64,000 bases of DNA, from NCBI GenBank assembly GCA_016716465.1, contig JADJWH010000006.1:118701-182700 (forward strand), in the 5' to 3' direction. Below the pieces are notes generated by a model. That model was not told the DNA's origin. It worked only from the letters and a program-made list of their open reading frames with translations, and did no database searches. Positions 1 through 64,000 of the stretch are shown here, one piece after another (the first letter of the stretch is position 1; each line of letters begins with the position of its first letter). This DNA is from Gammaproteobacteria bacterium. Lineage in GTDB: Bacteria > Pseudomonadota > Gammaproteobacteria > SZUA-140. A program made the position numbers and the translations under genes.

Positions 1-147
1 GCCACCCACATGCTCGCCTTCGAGGGCGACAGCCACGTCGAATGGTTCCAGGGCAACTACGCGGATTACGAGGCCGACCGGCACAAACGCCTGGGCACGG
101 ATGCCGACGCCCCGCATCGCCTGAAGTACAAGAAGCTGACGAAATAA
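1..147 (+). CDS. ettA: Energy-dependent translational throttle protein EttA, C-terminal fragment (5' end outside window)
   Basis: Frame 1 reads ATHMLAFEGDSHVEWFQGNYADYEADRHKRLG...PHRLKYKKLTK*, matching the EttA/YjjK C-terminus. Confidence 0.85.
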   Translation, partial: ATHMLAFEGDSHVEWFQGNYADYEADRHKRLGTDADAPHRLKYKKLTK

Positions 148-164
148 ACCCGCAAGATCCACAA

Positions 165-466
165 GGGGACAGATTTATACATCTGTCCCCGTCGACATAG
201 ATCCGCCCCTCTGCTTCAGAACCGCCCGTAGCCCGGATGGAGCGCCAGCGGAATCCAGAAATCATCCCGGTCGGCACACAACGCCTCCACGGGCCCGCTG
301 AGGGGGCGGGACAGATTAATAAATCTGTCCCCATCGACGTACATCCGTCCCCGTCGACACGCCGAAGCCCGAACGAAAACCGCCCAGGAGGACCCGTGCT
401 GCGGGGGCAGGGTACGCCGGGGACAGATTTATAAATCCGTCCCCGTCGACATAGATCCGCCCTCTG
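165..466. repeat. Cluster of three GGGGACAG(A/T-rich loop)CTGTCCCC palindromes with tandem half-units
   Basis: Palindromes at 165-190, 308-332 and 419-444. Units 165-213 and 419-466 are near-identical direct repeats of about 48 bp. Confidence 0.9.
228..258 (+). repeat. GTAG-type REP element
   Basis: gtagcccggatggagcgccagcggaatccag; the same family recurs at 6704, 12443, 12492, 22674, 39114, 39158, 40164, 59663 and 59717. Confidence 0.8.
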
Positions 467-526
467 TACCGCGGGGGCTCAGCGGCGGATCCCCGGTTCG
501 GCACGCCTCCTCGGGCCATCGAGGCC

Positions 527-901
527 TCACGCGGCCCGCTTGCGGAACGGCTCGTGATGCGCGGCGGTCAGGCTGTGGTCATAGTCCGAATCCGGCACCA
601 GCTTGTCCCCCGAGACCAGCGCATCCACCTCGAAGGGAAATGTGCCGCAGGCGTTGCGTCCGCCTTCCAGGCTGCACGTCCTCGCATCGAGCGCGGCATA
701 GAAGGGATCCCATCCCAGCATGCTCGTCATCAGCGGATAGACGGAGATCAGCATCGCGTAGGGTTCCCAGGTCAGCACGGCATTGTTGAACATGCTGACG
801 ATACCGCCCGCCAGCAGCGCCGTGCCGATGAACACGCGCAACATCCTGTCCATCAGACCGATGTTATGCACAACGAACAATCTTGAACGGATACGTTCCA
901 T
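527..901 (-). CDS. DUF2892 (YgaP-like) membrane protein
   Basis: HNIGLMDRMLRVFIG motif followed by two hydrophobic segments. Start moved to ATG 901 because GGAGG lies just upstream. Confidence 0.75.
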   Translation of the reverse strand: MERIRSRLFVVHNIGLMDRMLRVFIGTALLAGGIVSMFNNAVLTWEPYAMLISVYPLMTSMLGWDPFYAALDARTCSLEGGRNACGTFPFEVDALVSGDKLVPDSDYDHSLTAAHHEPFRKRAA

Positions 902-987
902 GACGCCTACCTCCCGTCGATCAGGAGCGACATTGGTGACAGACGCCGATATTCCGCCAGAATTTCCCGGCGAGGACAGTGACAACG

Positions 988-1665
988 TCACACTGGCCGG
1001 TCGACCAACCCCCGGAGCGCCGTCGCGTCCACGACCTCGATCCAGCCCCGGTGCAGGCGCACCCAGCCCGTGTGCTCGAAATGCTTCAGCGCCCGGCTGA
1101 CGACCTCCCGCGCGGTCCCCAGCTCGTGCGCGATCTCCTGATGCGTGGCCTCGATCCGTCCGTCCACGCCGGGATACGCCAGCAGATACCGGGCGAGACG
1201 CTGGTCGATGTGCCCGAACGCGACCGCCTCCACCAGCGCGATCAGGTCACCGACGCCCTTGTCGAGCGAGGAATGGACGAAGTCACGGAAGGCCGGCGAT
1301 GCGTTCACCGCCGACTGGAACTCCTCCCTGGGGATCAACACGACATGGACCGGCGTGGCGGCCACCGCGTCCGCTGCGTAGCGCTTTCCGCCGAGCATGC
1401 AGACAGTGGTCAGCTCACAGGTGCCGCCGGCATCGATATGATAGAGCACGATCTCATGCCCGTCCGGCGTAGTCTTGCGCACCCGCACCGAACCCTCGAC
1501 GACCAGCAGGTAATACTGGCAGGCCTCGCCGTCGCGGAACACCTGCGCGCCCGCCGGGAGATGCAGGTGCCGGACGGAACGCAGCACCCGCCTCCACGCC
1601 GGATCGCCGATCGCACCGAGCGCGGCATAAACCTTCAGCCAGTCATCCGAACGCGAGCCCGCCAC
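988..1665 (-). CDS. Crp/Fnr family transcriptional regulator
   Basis: cNMP-binding-like region (VFRDGEAC...GSVRV...EIVLYHI) and C-terminal HTH THQEIAHELGTAREVVSRALK. Confidence 0.9.
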   Translation of the reverse strand: MAGSRSDDWLKVYAALGAIGDPAWRRVLRSVRHLHLPAGAQVFRDGEACQYYLLVVEGSVRVRKTTPDGHEIVLYHIDAGGTCELTTVCMLGGKRYAADAVAATPVHVVLIPREEFQSAVNASPAFRDFVHSSLDKGVGDLIALVEAVAFGHIDQRLARYLLAYPGVDGRIEATHQEIAHELGTAREVVSRALKHFEHTGWVRLHRGWIEVVDATALRGLVDRPV

Positions 1666-1726
1666 AGCGCCACCCCGCCCGCGCGCCAGCGGTCACCCGC
1701 CGCTGCGCCATGACCGAACACCGGCC

Positions 1727-1742
1727 TGTGATTATAATCCAA
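1727..1742. promoter_or_regulatory. CRP-like box overlapping a minus-strand TATAAT upstream of the Crp/Fnr gene
   Basis: TGTGA-ttataa-TCCAA against consensus TGTGA-N6-TCACA; 1731-1736 reads TATAAT on the minus strand. Confidence 0.4.
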
Positions 1743-1798
1743 ACGAACTAGACGACCGCAGACAATGCATCCAACGGCTGCGGCAGCACCTACCGCAA

Positions 1799-1824
1799 GG
1801 GGACAGATTCCATAATCTGTCCCC
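1799..1824. repeat. GGGGACAG palindrome
   Basis: ggggacagatt-ccat-aatctgtcccc, at the left edge of the AT-richer island. Confidence 0.9.
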
Positions 1825-1909
1825 GCTGCTCGGATTACTACGACTCCCTCCAGTTTAATTTGCCGCATATACATTAATTCCATCCGGCTATCAGGCGGGG
1901 TTGGCCGCC

Positions 1910-1966
1910 AGCCTGAGCAAGGCGAACGACAGAGAGTTACGGCGCTATGAAGAAGCGAAAACCTGA
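1910..1966 (+). pseudogene. C-terminal remnant of a BrnT toxin
   Basis: Reads SLSKANDRELRRYEEAKT*, resembling the BrnT tail IS(L/A)RKANxRExxxY. It overlaps the downstream brnA start as in intact operons, and the 5' part is missing. Confidence 0.55.
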
Positions 1967-2258
1967 CCCTGAATTGATCGATGAAGAAAACCCGGGATGG
2001 ACCGCGGCGGACTTCAAGCGCGCGCACCCGGCTCGTGAGGTGTTACCAAAAATGGTCGGCAAGAAAACAGCGAAACGCCTACTGAAACCTCGGGGCTGAC
2101 CGGAATCACCGGATGCGAAGGTCTCGATCAGCCTGCGGACTCCACTCCAGACCTTGGCACGCCGGAAGGCCAGTGGCCCAGATTGGCAGACGCGCATGGC
2201 GGAAGCGTTAACGGAGATGTCGCCGAATTCGCGCAAACGCGCAAGCCCTAGAAATTAA
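1947..2258 (+). pseudogene. BrnA antitoxin with in-frame nonsense codon
   Basis: MKKRKPDPELIDEENPGWTAADFKRAHPAREVLP...RG*PESPDAKVSISLR...GPDWQTRMAEAL. TGA at 2097-2099 falls where the family RGRP motif needs an Arg, consistent with CGA>TGA. Confidence 0.8.
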
Positions 2259-2318
2259 TAGCAGAGGGATCTGCATACTTCACGCATAGTGTGCGGGGAA
2301 ACTCTCGCGAAAACCGTG

Positions 2319-2337
2319 GTCTGCCCCCCTATTATTC
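2319..2337 (+). repeat. GTCTGYCCYCTATTATTC end motif
   Basis: gtctgcccccctattattc; a near-identical inverted copy lies at 40845-40862 and a related variant at 2416-2431. Confidence 0.6.
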
Positions 2338-2435
2338 GGTACTGATCAAGCACGCGCTGGGTGTGATCGCTCGCGTACGCAGGACAGAGGAACAAAAGGG
2401 CCAGTATTAAAGGGCACTAACCCCTTATTTCGGCG

Positions 2436-3521
2436 TTATTTCTTTTTTCGCTTGGCCCTAATATTTTTTCTTTTGACTAACCTCACGCCTCGCTTAGCCT
2501 GCTTACCAACCAAGAGCTTGTCACAACCGCTCTCAACTAAACGAATGAAATCACGCGCATCAGAAAAATAGTTCTTAAATGCCAACCTTACTTCATCGCT
2601 TTTATCCGCCCGCACCAGAACGACATCTCTATCAGGATATTGTTCCTCCAACTCAAATAACGCTTGCAAAGCGACTGTGGCATCACGATAAGTTTGAACT
2701 TCTAAATCTCCTGTACTGGAAAATATGAGGATAGCGTTCCTATTTTCAGTAACAGCCTTATCTGCGGCATTTAATCCACGCAAAGTACGTAAAAGTCCAA
2801 TTTCACGATCCAAATTTTGAAAGTTCCGCACCAATTGACGATCTTTAACATTAGGAAATGGGCCCTTTGATCCCTCAGATGCTCGCGCAAGAATCTCGCT
2901 TGCTAACGCCATTGCATTCTCATAGCGCTTATCTCCTTCTTGGAATTTTGGCTGACTCTCAGTGACAAACCCTATTAATTCAACCGCAGTTGCCCACGCA
3001 TGCTGCACCAGTGTGCGATATTGAATTTCAACATATAGGCCAGCCAACGCCTTACCCATTTCAGATCGAACATCATATTCATACACATCATGGATTCCAC
3101 GATATCCCGTCACTTTGGGCTTCTTTATATAATCATACTTATCTAGTTCATTGCGTCGTCTATGATTAAAGCGAGCCCTATGGAACTCACTCCGAAATGC
3201 ATATAGCTGCTGTATATTTTTAAAAATCAACCTACAACCAGCCACATCATCCATGCGCGACAATTGCATTTGAGGCAGGCGCCGCAATTTATCAAAAATT
3301 GTTCGCTTTCTCTTGTGGCGCTGCGCAACTGTTATGCCAGTTTGCCGAGTCCGATTTCTCAAGACCGCTTGAAAAGTATTAAGGACAGCACGATGCGCAG
3401 CGCGCCACTCCTCAATTACGGAAAGATCCTCCGCGGTTGGAGTTCCTATACGTATATTCTCACCGGCACGATTTACGCGCGACTTTGAACCACCAGGATA
3501 CGTTTTCGCTAGACTAGCCAT
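2436..3521 (-). CDS. RelA/SpoT-domain protein, fused CapRel-like toxin-antitoxin (putative anti-phage)
   Basis: Synthetase motifs WRAAH, QRHKR...DKL, MDDVAGCR, GYRGIH, EIQYRT..QHAWATAVE, with no HD hydrolase domain. C-terminal DVVLV...AFKNYFSD region as in CapRel. AT-rich. Confidence 0.8.
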   Translation of the reverse strand: MASLAKTYPGGSKSRVNRAGENIRIGTPTAEDLSVIEEWRAAHRAVLNTFQAVLRNRTRQTGITVAQRHKRKRTIFDKLRRLPQMQLSRMDDVAGCRLIFKNIQQLYAFRSEFHRARFNHRRRNELDKYDYIKKPKVTGYRGIHDVYEYDVRSEMGKALAGLYVEIQYRTLVQHAWATAVELIGFVTESQPKFQEGDKRYENAMALASEILARASEGSKGPFPNVKDRQLVRNFQNLDREIGLLRTLRGLNAADKAVTENRNAILIFSSTGDLEVQTYRDATVALQALFELEEQYPDRDVVLVRADKSDEVRLAFKNYFSDARDFIRLVESGCDKLLVGKQAKRGVRLVKRKNIRAKRKKK

Positions 3522-3624
3522 AATTTATTTACTTTAACACCAGTCTGAGGATAACTAGTCAATTGAGCACAACAAATAGGTCACCACCCTTTTTTCGAGG
3601 GTATCTTAAATACCATCAACATTC

Positions 3625-4116
3625 TTAGCATTTTATAATATTGCACTCCAACATAATCGCATCCTCCCGCCCGCCCTTGGCCGGGTAATAATCCTTCCGC
3701 ATCCCTATACGCTTGAATCCCAACTGCTCGTACAGCGCGATGCCCGCCGCGTTCGACGGGCGCACTTCGAGCAGCAGGGTCGTTGCGCCGGCGGCGCGGG
3801 CGTCTTCGATCAGGTGATTGAGCAGCGCGCGGCCGAGGCCGCGGCGGCGCTGGTGGGGGTCGACGCAGAGGTTGAGTATGTGTGCCTCGCCGACGGCGGC
3901 GGTCATGACGCCGTAGCCGGCGATCATGCCGTCCTGCAGAACGACATGGCAGCGGTAGCCGACGGCGAGGCAGTCGCGGAAGATGCCGTCGGTCCAGGGG
4001 AAGTCGTAGGCGCGGCGCTCGATGTCCATGACGACCGGGACGTCGATCGCGCGCATCGGGCGGAAGCGGAGAGACGGCGCGGGTAACGGGGGTTCGTCGA
4101 TGCGCGCCGAGGCCAT
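3625..4116 (-). CDS. rimI: Ribosomal protein S18 alanine N-acetyltransferase
   Basis: FPWT..F, EAHILNLCV, LLEVRPSN, RKDYYP...REDA motifs. Confidence 0.92.
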   Translation of the reverse strand: MASARIDEPPLPAPSLRFRPMRAIDVPVVMDIERRAYDFPWTDGIFRDCLAVGYRCHVVLQDGMIAGYGVMTAAVGEAHILNLCVDPHQRRRGLGRALLNHLIEDARAAGATTLLLEVRPSNAAGIALYEQLGFKRIGMRKDYYPAKGGREDAIMLECNIIKC

Positions 4117-4126
4117 GTCGCCCGCC

Positions 4127-4858
4127 TCAGCCCGCGGCCGCGCCGAGGGTGCGGGCGGCGAGTTGCAGGTCGTCCCAGGTCTTGCGTTTCTCCAGCGGCG
4201 AGCGCAACAGGTAGGCGGGATGGTAGGTGACGATCAGCGGGACACCGGTATCGGCGTAGCGATGCACGCGGCCGCGCAGCGCGCCGATGCGGGTGTCGGT
4301 CTTGAGCAGGTTCTGCGCGGCGATGCGGCCGACGGCGAGGATGATCCGCGGCCGGATCAGCGCGACCTGCCGCTTCAGGTACGGCTCGCAGCAGGCCACC
4401 TCGTCCGGACTCGGGTCGCGGTTATTCGGCGGGCGGCACTTCAGCACGTTGGCGATGTAGACCGCTTCGCGCGCGAGCCCGAGCGCCCACAGCATCTCGT
4501 TCAGCAGCTGGCCGGCGCGGCCGACGAAGGGCTCGCCCTGGCGGTCTTCGTCCGCGCCGGGGGCCTCGCCGACCACCATCCACGTCGCCTGGCGGTTACC
4601 GACGCCGAACACCGTCTGCGTGCGCGTCTTTTCCAGCCCGCACAGCGTGCAGCCCTTAACACGCGCCTGCAGCGCGTCCCAGTCGAGGCGCGCGACGTCG
4701 CCGCCCGCCACATCTGTTGCAGGCGCAGCCTGCATAACGACGGGCGCTGGCGCCGCCGCGGGTTCCGGTCGCGCGGCGGGCGCGGGGTCCGCCCCGCGTT
4801 CCGCCCAGGCCTGGATGCCCATGGCCTCCAGGTACCGCAGTCGGCGCGTCTCGCTCAT
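4127..4858 (-). CDS. Family-4 (Fe-S) uracil-DNA glycosylase with a HolD-like N-terminal peptide
   Basis: CTLC, VGEAPG, PFVG, NVLKCRPPNNR and TYHPAYLLR motifs. Confidence 0.9.
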   Translation of the reverse strand: MSETRRLRYLEAMGIQAWAERGADPAPAARPEPAAAPAPVVMQAAPATDVAGGDVARLDWDALQARVKGCTLCGLEKTRTQTVFGVGNRQATWMVVGEAPGADEDRQGEPFVGRAGQLLNEMLWALGLAREAVYIANVLKCRPPNNRDPSPDEVACCEPYLKRQVALIRPRIILAVGRIAAQNLLKTDTRIGALRGRVHRYADTGVPLIVTYHPAYLLRSPLEKRKTWDDLQLAARTLGAAAG

Positions 4859-4870
4859 CGGCTCACCGCG

Positions 4871-6418
<1,548 letters not shown>

Positions 6419-6538
6419 TGGGGTGTGCTCCTGAAGTTTGCGCTCAGTTTACCCCACCCACCGGCGCGGACAAATCGGCGCCGCACCGGGGTCGGGGCGT
6501 GGAAACAACGAATTGGGGGAAACGGGTCGGTGGCTGCC

Positions 6539-6652
6539 TTACGGCAGCAGCAGTCGCAGGGACAGCAGGGAAGCACGGGCAAACGGGACACCGGCGCGCA
6601 CGGCGGAGGCCGCGCGGGGGGAGATCGAACCGGATGTCATTACATTACCCAT
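6539..6652 (-). CDS. Putative leucine-responsive leader peptide (37 aa; alternative start 6640)
   Basis: MGNVMTSGSISPRAASAVRAGVPFARASLLSLRLLLP*, with 6 of the last 9 codons being Leu (CTG); stop lies about 120 nt upstream of leuA. Confidence 0.65.
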   Translation of the reverse strand: MGNVMTSGSISPRAASAVRAGVPFARASLLSLRLLLP

Positions 6653-6659
6653 GGGCTCA

Positions 6660-6688
6660 ACTATAGTCGAAGTCTTTGAGGATGCCAA
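6660..6688 (-). promoter_or_regulatory. Sigma70-like promoter for leader-leuA
   Basis: Minus strand TTGGCA-17 nt-TATAGT, then 7 nt to the ATG at 6652. Confidence 0.65.
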
Positions 6689-6703
6689 GCCGGGGGTAGA
6701 TCC

Positions 6704-6747
6704 CCGGATTCCACTGCGTTCCATCCGGGCTACATTATCCGGGCTAC
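6704..6747 (-). repeat. GTAG-type REP plus duplicated end
   Basis: ccggattccactgcgttccatccgggctac followed by a second atccgggctac. Confidence 0.8.
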
Positions 6748-6779
6748 AGGTATGCCATCGGCCGGAAGGCGCGCGGGCT

Positions 6780-7586
6780 TTACCGCGAGGAGTGATGGTC
6801 GTCCTTGGCGGGTTCCTCGCCCGGCTCCCGCGGGGGCTGGGACGGCGCGGGCAGTGGCGGCGGGCGCCGGTAACGCAATACCAGCCAGGCCACCGGACCG
6901 GACAGCGCGTAGACCAGCGCGATACTGAACAGTACCACCGGCGGATCGATGGAGATGAAGACGAAGACCAGCACCATAACCAGCATCGCGACGAAGGGGA
7001 TCTTGCCGCGCAGATCGAGGTCCTTGAAGCTCTTGAAGCGGACGTTGCTGACCATCAGCAGGCCGGTCAGCACGGTGAGCGGAAAGGTCAGCAGCGGGAT
7101 GTCCTCGCCGGGCATTCCGTAGTCCGCGCCCACCCAGACCAGGCCGGCGATCAGGGCCGCGGCGGACGGCGACGGCAGCCCGATGAAATAGCGCTTGTCG
7201 ACGACGCCGACCTGGATGTTGAAACGGGCCAGGCGCAGCGCGGCGGCGGCGGCGTAGATGAAGGCGGCCGTCCAGCCGAGCTTGCCCAGGCTGGCGAGCG
7301 ACCATTCGTACATCACCAGCGCGGGCGCGAGGCCGAAGGCGATCATGTCCGAGAGGCTGTCGTACTGGGCGCCGAAGTCGCTCTGGGTGTTGGTCAGGCG
7401 GGCGATGCGGCCGTCCATGCCGTCGAGGATCATCGCGATGAAGATCGCGATGGCGGCGGTATCGAAGTTTCCGCGCGAGGCGGCGACGATGGCGTAAAAA
7501 CCGGCGAACAGCGCCGCCGTGGTAAACAGGTTCGGCAGCAGGTAGATGCCGCGATGGCGCCGGGTTTCCGTGGTCTCGTCGTGCAT
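6780..7586 (-). CDS. pssA: CDP-diacylglycerol--serine O-phosphatidyltransferase
   Basis: LPNLFTT, DGMDGRIAR...SDFGAQYDSLSD, RLARFN. Confidence 0.95.
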   Translation of the reverse strand: MHDETTETRRHRGIYLLPNLFTTAALFAGFYAIVAASRGNFDTAAIAIFIAMILDGMDGRIARLTNTQSDFGAQYDSLSDMIAFGLAPALVMYEWSLASLGKLGWTAAFIYAAAAALRLARFNIQVGVVDKRYFIGLPSPSAAALIAGLVWVGADYGMPGEDIPLLTFPLTVLTGLLMVSNVRFKSFKDLDLRGKIPFVAMLVMVLVFVFISIDPPVVLFSIALVYALSGPVAWLVLRYRRPPPLPAPSQPPREPGEEPAKDDHHSSR

Positions 7587-7682
7587 GCCGCTAACCGGGG
7601 GAAGTGAGGGCTATTATAAGGAAACGGGGTTGCCCTTCAAGCAAGGGCAACCCCGCGGGCTCGACGCGCCGAAGGAGAGGGC

Positions 7683-9275
<1,593 letters not shown>

Positions 9276-9279
<4 letters not shown>

Positions 9280-10991
9280 AGGTCCTCCGAACCGAGCAGC
9301 ATCTCGGTCAGCCCCTTGCCGGCCTTCACCATCGGCCATACGTTCTCGGTCTGGTCGGTGATGACGTCGAGGAACACCAGCCGGTCCTTGAGCTTGAAGG
9401 CCTCGCGCAGCGCGCCCTCGACGTCGCCCGGCTTGTCGATGCGCATGCCGACGTGGCCGTAGGCCTCGGCCAGCTGCATGAAATCCGGCAGCGCATCCAT
9501 GTACGACTCCGAATAGCGGCTCGAATAGTCGATCTGCTGCCACTGCCGCACCATGCCGAGGTAGCGGTTGTTGAGATTCACGATCTTGATCGGCAGCCGG
9601 TACTGGCGGCAGGTCGACAGCTCCTGGATGCACATCTGGATGCTGCCCTCGCCCGTCACGCAGGCCACGTCGGCGCCGGGATTGGCGAGCTGCACGCCCA
9701 TCGCCGCCGGCAGGCCGAAGCCCATCGTGCCGAGGCCGCCGGAGTTGATCCAGCGCCGCGGCTTGTCGAACTTGTAGTACTGGGCGGCCCACATCTGGTG
9801 CTGCCCCACGTCCGAGGTGATGAAGGCATCGCCGCCCGTCACCTTCCACAGCGCCTCGATCACGGCCTGCGGCTTGATGCTCTGGCTCGAACGGTCGTAC
9901 TTGAGGCAGTTGCGCCCGCGCCACTCATCGATCTGTTTCCACCAGTCCTTGAGGGCCGCCGCGTCCGGCGCCTCGCGGCCCGCGCGCAGCTGCTCGCCCA
10001 GATCGGCCAGCACCTCGCGCACGTCACCGACGATCGGGATGTCCACCTTCACGCGCTTGGCGATCGACGACGGATCGATGTCGATATGGATGATGGTGCG
10101 CGGCTGCTGGAAGAAGTGCTTGGGGTTGCCGATCACGCGGTCGTCGAAGCGGGCGCCCACCGCCAGCAGCACGTCGCAGTGCTGCATCGCCATGTTGGCC
10201 TCGTAGGTGCCGTGCATGCCCAGCATGCCGACGAACTGCGGGTCGGTGCCCGGATAGCCGCCCAGGCCCATCAGGGTATTGGTGCAGGGAAAGCCGAGGG
10301 CGCGCACCAGCGCGGTGAGCTGCTCGGAGGCGTTGCCGAGCACCACGCCGCCGCCGGCATACACCATCGGGCGCCTGGCCTTGAGCAGGGTCTGCAGCGC
10401 CCTCTTGATCTGGCCGACATGCCCCTTGACCACCGGGTTGTAGGAGCGGATGGTCACCGACTTCGGGTAGTCGAACACCGCCTTGTGCGACGGCGCGGTG
10501 ATGTCCTTGGGGATGTCCACCACCACCGGCCCCGGCCGCCCGCTGGCGGCGAGGTAGAAGGCCTTCTTGATGGTGACGGCGATATCCTTCACGTCCTTGA
10601 CCAGGAAGTTGTGCTTCACGCAGGGTCGGGTGATGCCCACGGTGTCGCATTCCTGGAAGGCGTCCTCGCCGATGGCGTAGGTCGGCACCTGGCCTGAGAT
10701 GACCACGAGCGGGATGGAATCCATATACGCGGTGGCGATGCCGGTCACGGCGTTGGTGACACCCGGACCCGAGGTGACCAGCGCCACGCCGGTCTTCCGG
10801 GTCGAACGCGAATAGCCGTCGGCGGCATGCACCGCGCCCTGCTCGTGGCGGACCAGGACGTGCTTGACCTTGTCCTGCTTGAACAGCTCGTCGTAAAGGT
10901 GCAGCACCGCCCCGCCGGGGTAGCCGAACAGATATTCGACGCCCTCTTCCTGCAGGCAACGCACCACGATCTCCGCACCCGTGAGTTCCAC
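9276..10991 (-). CDS. ilvB: Acetolactate synthase large subunit
   Basis: [34 protein letters not shown]...NN TPP motif; GTG start at 10991 inferred. Confidence 0.96.
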
Positions 10992-11225
10992 GCTCTCGAC
11001 CTTCTCGTTCGTATTGTCTGTGTGCTGTATCCCGGACCCGGCCGCGAAGCGGACGGGCGTCCTCGGAAAATTATCCATTGTAATGAGATCGCCCGCTGAA
11101 AGATAGGGAAGCGCCTTGAATCGCGTAGGGATTCGGCGAAATCCCGGGCGCGCGACGGGGTATTCCCCGGCGCCGCCGACGCGCTAGACTGCCCCTTCAT
11201 CCCGCGGACCCGAGGAGAAAACGCA

Positions 11226-11570
11226 ATGCCCTATCTCAGGATACAGACCAACGTCCGACCGGAGCCCGCCGCGACGCCCGGCCTGCTCGCCGCGCTGTCG
11301 AAGGAAACGGCGGCCGCCCTCGGCAAGGGGGAACGCTATGTGATGGTGGCGCTGGAGGCCGGGACCCCCATGCTGTTCGCCGGCACCGATGCCCCGCTCG
11401 CCTACCTGGAACTGAAGAGCATCGGGCTGCCGGCGCGAACCGGGGAACTGTCCCGCACGCTGTGCCGGGCGGTCGGGGAATGCCTCGGCATCGCGCCGGA
11501 GCGGATCTACATCGAATTCGCGGACGCCCCCGCCCACCTGTGGGGCTGGAACGGGGACACCTTCGGCTGA
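11226..11570 (+). CDS. MIF-like phenylpyruvate tautomerase family protein
   Basis: 114 aa, N-terminal Pro (MPYLRIQTN), KSIG, RIYIEF...WGWNG; RBS GAGGAG upstream. Confidence 0.85.
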   Translation: MPYLRIQTNVRPEPAATPGLLAALSKETAAALGKGERYVMVALEAGTPMLFAGTDAPLAYLELKSIGLPARTGELSRTLCRAVGECLGIAPERIYIEFADAPAHLWGWNGDTFG

Positions 11571-11577
11571 GGCGGAA

Positions 11578-12303
11578 TTACGGGAACTGGCGCGCGAGGA
11601 ACTGCTCGGTCGCGGTCCAGGCGTCCGCCACCGCCTGCGGCGGCAACGCGTCCGCCGGCGGGCCGGCCAGGGTTCGCGGGGTCAGGATATCGAGCACCGG
11701 GATGGCCTGCTTGCCGGCGCGATCGCCCGCGGTGACCGTCTCGCTGTCGTAATAGGTGACCATGGCCCCGAACACGCCGGGGTGGCGGGCCAGCAGCGGA
11801 ATGCCCGCGCCGACACCCTTGCCCCAGCCCATCAGGACGATGCGATCCTGCGCGCGGCGCAGGTACGCCACGGCCCCGTCGAGGTCGGCATCGATCCACA
11901 CCGGATCGATGGAGCGCCAGACCTCGGCGGCCATCCGCGCGTCGCTGGCATGGCGGCCGTCATAGAGATCGACGGCCAGCACGCGGTAGCCGAGCCCGGC
12001 GACGCGATCGGCCCAGGCCTTGACCTCGGGACTCAGGCCCCAGCGATCCGGCACGATCAGCACGCCGACCCGGGCGTCATCCGGCCCGGCCTGATAGGCA
12101 TCGAAGCGCGTCCTGAACGCGGTGGGCAGGGTAACCATGTGCCCCTCGATCGCGCTCACATGCTCCGGCCCGCCCGGGACAGGCTGGACCGGCGGCTCGA
12201 CCACTTCCTTGAGACGGGACGCGGGCAGCGGGGCAACCTCGCCGTCGGCGTATGCCGGCGCACCCGCCAGACAGGCGATCAGGACCCAGAACCCACGCGA
12301 CAT
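11578..12303 (-). CDS. Secreted dienelactone-hydrolase-like protein lacking catalytic residues
   Basis: Signal-peptide-like N-terminus, DRWGL and GYRVLAVDLY. The nucleophile elbow reads GWGKG instead of GWCxG. Confidence 0.7.
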   Translation of the reverse strand: MSRGFWVLIACLAGAPAYADGEVAPLPASRLKEVVEPPVQPVPGGPEHVSAIEGHMVTLPTAFRTRFDAYQAGPDDARVGVLIVPDRWGLSPEVKAWADRVAGLGYRVLAVDLYDGRHASDARMAAEVWRSIDPVWIDADLDGAVAYLRRAQDRIVLMGWGKGVGAGIPLLARHPGVFGAMVTYYDSETVTAGDRAGKQAIPVLDILTPRTLAGPPADALPPQAVADAWTATEQFLARQFP

Positions 12304-12386
12304 CGACTCTCCTCCCGTATCCCTCAGGTACACGTGGCGCCTAGTGTAGCGTAGGCCGGTCGTTGGCGTCTAAACCGCGAAAACAC

Positions 12387-12566
12387 AGGACTGAGGACTA
12401 AGTTAAAACACTTAAACACTTGCGGTGTGGACGGGCCTCAATGTAGCCCGGATGGAGAGGCATGACACCGGCATTCGGGGAGACCGAATCCCCGGATTCC
12501 GTTGCGCTCCATCCGGGCTACGATGTGATCTTTCACTTAGTCCTCAGTCCTCAGTCCTTAGTCCTG
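12387..12566. repeat. Nested element: inverted TRAGG heptamer runs enclosing an inverted GTAG-REP pair
   Basis: aggactgaggactaag (12387-12402), REP+ from 12443, REP- 12492-12521, then (tyagtcc)x4 at 12537-12564. Confidence 0.85.
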
Positions 12567-12569
12567 TCT

Positions 12570-15077
12570 TTATATCCCCCGCAGCGCCTGCACCGGCGGC
12601 ATGTTCAAGACGAAACGCGTGCTGAGCACGCCGGCCACGCCGACGCCGATCCCGCCGCCCAGGGCGCCGATCAGCCACAGGCCCGGATCCCAGCCATAGG
12701 AGAGCTGGAACACGTTGCGCGCCAGCAGTTGCGCGATCAGCCCGGCGCCGAGCGCCCCCAGCGCGCCCGCCACCAGGCCCAGGCTGAAGAATTCGGTCGC
12801 CAGGCCGCGCAGCAACTGGCGCCGGCTCGCGCCCAGCGTGCGCAGCAGCACGGTCTCGCGCACGCGCTCGTCGAGGCTGGCGTGGATCGCCGCCGCCATC
12901 ACCAGCACGCCGGCGATCAGCGTGAACAGGAATACGTACTGCACCGCGAGCGCGACCCGGTCCATGATGCGGCGCACCTGGTCCATGATGGCCGACACGT
13001 CGATCACCGTCACGTTCGGGAAGGCCTTGACCAGTTCGTTCAGCACCGCGTAGCGGTCAGCGGGGACGTACAGGCTGGTGATCCAGGTGGCCGGGAACGC
13101 GTCCAGCACGCCGGGCGGCGTCAGCACGAAGAAGTTGACGCGGAAATTGTCCCATTCGACCTCGCGCAGGCTCGTGACCCGGGCGCGCAGATCCACGCCG
13201 GCGATGCGGAATGTCAGGGTGTCACCGAGCCGGATGCCCAGCGTCTCGGCGAGACCCGCCTCGACCGACAGCTCGGCGGCGCCGGTCGCGTCCGCACCCC
13301 ACCACGCGCCGGCGACGATGCGGTTGTCCGGCTGCGGCCGTTCGGCCCAGGACAGATTGAATTCACGTTCCACCAGGCGGCGCGCGCGGTCATCCTGATA
13401 TGCGTCGGTGGAGACCGCGCGCCCGTCGATCTCCGCCAGCCGGCCGCGCACCATCGGGTACAGCTCCGGCGGCTGCAGGCCGGCGCGCGCGAAGAAGCCG
13501 CGCACGGCGTCGACCTGTTCCGGCAGGATGTTGATCAGGAACCGGTTGGGCGCCTGCTCCGGCAGCTCGCGCTCCCATTCGCGCAGCAGATCGCCGCGCA
13601 CGACCCCGAGCAGCAGCAGCACCATGATGCCGAGACCGAAGGCCATCACCTGCACGACCCCGGTGCCGGCGCGCTGCGTCAGGCTGAGCAGGCCGAAGCG
13701 CCAGGTCGAGCCGACGCGGTGGCGCAGCTGGCGCAGCAACGCGATCAGCGCGGCGGCGACGGCGGCCAGCAGCCCGAGCGCCGCAACCGCGCCGAGCAGG
13801 ATGTACAGGCTGAGGACGCGATCCTCCGCCTGCCACCAGACCAGCGCGGCCATCGCCGCCGCGCCGGCGAGCCAGGTCAGCAGGCGCGCGGCGCCGGGGC
13901 CGCCGAGCTCGCGGCGGATCACGCGCAGCGCGGGCACGTTCCGGAGATGCAGCAGCGGCGGCAGCGCGAAACCCAGCAGGGTCACCAGCGCAACGCCCGC
14001 GCCGAACAGCGCCGGCCGCGCGGACGGCGGCGGCAGCCCGATGCCGAGCAGCGCGCCCAGCAGCGACTCCAGTCCATACTGGGCGAGATAGCCCAGCGCA
14101 CAGCCGAGCAACGCGGCCGCGACGCCGAGCAGGCAAAGCTGCAGGCCGTACATGCCGAGGATCAGGCGCTGGCTGCCGCCGAGGCAGCGCATGATGGCGC
14201 AGTAATCCAGGTGGCGGGCGATGAAGCGGCGCGCGGACAGCGCGACGGCGACGCCGGACAACAGCACGCTGACCAGGGTCGCGAGGCCGAGGAAGCGTCC
14301 GGCGCGATCGAGGGCGCCGCGGATCTCGGGACGCGCGTCGCCCACCGACTCGAGGCGTTCCCCGCGGCCGAGCGCGGGTTCGACCCGCGCGCGGAACGCG
14401 CGCACCGCCGCCGGCTCGCCCGCGAACAGGTAGCGGTAACGCACGCGGCTGGCCGGCTGCACCAGGCCGGTGGCCGCGAGATCCGTCGCGTTAAACAGCA
14501 GACGCGGCGCGAGATTGAACATGCCGATGCCGCCGCCCGCGGGCTCGACGGTCAGGATGGCGTCGACCAAAAAGCGCGCATCGCCGAGCTCGACCGTGTC
14601 CCCGACCGCGATCCCGAGCTGGTTCGCGAGGCGCGCCTCCAGCCAGACCCTGCCCGCCGGCGGGATGCCGTCCGCCTCCGCATCGGGGGCGAACAGTTCA
14701 CGGCTGATGCGCAGGCGGCCGCGCAGCGGATACTCGCGGCTGACCGCGCGGACCGAGGCGAGCTGCGCCTGCTCCCCGGCGATGACCATGCTGGGAAACT
14801 CGACCGCCTCGGCGCGGCGCAGCGTCCGTCCGCCCCGCTCCAGCAGGGCCGCGTCGAGCGGATGATCGGCGCTGATCACCAGATCGGCCCCGAGCAGCTC
14901 CGTGGCCTGCAGCTCCAGCGCGAGGCGGACGCGGTCGGAGAAGAACCCCACCGCGGTGACGGCGGCGACCGCCACCACCAGCGCCGCCGCCAGCACGCGC
15001 AGCTCCCCCGCGCGCCAGTCGCGCAGCAGCATGCGGAGCGCCAAACCCAATACCGGCACGCGAATCCGCGCGCTCAT
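12570..15077 (-). CDS. ybbP: ABC transporter permease, YbbP-like
   Basis: [33 protein letters not shown]; two FtsX-like halves. Confidence 0.85.
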
Positions 15078-15763
15078 GCGGCGTCCCGCAGGCGGCCGCC
15101 GTCCAGCAGCAGGCGCCGGGTGCAGCGCGCGGCGACCGTGTCGTCATGCGTGACCAGCACCAGGGTGGTGCCCTGCTCGCGATTGATATCGAACAGCAGA
15201 TCGATCACGCGGCGGCCGGTGGCGAGATCGAGATTGCCGGTCGGCTCATCGGCGAACAAGAGGCGCGGGCGGGTCGCGAAGGCGCGCGCGATGGCGACGC
15301 GCTGCTGCTCGCCCCCGGAGAGCTGGCGCGGATAGTGGCGCAGGCGCCGCTCGAGACCGACGCGGGCGAGCAGCTGTTCCGCCTGGACGCGGGCGTCGGC
15401 GCGCCCGGCCAGTTCCAGCGGCAGCATGACGTTTTCCGCCGCGGTCAGCGTCGGCAGCAGGTGAAAGGACTGGAACACGAAGCCGATCGCCTCGCGGCGC
15501 ACGGCCGCGCGCCCCTCCTCGTCCAGCGCGAACAGGTCCACGCCCTCGATCAGCACCGTGCCGTCGCTGGGGGTATCGAGCCCGGCGAGGATGCCGAGCA
15601 GCGTGGTCTTGCCGGAGCCCGAGGCGCCGAGCACGGCGACCGCCTCGCCGGCCCGGATGCTAAACTGGATGTCGCGCAACAGCTCGAGTTCGCCCTCGGG
15701 GCTGGCCACGCGCTTGCCGACACCGCGTACTTCGACCACGGGATGCTGCGACTGATCCGACAT
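15074..15763 (-). CDS. ybbA: ABC transporter ATP-binding protein, YbbA-like
   Basis: [26 protein letters not shown]; divergent from tesA as in E. coli. Confidence 0.88.
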
Positions 15764-16367
15764 GATGCGACGACTCCTGTTGATGCTCCTGCTGCTGATG
15801 CCGCTCGCGACGCATGCCGCATCGACACTCCTGATCCTGGGTGACAGTTTAAGCGCCGCCTACGGCCTCGATCAAAACGACGGCTGGGTGAGCCTGCTGG
15901 AACGGCGCCTCGCGCGCGAAGGTTATCCGGTGGACGTGGTCAACGCCAGCATCAGCGGCGACACCACCGGCGGCGCGCTGGCGCGCCTGCCGGCGGAACT
16001 GGCGCAGCACAAACCCGCCCTCGTGCTGGTCGAGCTCGGCGGCAATGACGGCCTGCGCGGCCTGCCGCTGGAGCAGATGCGGCGCAACCTGGCGGACATC
16101 ATCACGGCCTGCCGCGCGCGCGGGGCGCGGGTCGTGCTCGCCGGCATGCGGCTGCCACCGAACTACGGCCGCGCCTATACCCGGGGCTTCGAACAAGTGT
16201 ACGCGGAGCTGGCGGGGGAATACGAGGTCACCCTGATTCCGTTCCTGCTCGCGGGACTCGAGGACGGAACCGCGGACTTCCAGGCCGACGCCATTCACCC
16301 CAACCGGGAGGCGCAGGCGGTCATCCTCGACAACGTGTGGAAATACCTGCGCCCGCTGCTGGACTAA
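15762..16367 (+). CDS. tesA: Arylesterase / acyl-CoA thioesterase I (GDSL family)
   Basis: LGDSLSAAYG, NASISGDTT, ELGGNDGLRG, DAIHPN. Confidence 0.92.
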   Translation: MMRRLLLMLLLLMPLATHAASTLLILGDSLSAAYGLDQNDGWVSLLERRLAREGYPVDVVNASISGDTTGGALARLPAELAQHKPALVLVELGGNDGLRGLPLEQMRRNLADIITACRARGARVVLAGMRLPPNYGRAYTRGFEQVYAELAGEYEVTLIPFLLAGLEDGTADFQADAIHPNREAQAVILDNVWKYLRPLLD

Positions 16368-16382
16368 GCGGCGCGCGCTGGA

Positions 16383-17081
16383 TCAGTCCTCGCCCGCGAC
16401 CTCGCGCACGAAGGGCACGGTGAGCCGGCGCTGCGCGGCGAGCGAGGCGCGGTCGAGACGCTCCAGCAATTCGAACAGCGCGCCCATGTCGCGCGCATGG
16501 CGCTGCAGCAGGTAGTGGGCGACGGCCTCCGGCATCTCCATGCCGCGCGCGCGCGCGCGCTGGCGCAGCACCCGGGCCTTCTCATCGTCGAGCAGCGGCT
16601 GGAGCTGGAACACCAGGCCCCAGGACAGCCGCGTCGCGAGATCGGGCAGGCCGAGGCCCAGCGCGCGCGGCGACGCGGCGCCGGCGATGGCGATGCGGCC
16701 GCCGCCCGCGCGCACGCGGTTGAACAGGTGGAACAGCGCGGCCTCCCAGTCGGCGTCGCCGGCGATCGCGTCGATGTCGTCGACGCAGACCAGCGCCAGC
16801 GCCTCCAGTCCCTCGAGCAGGGCGGGCGCCAGATCGGCGCGCTGGCGCAGGGGGAGATAGACCGCGGACTCGCCGCGCGCGGCGGCGAGGCGGCACACCG
16901 ACTCCAGCAGGTGGGTCTTGCCGGCGCCCGCCCCGCCCCACAGGTAGACGGACTGGCCGGCGGCGAAACCGGACTGCAGGTAGTGCACCGCCTCCGCATT
17001 ACGCCCGGGCTCGAATCCGGCGAAGGTCGAGTCGTCGCGAAAGCGGATCTGCAGCGGCAGTTGCCCGCTCACGACACCCAC
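16383..17081 (-). CDS. hda: DnaA regulatory inactivator Hda
   Basis: N-terminal clamp motif QLPL, GAGKTHLL, WEAALFHLFN, PDLATRLSWG. Confidence 0.93.
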   Translation of the reverse strand: MGVVSGQLPLQIRFRDDSTFAGFEPGRNAEAVHYLQSGFAAGQSVYLWGGAGAGKTHLLESVCRLAAARGESAVYLPLRQRADLAPALLEGLEALALVCVDDIDAIAGDADWEAALFHLFNRVRAGGGRIAIAGAASPRALGLGLPDLATRLSWGLVFQLQPLLDDEKARVLRQRARARGMEMPEAVAHYLLQRHARDMGALFELLERLDRASLAAQRRLTVPFVREVAGED

Positions 17082-17114
17082 GGCCCGGTCGGGCGCGCGC
17101 GCCGCCGCGCCGGC

Positions 17115-18191
17115 TCAGCCCTTGTCCGGCGTCTCATCGTCCATCCCGTAGACCTCGCTGTGCAGATAGCGCCGGTGCAGGTCGCGCACCAGCACCGCGA
17201 TCACCGCGGCCACCGGCAGGGCCAGCAGCACGCCGACGAACCCGAACAGCTGCCCGCCCGCCATGACGGCGAAGATCACCGCCACCGGATGCAGGCCGAC
17301 GCGATCGCCCACCAGCCAGGGCGTCAGCACCATGCCCTCCAGCGCCTGGCCGAGCATGAACACCCCGAGCACCAGCAGCGGGTGCAGCAGGTCGTGGAAC
17401 TGCGCCGCCGCCGCGATGCCGCCGGCCAGCAGGCCGACCACCGGCCCCAGATAGGGAACGAAGCTGACCAGCCCGGCGCCCATGCCGATCAGGAAGGCGA
17501 GATCGAGCCCCACCAGCCACAGGCCGACCGAATAGATCAGTCCGAGCGACAGCATGACCCAGAGCTGTCCGCGCAGAAAGGTCGCGAGCACCTCGTCGCA
17601 CTCGCGCGCGAGCCGCGCCACCTCGGGTTCGATCGGGCGCGGCAGCAGTTCGCGCAGCCGGCGCACCAGGTCGTTCCAGTCGCGCAGCAGATAGAACGTG
17701 ACCACCGGGACCAGCGTCAGGTTGAGCAGCCATTGCACGATCGCCAGGCCGGACTGCGTCACCGCGACCACCGCCCGCGCGGCGATGCCGCCGGCCTGCT
17801 GCCATTGATCGAGCAGCGCCTGCCGGATCTGTGTCAGGTCGAGCGTCTGCACGCCGATGCCCAGGGTATCGCGCAGCCACGGGATCAGCCGGGTCTGCAG
17901 GGCATTCAGGTAGTCGGGCCAGCGCTCGATGAACACGGCGATCTGGCGCTCCAGCAGCGGAAACGCCACCACCGGGGCCAGCAGCAGCACGCCGAAGATG
18001 AGCAGGAATACCAGCACCACCGCCGCGACCCGCGGCAGGCGGCGCGCCGTCAGGCGCTCGACCAGCGGACTGCCGAGATAGGCCAGCAGCGCGGCGATCA
18101 GGAACGGGGTCAGGATCGGCGCCAGCAGATAGACCAGCAGTGCCGCCGCCGCGCCGGCGGCCACCCAGCCCGCCACCTGCGGACCTTTCAT
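17115..18191 (-). CDS. AI-2E family (PerM-like) transporter
   Basis: PILTPF, FLRGQL, FVPYLG, VGLHPVAVIF; start moved to ATG 18191. Confidence 0.88.
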   Translation of the reverse strand: MKGPQVAGWVAAGAAAALLVYLLAPILTPFLIAALLAYLGSPLVERLTARRLPRVAAVVLVFLLIFGVLLLAPVVAFPLLERQIAVFIERWPDYLNALQTRLIPWLRDTLGIGVQTLDLTQIRQALLDQWQQAGGIAARAVVAVTQSGLAIVQWLLNLTLVPVVTFYLLRDWNDLVRRLRELLPRPIEPEVARLARECDEVLATFLRGQLWVMLSLGLIYSVGLWLVGLDLAFLIGMGAGLVSFVPYLGPVVGLLAGGIAAAAQFHDLLHPLLVLGVFMLGQALEGMVLTPWLVGDRVGLHPVAVIFAVMAGGQLFGFVGVLLALPVAAVIAVLVRDLHRRYLHSEVYGMDDETPDKG

Positions 18192-18775
18192 CGCCCGTCT
18201 CCGCCGCGCCGCAGCCGTCTCATCGGGAGCCGGCGCGCGCGGCAGGCGCGCACCCCCCAGGTCCAGACGTAATCGATGCCGCTCAGCAGCGTGGTGGCGA
18301 GCACCGCCCACACCATTCCCGCCAGCAGGGCCGGTGGCAGCGGATAGACGCCGGCGGAGAACACCGCCGCCAGCCCGAGCGCGATCTGCGCGAAGGTATT
18401 GAGCTTGCTGATCAGCGTGGGCTCCATCTCGTACTCGCCGACCAGCAGGTGATAGGAGACCGCGCCGGCCAGGATCAGGACATCGCGCGCCACGACGGCC
18501 GCGACCAGCCAGACCGGGAGCAGGTCCAGCCAGGCCAGCACGACATAGGTCGACACGAGCAGCAGCTTGTCGGCCAGCGGGTCGAGGATCGAGCCGAGCC
18601 GGCTGGTGTAATGGAAGCGCTTGGCGATGTAGCCGTCCAGGGCGTCAGAGACCCCCGCGACGGTATAGAGTAGCAGCGCGAGCGTGAACTGCTCGTGCAC
18701 CAGCGCCGCCACCACCGGCAGCACCAGCCCGATGCGCAGCACGCTGATGATGTTGGGGATGTCGGCGCGCGTCAC
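18188..18775 (-). CDS. CDP-alcohol phosphatidyltransferase family protein
   Basis: IPNIIS, SDALDGYIAK...LGSILDPLADK. Confidence 0.9.
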   Translation of the reverse strand: MTRADIPNIISVLRIGLVLPVVAALVHEQFTLALLLYTVAGVSDALDGYIAKRFHYTSRLGSILDPLADKLLLVSTYVVLAWLDLLPVWLVAAVVARDVLILAGAVSYHLLVGEYEMEPTLISKLNTFAQIALGLAAVFSAGVYPLPPALLAGMVWAVLATTLLSGIDYVWTWGVRACRARRLPMRRLRRGGDGR

Positions 18776-19878
18776 GGCACCAACCGGTAGGCCAGCTCAT
18801 CCCCCGTGGCCGCGCCGGCGGCGGGAACGAGCACCCTGCCGAAGCCGATGGCCTGAACCAGCGCCGCGCGGTCAGCGTGCAGCACGAGATGGAAATGCGC
18901 GCCTGCCGCGTCGATCTGCCGCACCTCGAGTTCGCTCACGGCGTCGAGCGAACGCAGGTAATGCTGCGCGCGACTGTAGTCCTCCAGCCTGTTCACGCCG
19001 GTCACGAGCAGATCCACCGGTTCCGCCGCGCCGTCGTCGAGCGCGCGGGCGAAGCGCGCGGCGAGCCGGTCGGCGGCGCCATCGACACCGTCCGCCAGCG
19101 CCTGGGCCCGCGTCCCCTCGGCCGACTGCCAGTGCTCCGCGCCATCGTCCAGATAGAGCGACCAGCGCGCGGACCACGCGCCCGACGGCGCGCGGTAGGC
19201 GCGCCCGAGCAGCACCGCGGTGGACTGGTAGCGCGCCGAGGCCGCGCGCACCTCCTGATCGAAGCCGCCCCACACGTCGCCGAAACTCACGCGGCGCTGG
19301 TCCTCGAGATCCAGCAGCGGAAACAGCAGCGGAATCCCGCGCGCGTCCGCCCGTTCCTCCACCTCGCGGCGCAGATCGGCGCCGGCTTCGCTCCCGGTGA
19401 GGTAGCGCCTGCCCTGTTCCTCCACGGCGAGCCACACCAGGGTGGACGGCCGCATGCGCCCCCACACCGGCTCGTTGACCCGTTGCAGCGACTGGTTGAC
19501 CGCCTGGGCGTCGAAGCGCGCCCACAACATCTGGGTCGGGGCGGGATCGACCGCCGCCTCGGGCAGGTATCCCGGCGGCAGCGGACGATAGAGGTATTGC
19601 TGGACGTAGGTCAGCGGCGAGCGCAGCAGCGCCTGCAGCCCGGGACGCGTGGCCGCGTCACGGTCGCCGGTGATCTTGACCAGTACCTGGCCGAAGACCT
19701 CGCGCAAGGCCTGCGTGCGCTCCGCCTCGCGTTGCCCGGCAACCGGCACCTGCGCCTCGTAGAGCCCCTCGACCTCGCCGGCGCGCGCGCCGGCGGCGCC
19801 GAGCACGAGACACAGCAGCAGGCCCAGACGCAGTCCGCGGCGCAGGGACGACTCATCAGCGAACCACATGCAGTTCAT
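18772..19878 (-). CDS. DUF2066 domain-containing exported protein (start uncertain)
   Basis: LYEAQVPV, VLVKITG, RPSTLVWLA, LFPLLDLED; typical neighbour of purM. Confidence 0.75.
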   Translation of the reverse strand: MNCMWFADESSLRRGLRLGLLLCLVLGAAGARAGEVEGLYEAQVPVAGQREAERTQALREVFGQVLVKITGDRDAATRPGLQALLRSPLTYVQQYLYRPLPPGYLPEAAVDPAPTQMLWARFDAQAVNQSLQRVNEPVWGRMRPSTLVWLAVEEQGRRYLTGSEAGADLRREVEERADARGIPLLFPLLDLEDQRRVSFGDVWGGFDQEVRAASARYQSTAVLLGRAYRAPSGAWSARWSLYLDDGAEHWQSAEGTRAQALADGVDGAADRLAARFARALDDGAAEPVDLLVTGVNRLEDYSRAQHYLRSLDAVSELEVRQIDAAGAHFHLVLHADRAALVQAIGFGRVLVPAAGAATGDELAYRLVP

Positions 19879-20078
19879 ATCCTCGGATCCGGTTGAACGG
19901 AGACGTTTTTACACGTGCTCCAGTCTAAGCGAAACGCCCGCGTGTTTCACCTGCGCCGGCGTACGGCTTACTAGGAGGGCAGGTGATAATGCGCTACAAT
20001 GGCGCCGAAAAAATCCGCGTCGCGCCACTGTCGCGCCGGATCGCGACCGCCGATCATCCAGCGTTAGAGCACAATCCC

Positions 20079-21128
<1,050 letters not shown>

Positions 21129-21173
21129 CACCATGGACGCGACCACCGGCACTCGCGGCGGCGCGGCGGACAC

Positions 21174-21854
21174 ATGAGCTCTCCGCGCCAGGCGCTGCCC
21201 GTCGCCGTGCTGATCTCGGGGCGCGGCAGCAACCTGCAGGCGATCATCGACGCCGTGCGCGCGGGTGAGCTGGCCGCGGACATCCGCCTGGTGCTCAGCA
21301 ACCGCCCCGACGCCCCGGGCCTGGCGCGCGCCCGCGCGGCCGGTCTCGCGACCGCGGTGATCGAATCCGCCGGCCACGCCGACCGCGCGAGCTATGATCA
21401 CGCGCTGCGGGAACGCATCGACGCCAGCGGCGCGCGCCTGGTCGTGCTGGCCGGCTTCATGCGCGTGCTGAGCCCGGAATTCGTGCGTCATTACGACGGC
21501 CGCCTCATCAATATCCATCCCTCGCTGCTCCCCGCCTTCACCGGCCTGCACACCCACCGGCGCGCGCTCGCGGCGGGCAGCACCGAGCACGGGGCGAGCG
21601 TCCACTTCGTCACCGAGGAACTCGACGGCGGGCCGGTGATCCTGCGGGCGCGGGTGCCGGTCGGCGCCGGCGACGACGAGCACGCCCTGGCCGACCGGGT
21701 GCACCGGGTGGAACACCGCATCCTGCCGCGTGTCATCGGCTGGTTCGCCGCCGGGCGCCTGCGCAAGGACGGAGACCGCGTATACTTCGACGGGCGCCCG
21801 CTGGACGCCCCGCTCGACCTCGCGGACCTGCCCGCGGACGGAGGACTTGCGTGA
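21174..21854 (+). CDS. purN: Phosphoribosylglycinamide formyltransferase
   Basis: ISGRGSNLQA, LAGFMRVL, NIHPSLLP, ELDGGP. Confidence 0.96.
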   Translation: MSSPRQALPVAVLISGRGSNLQAIIDAVRAGELAADIRLVLSNRPDAPGLARARAAGLATAVIESAGHADRASYDHALRERIDASGARLVVLAGFMRVLSPEFVRHYDGRLINIHPSLLPAFTGLHTHRRALAAGSTEHGASVHFVTEELDGGPVILRARVPVGAGDDEHALADRVHRVEHRILPRVIGWFAAGRLRKDGDRVYFDGRPLDAPLDLADLPADGGLA

Positions 21855-22591
21855 TGACGCGCGCGACCGCGCTGCTGGCCCTGTGCCTGTGCCTCGCCAC
21901 ATGGCCCGGCGGCCCGGGACGCGCGGCCGACGCACCGGTGCGCGAGTTCACCGCGCACTACAAGGCCGATTACCACTACAAGGCCGGCATGCTGCTGAGC
22001 GCGAAGATGGAGCGGCGGCTGGCGCGCAATACCGACGGCAGCTACACCTTCACCTCGAGCATGGAGGCGACCGGCCTGCTGGCGCTGGTGCTGAACGACA
22101 ACATCGAGGAAAGCAGCATCTGGACCCTCAGCGACGGCCAGCCGCGCCCGCTCAGGTACCAGTACAGCCACACCGGCCGCAAGCAGGGCGACGAGCGCAA
22201 TGCGGTGCTCACCTTCGACTGGAAGAAAGGCGTCGTCACCAACCGCATCAACAACGACCCGTGGACCATGAAGGTGCCGACGGGGACCCAGGACAAGCTG
22301 CTCTACCAGTACACGCTGATGCGCGACCTGCAGGCGGGACGCAAAACCCTCTCCTATGAAATCGCCGACGGCGGCGAATTGAAGAACTTCCGCTTCGAGC
22401 GCGTCGGCACGGAAGTCATCAGCACCCCGCTGGGAAAACTGGAGACCGTGAAGCTGCAACGCCTCCACGGCAGCCGGAGCGACCTGATCTGGTGCGCCAG
22501 CGCCCTCGAGTACCTGCCCGTGCGCATCGAGCAGCACAAGGACGGGAAGGTGGTGACGATGGAGATTATGGAATTTAAGACACAGGACTAA
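21851..22591 (+). CDS. DUF3108 domain-containing exported protein
   Basis: Signal peptide, beta-rich body, TPLGKLETVK...W...YLPVRI tail; follows purN. Confidence 0.7.
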   Translation: MMTRATALLALCLCLATWPGGPGRAADAPVREFTAHYKADYHYKAGMLLSAKMERRLARNTDGSYTFTSSMEATGLLALVLNDNIEESSIWTLSDGQPRPLRYQYSHTGRKQGDERNAVLTFDWKKGVVTNRINNDPWTMKVPTGTQDKLLYQYTLMRDLQAGRKTLSYEIADGGELKNFRFERVGTEVISTPLGKLETVKLQRLHGSRSDLIWCASALEYLPVRIEQHKDGKVVTMEIMEFKTQD

Positions 22592-22750
22592 GTAAGAGCA
22601 AGGAGGCGGGGCTGATTCTGGCGAACTGACGGGGGAGGCTTCGAGCCATAGGCGTAAGGCGTGAGGCGTGGGCCCGGATTCCGCTACGCTTCATCCGGGC
22701 TACATCCCTGCGAGTTTTTTCTTTAGCTTAACCCTGAGTCCTCAGTCCTG
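22584..22750. repeat. Nested heptamer/REP element between convergent genes
   Basis: aggactaag (22584), (t[ag]aggcg)-type run 22648-22670, REP- 22674-22703, ctgagtcctcagtcctg 22734-22750. Confidence 0.75.
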
Positions 22751-22755
22751 CTCGT

Positions 22756-23322
22756 TCACGTCCTCGGCAGCGTCACTCCCCGCTGCCCCTGGTACTTCCC
22801 GCCGCGGTCCTTGTACGAGGTCTCGCACACCTGGTCGGATTCGAAGAACAGCACCTGGGCCACGCCCTCGTTGGCGTAGATCTTCGCCGGCAGGGTGGTG
22901 GTGTTGGAGAATTCCAGCGTGACGTGGCCTTCCCATTCAGGCTCCAGCGGGGTGACGTTGACGATGATGCCGCAGCGCGCGTAGGTGGACTTGCCGAGGC
23001 AGATGGTCAGCACGCTGCGCGGGATGCGGAAATACTCCACCGTGCGCGCCAGCGCGAAGGAGTTGGGCGGGATGATGCAGACGTCCGACTTCAGGTCGAC
23101 GAAGCTGTTCGAGTCGAAGTTCTTGGGGTCGACCACCGCCGAGTTGATGTTGGTGAAGATCTTGAATTCGTCGGCGCAGCGGATATCGTAGCCGTAGCTC
23201 GAAGTCCCGTAGGAGATCACGCGACCGCCATGGTGCTCGCGGACCTGGCCCGGCTCGAAGGGCTCGATCATGCCGTGCTTGTGCGCCATTTCGCGGATCC
23301 AGCGGTCGGATTTGATGCTCAT
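22756..23322 (-). CDS. dcd: dCTP deaminase
   Basis: [35 protein letters not shown]. Confidence 0.96.
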
Positions 23323-23367
23323 GTCGGTGACTGCTCCCTGTTTCTGTATCAGGTTTCGGTGTCGGCT

Positions 23368-24456
23368 TCAGTTCTGTTCGATGACGATGTTGGGGATCTT
23401 CGCGCTGTAGTCCTTGGCCTGCAGCGACAACTTCGCGGCCACCCGGCGGGCGATCTCGCGGTAGGCATGCGCGATGCGCCCTTCCGGATCGGTGACGACG
23501 CTCGGATTGCCGTTGTCGGCCTCGGCGCGGATGCGCGGATCGAGCGGCAGTTGCCCGAGCAGGTCGACATTGTACTGCTCCGCCATGCGCGCGCCGCCGC
23601 CGGAGCCGAAGATCGCCTCTTCGTGGCCGCAGTGGCTGCAGACATAGGTGCTCATGTTCTCGATCACGCCGAGCACCGGCACGTCCACGCGCTCGAACAT
23701 CTTCAGCGCCTTGCGCGCGTCGAGCAGCGCGATGTCCTGCGGCGTCGTCACGATCACCGCCCCGCTCACCGGGATCTTCTGCGCCAGCGTCAGCTGGGTG
23801 TCGCCGGTGCCGGGCGGCAGGTCGATGACCAGGTAGTCCATCGGCTGCCAGTTGGTGTCGCGCAGCAGCTGCTCCAGCGCCTGCGTCACCATCGGCCCGC
23901 GCCAGATCATCGGCGTCTCCTCGTCGATCAGGTAGCCGATCGACATCGACTGGATGCCATGGGCGATGATCGGCTCCATCGATTTGCCGTCGCGCGACTT
24001 GGGCTGCTCGCGCGCGCCGAGCATGCGCGGCTGGCTCGGCCCGTAGATGTCGGCGTCCAGGATCCCGGCACTCGCCCCCTCCGCCGCCAGCGCGAGCGCG
24101 AGGTTGACCGCGGTGGTCGATTTGCCGACACCGCCCTTGCCGGAGGCCACGGCGATGATGTTCTTGATGTTCTTCAGCGGCTTGACGCCCTTCTGCACCG
24201 CGTGCGTGATCACCCTGGTGCGGATCTCGACGTCCACCGACGTGATGCCGGGCACCGTCGCGGCGCGCTCGCGCACCGCCTGCGCCAGCGCGGCCTCGTA
24301 GCCGCGCGCGGGATAGCCGAGCTCGACGCGGATCTCCGCCCGGCCGTCGCGCACGGCGATCCCTTTGACGACCGCGGCCGCGATCAGGTCCCGCTTGAAA
24401 TACGGGTCGATGTACTGTTTCAGCGCGGCCTCGATCTGCGCTTCGGGCGTCTGCAT
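23368..24456 (-). CDS. apbC: Iron-sulfur cluster carrier ApbC/Mrp
   Basis: SGKGGVGKST, DADIYGPS, DLPPGTGD, CSHC; start moved to ATG 24456. Confidence 0.95.
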   Translation of the reverse strand: MQTPEAQIEAALKQYIDPYFKRDLIAAAVVKGIAVRDGRAEIRVELGYPARGYEAALAQAVRERAATVPGITSVDVEIRTRVITHAVQKGVKPLKNIKNIIAVASGKGGVGKSTTAVNLALALAAEGASAGILDADIYGPSQPRMLGAREQPKSRDGKSMEPIIAHGIQSMSIGYLIDEETPMIWRGPMVTQALEQLLRDTNWQPMDYLVIDLPPGTGDTQLTLAQKIPVSGAVIVTTPQDIALLDARKALKMFERVDVPVLGVIENMSTYVCSHCGHEEAIFGSGGGARMAEQYNVDLLGQLPLDPRIRAEADNGNPSVVTDPEGRIAHAYREIARRVAAKLSLQAKDYSAKIPNIVIEQN

Positions 24457-24635
24457 GTCCGATCTCCTCTGCGTCCGGCGCCGGCGCGGCGCGCGGGTAA
24501 AAAACCAGGCGGAGCATTCTACACCATCGCGTCCGCGGATACCGCCCGGACATGACCATCCCGCGGGCAACTGGGTTATAATACCGCGATTTAGCGCCAT
24601 CCCGGCCCAAAAAAACACTCAAACGCGCCCACATC

Positions 24636-26741
24636 ATGCCCAGCCATCCGCCCCAGGCCCCGACCCGGAAGATCCTCGTCACCAGCGCGCTGCCCTACGC
24701 CAACGGCTCGATCCACCTCGGCCACCTGGTCGAATACGTCCAGACCGACATCTGGGTCCGCTTCCAGAAGATGCGCGGCCACGAGTGCTATTACGTCTGC
24801 GCGGACGACACCCACGGCACGCCGGTCATGCTGCGCGCCGAGCAGGAGGGGATCGCGCCGGAACAACTGATCGCGCGCATGCAACAGGAGCACCTGCGCG
24901 ATTTCACCGACTTCCACATCGGCTTTGACAATTACTACTCGACCAATTCGGAAGAAAACCGGGAACTGTCGCAGGAAATCTACCGCCGTCTCCGGCAGAA
25001 GGGGCTGATCGAGGTGCGCCCGATCGAGCAGTTCTACGACCCGGTGAAGGAGATGTTCCTGCCCGACCGCTACATCAAGGGGGAATGTCCGCGCTGTCAC
25101 GCCCCGGACCAGTACGGCGACGCCTGCGAGCGCTGCGGCGCCACTTACGACCCGACGGAACTGATCAATCCGGTGTCGGCCATCTCCGGCAGCACGCCGG
25201 TGCGGAAGCAATCGGAGCACCATTTCTTCCGGCTGAGCGAGTGCCGCGACTTCCTGCAGGACTGGGTGCGCCACGGGCGCCGCCGCGGCGCGGCCCCGCT
25301 GCAGGACGAGGCCCACAACAAGCTCGAGGAATGGTTCGACGCCGGCCTCCGGGACTGGGACATCTCGCGCGACGCGCCCTACTTCGGCTTCGAGATCCCC
25401 GACGCGCCCGGCAAGTTCCTCTACGTCTGGCTCGACGCCCCGGTCGGCTACATGGCGAGCTTCCGCAAGCTGTGCAGCCGCAAGGGCCTCGACTTCGACG
25501 AGTTCTGGGCGCATGACAGCACGGCCGAGCTGTATCACTTCATCGGCAAGGACATCCTCTACTTCCACGCGCTGTTCTGGCCGGCCACCCTGCACTTCTC
25601 CGGCTACCGCACCCCGGACCGCATCTTCGTCCACGGCTTCCTCACCGTGGACGGCCAGAAGATGTCCAAGTCGCGCGGCACCTTCATCACCGCGCGCTCG
25701 TTCCTGAACCACGTCGATCCCGAATATCTGCGCTATTACTTCGCCGCCAAGCTGAACGAGCGCATCGAGGACCTCGACCTCAACTTCGACGACTTCACCG
25801 CGCGCGTCAACAGCGACCTGGTCGGGAAATACATCAACATCGCCAGCCGCACCGCCGGCTTCATCAGCGACCGCTTCGGCGGCACGCTCGCCGCGCGCCC
25901 GGACGCCGACGGCGCCGCCCTGCTGGCGCGCATGCAGGGCGCGGCGGACGACATCGCCCGCGCCTACGAGGAGCGTCGTTATGGCGAGGCGGTGCGCCAG
26001 ATCATGGAGCTGGCGGACCAGGCCAACGCCTACATCAACGACCGCCAGCCCTGGCGCCTGGTCAAGGATCCCGCCGCGCTGGAACAGGCCCGGGAGGTGT
26101 GCAGCGTCGGCATCAACGCCTTTCGCCTGCTGACGCTGTACCTCAAGCCGATCCTGCCGCGCATGGCCGCCGCGGTGGAGGAATTTCTCGCCATCCCGCC
26201 GCTCGCGTGGCGGGACGCGGCGGAACTTCTCGCCGGGCACGCCATCAAAACGTATACGCATCTGGCCAAGCGGGTCGAGCGCGCGCAGATCGACGCCCTG
26301 ATCGGCGAAAACAAGGCGCAGCTGACGGCGACGGGGGGAGCGCCGCACAGCGAGACCCGACCCCAATCGGCCCGGGGAGCGGCCCAGCAGCACGATAACC
26401 CTCCCGCCCTTGAGACAATCAGTATCGACGACTTCACGCGCATAGACCTGCGGATCGCGCGGGTTCTGGCGGCGGAAGACGTCGAAGGCGCCGACAAGCT
26501 GCTGCGCCTGACGCTCGACATCGGCGGCGGCGAGACGCGGCAGGTGTTCGCGGGCATCAAGGGCAAGTACACGGCGGCCGAACTGATTGGACGCCACACC
26601 GTCGTGGTCGCCAACCTCGCGCCGCGCAAGATGCGCTTCGGCGTGTCCGAAGGCATGGTGCTCGCGGCGGGGCCGGGCGGCAAGGACCTGTGGCTGATCC
26701 AGCCCGACGCGGGCGCGCAGGCCGGCATGCGGGTGAAGTAG
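24636..26741 (+). CDS. metG: Methionine--tRNA ligase
   Basis: [11 protein letters not shown], zinc-knuckle Cys pairs, KMSKS, C-terminal tRNA-binding domain. Confidence 0.97.
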
Positions 26742-26925
26742 CCGGACCGGAGCGCACGGACGCGCGCGATCGGTGCATTGCGAACTCGTGCCGGCCGCGG
26801 TCGTTATAACGGTTTTTTATACCGGACTTCTCCGGGCTTATATGCATATTCGATTCACCGGCTCAACCGAGATCAGATAAAATGCACGAACCCATGAAGT
26901 CAGCGCCGATCCGTCTTCCCCCGCC

Positions 26926-27507
26926 ATGACCGAGTACGTCCTCATCCTCGTCAGCACCGTCCTGGTCAACAACTTCGTCCTGACCAAGTTTCTCGGCCTG
27001 TGCCCGTTCATGGGCGTGTCGCGGAAACTGGAGACCGCCGTCGGCATGGGGCTCGCGACCACCTTCGTGCTGACGCTGTCCTCGGTGTGCAGCTACCTGA
27101 CCGACACCTACCTGCTCGCCCCGCTGGGACTGGAATACCTGCGCACCATCACCTTCATCCTGGTGATCGCCGCCGTGGTGCAGTTCACCGAGATGGTGAT
27201 CCACAAGACCAGCCCGGTGCTGTATCAGGTGCTCGGCATCTTCCTGCCGCTGATCACCACCAACTGCGCGGTGCTCGGCGTCGCCCTGCTCAACGTCAAG
27301 CAGGAATACGGCTTCCTCGAATCTGCCGTCTACGGCTTCGGGGCGTCGGTGGGCTTCTCGCTCGTGCTGATCCTGTTCGCCGCCATGCGCGAGCGCATCG
27401 CGGCGGCGGACGTGCCGCTGTCCTTCCGCGGACCGCCCATCGCGCTGATCACCGCCGGACTGATGGCGCTGGCGTTCATGGGCTTCACCGGACTGATCCG
27501 GGAGTAA
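26926..27507 (+). CDS. rsxA: Rnf/Rsx complex subunit A
   Basis: [24 protein letters not shown]. Confidence 0.95.
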
Positions 27508-27513
27508 TCACGC

Positions 27514-28068
27514 ATGATCGCCGCCATCATCGCCCTCAGCGTGCTCGCGGTCGTGTTCGGCCTCACCCTGGGGTATGCCGCCATCCGCTTCAAGGTGGAG
27601 GGCGACCCGCTGGTCGACCGCATCGACGCGCTGCTGCCGCAGACGCAGTGCGGCCAGTGCGGCTTTCCGGGCTGCCGCCCCTATGCCCAGGCGATCGCCG
27701 GCGGGAAGGCCGACATCAACCAGTGCCCGCCCGGCGGCGAGGCCACCATCATAGCCCTGGCCGACCTGCTCGACCGCGACCCGAAGCCGCTCAACCCGGA
27801 CAACGGCGTGGAAAAACCCAAGACCGTGGCGGTCATCGACGAGCAGCGCTGCATCGGCTGCACGCTGTGCATCCAGGCCTGCCCGGTGGACGCCATCGTC
27901 GGCGCGGCGAAACACATGCACACCGTGATCGCGGAGGAGTGCACGGGCTGCAACCTGTGCGTGCCGCCGTGCCCGGTCGACTGCATCGACATGGTGCCGG
28001 TCAAGCAGCACATCCTGGCCTGGAAGTGGCCCTATCCGGAACAGAAGACGGCGGGACAGGCATCGTGA
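27514..28068 (+). CDS. rsxB: Rnf/Rsx complex subunit B
   Basis: [14 protein letters not shown] and two CxxCxxCxxxCP ferredoxin motifs. Confidence 0.95.
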
Positions 28069-29687
28069 TCGGCGCCCTCAAGCGCCGCCTGTGGTCATTC
28101 CACGGCGGGGTCCATCCGGTGCAGCACAAGCACGTCTCGACCCATCTGCCCATCCAGCAGCCGCGTCTGCCCCGGCGCATCGTCCTGCCGCTGCACCAGC
28201 ACATCGGCGAGTCGGCGGAATCGCTGGTGCGGGTCGGGGAGCGCGTGCTGAAGGGGCAGATGATCGCCCATGCCAGCGGCTACGTCAGCGCGCCGGTGCA
28301 TGCCTCGACCTCGGGCACGGTGGTCGAGATCGGCGAGGCGCCGATCCCGCATCCGTCCGGACTGTCCGCCCCCTGCATCGTCATCGAGCCCGACGGCGAA
28401 GAGCGCTGGATCGAGCACGGCCCGGTGGAAAATTACCGCGATCTGCCGCCGAGCGCCCTGCGCAACCTGATCCGCGAGGCCGGCATCGTCGGCCTCGGCG
28501 GCGCCGGCTTCCCCTCCTACATCAAGCTCAATCCCGGCCACCACAAGACGATCAAGACGCTGATACTGAACGGCGTCGAATGCGAGCCGTTCATCACCTG
28601 CGACGACATGCTGATGCGGGAGCGCGCGGACGCTATCCGCGGCGGCATCGAGATCATCCGCCACGCCCTGCAGGCCGAGGAATGCCTGATCGCCATCGAG
28701 GACAACAAGCCCGCGGCCTACGAGGCGATGCGCCGGGCGGTCGCGGGCATGGACAAGGTCGAGGCGGTGCAGGTGCCGACCCTGTATCCCCAGGGCAGCG
28801 AGAAGCAGCTGGTCAGGGTGCTGACCGGCAAGGAAGTGCCGCGCGACGGCCTGTGCCTGAACGTCGGCGTCGTCTGCGTCAACGTGGGCACGGCCGCCGC
28901 GGTGCACCGCGCCATCCATCTCGGCGAGCCGCTGATCTCCCGCATCGTCACGGTCACCGGCGGCGCCGTCGGCCGGCCCTGCAATATGGAGGTGCTGATC
29001 GGGACGCCGATGAACGAGCTGATCGGCCAGTGCGACGGCAACATCAATCGCATCGACCGCCTGATCATGGGCGGCCCGATGATGGGGTTCGCGCTGCACC
29101 GGACCGACCTGCCGGTGATCAAGACCACCAACTGCGTGCTGGCCGCGACCGCGCACGACCTGCCGCCGGTCAAGCCGGTGATGCCGTGCATCCGCTGCGG
29201 CGCCTGCGCCGACGCCTGTCCGGTGAACCTGCTCCCGCAGCAGCTCTACTGGCACGCCAAGACCAAGAACCTGGACAAGGCGCAGGAATACGACCTGTTC
29301 GACTGCATCGAATGCGGCGCGTGCTCCTATGTCTGCCCGAGCAACATCCCGCTGGTACAATACTTCCGCTACGCCAAGGGCGACATCTGGACGCGCGAGC
29401 GCGAGAAGGAAAAGGCCGAGCTGGCGCGCCGACGTCACGACAGCCGCCAGAAGCGGCTCGAGCGCGAGAAGGCTGAACGCGAGGCCAAGCGCCAGCAGAA
29501 GAAATCCGCCCTCGATGCCGCCGCCATGGCAGAGAAAGGCCAGGAGGCGGCGGCGGCCGCCCAGCAGCAGGCCGAGTCGCGCCGCGACGCCGCCCTAAGG
29601 GAAGCGGAGAAGCGCCGCGGCGAAGGCTGGCAGGGACACAAGGACGACACCGACCGCCCGCGGGAGAGCAATCGCGAGTCGAACTAG
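28065..29687 (+). CDS. rsxC: Rnf/Rsx complex subunit C
   Basis: [33 protein letters not shown]; GTG start overlaps the rsxB stop. Confidence 0.93.
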
Positions 29688-29729
29688 ACGGACGCCGCCG
29701 GCGCGCGGCCACGCACCATAACAATAACC

Positions 29730-30806
29730 ATGCCACTCACGACATCGTCCTCCCCCCATACCAGGGCTCCGGCCTCGGTCACCGCGGTCATGCTGCAGGT
29801 GCTGCTCGCCCTCGTCCCCGGCATCGTGGCCTATGTGTGGTTCTTCGGCTGGGGCGTCATCATCAACATCACCATCGCGGCCGCGGCGGCGGTGGCCGCC
29901 GAGTCCGTCATGCTGATGATCCGCCGGCGCCCGCTACGACAGTACCTCGGCGACTGCAGCGCCCTGGTAACCGCCTTGCTGCTGGGACTGGCCCTGCCGC
30001 CGCTGTCGCCGTGGTGGCTGACCGTCATCGGCGTCTTCTTCGCCATCGTGATCGCCAAGCAACTGTACGGCGGACTGGGTTTCAATCCCTTCAACCCGGC
30101 GATGGTCGGCTACGTGGTCCTGCTGGTCTCCTTCCCGGTCGAGATGACCAGTTGGCTGCCCATAAGCACCTTCAGCAGCTATGAGATGAATTTCGCCGAG
30201 ACGGCCGCCTTCATCTTCGGCGGCCAGTTGCCGCCCGGGATCACCTTCGACGCCCTGACCGAGGCCACGCCGCTCGACACCCTGAAAAACAACCTCGGCC
30301 AGGGCAATACCGTGGCCGAGATCCGCGCCCAGCTGGGTCTCGACGATGTGACCAGCCTGCTGCTCAGCGTCATCCCGATCTTCGGCGCGATCGGCGGCAA
30401 GGGCTGGGAATGGGTCAACGCGGGCTTCCTGCTCGGCGGCCTGTGGCTGATGTACCGCAAGATCATCGGCTGGCAGATCCCGGTCGCGATGCTCGGCGCC
30501 CTGGCGCTGATCTCCGGCGCGTTCGCCTTCTACGACCCCGAGCACCACGCCTCGCCGCTGTTCCACCTGTTCAGCGGCTCGGTCATGCTCGGCGCTTTCT
30601 TCATCGCCACCGATCCAGTCACCGCCGCCGCCAGCCCCACCGGCCGCCTGGTCTACGGCGCCGGCATCGGCATCCTCGTGTACGTCATCCGTGTGCTGGG
30701 CGGCTATCCCGACAGCATCGCCTTCTCGGTGCTGCTGATGAACATGGTCGTGCCGATCATCGACGATCACTTCAAGCCCCGCGTGTTCGGGCACGGCAGG
30801 AAGTAG
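29730..30806 (+). CDS. rsxD: Rnf/Rsx complex subunit D
   Basis: SSPH, KQLYGGLGFNPFNPA, FMN-site ATPL, FFIATDP. Confidence 0.95.
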   Translation: MPLTTSSSPHTRAPASVTAVMLQVLLALVPGIVAYVWFFGWGVIINITIAAAAAVAAESVMLMIRRRPLRQYLGDCSALVTALLLGLALPPLSPWWLTVIGVFFAIVIAKQLYGGLGFNPFNPAMVGYVVLLVSFPVEMTSWLPISTFSSYEMNFAETAAFIFGGQLPPGITFDALTEATPLDTLKNNLGQGNTVAEIRAQLGLDDVTSLLLSVIPIFGAIGGKGWEWVNAGFLLGGLWLMYRKIIGWQIPVAMLGALALISGAFAFYDPEHHASPLFHLFSGSVMLGAFFIATDPVTAAASPTGRLVYGAGIGILVYVIRVLGGYPDSIAFSVLLMNMVVPIIDDHFKPRVFGHGRK

Positions 30807-30811
30807 CACCC

Positions 30812-31474
30812 GTGCTGCTGCGTCACATGGCGATCACGGCTGCATTGCTCGGCGCCTTCGCCGTGCTCGGCACCGCGCTCGTGGCCCTGACCGAGAACGA
30901 CACCCGCGACCTGATCGCGCAGAACGAGCGCGAGGCCCTGCGCCGCAAGCTCAACGAGGTCATCCCGAAGGACGCCTACGACAACAGCATCACCACCGAC
31001 ACCGTCGAGGCGACCTCGAAACCCATGCTCGGCAGCGCGAAGCCGATGACGGTGTACCGCGCGCGCAAGCAGGGCGCGCCCGTGGCCGCGGTCATGACCA
31101 CGGTGGCGCCCGACGGCTACACCGGGGCGATCACCCTGCTCGTGGCCGTGCGCTACCAGGAGGAAACCATCATGGGCGTGCGGGTAATCCACCACCGGGA
31201 AACCCCGGGGCTGGGCGACTGGATCGACGCCGAACGCTCGGACTGGATCAGCCATTTCACGGGCCATTCCCTGTCAGACCCCGACGAACTGGGCTGGCGC
31301 GTCGTCAAGGACGGCGGCATCTTCGACCAGTTCACCGGGGCGACGATCACCCCGCGCGCGGTGGTCAAGGCGGTGCACAACAGCTTAAAATACTTCCACG
31401 CACACAAAGACGAACTGTTCGGAAACGAAGCGGCCGCGGACGGCGCGGCGGGAGGCGAGCATGGCGCAGAATAA
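30812..31474 (+). CDS. rsxG: Rnf/Rsx complex subunit G
   Basis: [26 protein letters not shown]-binding motif; GTG start inferred. Confidence 0.92.
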
Positions 31475-32150
31475 TTTCGCGGGCATCGCGCGGGACGGAC
31501 TGTGGAACAACAACCCGGCGCTGGTGCAGATCCTCGGCCTGTGCCCCCTGCTGGCGGTGACCAATACCACGATCAACGGGATCGGACTCGGCCTGGCCAC
31601 CATGATGACGCTGGTGATCTCAAACGGCATCGTCTCCCTGATCCGCAACTGGGTCACCCCGGAAATCCGGCTGCCGGTGTTCGTGCTCGTCATCGCCTGC
31701 ATCGTCACCGTCATCGAGCTGGCGATGAACGCCTACTTCCATGAACTCTACAACCTGCTCGGCATCTTCATCGCGCTGATCGTCACCAACTGCAACATCA
31801 TCGCGCGCGCCGAGGCCTTCGCTTCGCGCAATCCGCTGCTGCCCGCGCTGTTCGACGGACTGATGATGGGCACCGGCTTCCTGCTCGTGCTGGTCACGCT
31901 CGGCGCCATGCGGGAGATGATCGGCTCCGGGACCCTGTTCGCCAACGCCCACCTGATGTTCGGCGAGGGCGCGCGCGGCCTCACGGTCAGGCTCGGGGAT
32001 TATCACGGCATGCTGCTCGCGATCCTGCCGCCGGGCGCCTTCATCGGACTCGGCCTGCTGATCGCGCTGAAGAACGCCATCGACCGGCGTCGCGCCGAAC
32101 GCAGGACCGCCCCCGCCGCCGTCACCGCGCCGGAACCGCATGCCGTTTGA
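31461..32150 (+). CDS. rsxE: Rnf/Rsx complex subunit E
   Basis: [21 protein letters not shown]. Confidence 0.95.
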
Positions 32151-32185
32151 GCCGGCCCCGTTGATCCCTTGATCATGTCCGCCGC

Positions 32186-32860
32186 ATGAACGCCCGGCAG
32201 CGCCGCGCCCTGTTCACGCGCCTGAAGGAAGCCAATCCCAGCCCCACCACCGAGCTCCACTACGCCACGCCGTTCCAGTTGCTGATCGCCGTGATCCTGT
32301 CCGCGCAGGCGACCGACAAGGGCGTCAACAAGGCCACCCCGGCGCTGTTCCGCGCCGCGCCCACCCCGGCCGCCATGCTGGCGCTGGGCGAGCAGGGCTT
32401 GAAGGAATACATCAAGACCATCGGCCTGTTCAACACCAAGGCGGGCAACATCCTCAAGACCTGCCGGCTGCTGGTCGAGCGTCACGGCGGCGAGGTGCCG
32501 CGCGAGCGCGCCGCGCTGGAGGCCCTGCCCGGGGTCGGCCGCAAGACCGCCAACGTCATCCTCAACACCGCCTTCGGCGAGCCCACGATCGCGGTGGACA
32601 CGCACATCTTCCGCCTCGCCAACCGTACCGGGCTCGCGCCCGGCAAGAACGTGCTGGAGGTGGAAAAGGCGCTGCTGCGCGCGGTGCCGCCCGAGTTCCG
32701 CCAGGACGCCCATCACTGGCTGATCCTGCACGGGCGCTACGTCTGCACCGCGCGCCGCCCGCACTGCGCGAGCTGCATCATCGCGGACCTGTGCGAATAT
32801 CCCCACAAGGAAACCGCCGAGCCCGCGGCCGCGCCGGCCCGCGCCACGCGGCGGGCCTGA
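32186..32860 (+). CDS. nth: Endonuclease III
   Basis: LSAQATD, LPGVGRKTANV, VDTHI, CTARRPHCASC Fe-S motif. Confidence 0.96.
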   Translation: MNARQRRALFTRLKEANPSPTTELHYATPFQLLIAVILSAQATDKGVNKATPALFRAAPTPAAMLALGEQGLKEYIKTIGLFNTKAGNILKTCRLLVERHGGEVPRERAALEALPGVGRKTANVILNTAFGEPTIAVDTHIFRLANRTGLAPGKNVLEVEKALLRAVPPEFRQDAHHWLILHGRYVCTARRPHCASCIIADLCEYPHKETAEPAAAPARATRRA

Positions 32861-32875
32861 GACGGAGCCGAACCC

Positions 32876-33304
32876 ATGCTGTACGGAAACGACCGCGAAC
32901 AACTGCGGAAGGTCTATCTCGATTCCTGGCGCAAGCACCGGGAAGGACTGCCGCTGTCGCCGCTGGAACACCGCGTCGCCGAGGTGATCGCCGAACACCC
33001 CGAGTACCACGCGCTGCTGGACCCCGCGCGGATCGACCGCGACTATTCGCCCGAGTCCGGCGCCCCCAACCCGTTCCTGCACATGGGCATGCACATCGCG
33101 CTGCGCGAACAGATCGCGAGCGCGCGCCCGGCCGGCATCGCCGAGCTGCACCGGGCCATCCTGCGCGGCGCGGCCTCGGCGCACGACGCCGAACACCGCA
33201 TGATGGACTGCCTCGCGGAGGCCCTGTGGCAGGCGCAGCGCAGCGGCACGGCGCCGGACGAGGCGGCCTACCTCGGCTGCCTGCGCAAACTCTTCATCAG
33301 CTGA
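32876..33304 (+). CDS. DUF1841 family protein
   Basis: R..F/Y...W.K, HPEYH, NPFLH(M/L).MH..L.EQ. Confidence 0.8.
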   Translation: MLYGNDREQLRKVYLDSWRKHREGLPLSPLEHRVAEVIAEHPEYHALLDPARIDRDYSPESGAPNPFLHMGMHIALREQIASARPAGIAELHRAILRGAASAHDAEHRMMDCLAEALWQAQRSGTAPDEAAYLGCLRKLFIS

Positions 33305-33381
33305 CCACCATCCATCCCGAACTGACCCGCAGTATTATTGAATTTCCTTAGATGCGAGCGTCCAATGGATGCCAGGCGCGA

Positions 33382-35850
33382 TTAGCCTCGATATCGGGCG
33401 TGCCTGGCCGAGAACGAGATGAAAGATGCCAGCAAACCACCGCCCACGGCATATGCCAGATCTTTTGGGTGCAGAGGCTCTATATGTAATAGTGTCGAAA
33501 GCCCTGGCATCTGCACCAGCATCATGGATACCAGTAGCGATGCGCCGACGGTAACCTGCGCCGTCAGCCCACGCAGCCCGCTCAGAACCGCGGCAATACC
33601 AGCACTCGATACTGTTAACGTTACCAAGGCCATGGCCCGCGCATGAGCAACATCACCACCATCATCCAAGGCGAGAACATACCCTGAGATCACGACGACA
33701 AGGATCGCGGCACTCGTCATCAAGATGGAGGCCCATTGCCGTCGATCGAAGAATTTCACCCCGTTATGCGGCGGCCGGTACTCCAGCTGATCATGGCGAG
33801 ACATCCCCTGAAACACGAGCATTGCAGTGGGGTGAATGATCAACTCCAGCCATACGATGTGAATCGGCAAATACAGCAGCGGGTAGCCAGCCATGGGAAT
33901 GAGCGCGGCCGACATGACCAGCGGCAAATGAATCATCAACAGGTACTGAAAACTCTTTTGAAGATTACTGAAGAGCTGCCGGCCTTCGGCAATCGCCCGC
34001 ACAATGCTTCTAAAATTATCGTCCAGCAAGACAATCGCTGCGGCTTCGCGAGCGCTGCGCGTGCCACGCTGTCCCATCGCGATCCCTATATCGGCAGCCT
34101 GTAATGCCGGTACGTCATTAACGCCATCCCCGGTTACCGCTACAATCCCCCCCTGCTGCTGAAGCGCCTTCACCAGACGCAATTTATGCATGGGAATGGC
34201 GCGCGCCACCACATCGATATCCTGCAGGAACGCACCCCCATCTCGCTTAATCCGTATCTCCATCTCATTTCCATCTATCATTCTCGGTGCGTCGCTGGAC
34301 AGGCCAATCTCCCTGGCCACGGCAGCCGCCGTGGCAGGATGGTCTCCAGTCACCATAATCACATGGATATTGGCGCGCAGGCATGCCTGCAGGGCTTCAG
34401 GCACGCCGCCCCGAACCGGATCTTCGAAGGCGAGCAATCCCGCGAACTGGTAACCGCTGACGGGCTCACCGCCTTCCCAAATCTCCGGGTTCAGCTCACG
34501 CCAGGCACAGGCAATGACTTTGTGCCCAGCGTTCGCCAGGCCGCCCACCCGATCCATCCACGCAGACTCGGCTGACGCATCAAAGTCACAGAGCTTAAAC
34601 ACGATTTCCGGGGCGCCTTTGACAGCCGCAATCAGTACATCGTCTTCTCGAAATACGCCGACCTCGCATTTCCGGTCTTCGGTAAATGGAAAGCTTGTGA
34701 CGGGAACCAATCCTGAGAAGTCAGGTACACTTTTCAGGATGGCGACATCCATCGGATCACCCGTCTCGCGCCGAGACGCGGCCCCAGCCAGCGCAAGCAG
34801 TCGTGATTCTGAGACGGCACCTGACGTCACATGATGCATCAGCTGCAGTGATCCTTTAGTGAGGGTTCCAGTCTTGTCGGTGCAGATGCAGGTCACACGA
34901 CCAATGCTTTCCACGACTACGCTTCTACGAACCAGGGCCTGGATTTTAGCCAATCGGTAGACCCCGGCCCCAAGGAAGAACGTCAGCACGACGGGGAATT
35001 CCTCGGGGATGGCCGCAACCGCCAGCGTCAGGGCGCTCAAGAGCGCGTCAATCCACCCATACCCCTGACTGATCCTGACGCTCGCCAGGATAAGACAGAA
35101 AAGAACCGCGGCAACGATTAAAACTTTTACCAGCGACATAACGGCACGCTGCAAAGGCGTGCGCTCGTGCGCGCTGCTGGCAACCGCCTGCACAATCTCT
35201 CCGTACAGTGTATTTCTCGAAGTAAATGCGACAAGCAATCGCCCATTACCGGTGAGCATGCGCGTGCCGGCGTAGCCCCAATAACATTCATCAAATCTGG
35301 TTTCGTCCTCCGCGAGCGGCAGTGATTGCAGCGCGTGCTTGCGTACCGGGTACGCCTCGCCTGTCAATGCCGATTCATCGACCTGTGTCTGGTCTGCATG
35401 AAAAAACAGGCCATCAGCCGGTATGAGATCACCAATCTTAAGGATCACCACGTCGCCAGGCACCAGGTCAGTTGCTGTCACGGTAATTTGTGCGCCATCA
35501 CGAACCACCACGGCATCTGAGGCCAATCGACCGCTTAAGCCTTCCATCGATGCCCGGGTACGCCGGTGCAGGAAGGCATCCATACCAAACAGCGGTATCA
35601 ATGCCGCAAGCAGGATGAGGGAGTCCGTCATCTCGCCAATGGCCGCAAATAATGCACTGGTGCCGAGCAGGAACCACAACATGGGATCTTTGAAGGTTTC
35701 CGCTACGATTTTCCGCCAGCCGGCATCAACCGTCTCGATAATGACATTACGCCCATACTGTTCCTGGCGCGCCGCGACATCCTGGGTGCTCAATCCACTG
35801 GCAGGCACGCGCAACCCGCGCAGTATCTCAAGGGGAAATACATGGCTCAT
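33382..35850 (-). CDS. Cation-transporting P-type ATPase (P2-like) in an AT-richer patch
   Basis: LTGEA, AIPEEFP, DKTGTLT, KGAPE, TGD, GDGVND. Confidence 0.9.
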   Translation of the reverse strand: MSHVFPLEILRGLRVPASGLSTQDVAARQEQYGRNVIIETVDAGWRKIVAETFKDPMLWFLLGTSALFAAIGEMTDSLILLAALIPLFGMDAFLHRRTRASMEGLSGRLASDAVVVRDGAQITVTATDLVPGDVVILKIGDLIPADGLFFHADQTQVDESALTGEAYPVRKHALQSLPLAEDETRFDECYWGYAGTRMLTGNGRLLVAFTSRNTLYGEIVQAVASSAHERTPLQRAVMSLVKVLIVAAVLFCLILASVRISQGYGWIDALLSALTLAVAAIPEEFPVVLTFFLGAGVYRLAKIQALVRRSVVVESIGRVTCICTDKTGTLTKGSLQLMHHVTSGAVSESRLLALAGAASRRETGDPMDVAILKSVPDFSGLVPVTSFPFTEDRKCEVGVFREDDVLIAAVKGAPEIVFKLCDFDASAESAWMDRVGGLANAGHKVIACAWRELNPEIWEGGEPVSGYQFAGLLAFEDPVRGGVPEALQACLRANIHVIMVTGDHPATAAAVAREIGLSSDAPRMIDGNEMEIRIKRDGGAFLQDIDVVARAIPMHKLRLVKALQQQGGIVAVTGDGVNDVPALQAADIGIAMGQRGTRSAREAAAIVLLDDNFRSIVRAIAEGRQLFSNLQKSFQYLLMIHLPLVMSAALIPMAGYPLLYLPIHIVWLELIIHPTAMLVFQGMSRHDQLEYRPPHNGVKFFDRRQWASILMTSAAILVVVISGYVLALDDGGDVAHARAMALVTLTVSSAGIAAVLSGLRGLTAQVTVGASLLVSMMLVQMPGLSTLLHIEPLHPKDLAYAVGGGLLASFISFSARHARYRG

Positions 35851-36162
35851 ACGTCATGCCCTACAGGTTGCGTCCCTGGCGTTGTCAATTTCTCCAGTCT
35901 GCTCGACTGCGCCGATCTAAGGTTAACGAATCTCATGCGTCCAGCGCGCAAGGCAGGGCTGAACGAATTGTATCTCGAAGCAAGCGTTGCGGGTGTTACC
36001 TAGTTGTGGCAGCTGAGGCGAAGCACCGTCACGTATCGGGTTCCGGCGGCCAGGTCGGTCATAGGACCGACCGGTGATGATCACGTGCGAGCTCAAGTCG
36101 ATGCTAGCACAAGCGCACAGGCACATCCGCGGCGTGCCATCCATAAATCCTCCGCCGGGCGC

Positions 36163-36978
36163 CTAGGCGTGGCCGAAATAGAACATTTCATAGAGCGACA
36201 GTACAATCTCGACCACGATAAGGATGACGATATACCACTCCACGCGCAGGCTGCGGCGTGCCTGTAGGATCTCCAGCACCGTCTCGGCGGTCCGCGAGAT
36301 GAGTTCCAGCTTGCGCTCCAGCGCGCGATAGCGATCGCGCAGCTCGTACTCCGACTCGAGTCGGGCATACAGCCGTTCCAGCGCCGGATGATCCCACAGC
36401 AGCTCGGGCTTCTCGCTGATCTCGATGCGGCCGACCATCTCCTGCTGGTTGAGCAGCACCTCGCCGATATGCACGAGCAACTCGCCCGGCCGGCTCCAGC
36501 GCGTCTGCGGCCGCACCAGGCGGCGCGCGAACGGCTCGACCAGATCGAAGCTGCGCGCCGTGCGCGACTCGTAGTACTCGAGGACGACGCTCCGGGCCAG
36601 CACCTCGGCCACCAGTTGCAGATGCTGCAGACTGACCGCGGCCAGGAATACCTCGCCGCCCTGCACGATGTCCCCGCTGCCGGGATCGACCCGCAGCAGG
36701 ACCTCCTCGTGCTCCGGCTGCGGGCGCGGCTCGACCAGGTAGGGGCGCAGGTAATCCAGAAAGCCCGCCTCATCCGCGACCGGGACGTCGAAGAACACCA
36801 CCGCCCCGTAGCGGAACACCACGGCGCATCCGCGTTCGCCCACGCGCAGCGTCAGCGGGGCCAGCGCGAGCGCGGAGCGCTTCTCCAGCGCGCGCGCCTG
36901 GATGCGGGAACCGAGGAACAGCGCCCGCACCGGGATGGTCGTCGCCAGCCGCAGGGGAAATGCTTCGTCGTCGCTCAT
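36163..36978 (-). CDS. RMD1/DUF155 family protein
   Basis: FRYGAVVFF, LARSVVLEYYE, KPELLWD, LE.EYEL..R, LEWYIVILI-like tail. Confidence 0.8.
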   Translation of the reverse strand: MSDDEAFPLRLATTIPVRALFLGSRIQARALEKRSALALAPLTLRVGERGCAVVFRYGAVVFFDVPVADEAGFLDYLRPYLVEPRPQPEHEEVLLRVDPGSGDIVQGGEVFLAAVSLQHLQLVAEVLARSVVLEYYESRTARSFDLVEPFARRLVRPQTRWSRPGELLVHIGEVLLNQQEMVGRIEISEKPELLWDHPALERLYARLESEYELRDRYRALERKLELISRTAETVLEILQARRSLRVEWYIVILIVVEIVLSLYEMFYFGHA

Positions 36979-37133
36979 GGTCTGGTCTCCGGCGTCCGGG
37001 CGCGGCCAGTGCCCCGGGAGAATCGCTCCGGGGATGATACCAAAACCGGACAGCGACCCGCGCGGCCGGCGACCGCCTCGGCAGCGGGGACGAGTCTGCG
37101 GTAGAATACCGGCACGACCGAAAGGATGACCCC

Positions 37134-37979
37134 ATGAAATTCAGCGCGGCGGACTTCAGGCACTGGAAGAACAAGTCGATCACCCTGCTCGGCATGTCGG
37201 GGGTGGGCAAGACCCACCTGTCCAACCTGCTGATGAAGGATCACTGGTTCCACTACTCGGGCGACTACCGCATCGGCACCCGTTACCTCGACGAGGCCAT
37301 CATCGACAACATCAAGCTGATGGCGATGGAGGTGCCGTTCCTGCGCGACCTGCTGCGCACCGACTCGATCTACATCCGCAACAACATCTCGGTGCACAAC
37401 CTGCAGCCGGTGTCGAGCTTCCTCGGCAAGCTCGGCGACCCCGAGCTGGGCGGCCTGCCGCTGAAGGAATTCAAGCGCCGCCAGGAGCTGCACCGGCTGG
37501 CCGAGATCGCCGCCATGAAGGACGTGCCCGCCTTCATCCGCAACGCGCAGATCATCTACGGCTACGAGCACTTCCTCAACGACGCCGGCGGCAGCCTGTG
37601 CGAACTCGACAACAGCGGCGTCATCGAGGTGCTCAGCCGCCATACGCTGATCCTCTACATCAAGGCCAGTACGACCGACGAGCAGCAGCTCATCAAGCGC
37701 GCGGTCAGGGACCCCAAGCCACTCTACTACCGCGAGGACTTCCTCGACGAGCAGCTCGCCGAGTACATGCGGACAAAGGGCGTCGAATACGTGGCGGAGA
37801 TCGTGCCCGACGACTTCGTGCGCTGGGTGTTCCCGCGCCTGTTCTACGCGCGCATCCCGCGCTACGAGCGCATCGCGGCCGAATACGGCTACACCGTCAC
37901 CACCGATGAACTGGCCACCGTGCGCGACGCGGCGGGATTCCTGCGCCTGGTCGAACAGGCCGTCGAACGCGGCGGATGA
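37134..37979 (+). CDS. Uncharacterised P-loop NTPase (kinase-like), upstream of metA
   Basis: Walker A GMSGVGKT, HYSGDYRIG, NDAGGSLCE. Confidence 0.75.
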   Translation: MKFSAADFRHWKNKSITLLGMSGVGKTHLSNLLMKDHWFHYSGDYRIGTRYLDEAIIDNIKLMAMEVPFLRDLLRTDSIYIRNNISVHNLQPVSSFLGKLGDPELGGLPLKEFKRRQELHRLAEIAAMKDVPAFIRNAQIIYGYEHFLNDAGGSLCELDNSGVIEVLSRHTLILYIKASTTDEQQLIKRAVRDPKPLYYREDFLDEQLAEYMRTKGVEYVAEIVPDDFVRWVFPRLFYARIPRYERIAAEYGYTVTTDELATVRDAAGFLRLVEQAVERGG

Positions 37980-38025
37980 CGTACTTGCCATCGACACACT
38001 GAACTGACACGGAACCGTACGCCCC

Positions 38026-39102
38026 ATGCCACTGGTCGCCAAATCCAATCTGCCCACCTTCGACTACCTGCGCCGGGAAGGCGGGCGCGTGCTCACCAGC
38101 GACGAGGCGCAGCGCCAGGACATCCGCGAGCTGCACATCGGCCTGCTCAACATGATGCCGGACGCGGCGCTGCAGGCCACCGAGCGCCAGTTCTTCCGCC
38201 TCGTCGGCGAGAGCAACCAGATCGCGCAGTTCTTCATGCACCCGTTCACGCTGAAGGAGCTGAAGCGCGGCGCGCCGACGCAGGAGTACATCGACACCTA
38301 TTACGACTCCTTCGCCCAGCTCAAGCAGGACGGGCTCGACGCGCTGATCATCACCGGCGCCAACGTCACCCAGCCCGACCTCGCGGCCGAGGCGTTCTGG
38401 GAGCCGCTGATCGAGGTCATCGACTGGGCCGCCGAGCACGTCACCTCGATCCTGTGCTCCTGCCTGGCGACGCACGCCGTACTGCAGTTCCGCCACGGCC
38501 AGCACCGCCGCCGCCTGCCGGCGAAGTGCTGGGGCGTGTACCCGCACAAGGTCGTCAACGACCTCCACCCGCTGGTCGCCGACGTCAATTCCCTGTTCGA
38601 CGTGCCGCACTCACGCTTCAACGAGATCGGACGCGACCAGTTCGAGGCCGCCGGGCTGCGGGTGCTGGTCGAAAGCGATACCGCCGGCGTACACCTCGCG
38701 GTGAGCGAGGACCTGCTGCGCTTCGTCTACTTCCAGGGCCACCCGGAATACGACACCATCAGCCTGCTCAAGGAATACAAGCGCGAGGTCAAGCTCTATG
38801 CGCAGGGCCAGCGCACCGACTACCCGCCGTTCCCGCACAACTACTTCACGCTGAAGTCGGAGGCGATCCTGGAGGAATACCAGGACCGCATGGACGCCGC
38901 CCTGGCGAAGGGCGAGCCGGCGCCGCCGTTCCCGGAGGAGCACGTCACCGGGTCGCTGCACAACACCTGGCACGACACCGCCGAGGGCGTGCTCGACAAC
39001 TGGATCGGCAAGGTCTACGAGGTCACCCACCTCGACCGCAAACTGCCGTTCAAGGCCGGCATCGACCCGAATGACCCGCTGGGCCTGCGCGACAGGATCT
39101 GA
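38026..39102 (+). CDS. metA: Homoserine O-acyl(succinyl)transferase
   Basis: IGLLNMMPD, IITGA, catalytic C in CSCLA, HSR, QGHPEYD. Confidence 0.93.
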   Translation: MPLVAKSNLPTFDYLRREGGRVLTSDEAQRQDIRELHIGLLNMMPDAALQATERQFFRLVGESNQIAQFFMHPFTLKELKRGAPTQEYIDTYYDSFAQLKQDGLDALIITGANVTQPDLAAEAFWEPLIEVIDWAAEHVTSILCSCLATHAVLQFRHGQHRRRLPAKCWGVYPHKVVNDLHPLVADVNSLFDVPHSRFNEIGRDQFEAAGLRVLVESDTAGVHLAVSEDLLRFVYFQGHPEYDTISLLKEYKREVKLYAQGQRTDYPPFPHNYFTLKSEAILEEYQDRMDAALAKGEPAPPFPEEHVTGSLHNTWHDTAEGVLDNWIGKVYEVTHLDRKLPFKAGIDPNDPLGLRDRI

Positions 39103-39113
39103 ACGTCACCACT

Positions 39114-39187
39114 CCGGATTCCATTGCATTCCATCCGGGTCACGTCACGATATCCATGTAGCCCGGATAAAGCGCAGCGGCATCCGG
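39114..39187. repeat. Two GTAG-type REPs, back to back
   Basis: Degenerate minus copy at 39114-39143 and plus copy gtagcccggataaagcgcagcggcatccgg from 39158. Confidence 0.8.
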
Positions 39188-39258
39188 GAGAAGGCCTCAC
39201 CGGTACACCGCTCCGAATCCCACCGCAACCTACCTGGCCGTCTCCACCCGGCCTGACC

Positions 39259-39453
39259 TCACACCGCGCACGCCATGTCCTGGCCACAGCACATCGGCGA
39301 CTTCACCTTGCCGTGACCGTTGGGGCATTCCGAGACGTGCACCGACTTGCCGTCGGCCGTGGTGATGGTGCCGTGCCTGAGTTCCGTGCCGCATTTGCCG
39401 CATGTCATGCTGCCGATCGACATGCCGCATTTCTTGCATGTGTAGCCCGCCAT
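39259..39453 (-). CDS. Small Cys/His-rich putative metal-binding protein (64 aa)
   Basis: MAGYTCKKCG...CGKCG...CPNGH...MCCGQDMACAV; strong RBS GGGGAGG upstream. Confidence 0.75.
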   Translation of the reverse strand: MAGYTCKKCGMSIGSMTCGKCGTELRHGTITTADGKSVHVSECPNGHGKVKSPMCCGQDMACAV

Positions 39454-39589
39454 GATCGTACCTCCCCGTTCTGTGTGGAAAGCGTCGCCGCCCGCAGGAT
39501 GGAACAGGGATACTGTACTGCGTTTCCGTCCCGGACCCAACTACCCAGCGCGCGAGATAAACAGATGACCGCAGCGGCGTACCGGAAGG

Positions 39590-40132
39590 CTATATGCCCG
39601 GCGGAAGCCTGGCACGCATCGCCCTGCGGCGATCCAGCCGGCGCCCGTCGACGATGAAGGTGCCGTCGCCGACGGCATGCAGGGTGCGCTTTTCCTTACG
39701 AACACTGTCGAAATACGCGGCCACGCCTTCGAGGACGACGATATTGTGCTTCTTCACGATATCAACGACCTTGCATTCAATATTCGCGAGGCACTCACGA
39801 ATCAGCGGCGACCGGACATACTTGCCCTTCACCGGCGTCAACCCGAAACGCGCGAACTTGTCCGTGTCTGCGCCGGAACAGGTCCCCACGCCGACGACTG
39901 TATCGATCACATCCACCGTCGGGATCGCGATAACGCACTCGCGCGTCTTCCTGAGCGCGGAATAGGAATGATTCCAGGGCCCCGTGGTGATGGCGAACAG
40001 CGGCGTGAAGTCCATGACCATGGTCCAGGAGATGGTCATAAGGTTGGCCTTCTTGCCGTCGCTCGTCGTGATGAACACGACCGGGCCGGATTCCATCAGG
40101 GTGAAGGCCTTATTGAGCCGCATCCTCTTCAC
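39590..40132 (-). CDS. Flavin reductase-like family protein
   Basis: ESGPVVFITT, ANLMTISW, ECLANIEC, TLHAVGDGTF; GTG start inferred. Confidence 0.8.
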   Translation of the reverse strand: MKRMRLNKAFTLMESGPVVFITTSDGKKANLMTISWTMVMDFTPLFAITTGPWNHSYSALRKTRECVIAIPTVDVIDTVVGVGTCSGADTDKFARFGLTPVKGKYVRSPLIRECLANIECKVVDIVKKHNIVVLEGVAAYFDSVRKEKRTLHAVGDGTFIVDGRRLDRRRAMRARLPPGI

Positions 40133-40163
40133 TGCCCTACCCCTCCACCACAGCCCCATCGAT

Positions 40164-40193
40164 GTAGCCCGGATGGAGCGCAGCGAAATCCGG
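40164..40193 (+). repeat. GTAG-type REP
   Basis: gtagcccggatggagcgcagcgaaatccgg. Confidence 0.85.
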
Positions 40194-40225
40194 GAAGCTT
40201 AATATTGCATTTTTGAAACTGTGGG

Positions 40226-40256
40226 CTGTCCCCATTTTCCCCTGCATTTTCCCCTG
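40226..40256. repeat. CTGTCCCC motif followed by a 12-bp tandem duplication
   Basis: ctgtcccc then cattttcccctg x2, directly after the brnA stop. Confidence 0.6.
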
Positions 40257-40260
40257 TACA

Positions 40261-40470
40261 TCATGCCCACTTTATCTTTAAATCCCTACTCTGTTCTGCG
40301 CAATCCCGGAGATACAAATTAATCAGGCTCTGGTATGGGATGCCTTTCTGTTCAGCCAGTGCTTTGAAGTAGGCAATAGTGTCCTCATCAAGCCTGATGG
40401 TAATCTGCTTCTTCAGTTTCGAAGCATAGGGATTCTTTTTTGAATTTGAAAAATCATATTTTTCACGCAT
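40261..40470 (-). CDS. brnA: BrnA/CopG-type antitoxin
   Basis: MREKYDFS...KNPY...KKQITIRLD...YFK...IPYQSLINLYL. Confidence 0.88.
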   Translation of the reverse strand: MREKYDFSNSKKNPYASKLKKQITIRLDEDTIAYFKALAEQKGIPYQSLINLYLRDCAEQSRDLKIKWA

Positions 40471-40759
40471 GACCAATGCCCTCGTATTCACGCTGCTCAG
40501 AGCGAGTTGCCTTACGGGCCGAAATGATTCGAATGGTATCCTGATCTTCTTGATAGCAATGACATACGACAAGAAGGCGAAGCCGCGAACTCAGACCCAG
40601 CAGGATAAAGCGATCTTCCTCGTCAGAGTGGTCAGGATCTAAAATAACGCGCGCATTTTCATCAAGAAATGCAGTCTTAGCTTCTGCGAAAGAAACACCA
40701 TGTTTCTTTCGATTTGTCGTTTCCTTCCGACGATTCCATTCGAATTTCAGCCCATCCAT
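40463..40759 (-). CDS. brnT: BrnT family toxin
   Basis: FEW...N..KHGVSF.EA, DPDHS..E.RF, IRIISARKA. Confidence 0.92.
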   Translation of the reverse strand: MDGLKFEWNRRKETTNRKKHGVSFAEAKTAFLDENARVILDPDHSDEEDRFILLGLSSRLRLLVVCHCYQEDQDTIRIISARKATRSEQREYEGIGHA

Positions 40760-40763
40760 GGCA

Positions 40764-40796
40764 TTATATTGTAGTTATACTGTAGTTACAATCAAG
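40764..40796 (-). promoter_or_regulatory. brnTA promoter/operator
   Basis: Minus strand TTGATT...TATAAT just before the ATG, containing an 11-bp-period direct repeat TAACTACA (40770-40777, 40781-40788). Confidence 0.5.
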
Positions 40797-40844
40797 GGGC
40801 TGCGCTTATCAAATTCGATGCACTGGTTAGCACCATATGTCTCG

Positions 40845-40862
40845 GAATAATAGAGGACAGAC
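40845..40862 (-). repeat. GTCTGTCCTCTATTATTC end motif
   Basis: Inverted near-copy of 2319-2337. Confidence 0.6.
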
Positions 40863-40866
40863 TGAG

Positions 40867-40953
40867 CTACCCCGTATTGTACGTGCAGCGCCCGTACTCA
40901 ATCATCGAGCGATACGTTTCCTGCAAGTGCCAGTCGTTTTGGTCAGCGGACAC
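40867..40953 (-). pseudogene. Truncated start of the next gene cassette
   Basis: Directly after the attC core GTTAGAT: RBS AGGAGA, then GTG-SADQNDWHLQETYRSMIEYGRCTYNTG*, ending at the repeat motif. Confidence 0.45.
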
Positions 40954-40970
40954 GCGACATCTCCTAGCGT

Positions 40971-41027
40971 ATCTAACGCAGAGCTAAGCAGCGCGCAAAG
41001 CGCGCCCGCTTGAGCGCCTTGTTGGGC
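40971..41027 (-). mobile_element. Integron attC site (57 bp)
   Basis: Minus strand GCCCAAC-AAGGC-GCTCAAGC-GGGCGCGC-TTT-GCGCGCT-GCTTAGC-TCTGC-GTTAGAT: R'', 8-nt L'' with an extra base, 7-nt L', R'. Confidence 0.85.
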
Positions 41028-41048
41028 GCTCGCTTGAACCGAACGGAC

Positions 41049-41792
41049 TCAGTCATGGTCATTGCGATCTTCGTCCCGAGGACGTCCACGAACTATCTTT
41101 CGTCCCGTGAACATCGCCGAAATGATGCTGCCGCCTTCCTTCAGCTCGGTGATAACCACTGCGGCTATGTGCACAACGACGACGACCACGAGGACATAGA
41201 AGCTGTAGAGATGTATTGCTGCGAAGGGCTTGCGGAACGCGCGCATGCTTTCGTAGGCCGCGGCAGAATACATCTCGCGGGCATAGGGCAACAGGGAGCC
41301 CGGATCGATACCCGGCGCCGCTACCCACTGCGCGATCCAATGCCCGATCGGGGGGTAGAACAGATCAGTACCCGCGAGAACCAGGCCGGTAATACCGAGA
41401 CAGGAAATGAGGATAAACAGAGCCGCAATACCCAGCCGTCCTACCGGGTTGTGCCCTAGATACTGCTCCGGGTGACCCGCGATAAAGGCTGCGACATAGC
41501 TGCGTACCGCGTGGAAGTATCCCTCACCGCCCGGAAGGATCGAACGCCACCTAGCATAGCGGTTACCCATAAAGGCCCATGCGATGCGCCAGAGAAAGTT
41601 CAATGCGAAGACGTACCCGATCAAAACGTGAACTGTCTTGAGGGTTACTTTGCCGGCATTGGACACATCGAGATCGCCCGCGTTGAGAATCGTGAAGCCC
41701 ACAGCCCCCAGGGCGATGACGCAGACCACATTGATCCAATGGAACCAGCGGGTGCCCGCGTCCCAGACCGCATAAGATCTCAGTTCAGACAT
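41049..41792 (-). CDS. Cytochrome b/b6 domain membrane protein (Ni-hydrogenase cyt b-like), cassette-borne
   Basis: VWD..TRWFHW, HVLIGY, GHNP.G, H...F....VHI heme-ligand histidines; the stop is 21 nt from the attC. Confidence 0.85.
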   Translation of the reverse strand: MSELRSYAVWDAGTRWFHWINVVCVIALGAVGFTILNAGDLDVSNAGKVTLKTVHVLIGYVFALNFLWRIAWAFMGNRYARWRSILPGGEGYFHAVRSYVAAFIAGHPEQYLGHNPVGRLGIAALFILISCLGITGLVLAGTDLFYPPIGHWIAQWVAAPGIDPGSLLPYAREMYSAAAYESMRAFRKPFAAIHLYSFYVLVVVVVVHIAAVVITELKEGGSIISAMFTGRKIVRGRPRDEDRNDHD

Positions 41793-42094
41793 GTATTCCT
41801 CTCGCCAAGAAGATCACCCAAGTAGATCCATTAAAGCATAACGATACCGTTTCTAACGTGCCGCATGGAGCACCCAGTATTGAGTAGGTATAAAAGTTAT
41901 ACGTTATAACGTAGTAATTCTATACATAACACGCATCCGCACCGATGAATCCATTGATTCCATGCCGTATTCGAGACAGGCTCCAGGGAATACGGATAAT
42001 TTATTGGTGTCAGCCCTCATAGCTTCAATCGGGATCGCCTGCATTGTATAGATGACCGCATCGATTACCCGAAAGTCTTAGTATCTTCATATCA

Positions 42095-44773
42095 TTACAG
42101 CGCCAGCGTCACCCGCCTGACATTCTCCGCCCCTGCCACTTCGCTGACACAAAAACCCAGCGCCTCCGCCAGCGCGAGCATCTCGGTGTTCTGCGCAAGC
42201 ACTTCGCCCTCCATGCTTTCGAGTCCGCGCGCACGGGCGATCTCGATCAGGCGCTGCATCAGGCGGTGGCCGATGCCCTTGCGGTGCCAGGCGTCGGCGA
42301 CGACGATGGCAAACTCGCAGGAGCGGTGGTCGGGGTTGACGACGTAACGCGCCACGGCGACCTCGCGCTCCTGACCACCCTGGCTGACGACGGCGATCAA
42401 CGCCATCTCGAGGTCGTAGTCGATCTGCGTGAAGCGCATCAGCATCGCGGGCGTGAGTTCCTGCAGGCTCTGCATGAAGCGCAGGTATTTCGCCTGCGGC
42501 GACAGGCCGCGCACGAATTCCTGCTCGATGTGCGCGTCCTCAGGGCGGATCGGACGCAGTGTGACGTCGGTACCGTCGGGCAACGGGTAGGAAATGCTCA
42601 GCTCGGCGGGATAGGGATGGATGGCCATGTGGGCATAGGGCCGCGCGCCGGGGACGGCCGGCGCGATGCGCGCACGCGCGTCGAGCGCGAGCACGCCGCG
42701 ATCGTCGATGACGAGCGGATTGATGTCCAGCTCGCGCAGCTCGGGCAGCGCGCAGACCAGGTCGGACACGCGCCGCAGCACCGTCACCAGCGCGGACAGC
42801 TTCGCCGGCTTCATGCCGCGAAACTCCCGCAGCAGGCGGGACACGCGCGTGCCGGCGATCATCTCGCTGGCGATGAAGTCGTTCAGCGGCGGCAGCGCGA
42901 CGGCGCGGTCGTGCAGCACCTCCACCAGCGTGCCGCCGGCGCCGCAGCTGATGGCGGGGCCGAAGACCGGGTCCGCCACCACGCCGACCAGCAGTTCGCG
43001 CGTATTCGGGTTGCGCGCCATCGGCTCGACGGTCACGCCATGCAGCGTCGCGTCGGGGCGCTGCCGCTGGACCGATTCGAGCAGGTCGGCGCAGGCCGCG
43101 CGCAGCTCCGCCGTGCCGGCGATGTCGAGGCGCACGCCGCCGACGTCGGTCTTGTGCGTGATATCGGGGGAATCGATCTTGAGCGCGACCGGATACCCCA
43201 GCCGCTCCGCCGCCGCGACCGCCGCGTCGGCATCGCGCGCCGCGATACTGGGGATCACCGGGATGTGAAAGGCCTCCAGCAGCGCCTTGGCCTCGGTTTC
43301 GGTCAGGGTATCGCGCCCCTGCGCCAGCGCGACCCGCACCAGCCCGCGCGCCCGCGCGAGGTCCGGCGGCTCGTGATAGGACAGCGGCGCCGGCACCTGC
43401 AGCAGCAACTGCTGGTTGTGGTGGTGGCTGGCGAGATAGGAGAAGGCCTCGACCGCCTCCTCCGGCGTCTCGAACTGCGGGATGCGGTGGCGCGCGAACA
43501 GCGCGCGCGCCGCCTCCACCTGGGTATCGCCCATCCAGCAGGCCAGCACCGGCTTGGACGCGCCCGTCGCGGCGGCGACCACGGCCTCGGCCGCCGCGCG
43601 CGGGTGCGTCATCGCCTGCGGCGTCAGCATCGCGAGCACGCCGTCGACGGCTGGGTCGGCGAGACAGCCGGCGACTGCCGCGCGGTACAGCTCCGGGCCG
43701 GCATCGCCGAGCAGATCGATCGGATTTCCGCGCGACCAGCGCGCGCCGAGCTGTTGCGCAAGCGCGTTCACGGTCGCATCGGACAGGCGCGCCAGCGCCA
43801 CGCCCTGCTCCGCCGCGCGATCCGCCGCCATCACGCCGGGACCGCCGCCGTTGGTGACGATGGCGAGACGGTTGCCCTGCGCATGGCTGCCGCCGGCCAG
43901 GATCTCGGCGGCGGAGAACATCTGCTGCACGGTGAAGGCGCGCACCGCGCCGGCGCGACGCAAGGCCGCATCGAAGACGTCGTCGCCGCCGACCAGCGCG
44001 CCGGTGTGCGACATCGCCGCGTGCGCGCCTTCGCCGTGGCGCCCGGCCTTGATTGCCACCACCGGCTTCAGGCGCGCGGCCGCGCGCAGGCCGCTCATGA
44101 AGTTGCGCGCGTCGCGCACGCTCTCGATGTAGAGCAGGATGCCACGCGTGGGCGCGTCCAGCGCGAGGTAACCGAGCAGGTCGCCGAAATCGACGTCGAT
44201 GGCGTTGCCGAGCGAGACCACGGCGGAGAAGCCGATGCCGCGCGCCTGCGCCCAGTCGAGGATGGCGGTGCACAGCGCGCCGGACTGCGAGACCAGCGCG
44301 AGCTGGCCGGGCGGCGCCTGGTTGTTGCTGAAGGTCGCGTTCAGCCCGACGCGCGGGACCATGATGCCGAGGCAGTTCGGCCCGACCAGGCGCACGCCGC
44401 GAGCCTGCGCGGTCGCGCGCACCTGCTGTTCCAGCGTGCGCCCGGGCTCGCCCGTTTCACCGAAGCCCGCCGACAGCACCACCGCCGCGCGCACGCCGGC
44501 GGCCCCGCACTGATCGATGATCGCGGGCACGGTGGCGGCCGGCGTCGCGATGACGGCGAGATCAACCGGCGCGCCGGCCTCCGCCAGCGTGGCGTGGCAC
44601 GTCAACCCCTGTACGGTCGTGTGCTTGGGATTGATCGGATGGATGGCGCCCCGGAAACCGCCCGCACGCAGATTGCGCAGCACGATCTCCCCCACCGCCT
44701 CGGGCCGCTCGGTGGCGCCGAAGACGGCGACCGAACGCGGGGCGAACAGGCGATCGAGATAGTGGGGGCCCAT
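42095..44773 (-). CDS. pat: Bifunctional acetate--CoA ligase-like / GNAT protein lysine acetyltransferase
   Basis: LFAPRSVAV, GPNCLG, SQSGA, TNGGGPGV, NPIDLLGDA, HKTDVGGV, C-terminal GNAT (FTQIDYD, EFAIVVAD). Confidence 0.9.
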   Translation of the reverse strand: MGPHYLDRLFAPRSVAVFGATERPEAVGEIVLRNLRAGGFRGAIHPINPKHTTVQGLTCHATLAEAGAPVDLAVIATPAATVPAIIDQCGAAGVRAAVVLSAGFGETGEPGRTLEQQVRATAQARGVRLVGPNCLGIMVPRVGLNATFSNNQAPPGQLALVSQSGALCTAILDWAQARGIGFSAVVSLGNAIDVDFGDLLGYLALDAPTRGILLYIESVRDARNFMSGLRAAARLKPVVAIKAGRHGEGAHAAMSHTGALVGGDDVFDAALRRAGAVRAFTVQQMFSAAEILAGGSHAQGNRLAIVTNGGGPGVMAADRAAEQGVALARLSDATVNALAQQLGARWSRGNPIDLLGDAGPELYRAAVAGCLADPAVDGVLAMLTPQAMTHPRAAAEAVVAAATGASKPVLACWMGDTQVEAARALFARHRIPQFETPEEAVEAFSYLASHHHNQQLLLQVPAPLSYHEPPDLARARGLVRVALAQGRDTLTETEAKALLEAFHIPVIPSIAARDADAAVAAAERLGYPVALKIDSPDITHKTDVGGVRLDIAGTAELRAACADLLESVQRQRPDATLHGVTVEPMARNPNTRELLVGVVADPVFGPAISCGAGGTLVEVLHDRAVALPPLNDFIASEMIAGTRVSRLLREFRGMKPAKLSALVTVLRRVSDLVCALPELRELDINPLVIDDRGVLALDARARIAPAVPGARPYAHMAIHPYPAELSISYPLPDGTDVTLRPIRPEDAHIEQEFVRGLSPQAKYLRFMQSLQELTPAMLMRFTQIDYDLEMALIAVVSQGGQEREVAVARYVVNPDHRSCEFAIVVADAWHRKGIGHRLMQRLIEIARARGLESMEGEVLAQNTEMLALAEALGFCVSEVAGAENVRRVTLAL

Positions 44774-44783
44774 ACAAACGACG

Positions 44784-44868
44784 GTAAGGAGTGAGGCGTT
44801 AGGTGTGAGGAGTCAAGTATGAATCACGTCCAAACTTTCGCCTAACGCCTCACTCCTCACACCTCACG
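44784..44868. repeat. Inverted heptamer runs forming a hairpin
   Basis: gtaagga-gtgaggc-gttaggt-gtgagga and gcctaac-gcctcac-tcctcac-acctcac. Confidence 0.85.
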
Positions 44869-44870
44869 TT

Positions 44871-45266
44871 TTATTCCGGCCATTCCAGCGTGTATTCGAA
44901 CGCCGCGGTGCGGGCCTGGCCGGCGCAGGTGAAGGTGACCTCGATGCGCCAGTCGCCGCCCATGGAGTACTCGAACCCGGTCCCGGTGTAGGCGCCGCCG
45001 CCCGCATCCTTCATCGGGATGACGGTGGTATCGCTCGACATTTCCATTCCGGGCATGTGCTGCTGCAGCGTGACGGCGCAGCCGTCGGCGGGTGATCCGT
45101 CACGGCTCAGGGTGAATTTCAGTTCCGCCGGCGAACCCACCTTGAGCGGCGCCGGGTTCGTGCGCAGCGCGGCGGTGTAGCCATCGACCGTGGTCGTCTG
45201 CGCGTCGCCCCAGCCGGAGCACGCGGCGAGCCCCAACAGGACGGTCAGAACAAAGGTGCGTTTCAT
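44871..45266 (-). CDS. YtkA/FixH-like Ig-fold lipoprotein
   Basis: Lipobox LAAC, HMPGMEM, G.Y......SMGGDW. Confidence 0.65.
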   Translation of the reverse strand: MKRTFVLTVLLGLAACSGWGDAQTTTVDGYTAALRTNPAPLKVGSPAELKFTLSRDGSPADGCAVTLQQHMPGMEMSSDTTVIPMKDAGGGAYTGTGFEYSMGGDWRIEVTFTCAGQARTAAFEYTLEWPE

Positions 45267-45273
45267 GATCCCC

Positions 45274-45663
45274 TCAGTGTGGTTTTGCCTGGATCAGTTC
45301 GATGCGGTAACCGTCGGGATCCTCGACGAAGGCGATGACGGTGGTGCCGTGCTTCATCGGGCCCGCCTCGCGCACCACCTTGCCGCCGCGGCGCCGGATC
45401 TCGTCGCAGGCCGCGTAGGCATCCGCCACCTCGACGGCGATGTGGCCGAAGGCGGTGCCCATCTCGTATTTGTCGGTACCCCAGTTGTAGGTCAGCTCGA
45501 TGACCGCGCCTTCGGCCTCCGGGCCGAAACCGACGAAGGCCAGCGTGAACTTGCCCTCGGGATACTCCTGCAGCCGCAGCAGGCGCATGCCGAGCACCTC
45601 GGTATAGAACTTGAGCGAGCGGTCGAGGTCGCCGACGCGGATCATGGTATGGAGAATGCGCAT
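45274..45663 (-). CDS. gloA: Lactoylglutathione lyase
   Basis: [36 protein letters not shown]. Confidence 0.96.
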
Positions 45664-45716
45664 GGCGCCAGTGTACGGGCAAACGCCGCCCGAGAAAAGT
45701 GCGGCGCGGGGACGCC

Positions 45717-46925
45717 CTACTCGTGGCGCAGCGCCTCGATCGGGTCGAGCCGCGCCGCGCGCCGCGCGGGGAAATAGCCGAACAGCACGCCGATGCCCGC
45801 CGAGAACAGGAAGGACACCAGGTTGATGCCGGGCTGGAACAGATACGGCACCTGCATCACCTGCGCCAGCACGAAGGAGGCGATGGTGGCGATCAGCACG
45901 CCGATCAGTCCGCCCAGCGAGGCGAGCACCACGGCCTCGATCAGGAACTGCAGCAGCACCTCGTATTCGAGCGCGCCGATCGCGAGGCGCAGGCCGATCT
46001 CGCGCGTGCGCTCGGTGACGCTGACCAGCATGATGTTCATGATGCCGATGCCGCCCACCAGCAGGCTGACCGCGGCGACCGCGCCGAGCAGCGTGGTCAT
46101 CACGCGGGTGGCGCTCGACATGGTATCGGCGATCTGGCGCGTGTCGAGCACGTTGAAATTGTCGATGTCGGCGGCGGACAGCTTGCGGCGCTCGCGCAGC
46201 AGCTCGGTGACGGCCGCCTGCACCTGCGCGCTGTCGGCGCCGTCCTCCATCGACACCAGCAGGGTGCGGACATTGAGGTTGCCGGTCACGCGGCGCTGCA
46301 TGGTCCGCAGCGGCAGCACGATAGTGTCGTCCTGATCCATGCCCATGGCGCCCTGCCCCTTCGCGGCCAGCAGGCCGATCACGACACAGGAGAACTGCTT
46401 GACGCGGATGCTCTGTCCCAGCGGGTCGGCGCCGCCGAACAGCTCGCGCCGCACCGTGGCCCCGATGACGCACACCGCCGCGCCGGCGCGCTCCTCCGCC
46501 GCGTCGAAGATGCGGCCGCCGGCCAGTGTCCAGTTGCTGATGTCGAAGTAATTGGCGCTGGAGCCGGAGGCGCTGGTGGACCAGTTGTTGGCGCCATAGA
46601 CCACCGTCACGGTGGACGTCACCTGCGGCGCCACCGCCCGCACGCCGCCGATCTGGGTCGCGATCGCCACGCCGTCGGCCTCCTTGAACGGCGGCGCGCC
46701 GAAGCCGCCGCCGCCCGGCCCCAGGCGCTGGCCCGGGCGCACCATGAGCAGGTTGCTGCCCAGGCTGGAGATCTGGTCCGACACCGCCTGCGTCGCGCCG
46801 CGCCCGAGCGTCACCATGGTGATCACCGCGCTGACGCCGATGACGATGCCGAGGATGGTGAGAAACGAGCGCAGCAGGTTGCGGCGGATCTCGCGCAGCG
46901 CGAGCAGCAGCGCATTCCACCACAT
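45717..46925 (-). CDS. MacB-type ABC permease
   Basis: [42 protein letters not shown]. Confidence 0.92.
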
Positions 46926-47644
46926 CAGACCGTCTCCGCGCGTTGCGGCGCCCGCGGCGCGCCGTCGCCGTCGATGCGGCCGTCGAGGAAATGCACGACC
47001 CGGCTCGCGTAGGCCGCCATCTCGGACTCGTGGGTCACCATCAGCACGGTGATGCCGCGTTCCGCGTTGAGCGCGCGCACCAGCTCCATGATCTCGTGGC
47101 TGCGCCGGGTATCGAGGTTTCCGGTCGGTTCGTCCGCCAGCAGGACCCGCGGATGCGTGACGATCGCGCGCGCGATGGCGACGCGCTGCTGCTGTCCGCC
47201 CGACAGCTCAGCCGGGTTGTGATGCTCCCAGCCCGCCAGCCCCACCGAGGCCAGCGCCTCGCGCGCCGCGGCGCGGCGCGCGGCCGCGCCCTCGCCGCGA
47301 TAGAGCAGCGGCAACTCGACGTTCTCCTGCGCCGAGGTGCGCGCCAGCAGATTGAAGCCCTGGAACACGAAGCCGAAATAGCGCCGGCGCAGGCGTGCGC
47401 GCTGGTCGCGCGTCAGGCGTTCGACGTGCGTGCCGAGGAACAGGTAGTCGCCGCCGGTCGGCGTGTCCATGCAGCCGAGGATGTTCATCATCGTGGACTT
47501 GCCCGAGCCGCTCGGCCCCATGATCGCGACGAAACTGCCGGACTCGATGTCCATGTCCACGCCGCGCAGGGCCTGGAACGCGGCGATGCCCTGGCCGTAC
47601 ACCTTGGTGACGCCGCGCAGCCGGATCAGCGGCGCGGCATTCAC
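46925..47644 (-). CDS. MacB-type ABC ATP-binding subunit
   Basis: [26 protein letters not shown]; GTG start overlaps the upstream stop. Confidence 0.92.
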
Positions 47645-48960
47645 GACGCCCCCGCCGCCCGCTGCCCGGTGATGACCGCCATGCCCGGCTGCAGTTGCTC
47701 GCCGCTGACCTCGGTCAGGAAGCCGTTGCTGACGCCGGCCTCCACCGGCACGGCGACGGCCTGGCCGTCGCGCAGCACCCACACCTGACGCGCCACCACG
47801 ACCTTGTCGTTGACGGTCTTGCTCTTGACGCCGGTGCGCGGCGGGCGTGGCATCAGGCTCGACACCAGTCCGCCGCCGTCCTGCCGCGGCGCCGCGCCGG
47901 CCTCCGCGCCGTCCGCCGGCGTGAAGCGCAGCGCCGCGTTGGGCACCAGCAGCACGTCCCGCCGCTCGGTGGCCGTGATCTGCGCCGTCGCCGTCATGCC
48001 CGGACGCAGGCTGAGATCCGAGTTGTCCACCGCCAGCACGGTGACATAGGTCACCACGTTGTCCTGGGTCGTCGAGCCGAAATCGACCCGGGTGACGGTG
48101 GCGGGATAATCGCGATTGGGATAGGCGCTGACGGTGAAGGTGGCGCGCTGCCCTTCGCTGACCTGTCCGACGTCGGCCTCGTCGACATTGACCTCGAGCT
48201 TCATCTGGGTCAGGTCCTCGGCCAGCGTGAACAGCGTGACCGCCTGCAGTGAGGCCGCGACGGCGTTGCCGGGATCGACCGAGCGCGCCAGCACGACGCC
48301 GTTGATGGGCGAGCGGATGGCGGCCTTGGACAGGTTCGTCTCGGCGGAGCTGAGCGCGGCGCGCGCCTCGGCCACGCCGGCGCCGGCGCCGGCCTCGTCC
48401 GCCAGCGCGCGCTGCAGCGCCGCCTGGGCCGTGGCGAGTTCGGATTGCGAGGGGACCTGGCCGCCGGACAGGCGCGACACTTCCTCCAGGCGCGCGAGGT
48501 TGTCGCGCGCCTCGCTGGCCGTGGCGGCGGCCTGCCGCACCGTGGCCTCGGCCGAGGTCAGCGCGGCGCGCGCCTGGGTGACCTGGTCGTTCAGCTTGGC
48601 GGTGTCGAGCTCGACCAGGACCTGTCCCTTCCTGACGTGATCGTTGACGTCCACCAGCACGCGCGCGACCGTCCCGGACAGCTCGCTGCCGATGTCAACC
48701 TGATTGGTCGGCTGCAGGATGCCGTTGGCGGTAACCAGCACCGTGAGATCGCCGCGCGCGACGGCCGAGGTCACGTAACGCGGCAGCGCGTCGGCGCGCT
48801 GATACGACTGCCACAACAGGACCGCGCCGATCGCGGCGGCGACCAGGACGCTCACGACCCAGGTCCCGGGCCGGCGCCACCACGGGCGCGCGCCGCCGTC
48901 GCCGAGCAGGCGGTCGATGTCCCCGCTCGAATCGGGGGTCGTGGAATTCTGCGTCACCAT
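47641..48960 (-). CDS. MacA-type periplasmic adaptor
   Basis: VDIGSELSG, IRSPING, VDEADVG, LRPGMTA; start at ATG 48960. Confidence 0.9.
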   Translation of the reverse strand: MVTQNSTTPDSSGDIDRLLGDGGARPWWRRPGTWVVSVLVAAAIGAVLLWQSYQRADALPRYVTSAVARGDLTVLVTANGILQPTNQVDIGSELSGTVARVLVDVNDHVRKGQVLVELDTAKLNDQVTQARAALTSAEATVRQAAATASEARDNLARLEEVSRLSGGQVPSQSELATAQAALQRALADEAGAGAGVAEARAALSSAETNLSKAAIRSPINGVVLARSVDPGNAVAASLQAVTLFTLAEDLTQMKLEVNVDEADVGQVSEGQRATFTVSAYPNRDYPATVTRVDFGSTTQDNVVTYVTVLAVDNSDLSLRPGMTATAQITATERRDVLLVPNAALRFTPADGAEAGAAPRQDGGGLVSSLMPRPPRTGVKSKTVNDKVVVARQVWVLRDGQAVAVPVEAGVSNGFLTEVSGEQLQPGMAVITGQRAAGAS

Positions 48961-50441
48961 CAGGTACTCCCTTGCGCCGCCGCGGGCGGCATGCGTTCGC
49001 TGTCTTCGTCGGCGGCCGCGGGCGTCCAGCCGCCGCCCAGCGCCTTGTACAGGCGCACGTAATCGGCGCCCAGTTCCGCCTCGGTGCCGGCCACGCCGTC
49101 CTGCGCGCTGAGCAGCGTGCGCTGCGTCTCGAGCACCGTCTGGAAATCGATCAGTCCGCTCGCGTAGCGGTTGTCGGCCAGCAGCGCGGCGTTGCGCGCC
49201 GCCTCCGCCGCGCGCCGCTGCGCCGCCAGTTGCTCGCGCGCCTTGCGCAGCGCGACCAGGGAGTCCTCGACATCCTGGAGCGCGGCCAGCACGACGGCGC
49301 GGTAATTTTCCTGCGCCTCGTCGAGCGCCGCCTGGCGCAGGCGCACCTGGGCGCGCCGGCCGCCGTTGTCGAACACGGGCAGGCTCACGCTGGCGAGCAG
49401 CGAGCGCACCACCGCCTCGCCCTCGGACAGGCCCGCGACGGTGAGCGCGCTGAGACCGAGCGAGCCGCCGAGCGAAAACGCGGGCAGGCGATCGGCCGTC
49501 GCCTGATCCACGCGCGCGGCGGCCGCGACGACCTGCGCCTCGGCGGCGCGGACATCGGGGCGCTGGCGCAGGGTCTCGGCCGGGATGACGAGCGCCAGAT
49601 CCTCCGGCGCCACGGGCAGCGGCGCCGCCGCGGACAGCGCGGCAGGCGCCGTGCCGGGCGCCTGCCCGGCGAGCACCGCGAGGCTGTTCAGGGTCTGCGC
49701 GATACTCGTCTCCAGCACCGGCAGTTGCGCCCGCGTCTGTTCGACGGCGGCGCGCGCCTGCTCCACCTCCAGCGAAGTCACCAGCCCGGCCTGCGCGCGC
49801 CACCGCGTCAGCTCCAGGGTCTGCTCCTGGCTGGCGAGGTTCGCGCGCGCGATGGCGAGGCGCGCCTGCAACCCGCGCAACTGCAGGTAGGCCACCGCTA
49901 CTTCGGCGGCCACCGACACGCGCGTATCGGCCAGGCTGCCGGCGCTGGCCTCGACGTCGGCATCAGCCGCGACCACGCCGGAACGCGTGGCGCCGAAGAT
50001 GTCGGGCTCCCAGCTGGCGTCGAACCCGGCGCGATACTGGCTCACCGCGCTGTCGCCGCCCGTCTTGCTGCGCTGGGCCGAGGCGGACGCGGTGACGGAC
50101 GGACCCAGCCCCGCCGCGGTCACGTCGCGCTGGGCGCGGGCCTGGCGCAGGCGCGCCTGCGCGGCGCGCACGTCGGTGCCCGCGGCCAGCGACCGCGTGA
50201 CGAGGTCAGTCAGGACGGGATCGTCGAAGCGCTCCCACCAGTGCGCGAGCGCGACGGAGGCGGCATCGGCGGCCGGCGTCGCGTCGCTCCAGGCGGCGGG
50301 CACGGCGACGCCGGGGTCCGGCGTCTGGCGCGCGGACGGTGCGGCGGCGCATCCGGCCAGCGCGAGGATCAGCGCCGCGGACGCTGCCATCCACGGGACG
50401 GGGCGCCTGAGGGCGCGCGGGAAATCGAAGGGATGCCTCAT
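48960..50441 (-). CDS. Efflux outer-membrane factor lipoprotein (NodT/OprM-like); start uncertain
   Basis: Lipobox LAGC, WW..FDDP.L, SWEPDIFG, LRQRPDV, LYKALGGGW. Confidence 0.9.
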   Translation of the reverse strand: MRHPFDFPRALRRPVPWMAASAALILALAGCAAAPSARQTPDPGVAVPAAWSDATPAADAASVALAHWWERFDDPVLTDLVTRSLAAGTDVRAAQARLRQARAQRDVTAAGLGPSVTASASAQRSKTGGDSAVSQYRAGFDASWEPDIFGATRSGVVAADADVEASAGSLADTRVSVAAEVAVAYLQLRGLQARLAIARANLASQEQTLELTRWRAQAGLVTSLEVEQARAAVEQTRAQLPVLETSIAQTLNSLAVLAGQAPGTAPAALSAAAPLPVAPEDLALVIPAETLRQRPDVRAAEAQVVAAAARVDQATADRLPAFSLGGSLGLSALTVAGLSEGEAVVRSLLASVSLPVFDNGGRRAQVRLRQAALDEAQENYRAVVLAALQDVEDSLVALRKAREQLAAQRRAAEAARNAALLADNRYASGLIDFQTVLETQRTLLSAQDGVAGTEAELGADYVRLYKALGGGWTPAAADEDSERMPPAAAQGST

Positions 50442-50551
50442 AAGGATCTGCGCGAAAAACCGTCCAGCCTTGTTCAAAAATAAACCCGTAGCGGCGGCAG
50501 CGCGATCCGCGGACTCCCGACGCGGCGGGGCCGCGCGGGAGCCCGTGCGCG

Positions 50552-51781
<1,230 letters not shown>

Positions 51782-51791
51782 GGTTAATCCC

Positions 51792-51823
51792 GTGAGGTGT
51801 GAGGAATCAGGTGTGAGGCGTAG
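51792..51823. repeat. TRAGG heptamer run upstream of argG
   Basis: gtgaggt-gtgagga-atcaggt-gtgaggc. Confidence 0.75.
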
Positions 51824-51991
51824 TTTACCGCAACCCCAAGCGGTGGGGACAGGCTTGGCACCCTCCCCGTCTCACCTGTCGATACCGCACGATCCACGAT
51901 GTCCATGCCCGACATACTAGACGGGCATGGTGCAAACGTGGGTCAGCGGAAGGTAAAGATGTGTAAATCCATCAGGAGACGGCAAGAGATG

Positions 51992-52016
51992 GGGGACAGA
52001 TTTGAAATCTGTCCCC
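51992..52016. repeat. GGGGACAG palindrome downstream of lpdA
   Basis: ggggacagattt-g-aaatctgtcccc; a half motif also sits at 51845. Confidence 0.9.
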
Positions 52017-52036
52017 GATTATGGCTGTCTCGATGG

Positions 52037-53812
52037 CTATTTGCGCTTCGGTGCGTAGATGTCGGTGCAACTGCCTTCGGCGACCTCGGCGGCGAAATTG
52101 AAGGTCTCGGACAGCGTCGGGTGCGGGTGCACCGTCAGCGCGATGTCCGCGACATCCGCCCCCATCTCCAGCGCCAGGACCGCCTCCGCGATCAGCTCGC
52201 CGGCGTTCGGGCCGACCATCGCGGCGCCGATGATCCGGTGCTGGGCATCGAACAGCACCTTGGTCATACCCTCGTCGCGCCCCAGCGACAGCGAGCGACC
52301 GCTCGCGGCCCACGGAAACACGCCTTTTTCGTAGGCGATGCCCTCGGCCTTGCACTGGTCCTCGGTCTTGCCCATCCATGCGACCTCGGGATCGGTGTAC
52401 GCCACCGCCGGGATCGTCCGGGCATCGAAGTGGGACTTCTGTCCGGCGATCACCTCGGCCGCGACCTTGCCCTCGTGGGTCGCCTTGTGCGCCAGCATCG
52501 GCTGGCCGATGACGTCGCCGATCGCGAAGATGTGCGGCACATTGGTCCGCTGCTGTTTGTCGGCCGCGATGAACCCGCGTTCGTCGACGCGGACGCCGGC
52601 CTTGTCGGCGGCGATCAACAAACCGTTCGGGCTGCGGCCGATCGCGACCAGCACCTGGTCGAAGGTATCGCTGGCCGGCGCGCCCTTGCCCTCGAAACGG
52701 CACACCAGCCCGTCGGCGGCCGGTTCGATCGCGGTCACTTTGGTATTGGTGTAAATGGCCTCGTAGCGCTTCTTGATCCGCCGCTCCAGCGGCCGCACCA
52801 CATCGCGGTCGGCGCCGGGGATCAGGCCGGGTGACAACTCGACGATCGTGACCTTGGCGCCGAGCGCGTCATAGACCGTCGCCATCTCGAGGCCGATGAT
52901 GCCGCCGCCGACGACCAGCAGCCGGCGCGGCACCTGCCGGATCTCCAGCGCGTCGGTCGAATCCATGACCCGGGGGTCATCCCACGGGATGAACGGCAGC
53001 TTCGTGACCCGCGAGCCGACCGCGATGATGCAATACTGAAAACCGATCACGGTCCTGCCGCCGTCGGTCGCCTCGACCTCGATCGTATGCGGCGACGTGA
53101 ACCTGCCGTAGCCCTGCACGATCTTGACCTTGCGCTGGCGCGCCAGCCCTTTCAGACCGCCGGTCAGCTTGCCGACCACGGCATTCTTGTGGGCGCGCAG
53201 CTTGTCGAGGTCGATCTCGGGCGTATTGAAACCGACGCCGATGTCGTGGAACTCCGCGGCCTCGTTGATCACCTGCGCGGTATGCAGCAGCGCCTTGGAC
53301 GGGATGCAGCCGACATTCAGGCACACGCCGCCGATGTCCGGATAGCGTTCGATCAGCACCACCTGTTTGCCGAGGTCGGCGGCGCGGAACGCCGCCGTGT
53401 AGCCGCCCGGTCCGGATCCGAGCACGACGACCTCGGCCTCGATGTCGACCTTGCCGTGGTAGCTCGCGGCGGCCGGCGCCGGTGCCGCGACGGGCGCCCC
53501 CCCCTGATCCGGATTGGCCGGCTGGGACGGCTGCGCCGCCTTGCCCGGCGGCGCGGCCGACGGGGCCGCGGCGGCGGTCTCCAGCGTCAGGATCGAACTG
53601 CCTTCCGAGACCTTGTCACCGAGCGCCACCAGCACCTGTTTGACGACGCCGGCCTGGGGCGACGGGATCTCCATCGAGGCCTTGTCGGACTCGACCGAGA
53701 TCAGCGAATCCTCGGCGCTGACCGTATCGCCGGGCTTGACCAGGATTTCGATGACCTCGACACCGGAAAAGTCGCCGATGTTGGGCACCTTGATTTCGAT
53801 GACAGTGCTCAC
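52037..53812 (-). CDS. lpdA: Dihydrolipoyl dehydrogenase with N-terminal lipoyl domain
   Basis: ESDKASME lipoyl motif, [28 protein letters not shown]; GTG start at 53812. Confidence 0.96.
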
Positions 53813-53817
53813 GGTGA

Positions 53818-55143
53818 TTACGCCAGGGTCTTCGGGTCGGCCAGCACGCCGCACAGAAAGGTCGTGAACCGCGCGCCGTCCGCACCGTCGATGACCCGGT
53901 GGTCGTAGGACAGCGCCAGCGGCAACATCAGCCGCGGCATGAATTCCTTGCCGTTCCACACCGGCTGCATCTTCGAGCGCGACACGCCGAGGATCGCCAC
54001 TTCCGGCGCATTGACGATCGGCGTGAACTTGGTGCCGCCGATGCCGCCGAGACTGGAGATCGTGATGCAGCCGCCCTGCAGGTCCGCGGGCTTCAGCTTC
54101 TTGTCGCGCGCCCTGGCGCTGATCTCGCCGAGTTCGACCGCGAGGTCGACCAGGCTCTTCCGGTCGACGTCCTGCACCACCGGCACGACCAGCCCGTCCG
54201 GCGTGTCGACCGCGATCCCGACATTGAAATATTTCTTGAACACCAGGTTCTCGCCGCCGGCATCCAGCGACGAATTGAAGCGCGGGTATTCCTGCAGCGC
54301 CTTGACGATCGCCTTCATCAGGAACACCAGCGGGGTGATCCGGATGTCCCTGGCCTTGTACTCGGCCGCCATCGCCTTGCGCTGCGCCTCCATGTCGGTG
54401 ATGTCGGCCTCGTCAAACTGCGTCACGTGCGGGATCGTGACCCAGTTGCGGTGCAGGAACTGGCCGGTCAGTTTGTTGATCTTGGTCAGCGGCCGGGTCT
54501 CGACCTCGCCCCATTTGGCGAAATCGATCGCGGGCAGCGGCGCGACCTGCAGGCCGCCGGCCGCCGGCAGGCCCTGGGTCATGACCTGTTTGACGAAGGC
54601 CTTGACGTCGTCCTGGGTGATCCGGCCCTTGCGCCCGGAACCGCCGACCCGGCCGAGATCGACACCGAGTTCGCGGGCGAACCTGCGTACGCCGGGGCTG
54701 GCGTAGGCCCGGGCGAATCCGGCCTCGTCGAACCGGCCCGGCGCCATCATCGGCGTCGTTACCGGCGCTGCCGGTGATGGCGCGGCCCGTACCGGCGCCG
54801 CCACGGGCGCGGCCGGCTTCGTCGCGACGGGCGGTGACGCGGGAGCGGGCGCGGCGGCCGGCGCCGCCTTCACTGTCCCGGTCGAAGCCGCGGCGGTGGC
54901 GCCGCCGGCGCTGGGCTCGAGCAGCAGGATCAGACTGCCTTCCGAGACCTTTTCACCGACCTTGACCTTGAGCTCCTTGACGGTGCCGGCCTCCGGTGAC
55001 GGGATCTCCATCGAGGCCTTGTCGGACTCGACCGAGATCAGCGAATCCTCGGCCTTGACCGTATCACCCGGGGCGACCAGGATCTCGATGACCTCGACAT
55101 CGGAGAAATCGCCGATATTCGGCACCAGAATCTGCTTGCTCAT
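53818..55143 (-). CDS. aceF: Dihydrolipoamide acetyltransferase (E2), single lipoyl domain
   Basis: [28 protein letters not shown]. Confidence 0.96.
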
Positions 55144-55161
55144 GACGGGATTCCCCTGCGG

Positions 55162-57828
55162 CTATGCATACAGGGGATAGGTCTTTTCGGTGTCGATGCG
55201 ATACTTCGCGATCGCCTCGCCGACCTTCGCCAGCGGGAACCTGCCCTCGTCGGCCAGCGCCTTCAGCGCCGTGATGACGATATGGTGGCTGTTGACCTCG
55301 AAATGCTTGCGCAACTGGGCGCGGGTGTCGCTGCGGCCGAAGCCGTCGGTGCCAAGCACCTCGTAACGTCCCGGCACCCAGCGCCGGATCTGCTCGGCAT
55401 AGTTGCGGATATAGTCGGTCGCCGCGATGAACGGGCCGCCGCGTCCGGCAAAACACTCGCTGACATACGGAGTCCGCGCCGGCGCGGTCGGATGCAGCCG
55501 GTTCCAGCGCTCGACCGCCTGGGCCTCGCGGGCCAGCTCGTTGATACTGGTCGCGCTCCAGACATCGGCCTGCACGCCCCAGTCGGCGGCCAGCAGCTCG
55601 GCGGCGGCGATGACCTCGCGCAGGATCGTTCCGGAGCCGAGCAGCTGCACCTGTGCGGCCGCGCCCTGCTTTGCGGCGCTGAACTGATACAGTCCCTTGA
55701 TGATGCCCTGCTCGGCCCCGGCCGGCATCGACGGGTGGTGGTAGTTTTCGTTCATCGCCGTGACATAGTAGTAGACGTTCTGCTGCTCGACATACATCCG
55801 GCGTAATCCGTCGTGGATGATCACGGCCAGTTCGTAACTGAAGGTCGGATCGTAGCTGATGCAGTTCGGAATCGTCCCGGCCAGCACCAGACCGTGGCCG
55901 TCCTGGTGTTGCAGGCCTTCCCCGGCCAGCGTGGTACGGCCGGCGGTGCCGCCGATCAGGAAACCGCGCGCCTGCATGTCGCCGGCGGCCCATGCCAGGT
56001 CACCGATGCGCTGGAAACCGAACATCGAATAATAGATGTAGAACGGGATCGTGCTGACACCGTGTGAGCTGTAGGCGGTCGCGGCCGCGATCCACGACGA
56101 CATCGCGCCGGCCTCGTTGATCCCTTCCTCGATGATCTGGCCGCTCTTGTCCTCCTTGTAGAACATGATCTCGTCCTTGTCCTGCGGCGTGTACAGCTGC
56201 CCGACGGACGAATAGATCCCGAGCTGGCGGAACATGCCCTCCATGCCGAAGGTGCGCGCCTCGTCGGGTACGATCGGCACGATGTACTGGCCGATCTTCT
56301 TGTCGCGGCACAGCAGCGTCAGCAGGCGGACATAGGCCATCGTCGTCGACATCTCGCGGTCACCGCTGCCCTCGAGCAACGGCGCGAACACCGACAGGTC
56401 CGGGATCTCGAGCGGTGGCGCCTGGGTGCGGCGCGCCGGCAGGTAGCCGCCCAGCGCCTGACGGCGCTGATGCAGATACTGCATCTCCGGGCTGTCCGCC
56501 GGCGGCATGTAGTACTTGCCTTCGGCCGCATCCTCGTCGGACAGCGGGATGTTGAAGCGATCGCGGAACGCGATCATGTCCTCGGCCTGCAGTTTCTTCT
56601 GCGAATGGGTGCGCATCTGGCCTTCGCCGGCCGCCCCCATGCCATAACCCTTGACCGTGTGCGCCAGGATCACGGTCGGCTGGCCGACGTGATTGACCGC
56701 GGCATGATAGGCCGCGTACACCTTGTGCGGATCGTGGCCGCCGCGGTTCAGCGACCAGATGTCGGCGTCGGTCATCTTCGCGACCATGGCCTTGAGTTCC
56801 GGATACTTGCCAAAGAAGTGCTCGCGCACATAGGCGCCGTCCTTGGCCTTGTAGTTCTGGAAATCGCCGTCGACGGCCTCCATCATGCGCTGCTTCAGCA
56901 GACCGTCCTTGTCGCGGGCCAGCAGCGCATCCCAGTAGCTGCCCCACAGCACCTTGATCACGTTCCAGCCGGCGCCGCGGAAGATCGCCTCGAGTTCCTG
57001 GACGATCTTGCCGTTGCCGCGCACCGGGCCGTCGAGCCGCTGCAGATTGCAGTTGACGACCCAGATCAGATTGTCGAGCTTTTCGCGCGACGCCAGCGAG
57101 ATCGCGCCGAGGCTCTCCGGTTCATCGCATTCGCCGTCGCCGAGGAACGACCACACCTTGCGGCCGTCGGTGTCGGCCAGCTTGCGGTCGCCCAGGTATT
57201 TCATGAAGCGGGCCTGGAAGATCGACATGATCGGCCCCAGTCCCATCGACACGGTCGGAAACTGCCAGAAGTCCGGCATCAGCCACGGATGCGGATACGA
57301 TGACAGCCCGTTGCCGTCGACCTCCTGGCGGAAATGATCCAGTTGCTCTTCGGTCAGCCGGCCTTCGAGAAACGCCCGGGCATAGGTGCCCGGCGAGGCA
57401 TGTCCCTGCGAGAAGATCAGGTCGCCGCCGAAACCTTCGCTCGGCGCGCGCCAGAAATGGTTGTAACCGACGTCGTACAAGGTCGCCGCCGAGGCAAAGG
57501 TCGCAATGTGGCCGCCGAGTTCCGAGGCCTTGCGGTTGGCCTTGACGACCATCGCCATCGCATTCCAGCGAATATAGGCGCGGACCCGGTCCTCGAGCGC
57601 CGGATCGCCCGGCATCGGGACCTCAAGCTGGGTCGGGATCGTATTGACGTATGCGGTGTTGGCCGAAAACGGCAGGTGCGCACCGGTCCGGCGCGCGATG
57701 TCGATCATCTGCTCCAGCAGGTAATGGGCACGCTCGACGCCTTCGTTGGCGATCACGGCCTCCAGCGCATCGATCCATTCCTGGGTTTCGATCGCATCGA
57801 CATCTAGGTATTCCGCTTGCTGAGACAT
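55162..57828 (-). CDS. aceE: Pyruvate dehydrogenase E1 (homodimeric)
   Basis: ETQEW, GGHIA, FPTVSMGLG, GDGECDEPES, GEGLQHQDG; start moved to ATG 57828. Confidence 0.97.
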   Translation of the reverse strand: MSQQAEYLDVDAIETQEWIDALEAVIANEGVERAHYLLEQMIDIARRTGAHLPFSANTAYVNTIPTQLEVPMPGDPALEDRVRAYIRWNAMAMVVKANRKASELGGHIATFASAATLYDVGYNHFWRAPSEGFGGDLIFSQGHASPGTYARAFLEGRLTEEQLDHFRQEVDGNGLSSYPHPWLMPDFWQFPTVSMGLGPIMSIFQARFMKYLGDRKLADTDGRKVWSFLGDGECDEPESLGAISLASREKLDNLIWVVNCNLQRLDGPVRGNGKIVQELEAIFRGAGWNVIKVLWGSYWDALLARDKDGLLKQRMMEAVDGDFQNYKAKDGAYVREHFFGKYPELKAMVAKMTDADIWSLNRGGHDPHKVYAAYHAAVNHVGQPTVILAHTVKGYGMGAAGEGQMRTHSQKKLQAEDMIAFRDRFNIPLSDEDAAEGKYYMPPADSPEMQYLHQRRQALGGYLPARRTQAPPLEIPDLSVFAPLLEGSGDREMSTTMAYVRLLTLLCRDKKIGQYIVPIVPDEARTFGMEGMFRQLGIYSSVGQLYTPQDKDEIMFYKEDKSGQIIEEGINEAGAMSSWIAAATAYSSHGVSTIPFYIYYSMFGFQRIGDLAWAAGDMQARGFLIGGTAGRTTLAGEGLQHQDGHGLVLAGTIPNCISYDPTFSYELAVIIHDGLRRMYVEQQNVYYYVTAMNENYHHPSMPAGAEQGIIKGLYQFSAAKQGAAAQVQLLGSGTILREVIAAAELLAADWGVQADVWSATSINELAREAQAVERWNRLHPTAPARTPYVSECFAGRGGPFIAATDYIRNYAEQIRRWVPGRYEVLGTDGFGRSDTRAQLRKHFEVNSHHIVITALKALADEGRFPLAKVGEAIAKYRIDTEKTYPLYA

Positions 57829-58132
57829 GGTTCCAACCTCGCTAAACTCGATCAGCCCGGCACTGTTGAGGTCAATCGTCAGCGGTGGAACTTGAACAGA
57901 GTGTTCCGTTTGCACAGGCCGATGCAGGCTGACCCTCGAACCGCCGTGGGGACCCGCAGGACCGGTCCCATCACGGCCGCTTATAGGCAATCGCAGTTGT
58001 TTTTGCTACGCTTTTTCTCGCCACCGGATCCGATTCGGCGACCGTGCCAAACCATCAAAATTCGGGCAGACATGATCAGGTTTTTCCCCGGTCAGGTCAA
58101 GTTGACGCCCGAACTGCCCGGACCTGACAAAA

Positions 58133-59626
58133 ATGAAAGTCACTCTGAAACAACATGATAAAGTCCCGGGCGCCGCGCCGCTGGCCGCGCTGGAACACCT
58201 CGTCGTGCTGCTGCCCGCCTCCCGGCGCCACCGGCCGCCACCGGGGTTCACCGACGCCGGTCTGCTGCTGCAGCGACTGCACCGGGCGCTGGGCGACGAC
58301 GCCACCGGCCCGTTTGCGACCGATCTGCCGAACCGCCGCGCCACGCACGTGGTGCTGGCGCTGGCCGACGACGCGGCCAGTCCGTTCACACTGCTGACGC
58401 TGGCCCGCAAGTTGCTGGCCCCGGTGCTGCAACGCAATCCGCGCCGGATCGGGCTGCTGGTCGCCGGCTTCGCTCCGGAACCGGCACGGCGCGCCGCCGA
58501 GGCGCTGGTCGCCGCGGCGCTGGCCGGCCATTTCACACTGCCAACGCTCAAGAGCACGCCGGCCAGGGCGCGCCGCCTGAACACGATCGACATCTACGGT
58601 GTCGCGGCCGCCCTCGATACCGAACGGCTGACGGCCGAGGCCGAGGGCAATCACCTGGCCCGTTCGCTGACCACACTGCCGCCCAATCTGCTGACGCCCG
58701 GTGAATACCGGCGACGGATCGCGTTGCTGGCGCGCCAGCAAGGCTGGCGGATGTCGACACTGAACAGCCGGGCCTTGCAGCGGCTGAAGGCCGGCGCATT
58801 CCTCGCCGTCGCCCAGGGCAGCGCGCATGACGATGCCTCCATCGTGCACCTGCGCTACACCCCGCCGCGCGCCCGCCGCGCGCCGAGGCTGGCCCTGGTC
58901 GGCAAGGGGATCTGCTTCGACACCGGCGGGATGAACCTGAAATCGGCCAAGCACATGCACGGCATGCACGAGGACATGGAAGGGAGCGCGGTGGCGCTCG
59001 GCACCCTGCTCGCCTTGAGCCGTCTCAAGGTCCCGTTTGCCGTGGACTGCTGGCTGGCGCTGGCGCAGAACCACATCGGCCCGCACGCCTACAAGCAGAA
59101 CGACGTCGTCACCGCCTGCGACGGCACTACCATCGAGGTCGTGCACACGGATGCCGAGGGACGCATGGTACTCGCCGACACGCTGGCGCTTGCAAGCCGC
59201 GCAAAACCGCATCTGATCATCGATTATGCGACGCTCACCGGCGCCTGCGTGTACGCGCTCGGCACGCGCTACAGCGGGGCCTTCACCAACCGCGAGGCGC
59301 TCATCGCCGAGGTGATCGCGGCCGGTCGCGAAAGCGGTGAGCGCGTGTGGCCGTTCCCGCTCGACGAGGACTATGAAGAGGCGCTGCAGAGCACGATCGC
59401 CGACATCAAGCAGTGCACGCTGGAGGGTGAGGCCGATCACATCCTCGGCGCGCGCTTCCTCAAGCGCTTCGTCGCCGATCGCCCGTGGCTGCACATCGAC
59501 CTGTCGGCCGGCAACAACAAGGGCGGCCTCGCGCATATCCCCTCCGACGTCACCGGCTTCGGCGTGCGCTTCACGCTCAACCTGCTGCTCGACCGTAAGA
59601 TCATGGATGGATTGCGATCTGACTGA
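58133..59626 (+). CDS. Leucyl aminopeptidase (M17) family protein
   Basis: VGKGICFDTGG, LK, DM, TDAEGRMVLAD. Confidence 0.9.
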   Translation: MKVTLKQHDKVPGAAPLAALEHLVVLLPASRRHRPPPGFTDAGLLLQRLHRALGDDATGPFATDLPNRRATHVVLALADDAASPFTLLTLARKLLAPVLQRNPRRIGLLVAGFAPEPARRAAEALVAAALAGHFTLPTLKSTPARARRLNTIDIYGVAAALDTERLTAEAEGNHLARSLTTLPPNLLTPGEYRRRIALLARQQGWRMSTLNSRALQRLKAGAFLAVAQGSAHDDASIVHLRYTPPRARRAPRLALVGKGICFDTGGMNLKSAKHMHGMHEDMEGSAVALGTLLALSRLKVPFAVDCWLALAQNHIGPHAYKQNDVVTACDGTTIEVVHTDAEGRMVLADTLALASRAKPHLIIDYATLTGACVYALGTRYSGAFTNREALIAEVIAAGRESGERVWPFPLDEDYEEALQSTIADIKQCTLEGEADHILGARFLKRFVADRPWLHIDLSAGNNKGGLAHIPSDVTGFGVRFTLNLLLDRKIMDGLRSD

Positions 59627-59662
59627 GGTTGCTCGCGGGTCTGCATCGGGCCTCGTGTTTTC

Positions 59663-59746
59663 GCAGCCTGGATGCCGGCGCGAGGCACCGAAATCCGGGG
59701 GAGCGCAGATCCATTCCCGGATTCCGCTGCGCTTCATCCGGGCTAC
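59663..59746. repeat. Inverted GTAG-REP pair
   Basis: Degenerate gcagcctggat...aaatccggg and ccggattccgctgcgcttcatccgggctac. Confidence 0.75.
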
Positions 59747-59842
59747 GATTACTGTCTCTCTGGCCTTTTATCTTCGCAAACACTCCGCGTATACTGCTGG
59801 GACTCGAAACCCCTCCAAAATCCAGCCGAAAAAGGGCCCATC

Positions 59843-60844
59843 ATGAGCGAGCCATCTCCACTCACCGAGGCACAACAGAAATTCAGCGACGCCATCCCCT
59901 TCCGCCGCCTGGGCAGCGAGAGCTGCGCGCTCGAACAGTCGCTCGGCCGCGTGACAGCGCGGGATATCACCGCGCCCGAGGATATGCCGGCGTACAACCG
60001 CGCCATCGTCGAGGGGTTCCTGATCCACACCGAGGACGGCGCCGGCGCCTCCGAGGAGAAACCGGCCTCGTTCAGGATCGTCGGCGCGGTGAAGCCCGGC
60101 GACCGGCAGTGCCCGACCTTCAAGCGCGGCCAGGCGGTGCGCATCGCAACCGGCAGCCTGGTGCCGGATGGTCCCTATTCGAGCGTGCGCGCGTGGGAGG
60201 CGAAGGAGGACGGCGAGTCCTTCACCATCAGCCGCCCCTTTCCGCCGCGCTTCTTCATCGAGGAAAAGGGCTGCGACCTGAAGCAGGGCGCCACGGCGCT
60301 GCCGGCCGGGACCCAAATCGATGCCGCCGCGATCGGCACCATCGCCGCGCTGGGCATCCCGCGCATCGACGTGTCGGCGCGGGCGAAGGTCACGGTCTTC
60401 GCCTCGGGCGACGAGGTCATCCCCTACACCGAGGCGCTGACGCCGGGCGCGATCCGCGACAGCAACACCCTGATGCTGGCGGCGGCCGTGACCGCCGCCG
60501 GCGCCAGCCCGCTCACCGGCGGCATCATGAACGACGACTTCGATGCCTTCGTCGCCGCCGTGCGCAAGGCGCTCGAGGGCTCGGACATGATCCTGATCTC
60601 GGGCGGCACCGCCGTCGGCGGCCGCGACTTCATCTCCGACCTGGTGAAGGCCGTCGGCGAACTGCTCGTCGACGGCGTGCCGATGCGCTCCGGGCGCCCG
60701 CTGATCATGGGCCACGCCAAAGGCAAGCCCATCGTCTGCGTCGCCGGCCACCCGCCCGAGGCCCTGCGCGGCTTCCGCCTGTTCGGCGTCGCGGCGCTGA
60801 ACCGCCTGGCGGGCTGTAACGCCGAACTGCCTAAGGACGAGTAA
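59843..60844 (+). CDS. MoeA-like molybdopterin-binding protein lacking domain IV (333 aa)
   Basis: [30 protein letters not shown]; ends shortly after the G.P helix. Confidence 0.75.
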
Positions 60845-60850
60845 TCCGCC

Positions 60851-60879
60851 ATGGGGACGGATTTCAAATCCGTCCCCAT
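60851..60879. repeat. GGGGAC(G/A)G palindrome upstream of pyrC
   Basis: atggggacggattt-c-aaatccgtccccat, a perfect inverted repeat. Confidence 0.9.
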
Positions 60880-60891
60880 CGCCGCCGGCCC

Positions 60892-61920
60892 ATGAACGAA
60901 CTCACCCTCACCCGCCCCGACGACTGGCATATCCACCTGCGCGACGGCGCGGCGCTGAAGACGACGGTGGCGCACGCGGCGGCGCAGTTCGCACGCGCGA
61001 TCGTCATGCCGAACCTGGCGCCGCCGGTGGTCACGGCGGAGCAGGCGCTGGCCTACCGCGCGCGCATCCTGCGGCACGTGCCGGCCGGCGTGACATTCGC
61101 TCCGCTGATGACGCTGTACCTCACCGACAGCACCCCGGCGGAGGAGATCCGGCGCGCGAAGGCGGCGGGGGTCGCGGCGCTGAAACTGTATCCGGCCGGC
61201 GCGACGACCAACTCGGACTCCGGCGTGACGGCGATCGAGAAGGTCTATCCGGTGCTCGAGGCCATGCAGGCCCACGACCTGCCGCTGCTGGTGCACGGCG
61301 AAGTCACCGATTCCGCGATCGACATCTTCGACCGCGAGACCGCCTTCATCGAGCGCGTGCTGGCGCCGTTGACGCAACGCTTTCCCGCGCTGCGCATCGT
61401 GTTCGAGCACATCACGACCCGCGGCGCGGTGGATTTCGTCACCCGCGCGCCCGCGACGATCGCCGCGACCATCACGGCGCATCACCTGCTGTACAACCGC
61501 AACGCCCTGCTCGCCGGCGGCGTGCGCCCGCATTACTACTGCCTGCCGGTGCTGAAGCGCGAAGCGGACCGCCAGGCCCTGCTGCGCGCGGCCACCTCGG
61601 GCAGCCCGAAGTTCTTCCTCGGCACCGACAGCGCCCCGCACGAGCGCGCGCGCAAGGAAACCGCCTGCGGCTGCGCCGGCTCGTACACCGCGTACGCAGC
61701 GATCGAGCTGTACGCCGAGGCCTTCGAGCAGACGGGCGCGCTCGACCGGCTGGAAGGCTTCGCGAGCCATCACGGCTCCGATTTCTACCGCCTGCCGCGC
61801 AACAGCGACCGCATCACGCTGGTGCGGCAGGCCTGGGATGCACCGGAGCAGTACCCGCTCGGCGACGGCGCGCTGGTGCCGCTGCGGGCGGGCATGCGCA
61901 TCGAGTGGCGAATCAAATAG
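60892..61920 (+). CDS. pyrC: Dihydroorotase
   Basis: [42 protein letters not shown]. Confidence 0.97.
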
Positions 61921-61924
61921 CCAG

Positions 61925-61949
61925 GGGGACGGATTTCAAATCCGCCCCC
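61925..61949. repeat. GGGGAC palindrome between convergent pyrC and cysA
   Basis: ggggacggatttcaaatccgccccc. Confidence 0.88.
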
Positions 61950-61957
61950 GATCTCGA

Positions 61958-63022
61958 TTAACTGCCCACGAACACCCGCAGGTTGCGCGGCTTGATGAAC
62001 ACCCGCTCACCCAACACGAGCGGCGCCCGCTGATACCGTTCGCGCGTGAACTCGACCTCGACCAGGCCGTCCTCCTCGCCTTCACGCTCCAGCTCGATGC
62101 GCACCATCGGTCCGATGGTGAAGATGCTGCTCACCCGCCCCGATCCGATCGAACCCTCGGCGAGCGCGGACAGATCGATCTCATGCGGGCGCAGGTGCAC
62201 CACCGCGGTGGAACCGGGGGCGAAGGCCGCGCCTTCCGGCGTCGGCGCCTTCAGGTCGCCGATGTGCGCCCAGCCGTTGTGGACACGGCCGTGGAACAGG
62301 TTCACGCTGCCGAGGAAGCGTGAAACGAAGGCGGTCTCCGGCTGCTCGTAGACCTCGTCCGGCGTGCCGACCTGCTCGATGCGCCCCTTGTTCATCACCA
62401 CCACCCGGCTCGACACCTCCATCGCCTCCTCCTGGTCATGGGTCACGAACACGCTGGTGACATGGATCTCATCGTGCAATCTCCGCAGCCAGCGGCGCAG
62501 TTCCTTGCGCACGTTGGCGTCGAGCGCGCCGAACGGCTCGTCCAGCAGCAGCACCTTGGGCTCGACCGCCAGCGCGCGCGCGAGCGCGATGCGCTGGCGC
62601 TGGCCGCCGGACAGCTGGTTCGGGTAGCGGTCCGCCACGAACTCCAGTTGCACCAGGCGCAGCAGCTCCCGGACCTTCTCCCGGATCGCCTCCTTTCCCG
62701 GGCGCTCGGCCTTCGGGCGTACCGTCAGTCCAAAGGCGACGTTATCGAACACCGTCATATGGTGAAACAGGGCGTAGTGCTGGAACACGAAGCCCACCCC
62801 GCGTTCGCGCACATGGCGGCGCGTGGCGTCCTGGCCGTCGAAGCGGATGCTGCCGCTGTCCGGCTGCTCCAGCCCGGAAATGATGCGCAGCAGGCTGGTC
62901 TTGCCGCAGCCGCTCGGGCCGAGCAGGGCCACCAGTTCGCCGGTCGGGATGGTCAGATTGACGTCCTGCAGCGCGTGAAAGCCGCCGAAGTGCTTGTTGA
63001 CGTTCTCGATGATGATGCTCAT
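61958..63022 (-). CDS. cysA: Sulfate/thiosulfate ABC transporter ATP-binding subunit
   Basis: [34 protein letters not shown]. Confidence 0.95.
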
Positions 63023-63040
63023 GGACAGGTCTCCCGGGTG

Positions 63041-63916
63041 TCAGGTGGACGGCTGTAACGCCGGCATGGAAATCGGCGTCGCGGCGCGCTGTGCCTGGCC
63101 GCGCCATTCGACGAAGCTCTTGGCCGCGAGCGTGACCAGCGCGAGCAGCGCCAGCAGCGAGGCGCAGGCGAAGGCGGCGACGAAGTTGTACTCGTTGTAG
63201 AGGATCTCGACGTGCAGCGGCAGTGTGTTGGTCTCGCCGCGGATGTGGCCGCTCACCACGGACACGGCGCCGAATTCACCCATCGCACGCGCGTTGCACA
63301 GGATCACGCCGTACAGCAGGCCCCATTTGATGTTGGGCAGCGTCACACGCCAGAAGGTCTGCCAGCCGCTGGCGCCCAGCGTCAGCGCGGCCTCTTCTTC
63401 CGCCGTGCCCTGCTCCTCCATCACCGGGATCAGTTCACGGGCGACGAACGGGAAGGTGACGAAGATCGTCGCCAGCACGATGCCGGGCACAGCGAAGATG
63501 ATCTTGATGTCATGGTCGAACAGCCACTGGCCGAACCAGCCCTGCGCGCCGAAGACCAGCACGTAGATCAGCCCCGCGATCACCGGCGATACCGAGAACG
63601 GCAGATCGATCAGCGTGATCAGCAGGCTCTTGCCGCGGAATTCGAACTTCGCGATCGCCCACGCGGCGGTGACGCCGAAAACGAGATTCAGCGGAACAGC
63701 GATGAGCGCGGCGATGAGCGTCAGCTTGATCGCGGCGAGCGCCACCGGTTCCCGCAGCGCGGCCAGGTAGGCGTCCAGCCCCTGGCGCAGCGCCTCGGTC
63801 AGTACGGCGGCGAGCGGCAGCAGCAGGAACAACCCGAGAAACGCCAGGCCGGCGCCGATCAGCAGGCGGCGGAACCATGCGGGTTCGTTCAATGTCGGGG
63901 GCACGGTCGGATTCAT
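63041..63916 (-). CDS. cysW: Sulfate ABC transporter permease CysW
   Basis: [37 protein letters not shown]. Confidence 0.95.
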
Positions 63917-63923
63917 GGGAACC

Positions 63924-64000
63924 TCACTGGTGACGGCGTCTGCCCCACCACTGGAGCAGGTTGATGAGCAGCAGCAGCAGGAACGAGATGACCAGCATCG
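63924..64000 (-). CDS. cysT: Sulfate ABC transporter permease CysT, C-terminal fragment
   Basis: [24 protein letters not shown], immediately upstream of cysW. Confidence 0.8.

What the first reader, a model, noticed from the sequence alone, without database searches (positions are those of the whole stretch)
4127..4858. Fe-S uracil-DNA glycosylase with a HolD(psi)-like clamp-loader peptide, in the holD position upstream of rimI
Seen: all family-4 UDG motifs are intact, the N-terminus is MSETRRLRYLEAMGIQAWAER followed by an Ala/Pro linker, and rimI follows after 10 nt. Established (from memory): E. coli holD lies directly upstream of rimI. Its N-terminal peptide (about TSRRDWQLQQLGITQWSLR) docks on the DnaX clamp-loader collar. 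The psi core has a UDG-like fold, and the cryptic Pseudomonas psi was found upstream of rimI. The shared pattern RR-x3-L-x2-(L/M)GI-x2-W-x2-R is visible by eye. Inference: this is a catalytically active, replisome-tethered UDG, possibly an ancestral or dual-function form of psi that couples uracil repair to the fork.
Basis: partly seen in the sequence, partly recalled or inferred. Interest (0 to 1): 0.72.

Follow-up and report, generated by a model that had tools for sequence, protein, structure and literature searches.

The report
Uracil-DNA glycosylase carrying psi's clamp-loader peptide
This gene encodes an intact DNA-repair enzyme (family-4 uracil-DNA glycosylase) whose first ~20 residues match the peptide that anchors the psi subunit to the bacterial clamp loader, and the comparisons suggest that psi itself descends from such an enzyme.

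Summary
ORF 4127-4858(-) encodes a 243-aa family-4 uracil-DNA glycosylase (UDG) with every catalytic and Fe-S motif intact, preceded by a conserved 22-residue peptide and a disordered Ala/Pro linker. rimI starts 10 nt downstream.

The peptide is homologous to the N-terminal clamp-loader-binding peptide of psi (HolD). Its profile matches a diverse HolD profile with hhalign E 2.8e-9. Of 111 homologue N-termini, 98 hit Pfam DNA_III_psi and essentially nothing else. A HolD-only peptide model ranks UDG N-termini as its top 19 hits among 27,973 ORFs.

The architecture is common, not a curiosity of this genome. It occurs across Betaproteobacteria and non-enteric Gammaproteobacteria, next to rimI in 73 of 80 loci. 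E. coli, Vibrio and Pseudomonas psi genes sit directly upstream of rimI, as this gene does.

Foldseek does not support the claim that psi has a UDG-like fold. However, weak collinear core similarity exists (UDG vs P. aeruginosa psi E 4e-5; vs E. coli-type psi E 5e-4), so psi is probably a decayed descendant of this UDG.

Binding to DnaX or chi and enzyme activity are inferred, not shown. No publication describing this was found.

The parts
4127..4858 (-). Whole gene: psi-type peptide, disordered linker and family-4 UDG domain (243 aa plus stop)
   Evidence: ORF list. TIGR00758 225.9 bits and PF03167 E 2.9e-40. AlphaFold2 mean pLDDT 87.
4793..4858 (-). Residues 1-22, MSETRRLRYLEAMGIQAWAERG: psi(HolD)-type peptide predicted to bind the DnaX-complex collar. 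Family consensus RRLQYLEAMGIQAWxxR.
   Evidence: PF03603 hit at residues 4-23 against model positions 2-21. 98 of 111 homologue peptides hit PF03603. hhalign against diverse HolD gives E 2.8e-9. Tyr9, Leu10 and Trp18 are invariant. Predicted helix at 3-12, matching helix 4-11 in the HolD model.
4685..4792 (-). Residues 23-58: low-complexity Ala/Pro linker, predicted disordered
   Evidence: pLDDT below 50 for residues 24-43. In homologues the stretch between the peptide and the UDG domain is unconserved and varies from 12 to 148 residues.
4130..4684 (-). Residues 59-243: 4Fe-4S family-4 UDG catalytic domain. Key residues are Cys70, Cys73, Cys141, Cys157, GEAPG 97-101, Phe111, Asn137 and HPAYLLR 213-219.
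   Evidence: 1ui0 E 1.2e-47. Foldseek hits 4zby and 1ui1 at E about 1e-20, with TM-score 0.88-0.90 normalised to the target. The motif residues are invariant or nearly so in 60 homologues.
4859..4870 (-). 12-nt spacer between the leuA stop and the UDG start; it contains GGTGAG, a Shine-Dalgarno-like sequence, 4 nt before the ATG
   Evidence: Read from the sequence.
3625..4116 (-). rimI (ribosomal protein S18-alanine N-acetyltransferase), starting 10 nt after the UDG stop; the conserved partner gene
   Evidence: TIGR01575 130 bits against a cut-off of 86.4. rimI is adjacent on the same strand in 73 of 80 related loci. 44% identical to the gene that follows P. aeruginosa holD.
4871..6418 (-). 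leuA (2-isopropylmalate synthase), the upstream gene on the same strand; context only
   Evidence: HMGL-like, HCS_D2 and LeuA_dimer domains. leuA is directly upstream in 24 of the related loci.

Best explanation
The gene encodes a functional 4Fe-4S family-4 (UdgA-type) uracil-DNA glycosylase with a short linear motif at its extreme N-terminus. [quoted passage not shown] A flexible Ala/Pro linker of about 35 residues joins the motif to the enzyme.

Proposed mechanism (inferred, not shown): the peptide docks on the DnaX complex, so the glycosylase travels with the replisome on a leash and removes uracil at or just behind the fork.

The protein belongs to a large clade found in Betaproteobacteria and in most non-enteric Gammaproteobacteria, almost always next to rimI. 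The psi subunits of Enterobacterales, Vibrionales, Pasteurellales and pseudomonads lie directly upstream of rimI, as this gene does. They are most likely shrunken, catalytically dead descendants of this UDG that kept the peptide.
For: Shown by tool results:
- Intact UDG4: family models pass, the best solved relative is 1ui0, the predicted fold matches solved family-4 UDGs, and the catalytic and Cys residues are invariant or nearly so in homologues.
- Peptide homology to psi:
  - 98 of 111 isolated 30-aa N-termini hit PF03603; no other family is hit by more than 2.
  - hhalign against enterobacterial HolD gives E 2e-5, and against 80 diverse HolD representatives E 2.8e-9 with probability 96%. 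In both the aligned residues are the N-termini of both proteins.
  - A 26-position model built from HolD sequences alone was searched against 27,973 six-frame ORFs. Its top 19 hits are all UDG N-termini.
  - The betaproteobacterial variant (L-x-E-L-G-L-x-P-x-W, one residue longer) also matches HolD, E 1.7e-7.
- The peptide is conserved while the linker is not.
- Synteny: rimI is adjacent in 73 of 80 loci. holD precedes rimI in E. coli, in Vibrio and in P. aeruginosa, where the two overlap at ATGA.
- Core relationship:
  - The HolD model hits UDGs in three collinear blocks.
  - hhalign of the cores alone gives E 5e-4 over 78 collinear columns.
  - The two local scores, 25.8 and 24.7, stand against a 95th percentile of 15.2 in 200 column shuffles.
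  - 37 of 80 HolD cores exceed the 95th percentile of their own shuffles against the UDG-core model, and reversed sequences show no such excess.
  - The pseudomonad psi core matches the UDG core at E 4e-5, probability 70%. In my stricter local run 0 of 150 shuffles reached the real score.
  - Pseudomonad psi and HolD cores match each other at E 1e-7.

From the literature:
- Psi cannot be found in several genomes whose chi retains a conserved psi-binding site (PMC3197488).
- P. aeruginosa psi has the layout of a conserved N-terminus, about 85 disordered residues, and then the core (PMC3197488).
Against: - The window's own peptide is sub-threshold when taken alone: PF03603 gives 13.3 bits against a cut-off of 22.2, and the HolD-only model gives 6.4 bits, rank 33.
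- A narrow model built from close UDG relatives scores E. coli HolD no better than noise.
- Structure comparison does not link the two cores. The HolD model finds only psi structures, and no UDG appears in its top 50. No psi appears in the top 50 hits of the UDG model.
- HolD and pseudomonad-psi profiles find no UDG among PDB sequences.
- The core similarity is only E 1e-3 to 4e-5 in single targeted comparisons. The sequences within each family are related, so the rank and shuffle statistics count families rather than independent events.
- No binding, activity or expression data exist for any member of the clade.
- Whether this genome has another psi elsewhere is unknown.
Confidence: 0.7

Rival explanations
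1. The protein is the true psi subunit of these organisms. It would be a stoichiometric clamp-loader component that binds DnaX through the peptide and chi through the UDG domain, thereby linking SSB to the clamp loader, with glycosylase activity as a second function. This extends the best explanation rather than excluding it.
For: - Chi genes lie in the E. coli order pepA-holC-valS in two of the related loci, L029 and L042, so these lineages have chi.
- No canonical psi core is encoded in the window or in the 80 loci.
- Psi cannot be found in several genomes whose chi keeps its psi-binding surface (PMC3197488).
- The gene position matches holD.
- The C-terminal block P-x-x-K-R-x-x-W is shared by psi and the UDG.
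Against: - There is no evidence that a UDG domain can bind chi.
- The cores are barely similar, and Foldseek does not relate them.
- Only about 20 kb per genome was inspected, so a divergent psi elsewhere, like the 'cryptic' pseudomonad one, cannot be excluded.
Confidence: 0.3
2. The peptide is homologous to the psi peptide but does not bind the clamp loader here. It could be an evolutionary remnant, or it could bind another partner such as RimI, SSB or the beta clamp.
For: - The conserved link to rimI in both gene orders could hint at a different partner.
- The C-terminal half of the E. coli binding peptide (RPGALQGE, residues 21-28) is not conserved in the UDGs.
Against: - The peptide is conserved in families as distant as Burkholderia and Chromatiales while the adjoining linker changes freely. 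That pattern argues for a maintained interaction.
- The only function known for the homologous peptide is collar binding (PMC11436948; PDB 3gli and 9oyg peptides, listed).
- The peptide contains no beta-clamp motif of the QL[SD]LF type.
Confidence: 0.12
3. The N-terminus is a twin-arginine (Tat) export signal for an Fe-S protein; T-R-R-L-R-Y-L resembles S-R-R-x-F-L-K.
For: The RR-x-x-Y-L pattern sits at the N-terminus of a cofactor-containing protein (sequence).
Against: - No uncharged hydrophobic stretch follows. The conserved motif contains Glu11, Glu20 and Arg21, and the linker is acidic and proline-rich, varies in length from 12 to 148 residues, and has no A-x-A cleavage site.
- No NCBIfam model matched the N-terminus except a weak low-complexity hit.
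- The homologous E. coli peptide is cytoplasmic and has been seen bound to the clamp loader.
- A periplasmic DNA glycosylase has no substrate.
Confidence: 0.02
4. The resemblance is due to chance, or the start codon is miscalled and the peptide is not translated.
For: - Single-sequence scores are weak.
- The motif is only about 18 residues long.
Against: - The family-level statistics rule out chance.
- The peptide is conserved at the amino-acid level in homologues that are only 50-65% identical overall, and it lies in frame upstream of an unconserved linker.
- A Shine-Dalgarno-like GGTGAG precedes the ATG at 4858.
Confidence: 0.02

Closest known systems
Family-4 uracil-DNA glycosylase (UdgA; Thermus thermophilus UDGA 1ui0, Thermotoga maritima 1l9g, Sulfolobus tokodaii 4zbx)
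   Same: - Same catalytic domain, with 46% identity to 1ui0 in the Foldseek alignment.
- All motifs and the four Cys ligands are present.
- Same fold, with TM-score 0.88-0.90 normalised to the target.
   Different: In the alignments the solved enzymes begin about 10-20 residues before the CxxC. This protein has about 58 extra N-terminal residues: a conserved psi-type peptide followed by a disordered linker. Its gene is locked to rimI.
E. coli psi (HolD; PF03603; PDB 1em8, 3sxu, 3gli, 8giy)
   Same: - N-terminal peptide in the same register: RR-x3-L-x2-(L/M)GI-x2-W-x2-R.
- Predicted short helix at the same place.
- Gene immediately upstream of rimI.
- Two weak collinear core blocks.
   Different: - Psi is 137 aa. 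It has no motif A, no histidine in motif B and no Cys ligands, and it binds chi.
- This protein has a full-size UDG domain.
- It does not reach the Pfam cut-off for psi, and Foldseek does not relate the two cores.
Pseudomonas aeruginosa 'cryptic' psi (PA4679, 278 aa)
   Same: - Same three-part layout: conserved N-terminal peptide, long Pro/Ala-rich disordered linker, then a core of about 160 aa.
- Gene overlaps the start of rimI.
- The core keeps UDG4-like strings: GEPF-x-x-R, LL-x-D-LL-R-A-A-G-L and N-x-D-x-G-P (PMC3197488).
   Different: - It has no GE(A/G)PG motif, no motif-B histidine and no Cys ligands, so it is not an enzyme.
- It has been shown biochemically to be psi, and its N-terminal part binds DNA (PMC3197488, PMC8879598).
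Replisome-tethered UDGs elsewhere: human UNG2 (PCNA- and RPA-binding motifs in a disordered N-terminus), archaeal family-4 UDGs that bind PCNA, poxvirus D4 and herpesvirus UNG as replisome parts
   Same: The logic is the same: a uracil glycosylase is brought to the replication machinery by a short motif or by becoming a subunit of it (my own knowledge; PMC1936997 and PMC5934625 appeared).
   Different: The docking site here would be the clamp loader collar, not the sliding clamp. As far as I know, no bacterial case has been described.

Membership tests
Family-4 UDG (UdgA type) | Scores above the curated cut-off of the family model | tested here: met
   TIGR00758 scores 225.9 bits against a cut-off of 125.3. 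PF03167 scores 138 bits against 24.3.
Family-4 UDG (UdgA type) | Motif A GE(A/G)PG and motif B HP(S/A)xxLR, with the stacking Phe and the Asn | tested here: met
   GEAPG at 97-101, Phe111, Asn137 and HPAYLLR at 213-219. All are invariant in 60 homologues and aligned to 1ui0.
Family-4 UDG (UdgA type) | Four Cys ligands for a 4Fe-4S cluster | tested here: met
   Cys70, Cys73, Cys141 and Cys157 are present and conserved. Actual cluster binding cannot be tested with these tools.
Family-4 UDG (UdgA type) | UDG alpha/beta fold | tested here: met
   AlphaFold2 gives pLDDT above 90 over most of the domain. Foldseek finds 4zby, 1ui1 and 1l9g at E about 1e-20, with TM-score 0.88-0.90 normalised to the target.
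Family-4 UDG (UdgA type) | Uracil excision from DNA | not testable with these tools
   Needs an enzyme assay.
UdgX (covalent uracil-DNA binding protein) | Scores above the curated cut-off of the family model | tested here: not met
   TIGR03914 scores 155.9 bits against a cut-off of 189.95.
DNA polymerase III psi subunit (HolD, PF03603) | N-terminal clamp-loader-binding peptide | tested here: met
   At family level: 98 of 111 peptides hit PF03603, hhalign gives E 2.8e-9, and the HolD-only model ranks UDG N-termini first. The window's own peptide alone reaches only E 0.098.
DNA polymerase III psi subunit (HolD, PF03603) | Psi core domain (chi-binding); whole-protein score above the Pfam cut-off | tested here: not met
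   13.3 bits against a cut-off of 22.2, and the match covers only model positions 2-21 of 127. Only weak collinear core similarity exists (E 5e-4). Foldseek does not link the folds.
DNA polymerase III psi subunit (HolD, PF03603) | Gene adjacent to rimI | tested here: met
   10 nt upstream of rimI in the window. The same arrangement holds for holD in E. coli, Vibrio and P. aeruginosa.
DNA polymerase III psi subunit (HolD, PF03603) | Binds the DnaX3-delta-delta' complex and binds chi | not testable with these tools
   No complex prediction was available, and biochemistry is needed.
Tat (twin-arginine) signal peptide | RR motif followed by an uncharged hydrophobic region and an A-x-A cleavage site | tested here: not met
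   Conserved charged residues follow the RR, there is no hydrophobic stretch, and no signal model matched.

The most novel reading that the evidence does not exclude
This UDG is the long-sought 'missing psi' of Betaproteobacteria and most Gammaproteobacteria. On this reading it is an enzymatically active, stoichiometric clamp-loader subunit that binds DnaX through its peptide and chi through its UDG domain. The psi of E. coli and Pseudomonas would then be its catalytically dead, progressively shrunken descendant.
Probability: 0.3. Interest if true: 0.92.

Novelty: new variant of a known kind. Interest (0 to 1): 0.8.

Why it matters
Psi is known only from a narrow set of Gammaproteobacteria. 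A HolD profile found just 241 clusters among 1.84 billion representative proteins. Chi, in contrast, occurs more widely and keeps a conserved psi-binding site (PMC3197488). What occupies the psi site on the clamp loader elsewhere, and where psi came from, are open questions.

This finding offers a concrete and abundant candidate: a repair enzyme carrying the psi docking peptide at the psi gene position.

If the peptide binds DnaX, three things would follow.
- It would be the first bacterial case of a uracil glycosylase tethered to the replisome, parallel to UNG2-PCNA in eukaryotes.
- It would reveal a new class of clamp-loader client.
- It would make psi an example of a replisome subunit that arose by decay of an enzyme.

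All three can be tested directly with proteins from culturable species such as Burkholderia, Nitrosospira or Thiothrix.

Tried and rejected
- A narrow model of 102 UDG peptides scored E. coli-type HolD at only 5-6 bits, no better than random ORFs. The model is too specific to show the relationship, so diverse HolD sequences were needed.
- phmmer of the 29-aa peptide against PDB sequences found nothing.
- Ten betaproteobacterial peptides scanned one at a time against Pfam found nothing. Only their profile matches HolD. Some of those sequences were padded with Ala at the C-terminal end; the padding lies outside the columns aligned to HolD.
- The HolD and pseudomonad-psi profiles searched against PDB sequences found no UDG.
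- Foldseek with a HolD model found psi structures and then only generic alpha/beta proteins at E above 0.2. Foldseek with the UDG model shows no psi in the 50 hits listed.
- Merging the two psi families into one profile did not strengthen the match to the UDG core (E about 1e-3).
- One column shuffle in each gave an outlying score of about 133, which I did not investigate. In one search the shuffles listed no collinear hit pairs at all, so only the single-hit scores serve as a control there.
- An exact look-up of the window protein in the contig index found nothing, so the rest of this genome could not be reached.
- Seven literature searches found no paper linking family-4 UDG to psi.
- The Tat-signal and beta-clamp-motif readings of the peptide were considered and rejected on the sequence itself.

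Full report
**1. What is in the window**

ORF 4127..4858 on the minus strand encodes 243 residues.

- Residues 59-243 are a complete family-4 uracil-DNA glycosylase (UDG). TIGR00758 scores 225.9 bits against a cut-off of 125.3. PF03167 gives E 2.9e-40. The UdgX model stays below its cut-off.
- The closest solved protein is Thermus thermophilus UDGA (1ui0, E 1.2e-47).
- The four Cys ligands (70, 73, 141, 157), GEAPG 97-101, Phe111, Asn137 and HPAYLLR 213-219 are all present. They are invariant or nearly so in 60 homologues.
- An AlphaFold2 model (mean pLDDT 87) superposes on solved family-4 UDGs, with Foldseek E about 1e-20 and TM-score 0.88-0.90 normalised to the target.
- In front of the domain lie a short predicted helix (residues 3-12) and a stretch with pLDDT below 50 (residues 24-43).
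- rimI (3625..4116, TIGR01575) starts 10 nt after the stop codon. leuA ends 12 nt before the start. A GGTGAG sequence precedes the ATG.

**2. Is the N-terminal peptide psi-like?**

Single-sequence evidence is weak.

- The 29-aa peptide hits only PF03603 (DNA_III_psi), at residues 4-23 against model positions 2-21. The score is E 0.098 and 13.3 bits, against a cut-off of 22.2.
- It finds nothing among PDB sequences.
- A narrow model built from close relatives does not lift E. coli HolD above noise.

Family-level evidence is strong.

- The 120 best homologues share x-R-R-L-Q-Y-L-E-A-M-G-I-Q-A-W-x-x-R, followed by an unconserved linker.
- I scanned 111 distinct 30-aa N-termini one at a time, without any UDG sequence attached. 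Of these, 98 hit PF03603 (best E 1.2e-5), and no other Pfam family was hit by more than two.
- Profile against profile, the peptide matches enterobacterial HolD with E 2e-5.
- Against 80 diverse HolD representatives (collected, aligned) it gives probability 96% and E 2.8e-9 over 24 columns. The aligned columns are the N-termini of both proteins.
- As a control free of UDG information, I built a 26-position model from HolD sequences alone. I searched it against all 27,973 six-frame ORFs (2.46 million residues) of the window and 80 related loci. The top 19 hits are all N-termini of UDG ORFs. The UDG ORFs are relatives of one another, so this is a statement about the family and not 19 independent events.

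In E. coli, psi residues Thr2-Glu28 are the natively unstructured segment that lies across the collar domains of all three gamma subunits (PMC11436948). The corresponding PDB peptides are listed.

**3. How widespread is it, and where does the gene sit?**

A scan of one genome per species returned 595 relatives, of which the best 80 were kept.

- They come from many non-enteric Gammaproteobacteria: Thiogranum, Thiohalomonas, Competibacteraceae, Steroidobacteraceae, Nevskiales, Thiothrix, Methylococcaceae, Chromatiaceae, Thioalkalivibrio, Woeseia and Arenicellales.
- They also come from Betaproteobacteria (Burkholderia, Paraburkholderia, Rubrivivax, Ideonella, Nitrosospira, Thiobacillus, Gallionella, Aquitalea, Aromatoleum) and from Acidithiobacillus.
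- rimI is adjacent on the same strand in 73 of 80 loci. It lies downstream in 41 (the gammaproteobacterial order, often leuA-UDG-rimI) and upstream in 32 (the betaproteobacterial order).
- A strict pattern finds the peptide in 63 of the 81 UDG reading frames (80 loci plus the window). At least ten more carry recognisable variants.
- Between the peptide and the start of the UDG domain lie 12 to 148 residues.
- The betaproteobacterial form (for example MAWAEAALEELGLAQIWVRR in Burkholderia cenocepacia) has one extra residue before the Trp. It misses Pfam when scanned singly, but its profile matches HolD N-termini with E 1.7e-7.

Psi genes occupy the position this gene holds in the Gammaproteobacteria, directly upstream of rimI.

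- In E. coli, holD overlaps rimI.
- In Vibrio, holD is followed by a RimI-like acetyltransferase and prfC.
- In P. aeruginosa, I recovered PA4679 (278 aa, TTG start) from a metagenome contig by using a published primer. Its stop codon overlaps the ATG of a gene that is 44% identical to the window's RimI.

**4. Is the psi core related to the UDG core?**

I could not reproduce this by structure search.

- A confident HolD model (pLDDT 89) finds the psi crystal structures, then only generic alpha/beta proteins at E above 0.2. No UDG appears in the top 50.
- HolD and pseudomonad-psi profiles find no UDG among PDB sequences.

Sequence comparison, however, gives a weak but repeatable collinear signal.

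- A full-length HolD model hits many UDG ORFs in three blocks, always in the same order:
  - the N-terminal peptide;
  - psi 52-72 (PLVSDVLRALTVSPDQVLQLT) with UDG 117-137 (QLLNEMLWALGLAREAVYIAN);
  - psi 102-126 (QVASPALTDLRANPTARAALWQQIC) with UDG 209-233 (IVTYHPAYLLRSPLEKRKTWDDLQL).
- With the peptide removed, hhalign of the two cores gives E 5e-4 over 78 collinear columns.
- The two local hits score 25.8 and 24.7, against a 95th percentile of 15.2 in 200 column shuffles.
- Run the other way, a UDG-core model scores 37 of 80 HolD cores above the 95th percentile of their own shuffles, and 15 of 80 above the 99th. Reversed sequences show no such excess.

The pseudomonad psi looks like an intermediate.

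- Its core matches HolD cores at E 1e-7.
- In a full-length comparison with the UDG family, its best match lies in the core and not in the peptide. Psi 137-191 (ELPTGEPFASRDPGYLLLRDLLRAAGLPDSPRLIGEPVRWPLLARGNLDQGPQAA) aligns with UDG 104-154 (EDRQGEPFVGRAGQLLNEMLWALGLAREAVYIANVLKCRPPNNRDPSPDEV), with probability 70% and E 4e-5.
- In my more conservative local run, 0 of 150 shuffles reached the real score.

Taken with the shared peptide and the shared gene position, I put the probability that psi is a decayed family-4 UDG at about two in three. The Foldseek result remains unexplained on that reading. Heavy trimming of the fold in E. coli psi is a possible reason, but I could not test it.

**5. 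Is there a separate psi, and is there a chi?**

- No ORF in the 64-kb window or in the 80 loci matches the psi core, and only the UDG ORFs match the peptide.
- Chi (holC) lies in the E. coli order pepA-holC-valS within 10 kb of the UDG-rimI pair in two loci, L029 and L042. These lineages therefore do have chi.
- The rest of this genome could not be reached.
- Canonical HolD is a narrow family: 241 clusters among 1.84 billion representatives. The most divergent ones I named come from Haemophilus, Spirabiliibacterium, Vibrio and Photobacterium.
- The literature states that psi cannot be found in several genomes whose chi keeps a conserved psi-binding site (PMC3197488).

**6. Mechanism and rival readings**

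Shown:
- an intact UDG4 domain;
- a conserved N-terminal motif homologous to the psi collar-binding peptide;
- a disordered, unconserved linker;
- conserved adjacency to rimI;
- positional equivalence with holD.

Inferred:
- the peptide docks on the DnaX complex and tethers an active glycosylase to the replisome;
- psi descends from this protein.

Open: whether the UDG domain also binds chi, which would make the protein a true psi.

Rejected:
- a Tat signal, because no hydrophobic region follows the RR, conserved charged residues do, and no signal model matched;
- a chance match or a miscalled start.

**7. Novelty**

Seven full-text searches found nothing that links family-4 UDG to psi. Precomputed Pfam annotation already tags a few homologues with PF03603 plus PF03167 (P0078 and P0120), so databases do hold the hint. 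Subscription journals were not searched.

I class the finding as a new variant of a known kind: a family-4 UDG equipped with the psi docking peptide. It also carries a more novel evolutionary implication about the origin of psi.

Noticed in passing
window 2200-3600 (ORF 2436..3521, minus strand): A low-GC island (42-45% GC, against 65-73% around it) lies directly downstream of rimI. It holds a 361-aa protein with a RelA/SpoT nucleotidyltransferase domain (PF04607, E 5e-13) that matches the PADLOC candidate defence family PDC-S33 at E 2.4e-103. It looks like a horizontally acquired candidate anti-phage gene.
   Followed up: partly
L092:9396-10232 (+) and proteins P0433-P0545: The experimentally established psi of pseudomonads (PA4679 family) has no precomputed Pfam domain. 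Most NCBI and UniRef records name it 'energy transducer TonB', presumably because of its Pro/Ala-rich linker, so it looks systematically misannotated.
   Followed up: partly
L021, L027, L033, L054 and others (Burkholderiales loci), about 9150-10650: In Betaproteobacteria the gene order is reversed (rimI, then UDG, often overlapping). The peptide has one extra residue (L-x-E-L-G-L-x-P-x-W-x-R-R), and there can be more than 100 residues between the peptide and the UDG domain.
   Followed up: partly
L056:9779-10717 and L081:9707-10567 (Acidithiobacillus): The N-terminus reads (Q)RQFL(K/Q)LL(G/H)L(A/S)VPG(E/D). It is a degenerate version of the peptide that lacks the otherwise invariant Trp and Arg, so the docking function may have been lost. 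rimI was not detected in these two loci.
   Followed up: no
L029:16396-20708 and L042:11801-16517: pepA-holC-valS, in the same order as in E. coli, lies within 10 kb of the UDG-rimI pair. Chi and the peptide-bearing UDG are therefore near neighbours in at least two genomes.
   Followed up: partly
HolD model m32e6ef760ca7 against the UDG model m158dea48e6aa: Unexplained discrepancy: sequence profiles give repeatable collinear similarity between the psi and UDG cores, but Foldseek ranks unrelated flavodoxin-like proteins above any UDG for psi.
   Followed up: partly
window 6780-11078 (minus strand): Upstream of leuA, the translations look like a phosphatidylserine synthase-like membrane protein (6780..7586), ketol-acid reductoisomerase (7683..8756) and the large subunit of acetolactate synthase (9276..11078), suggesting a branched-chain amino-acid cluster. 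These were read by eye from the translations and not checked against family models.
   Followed up: no
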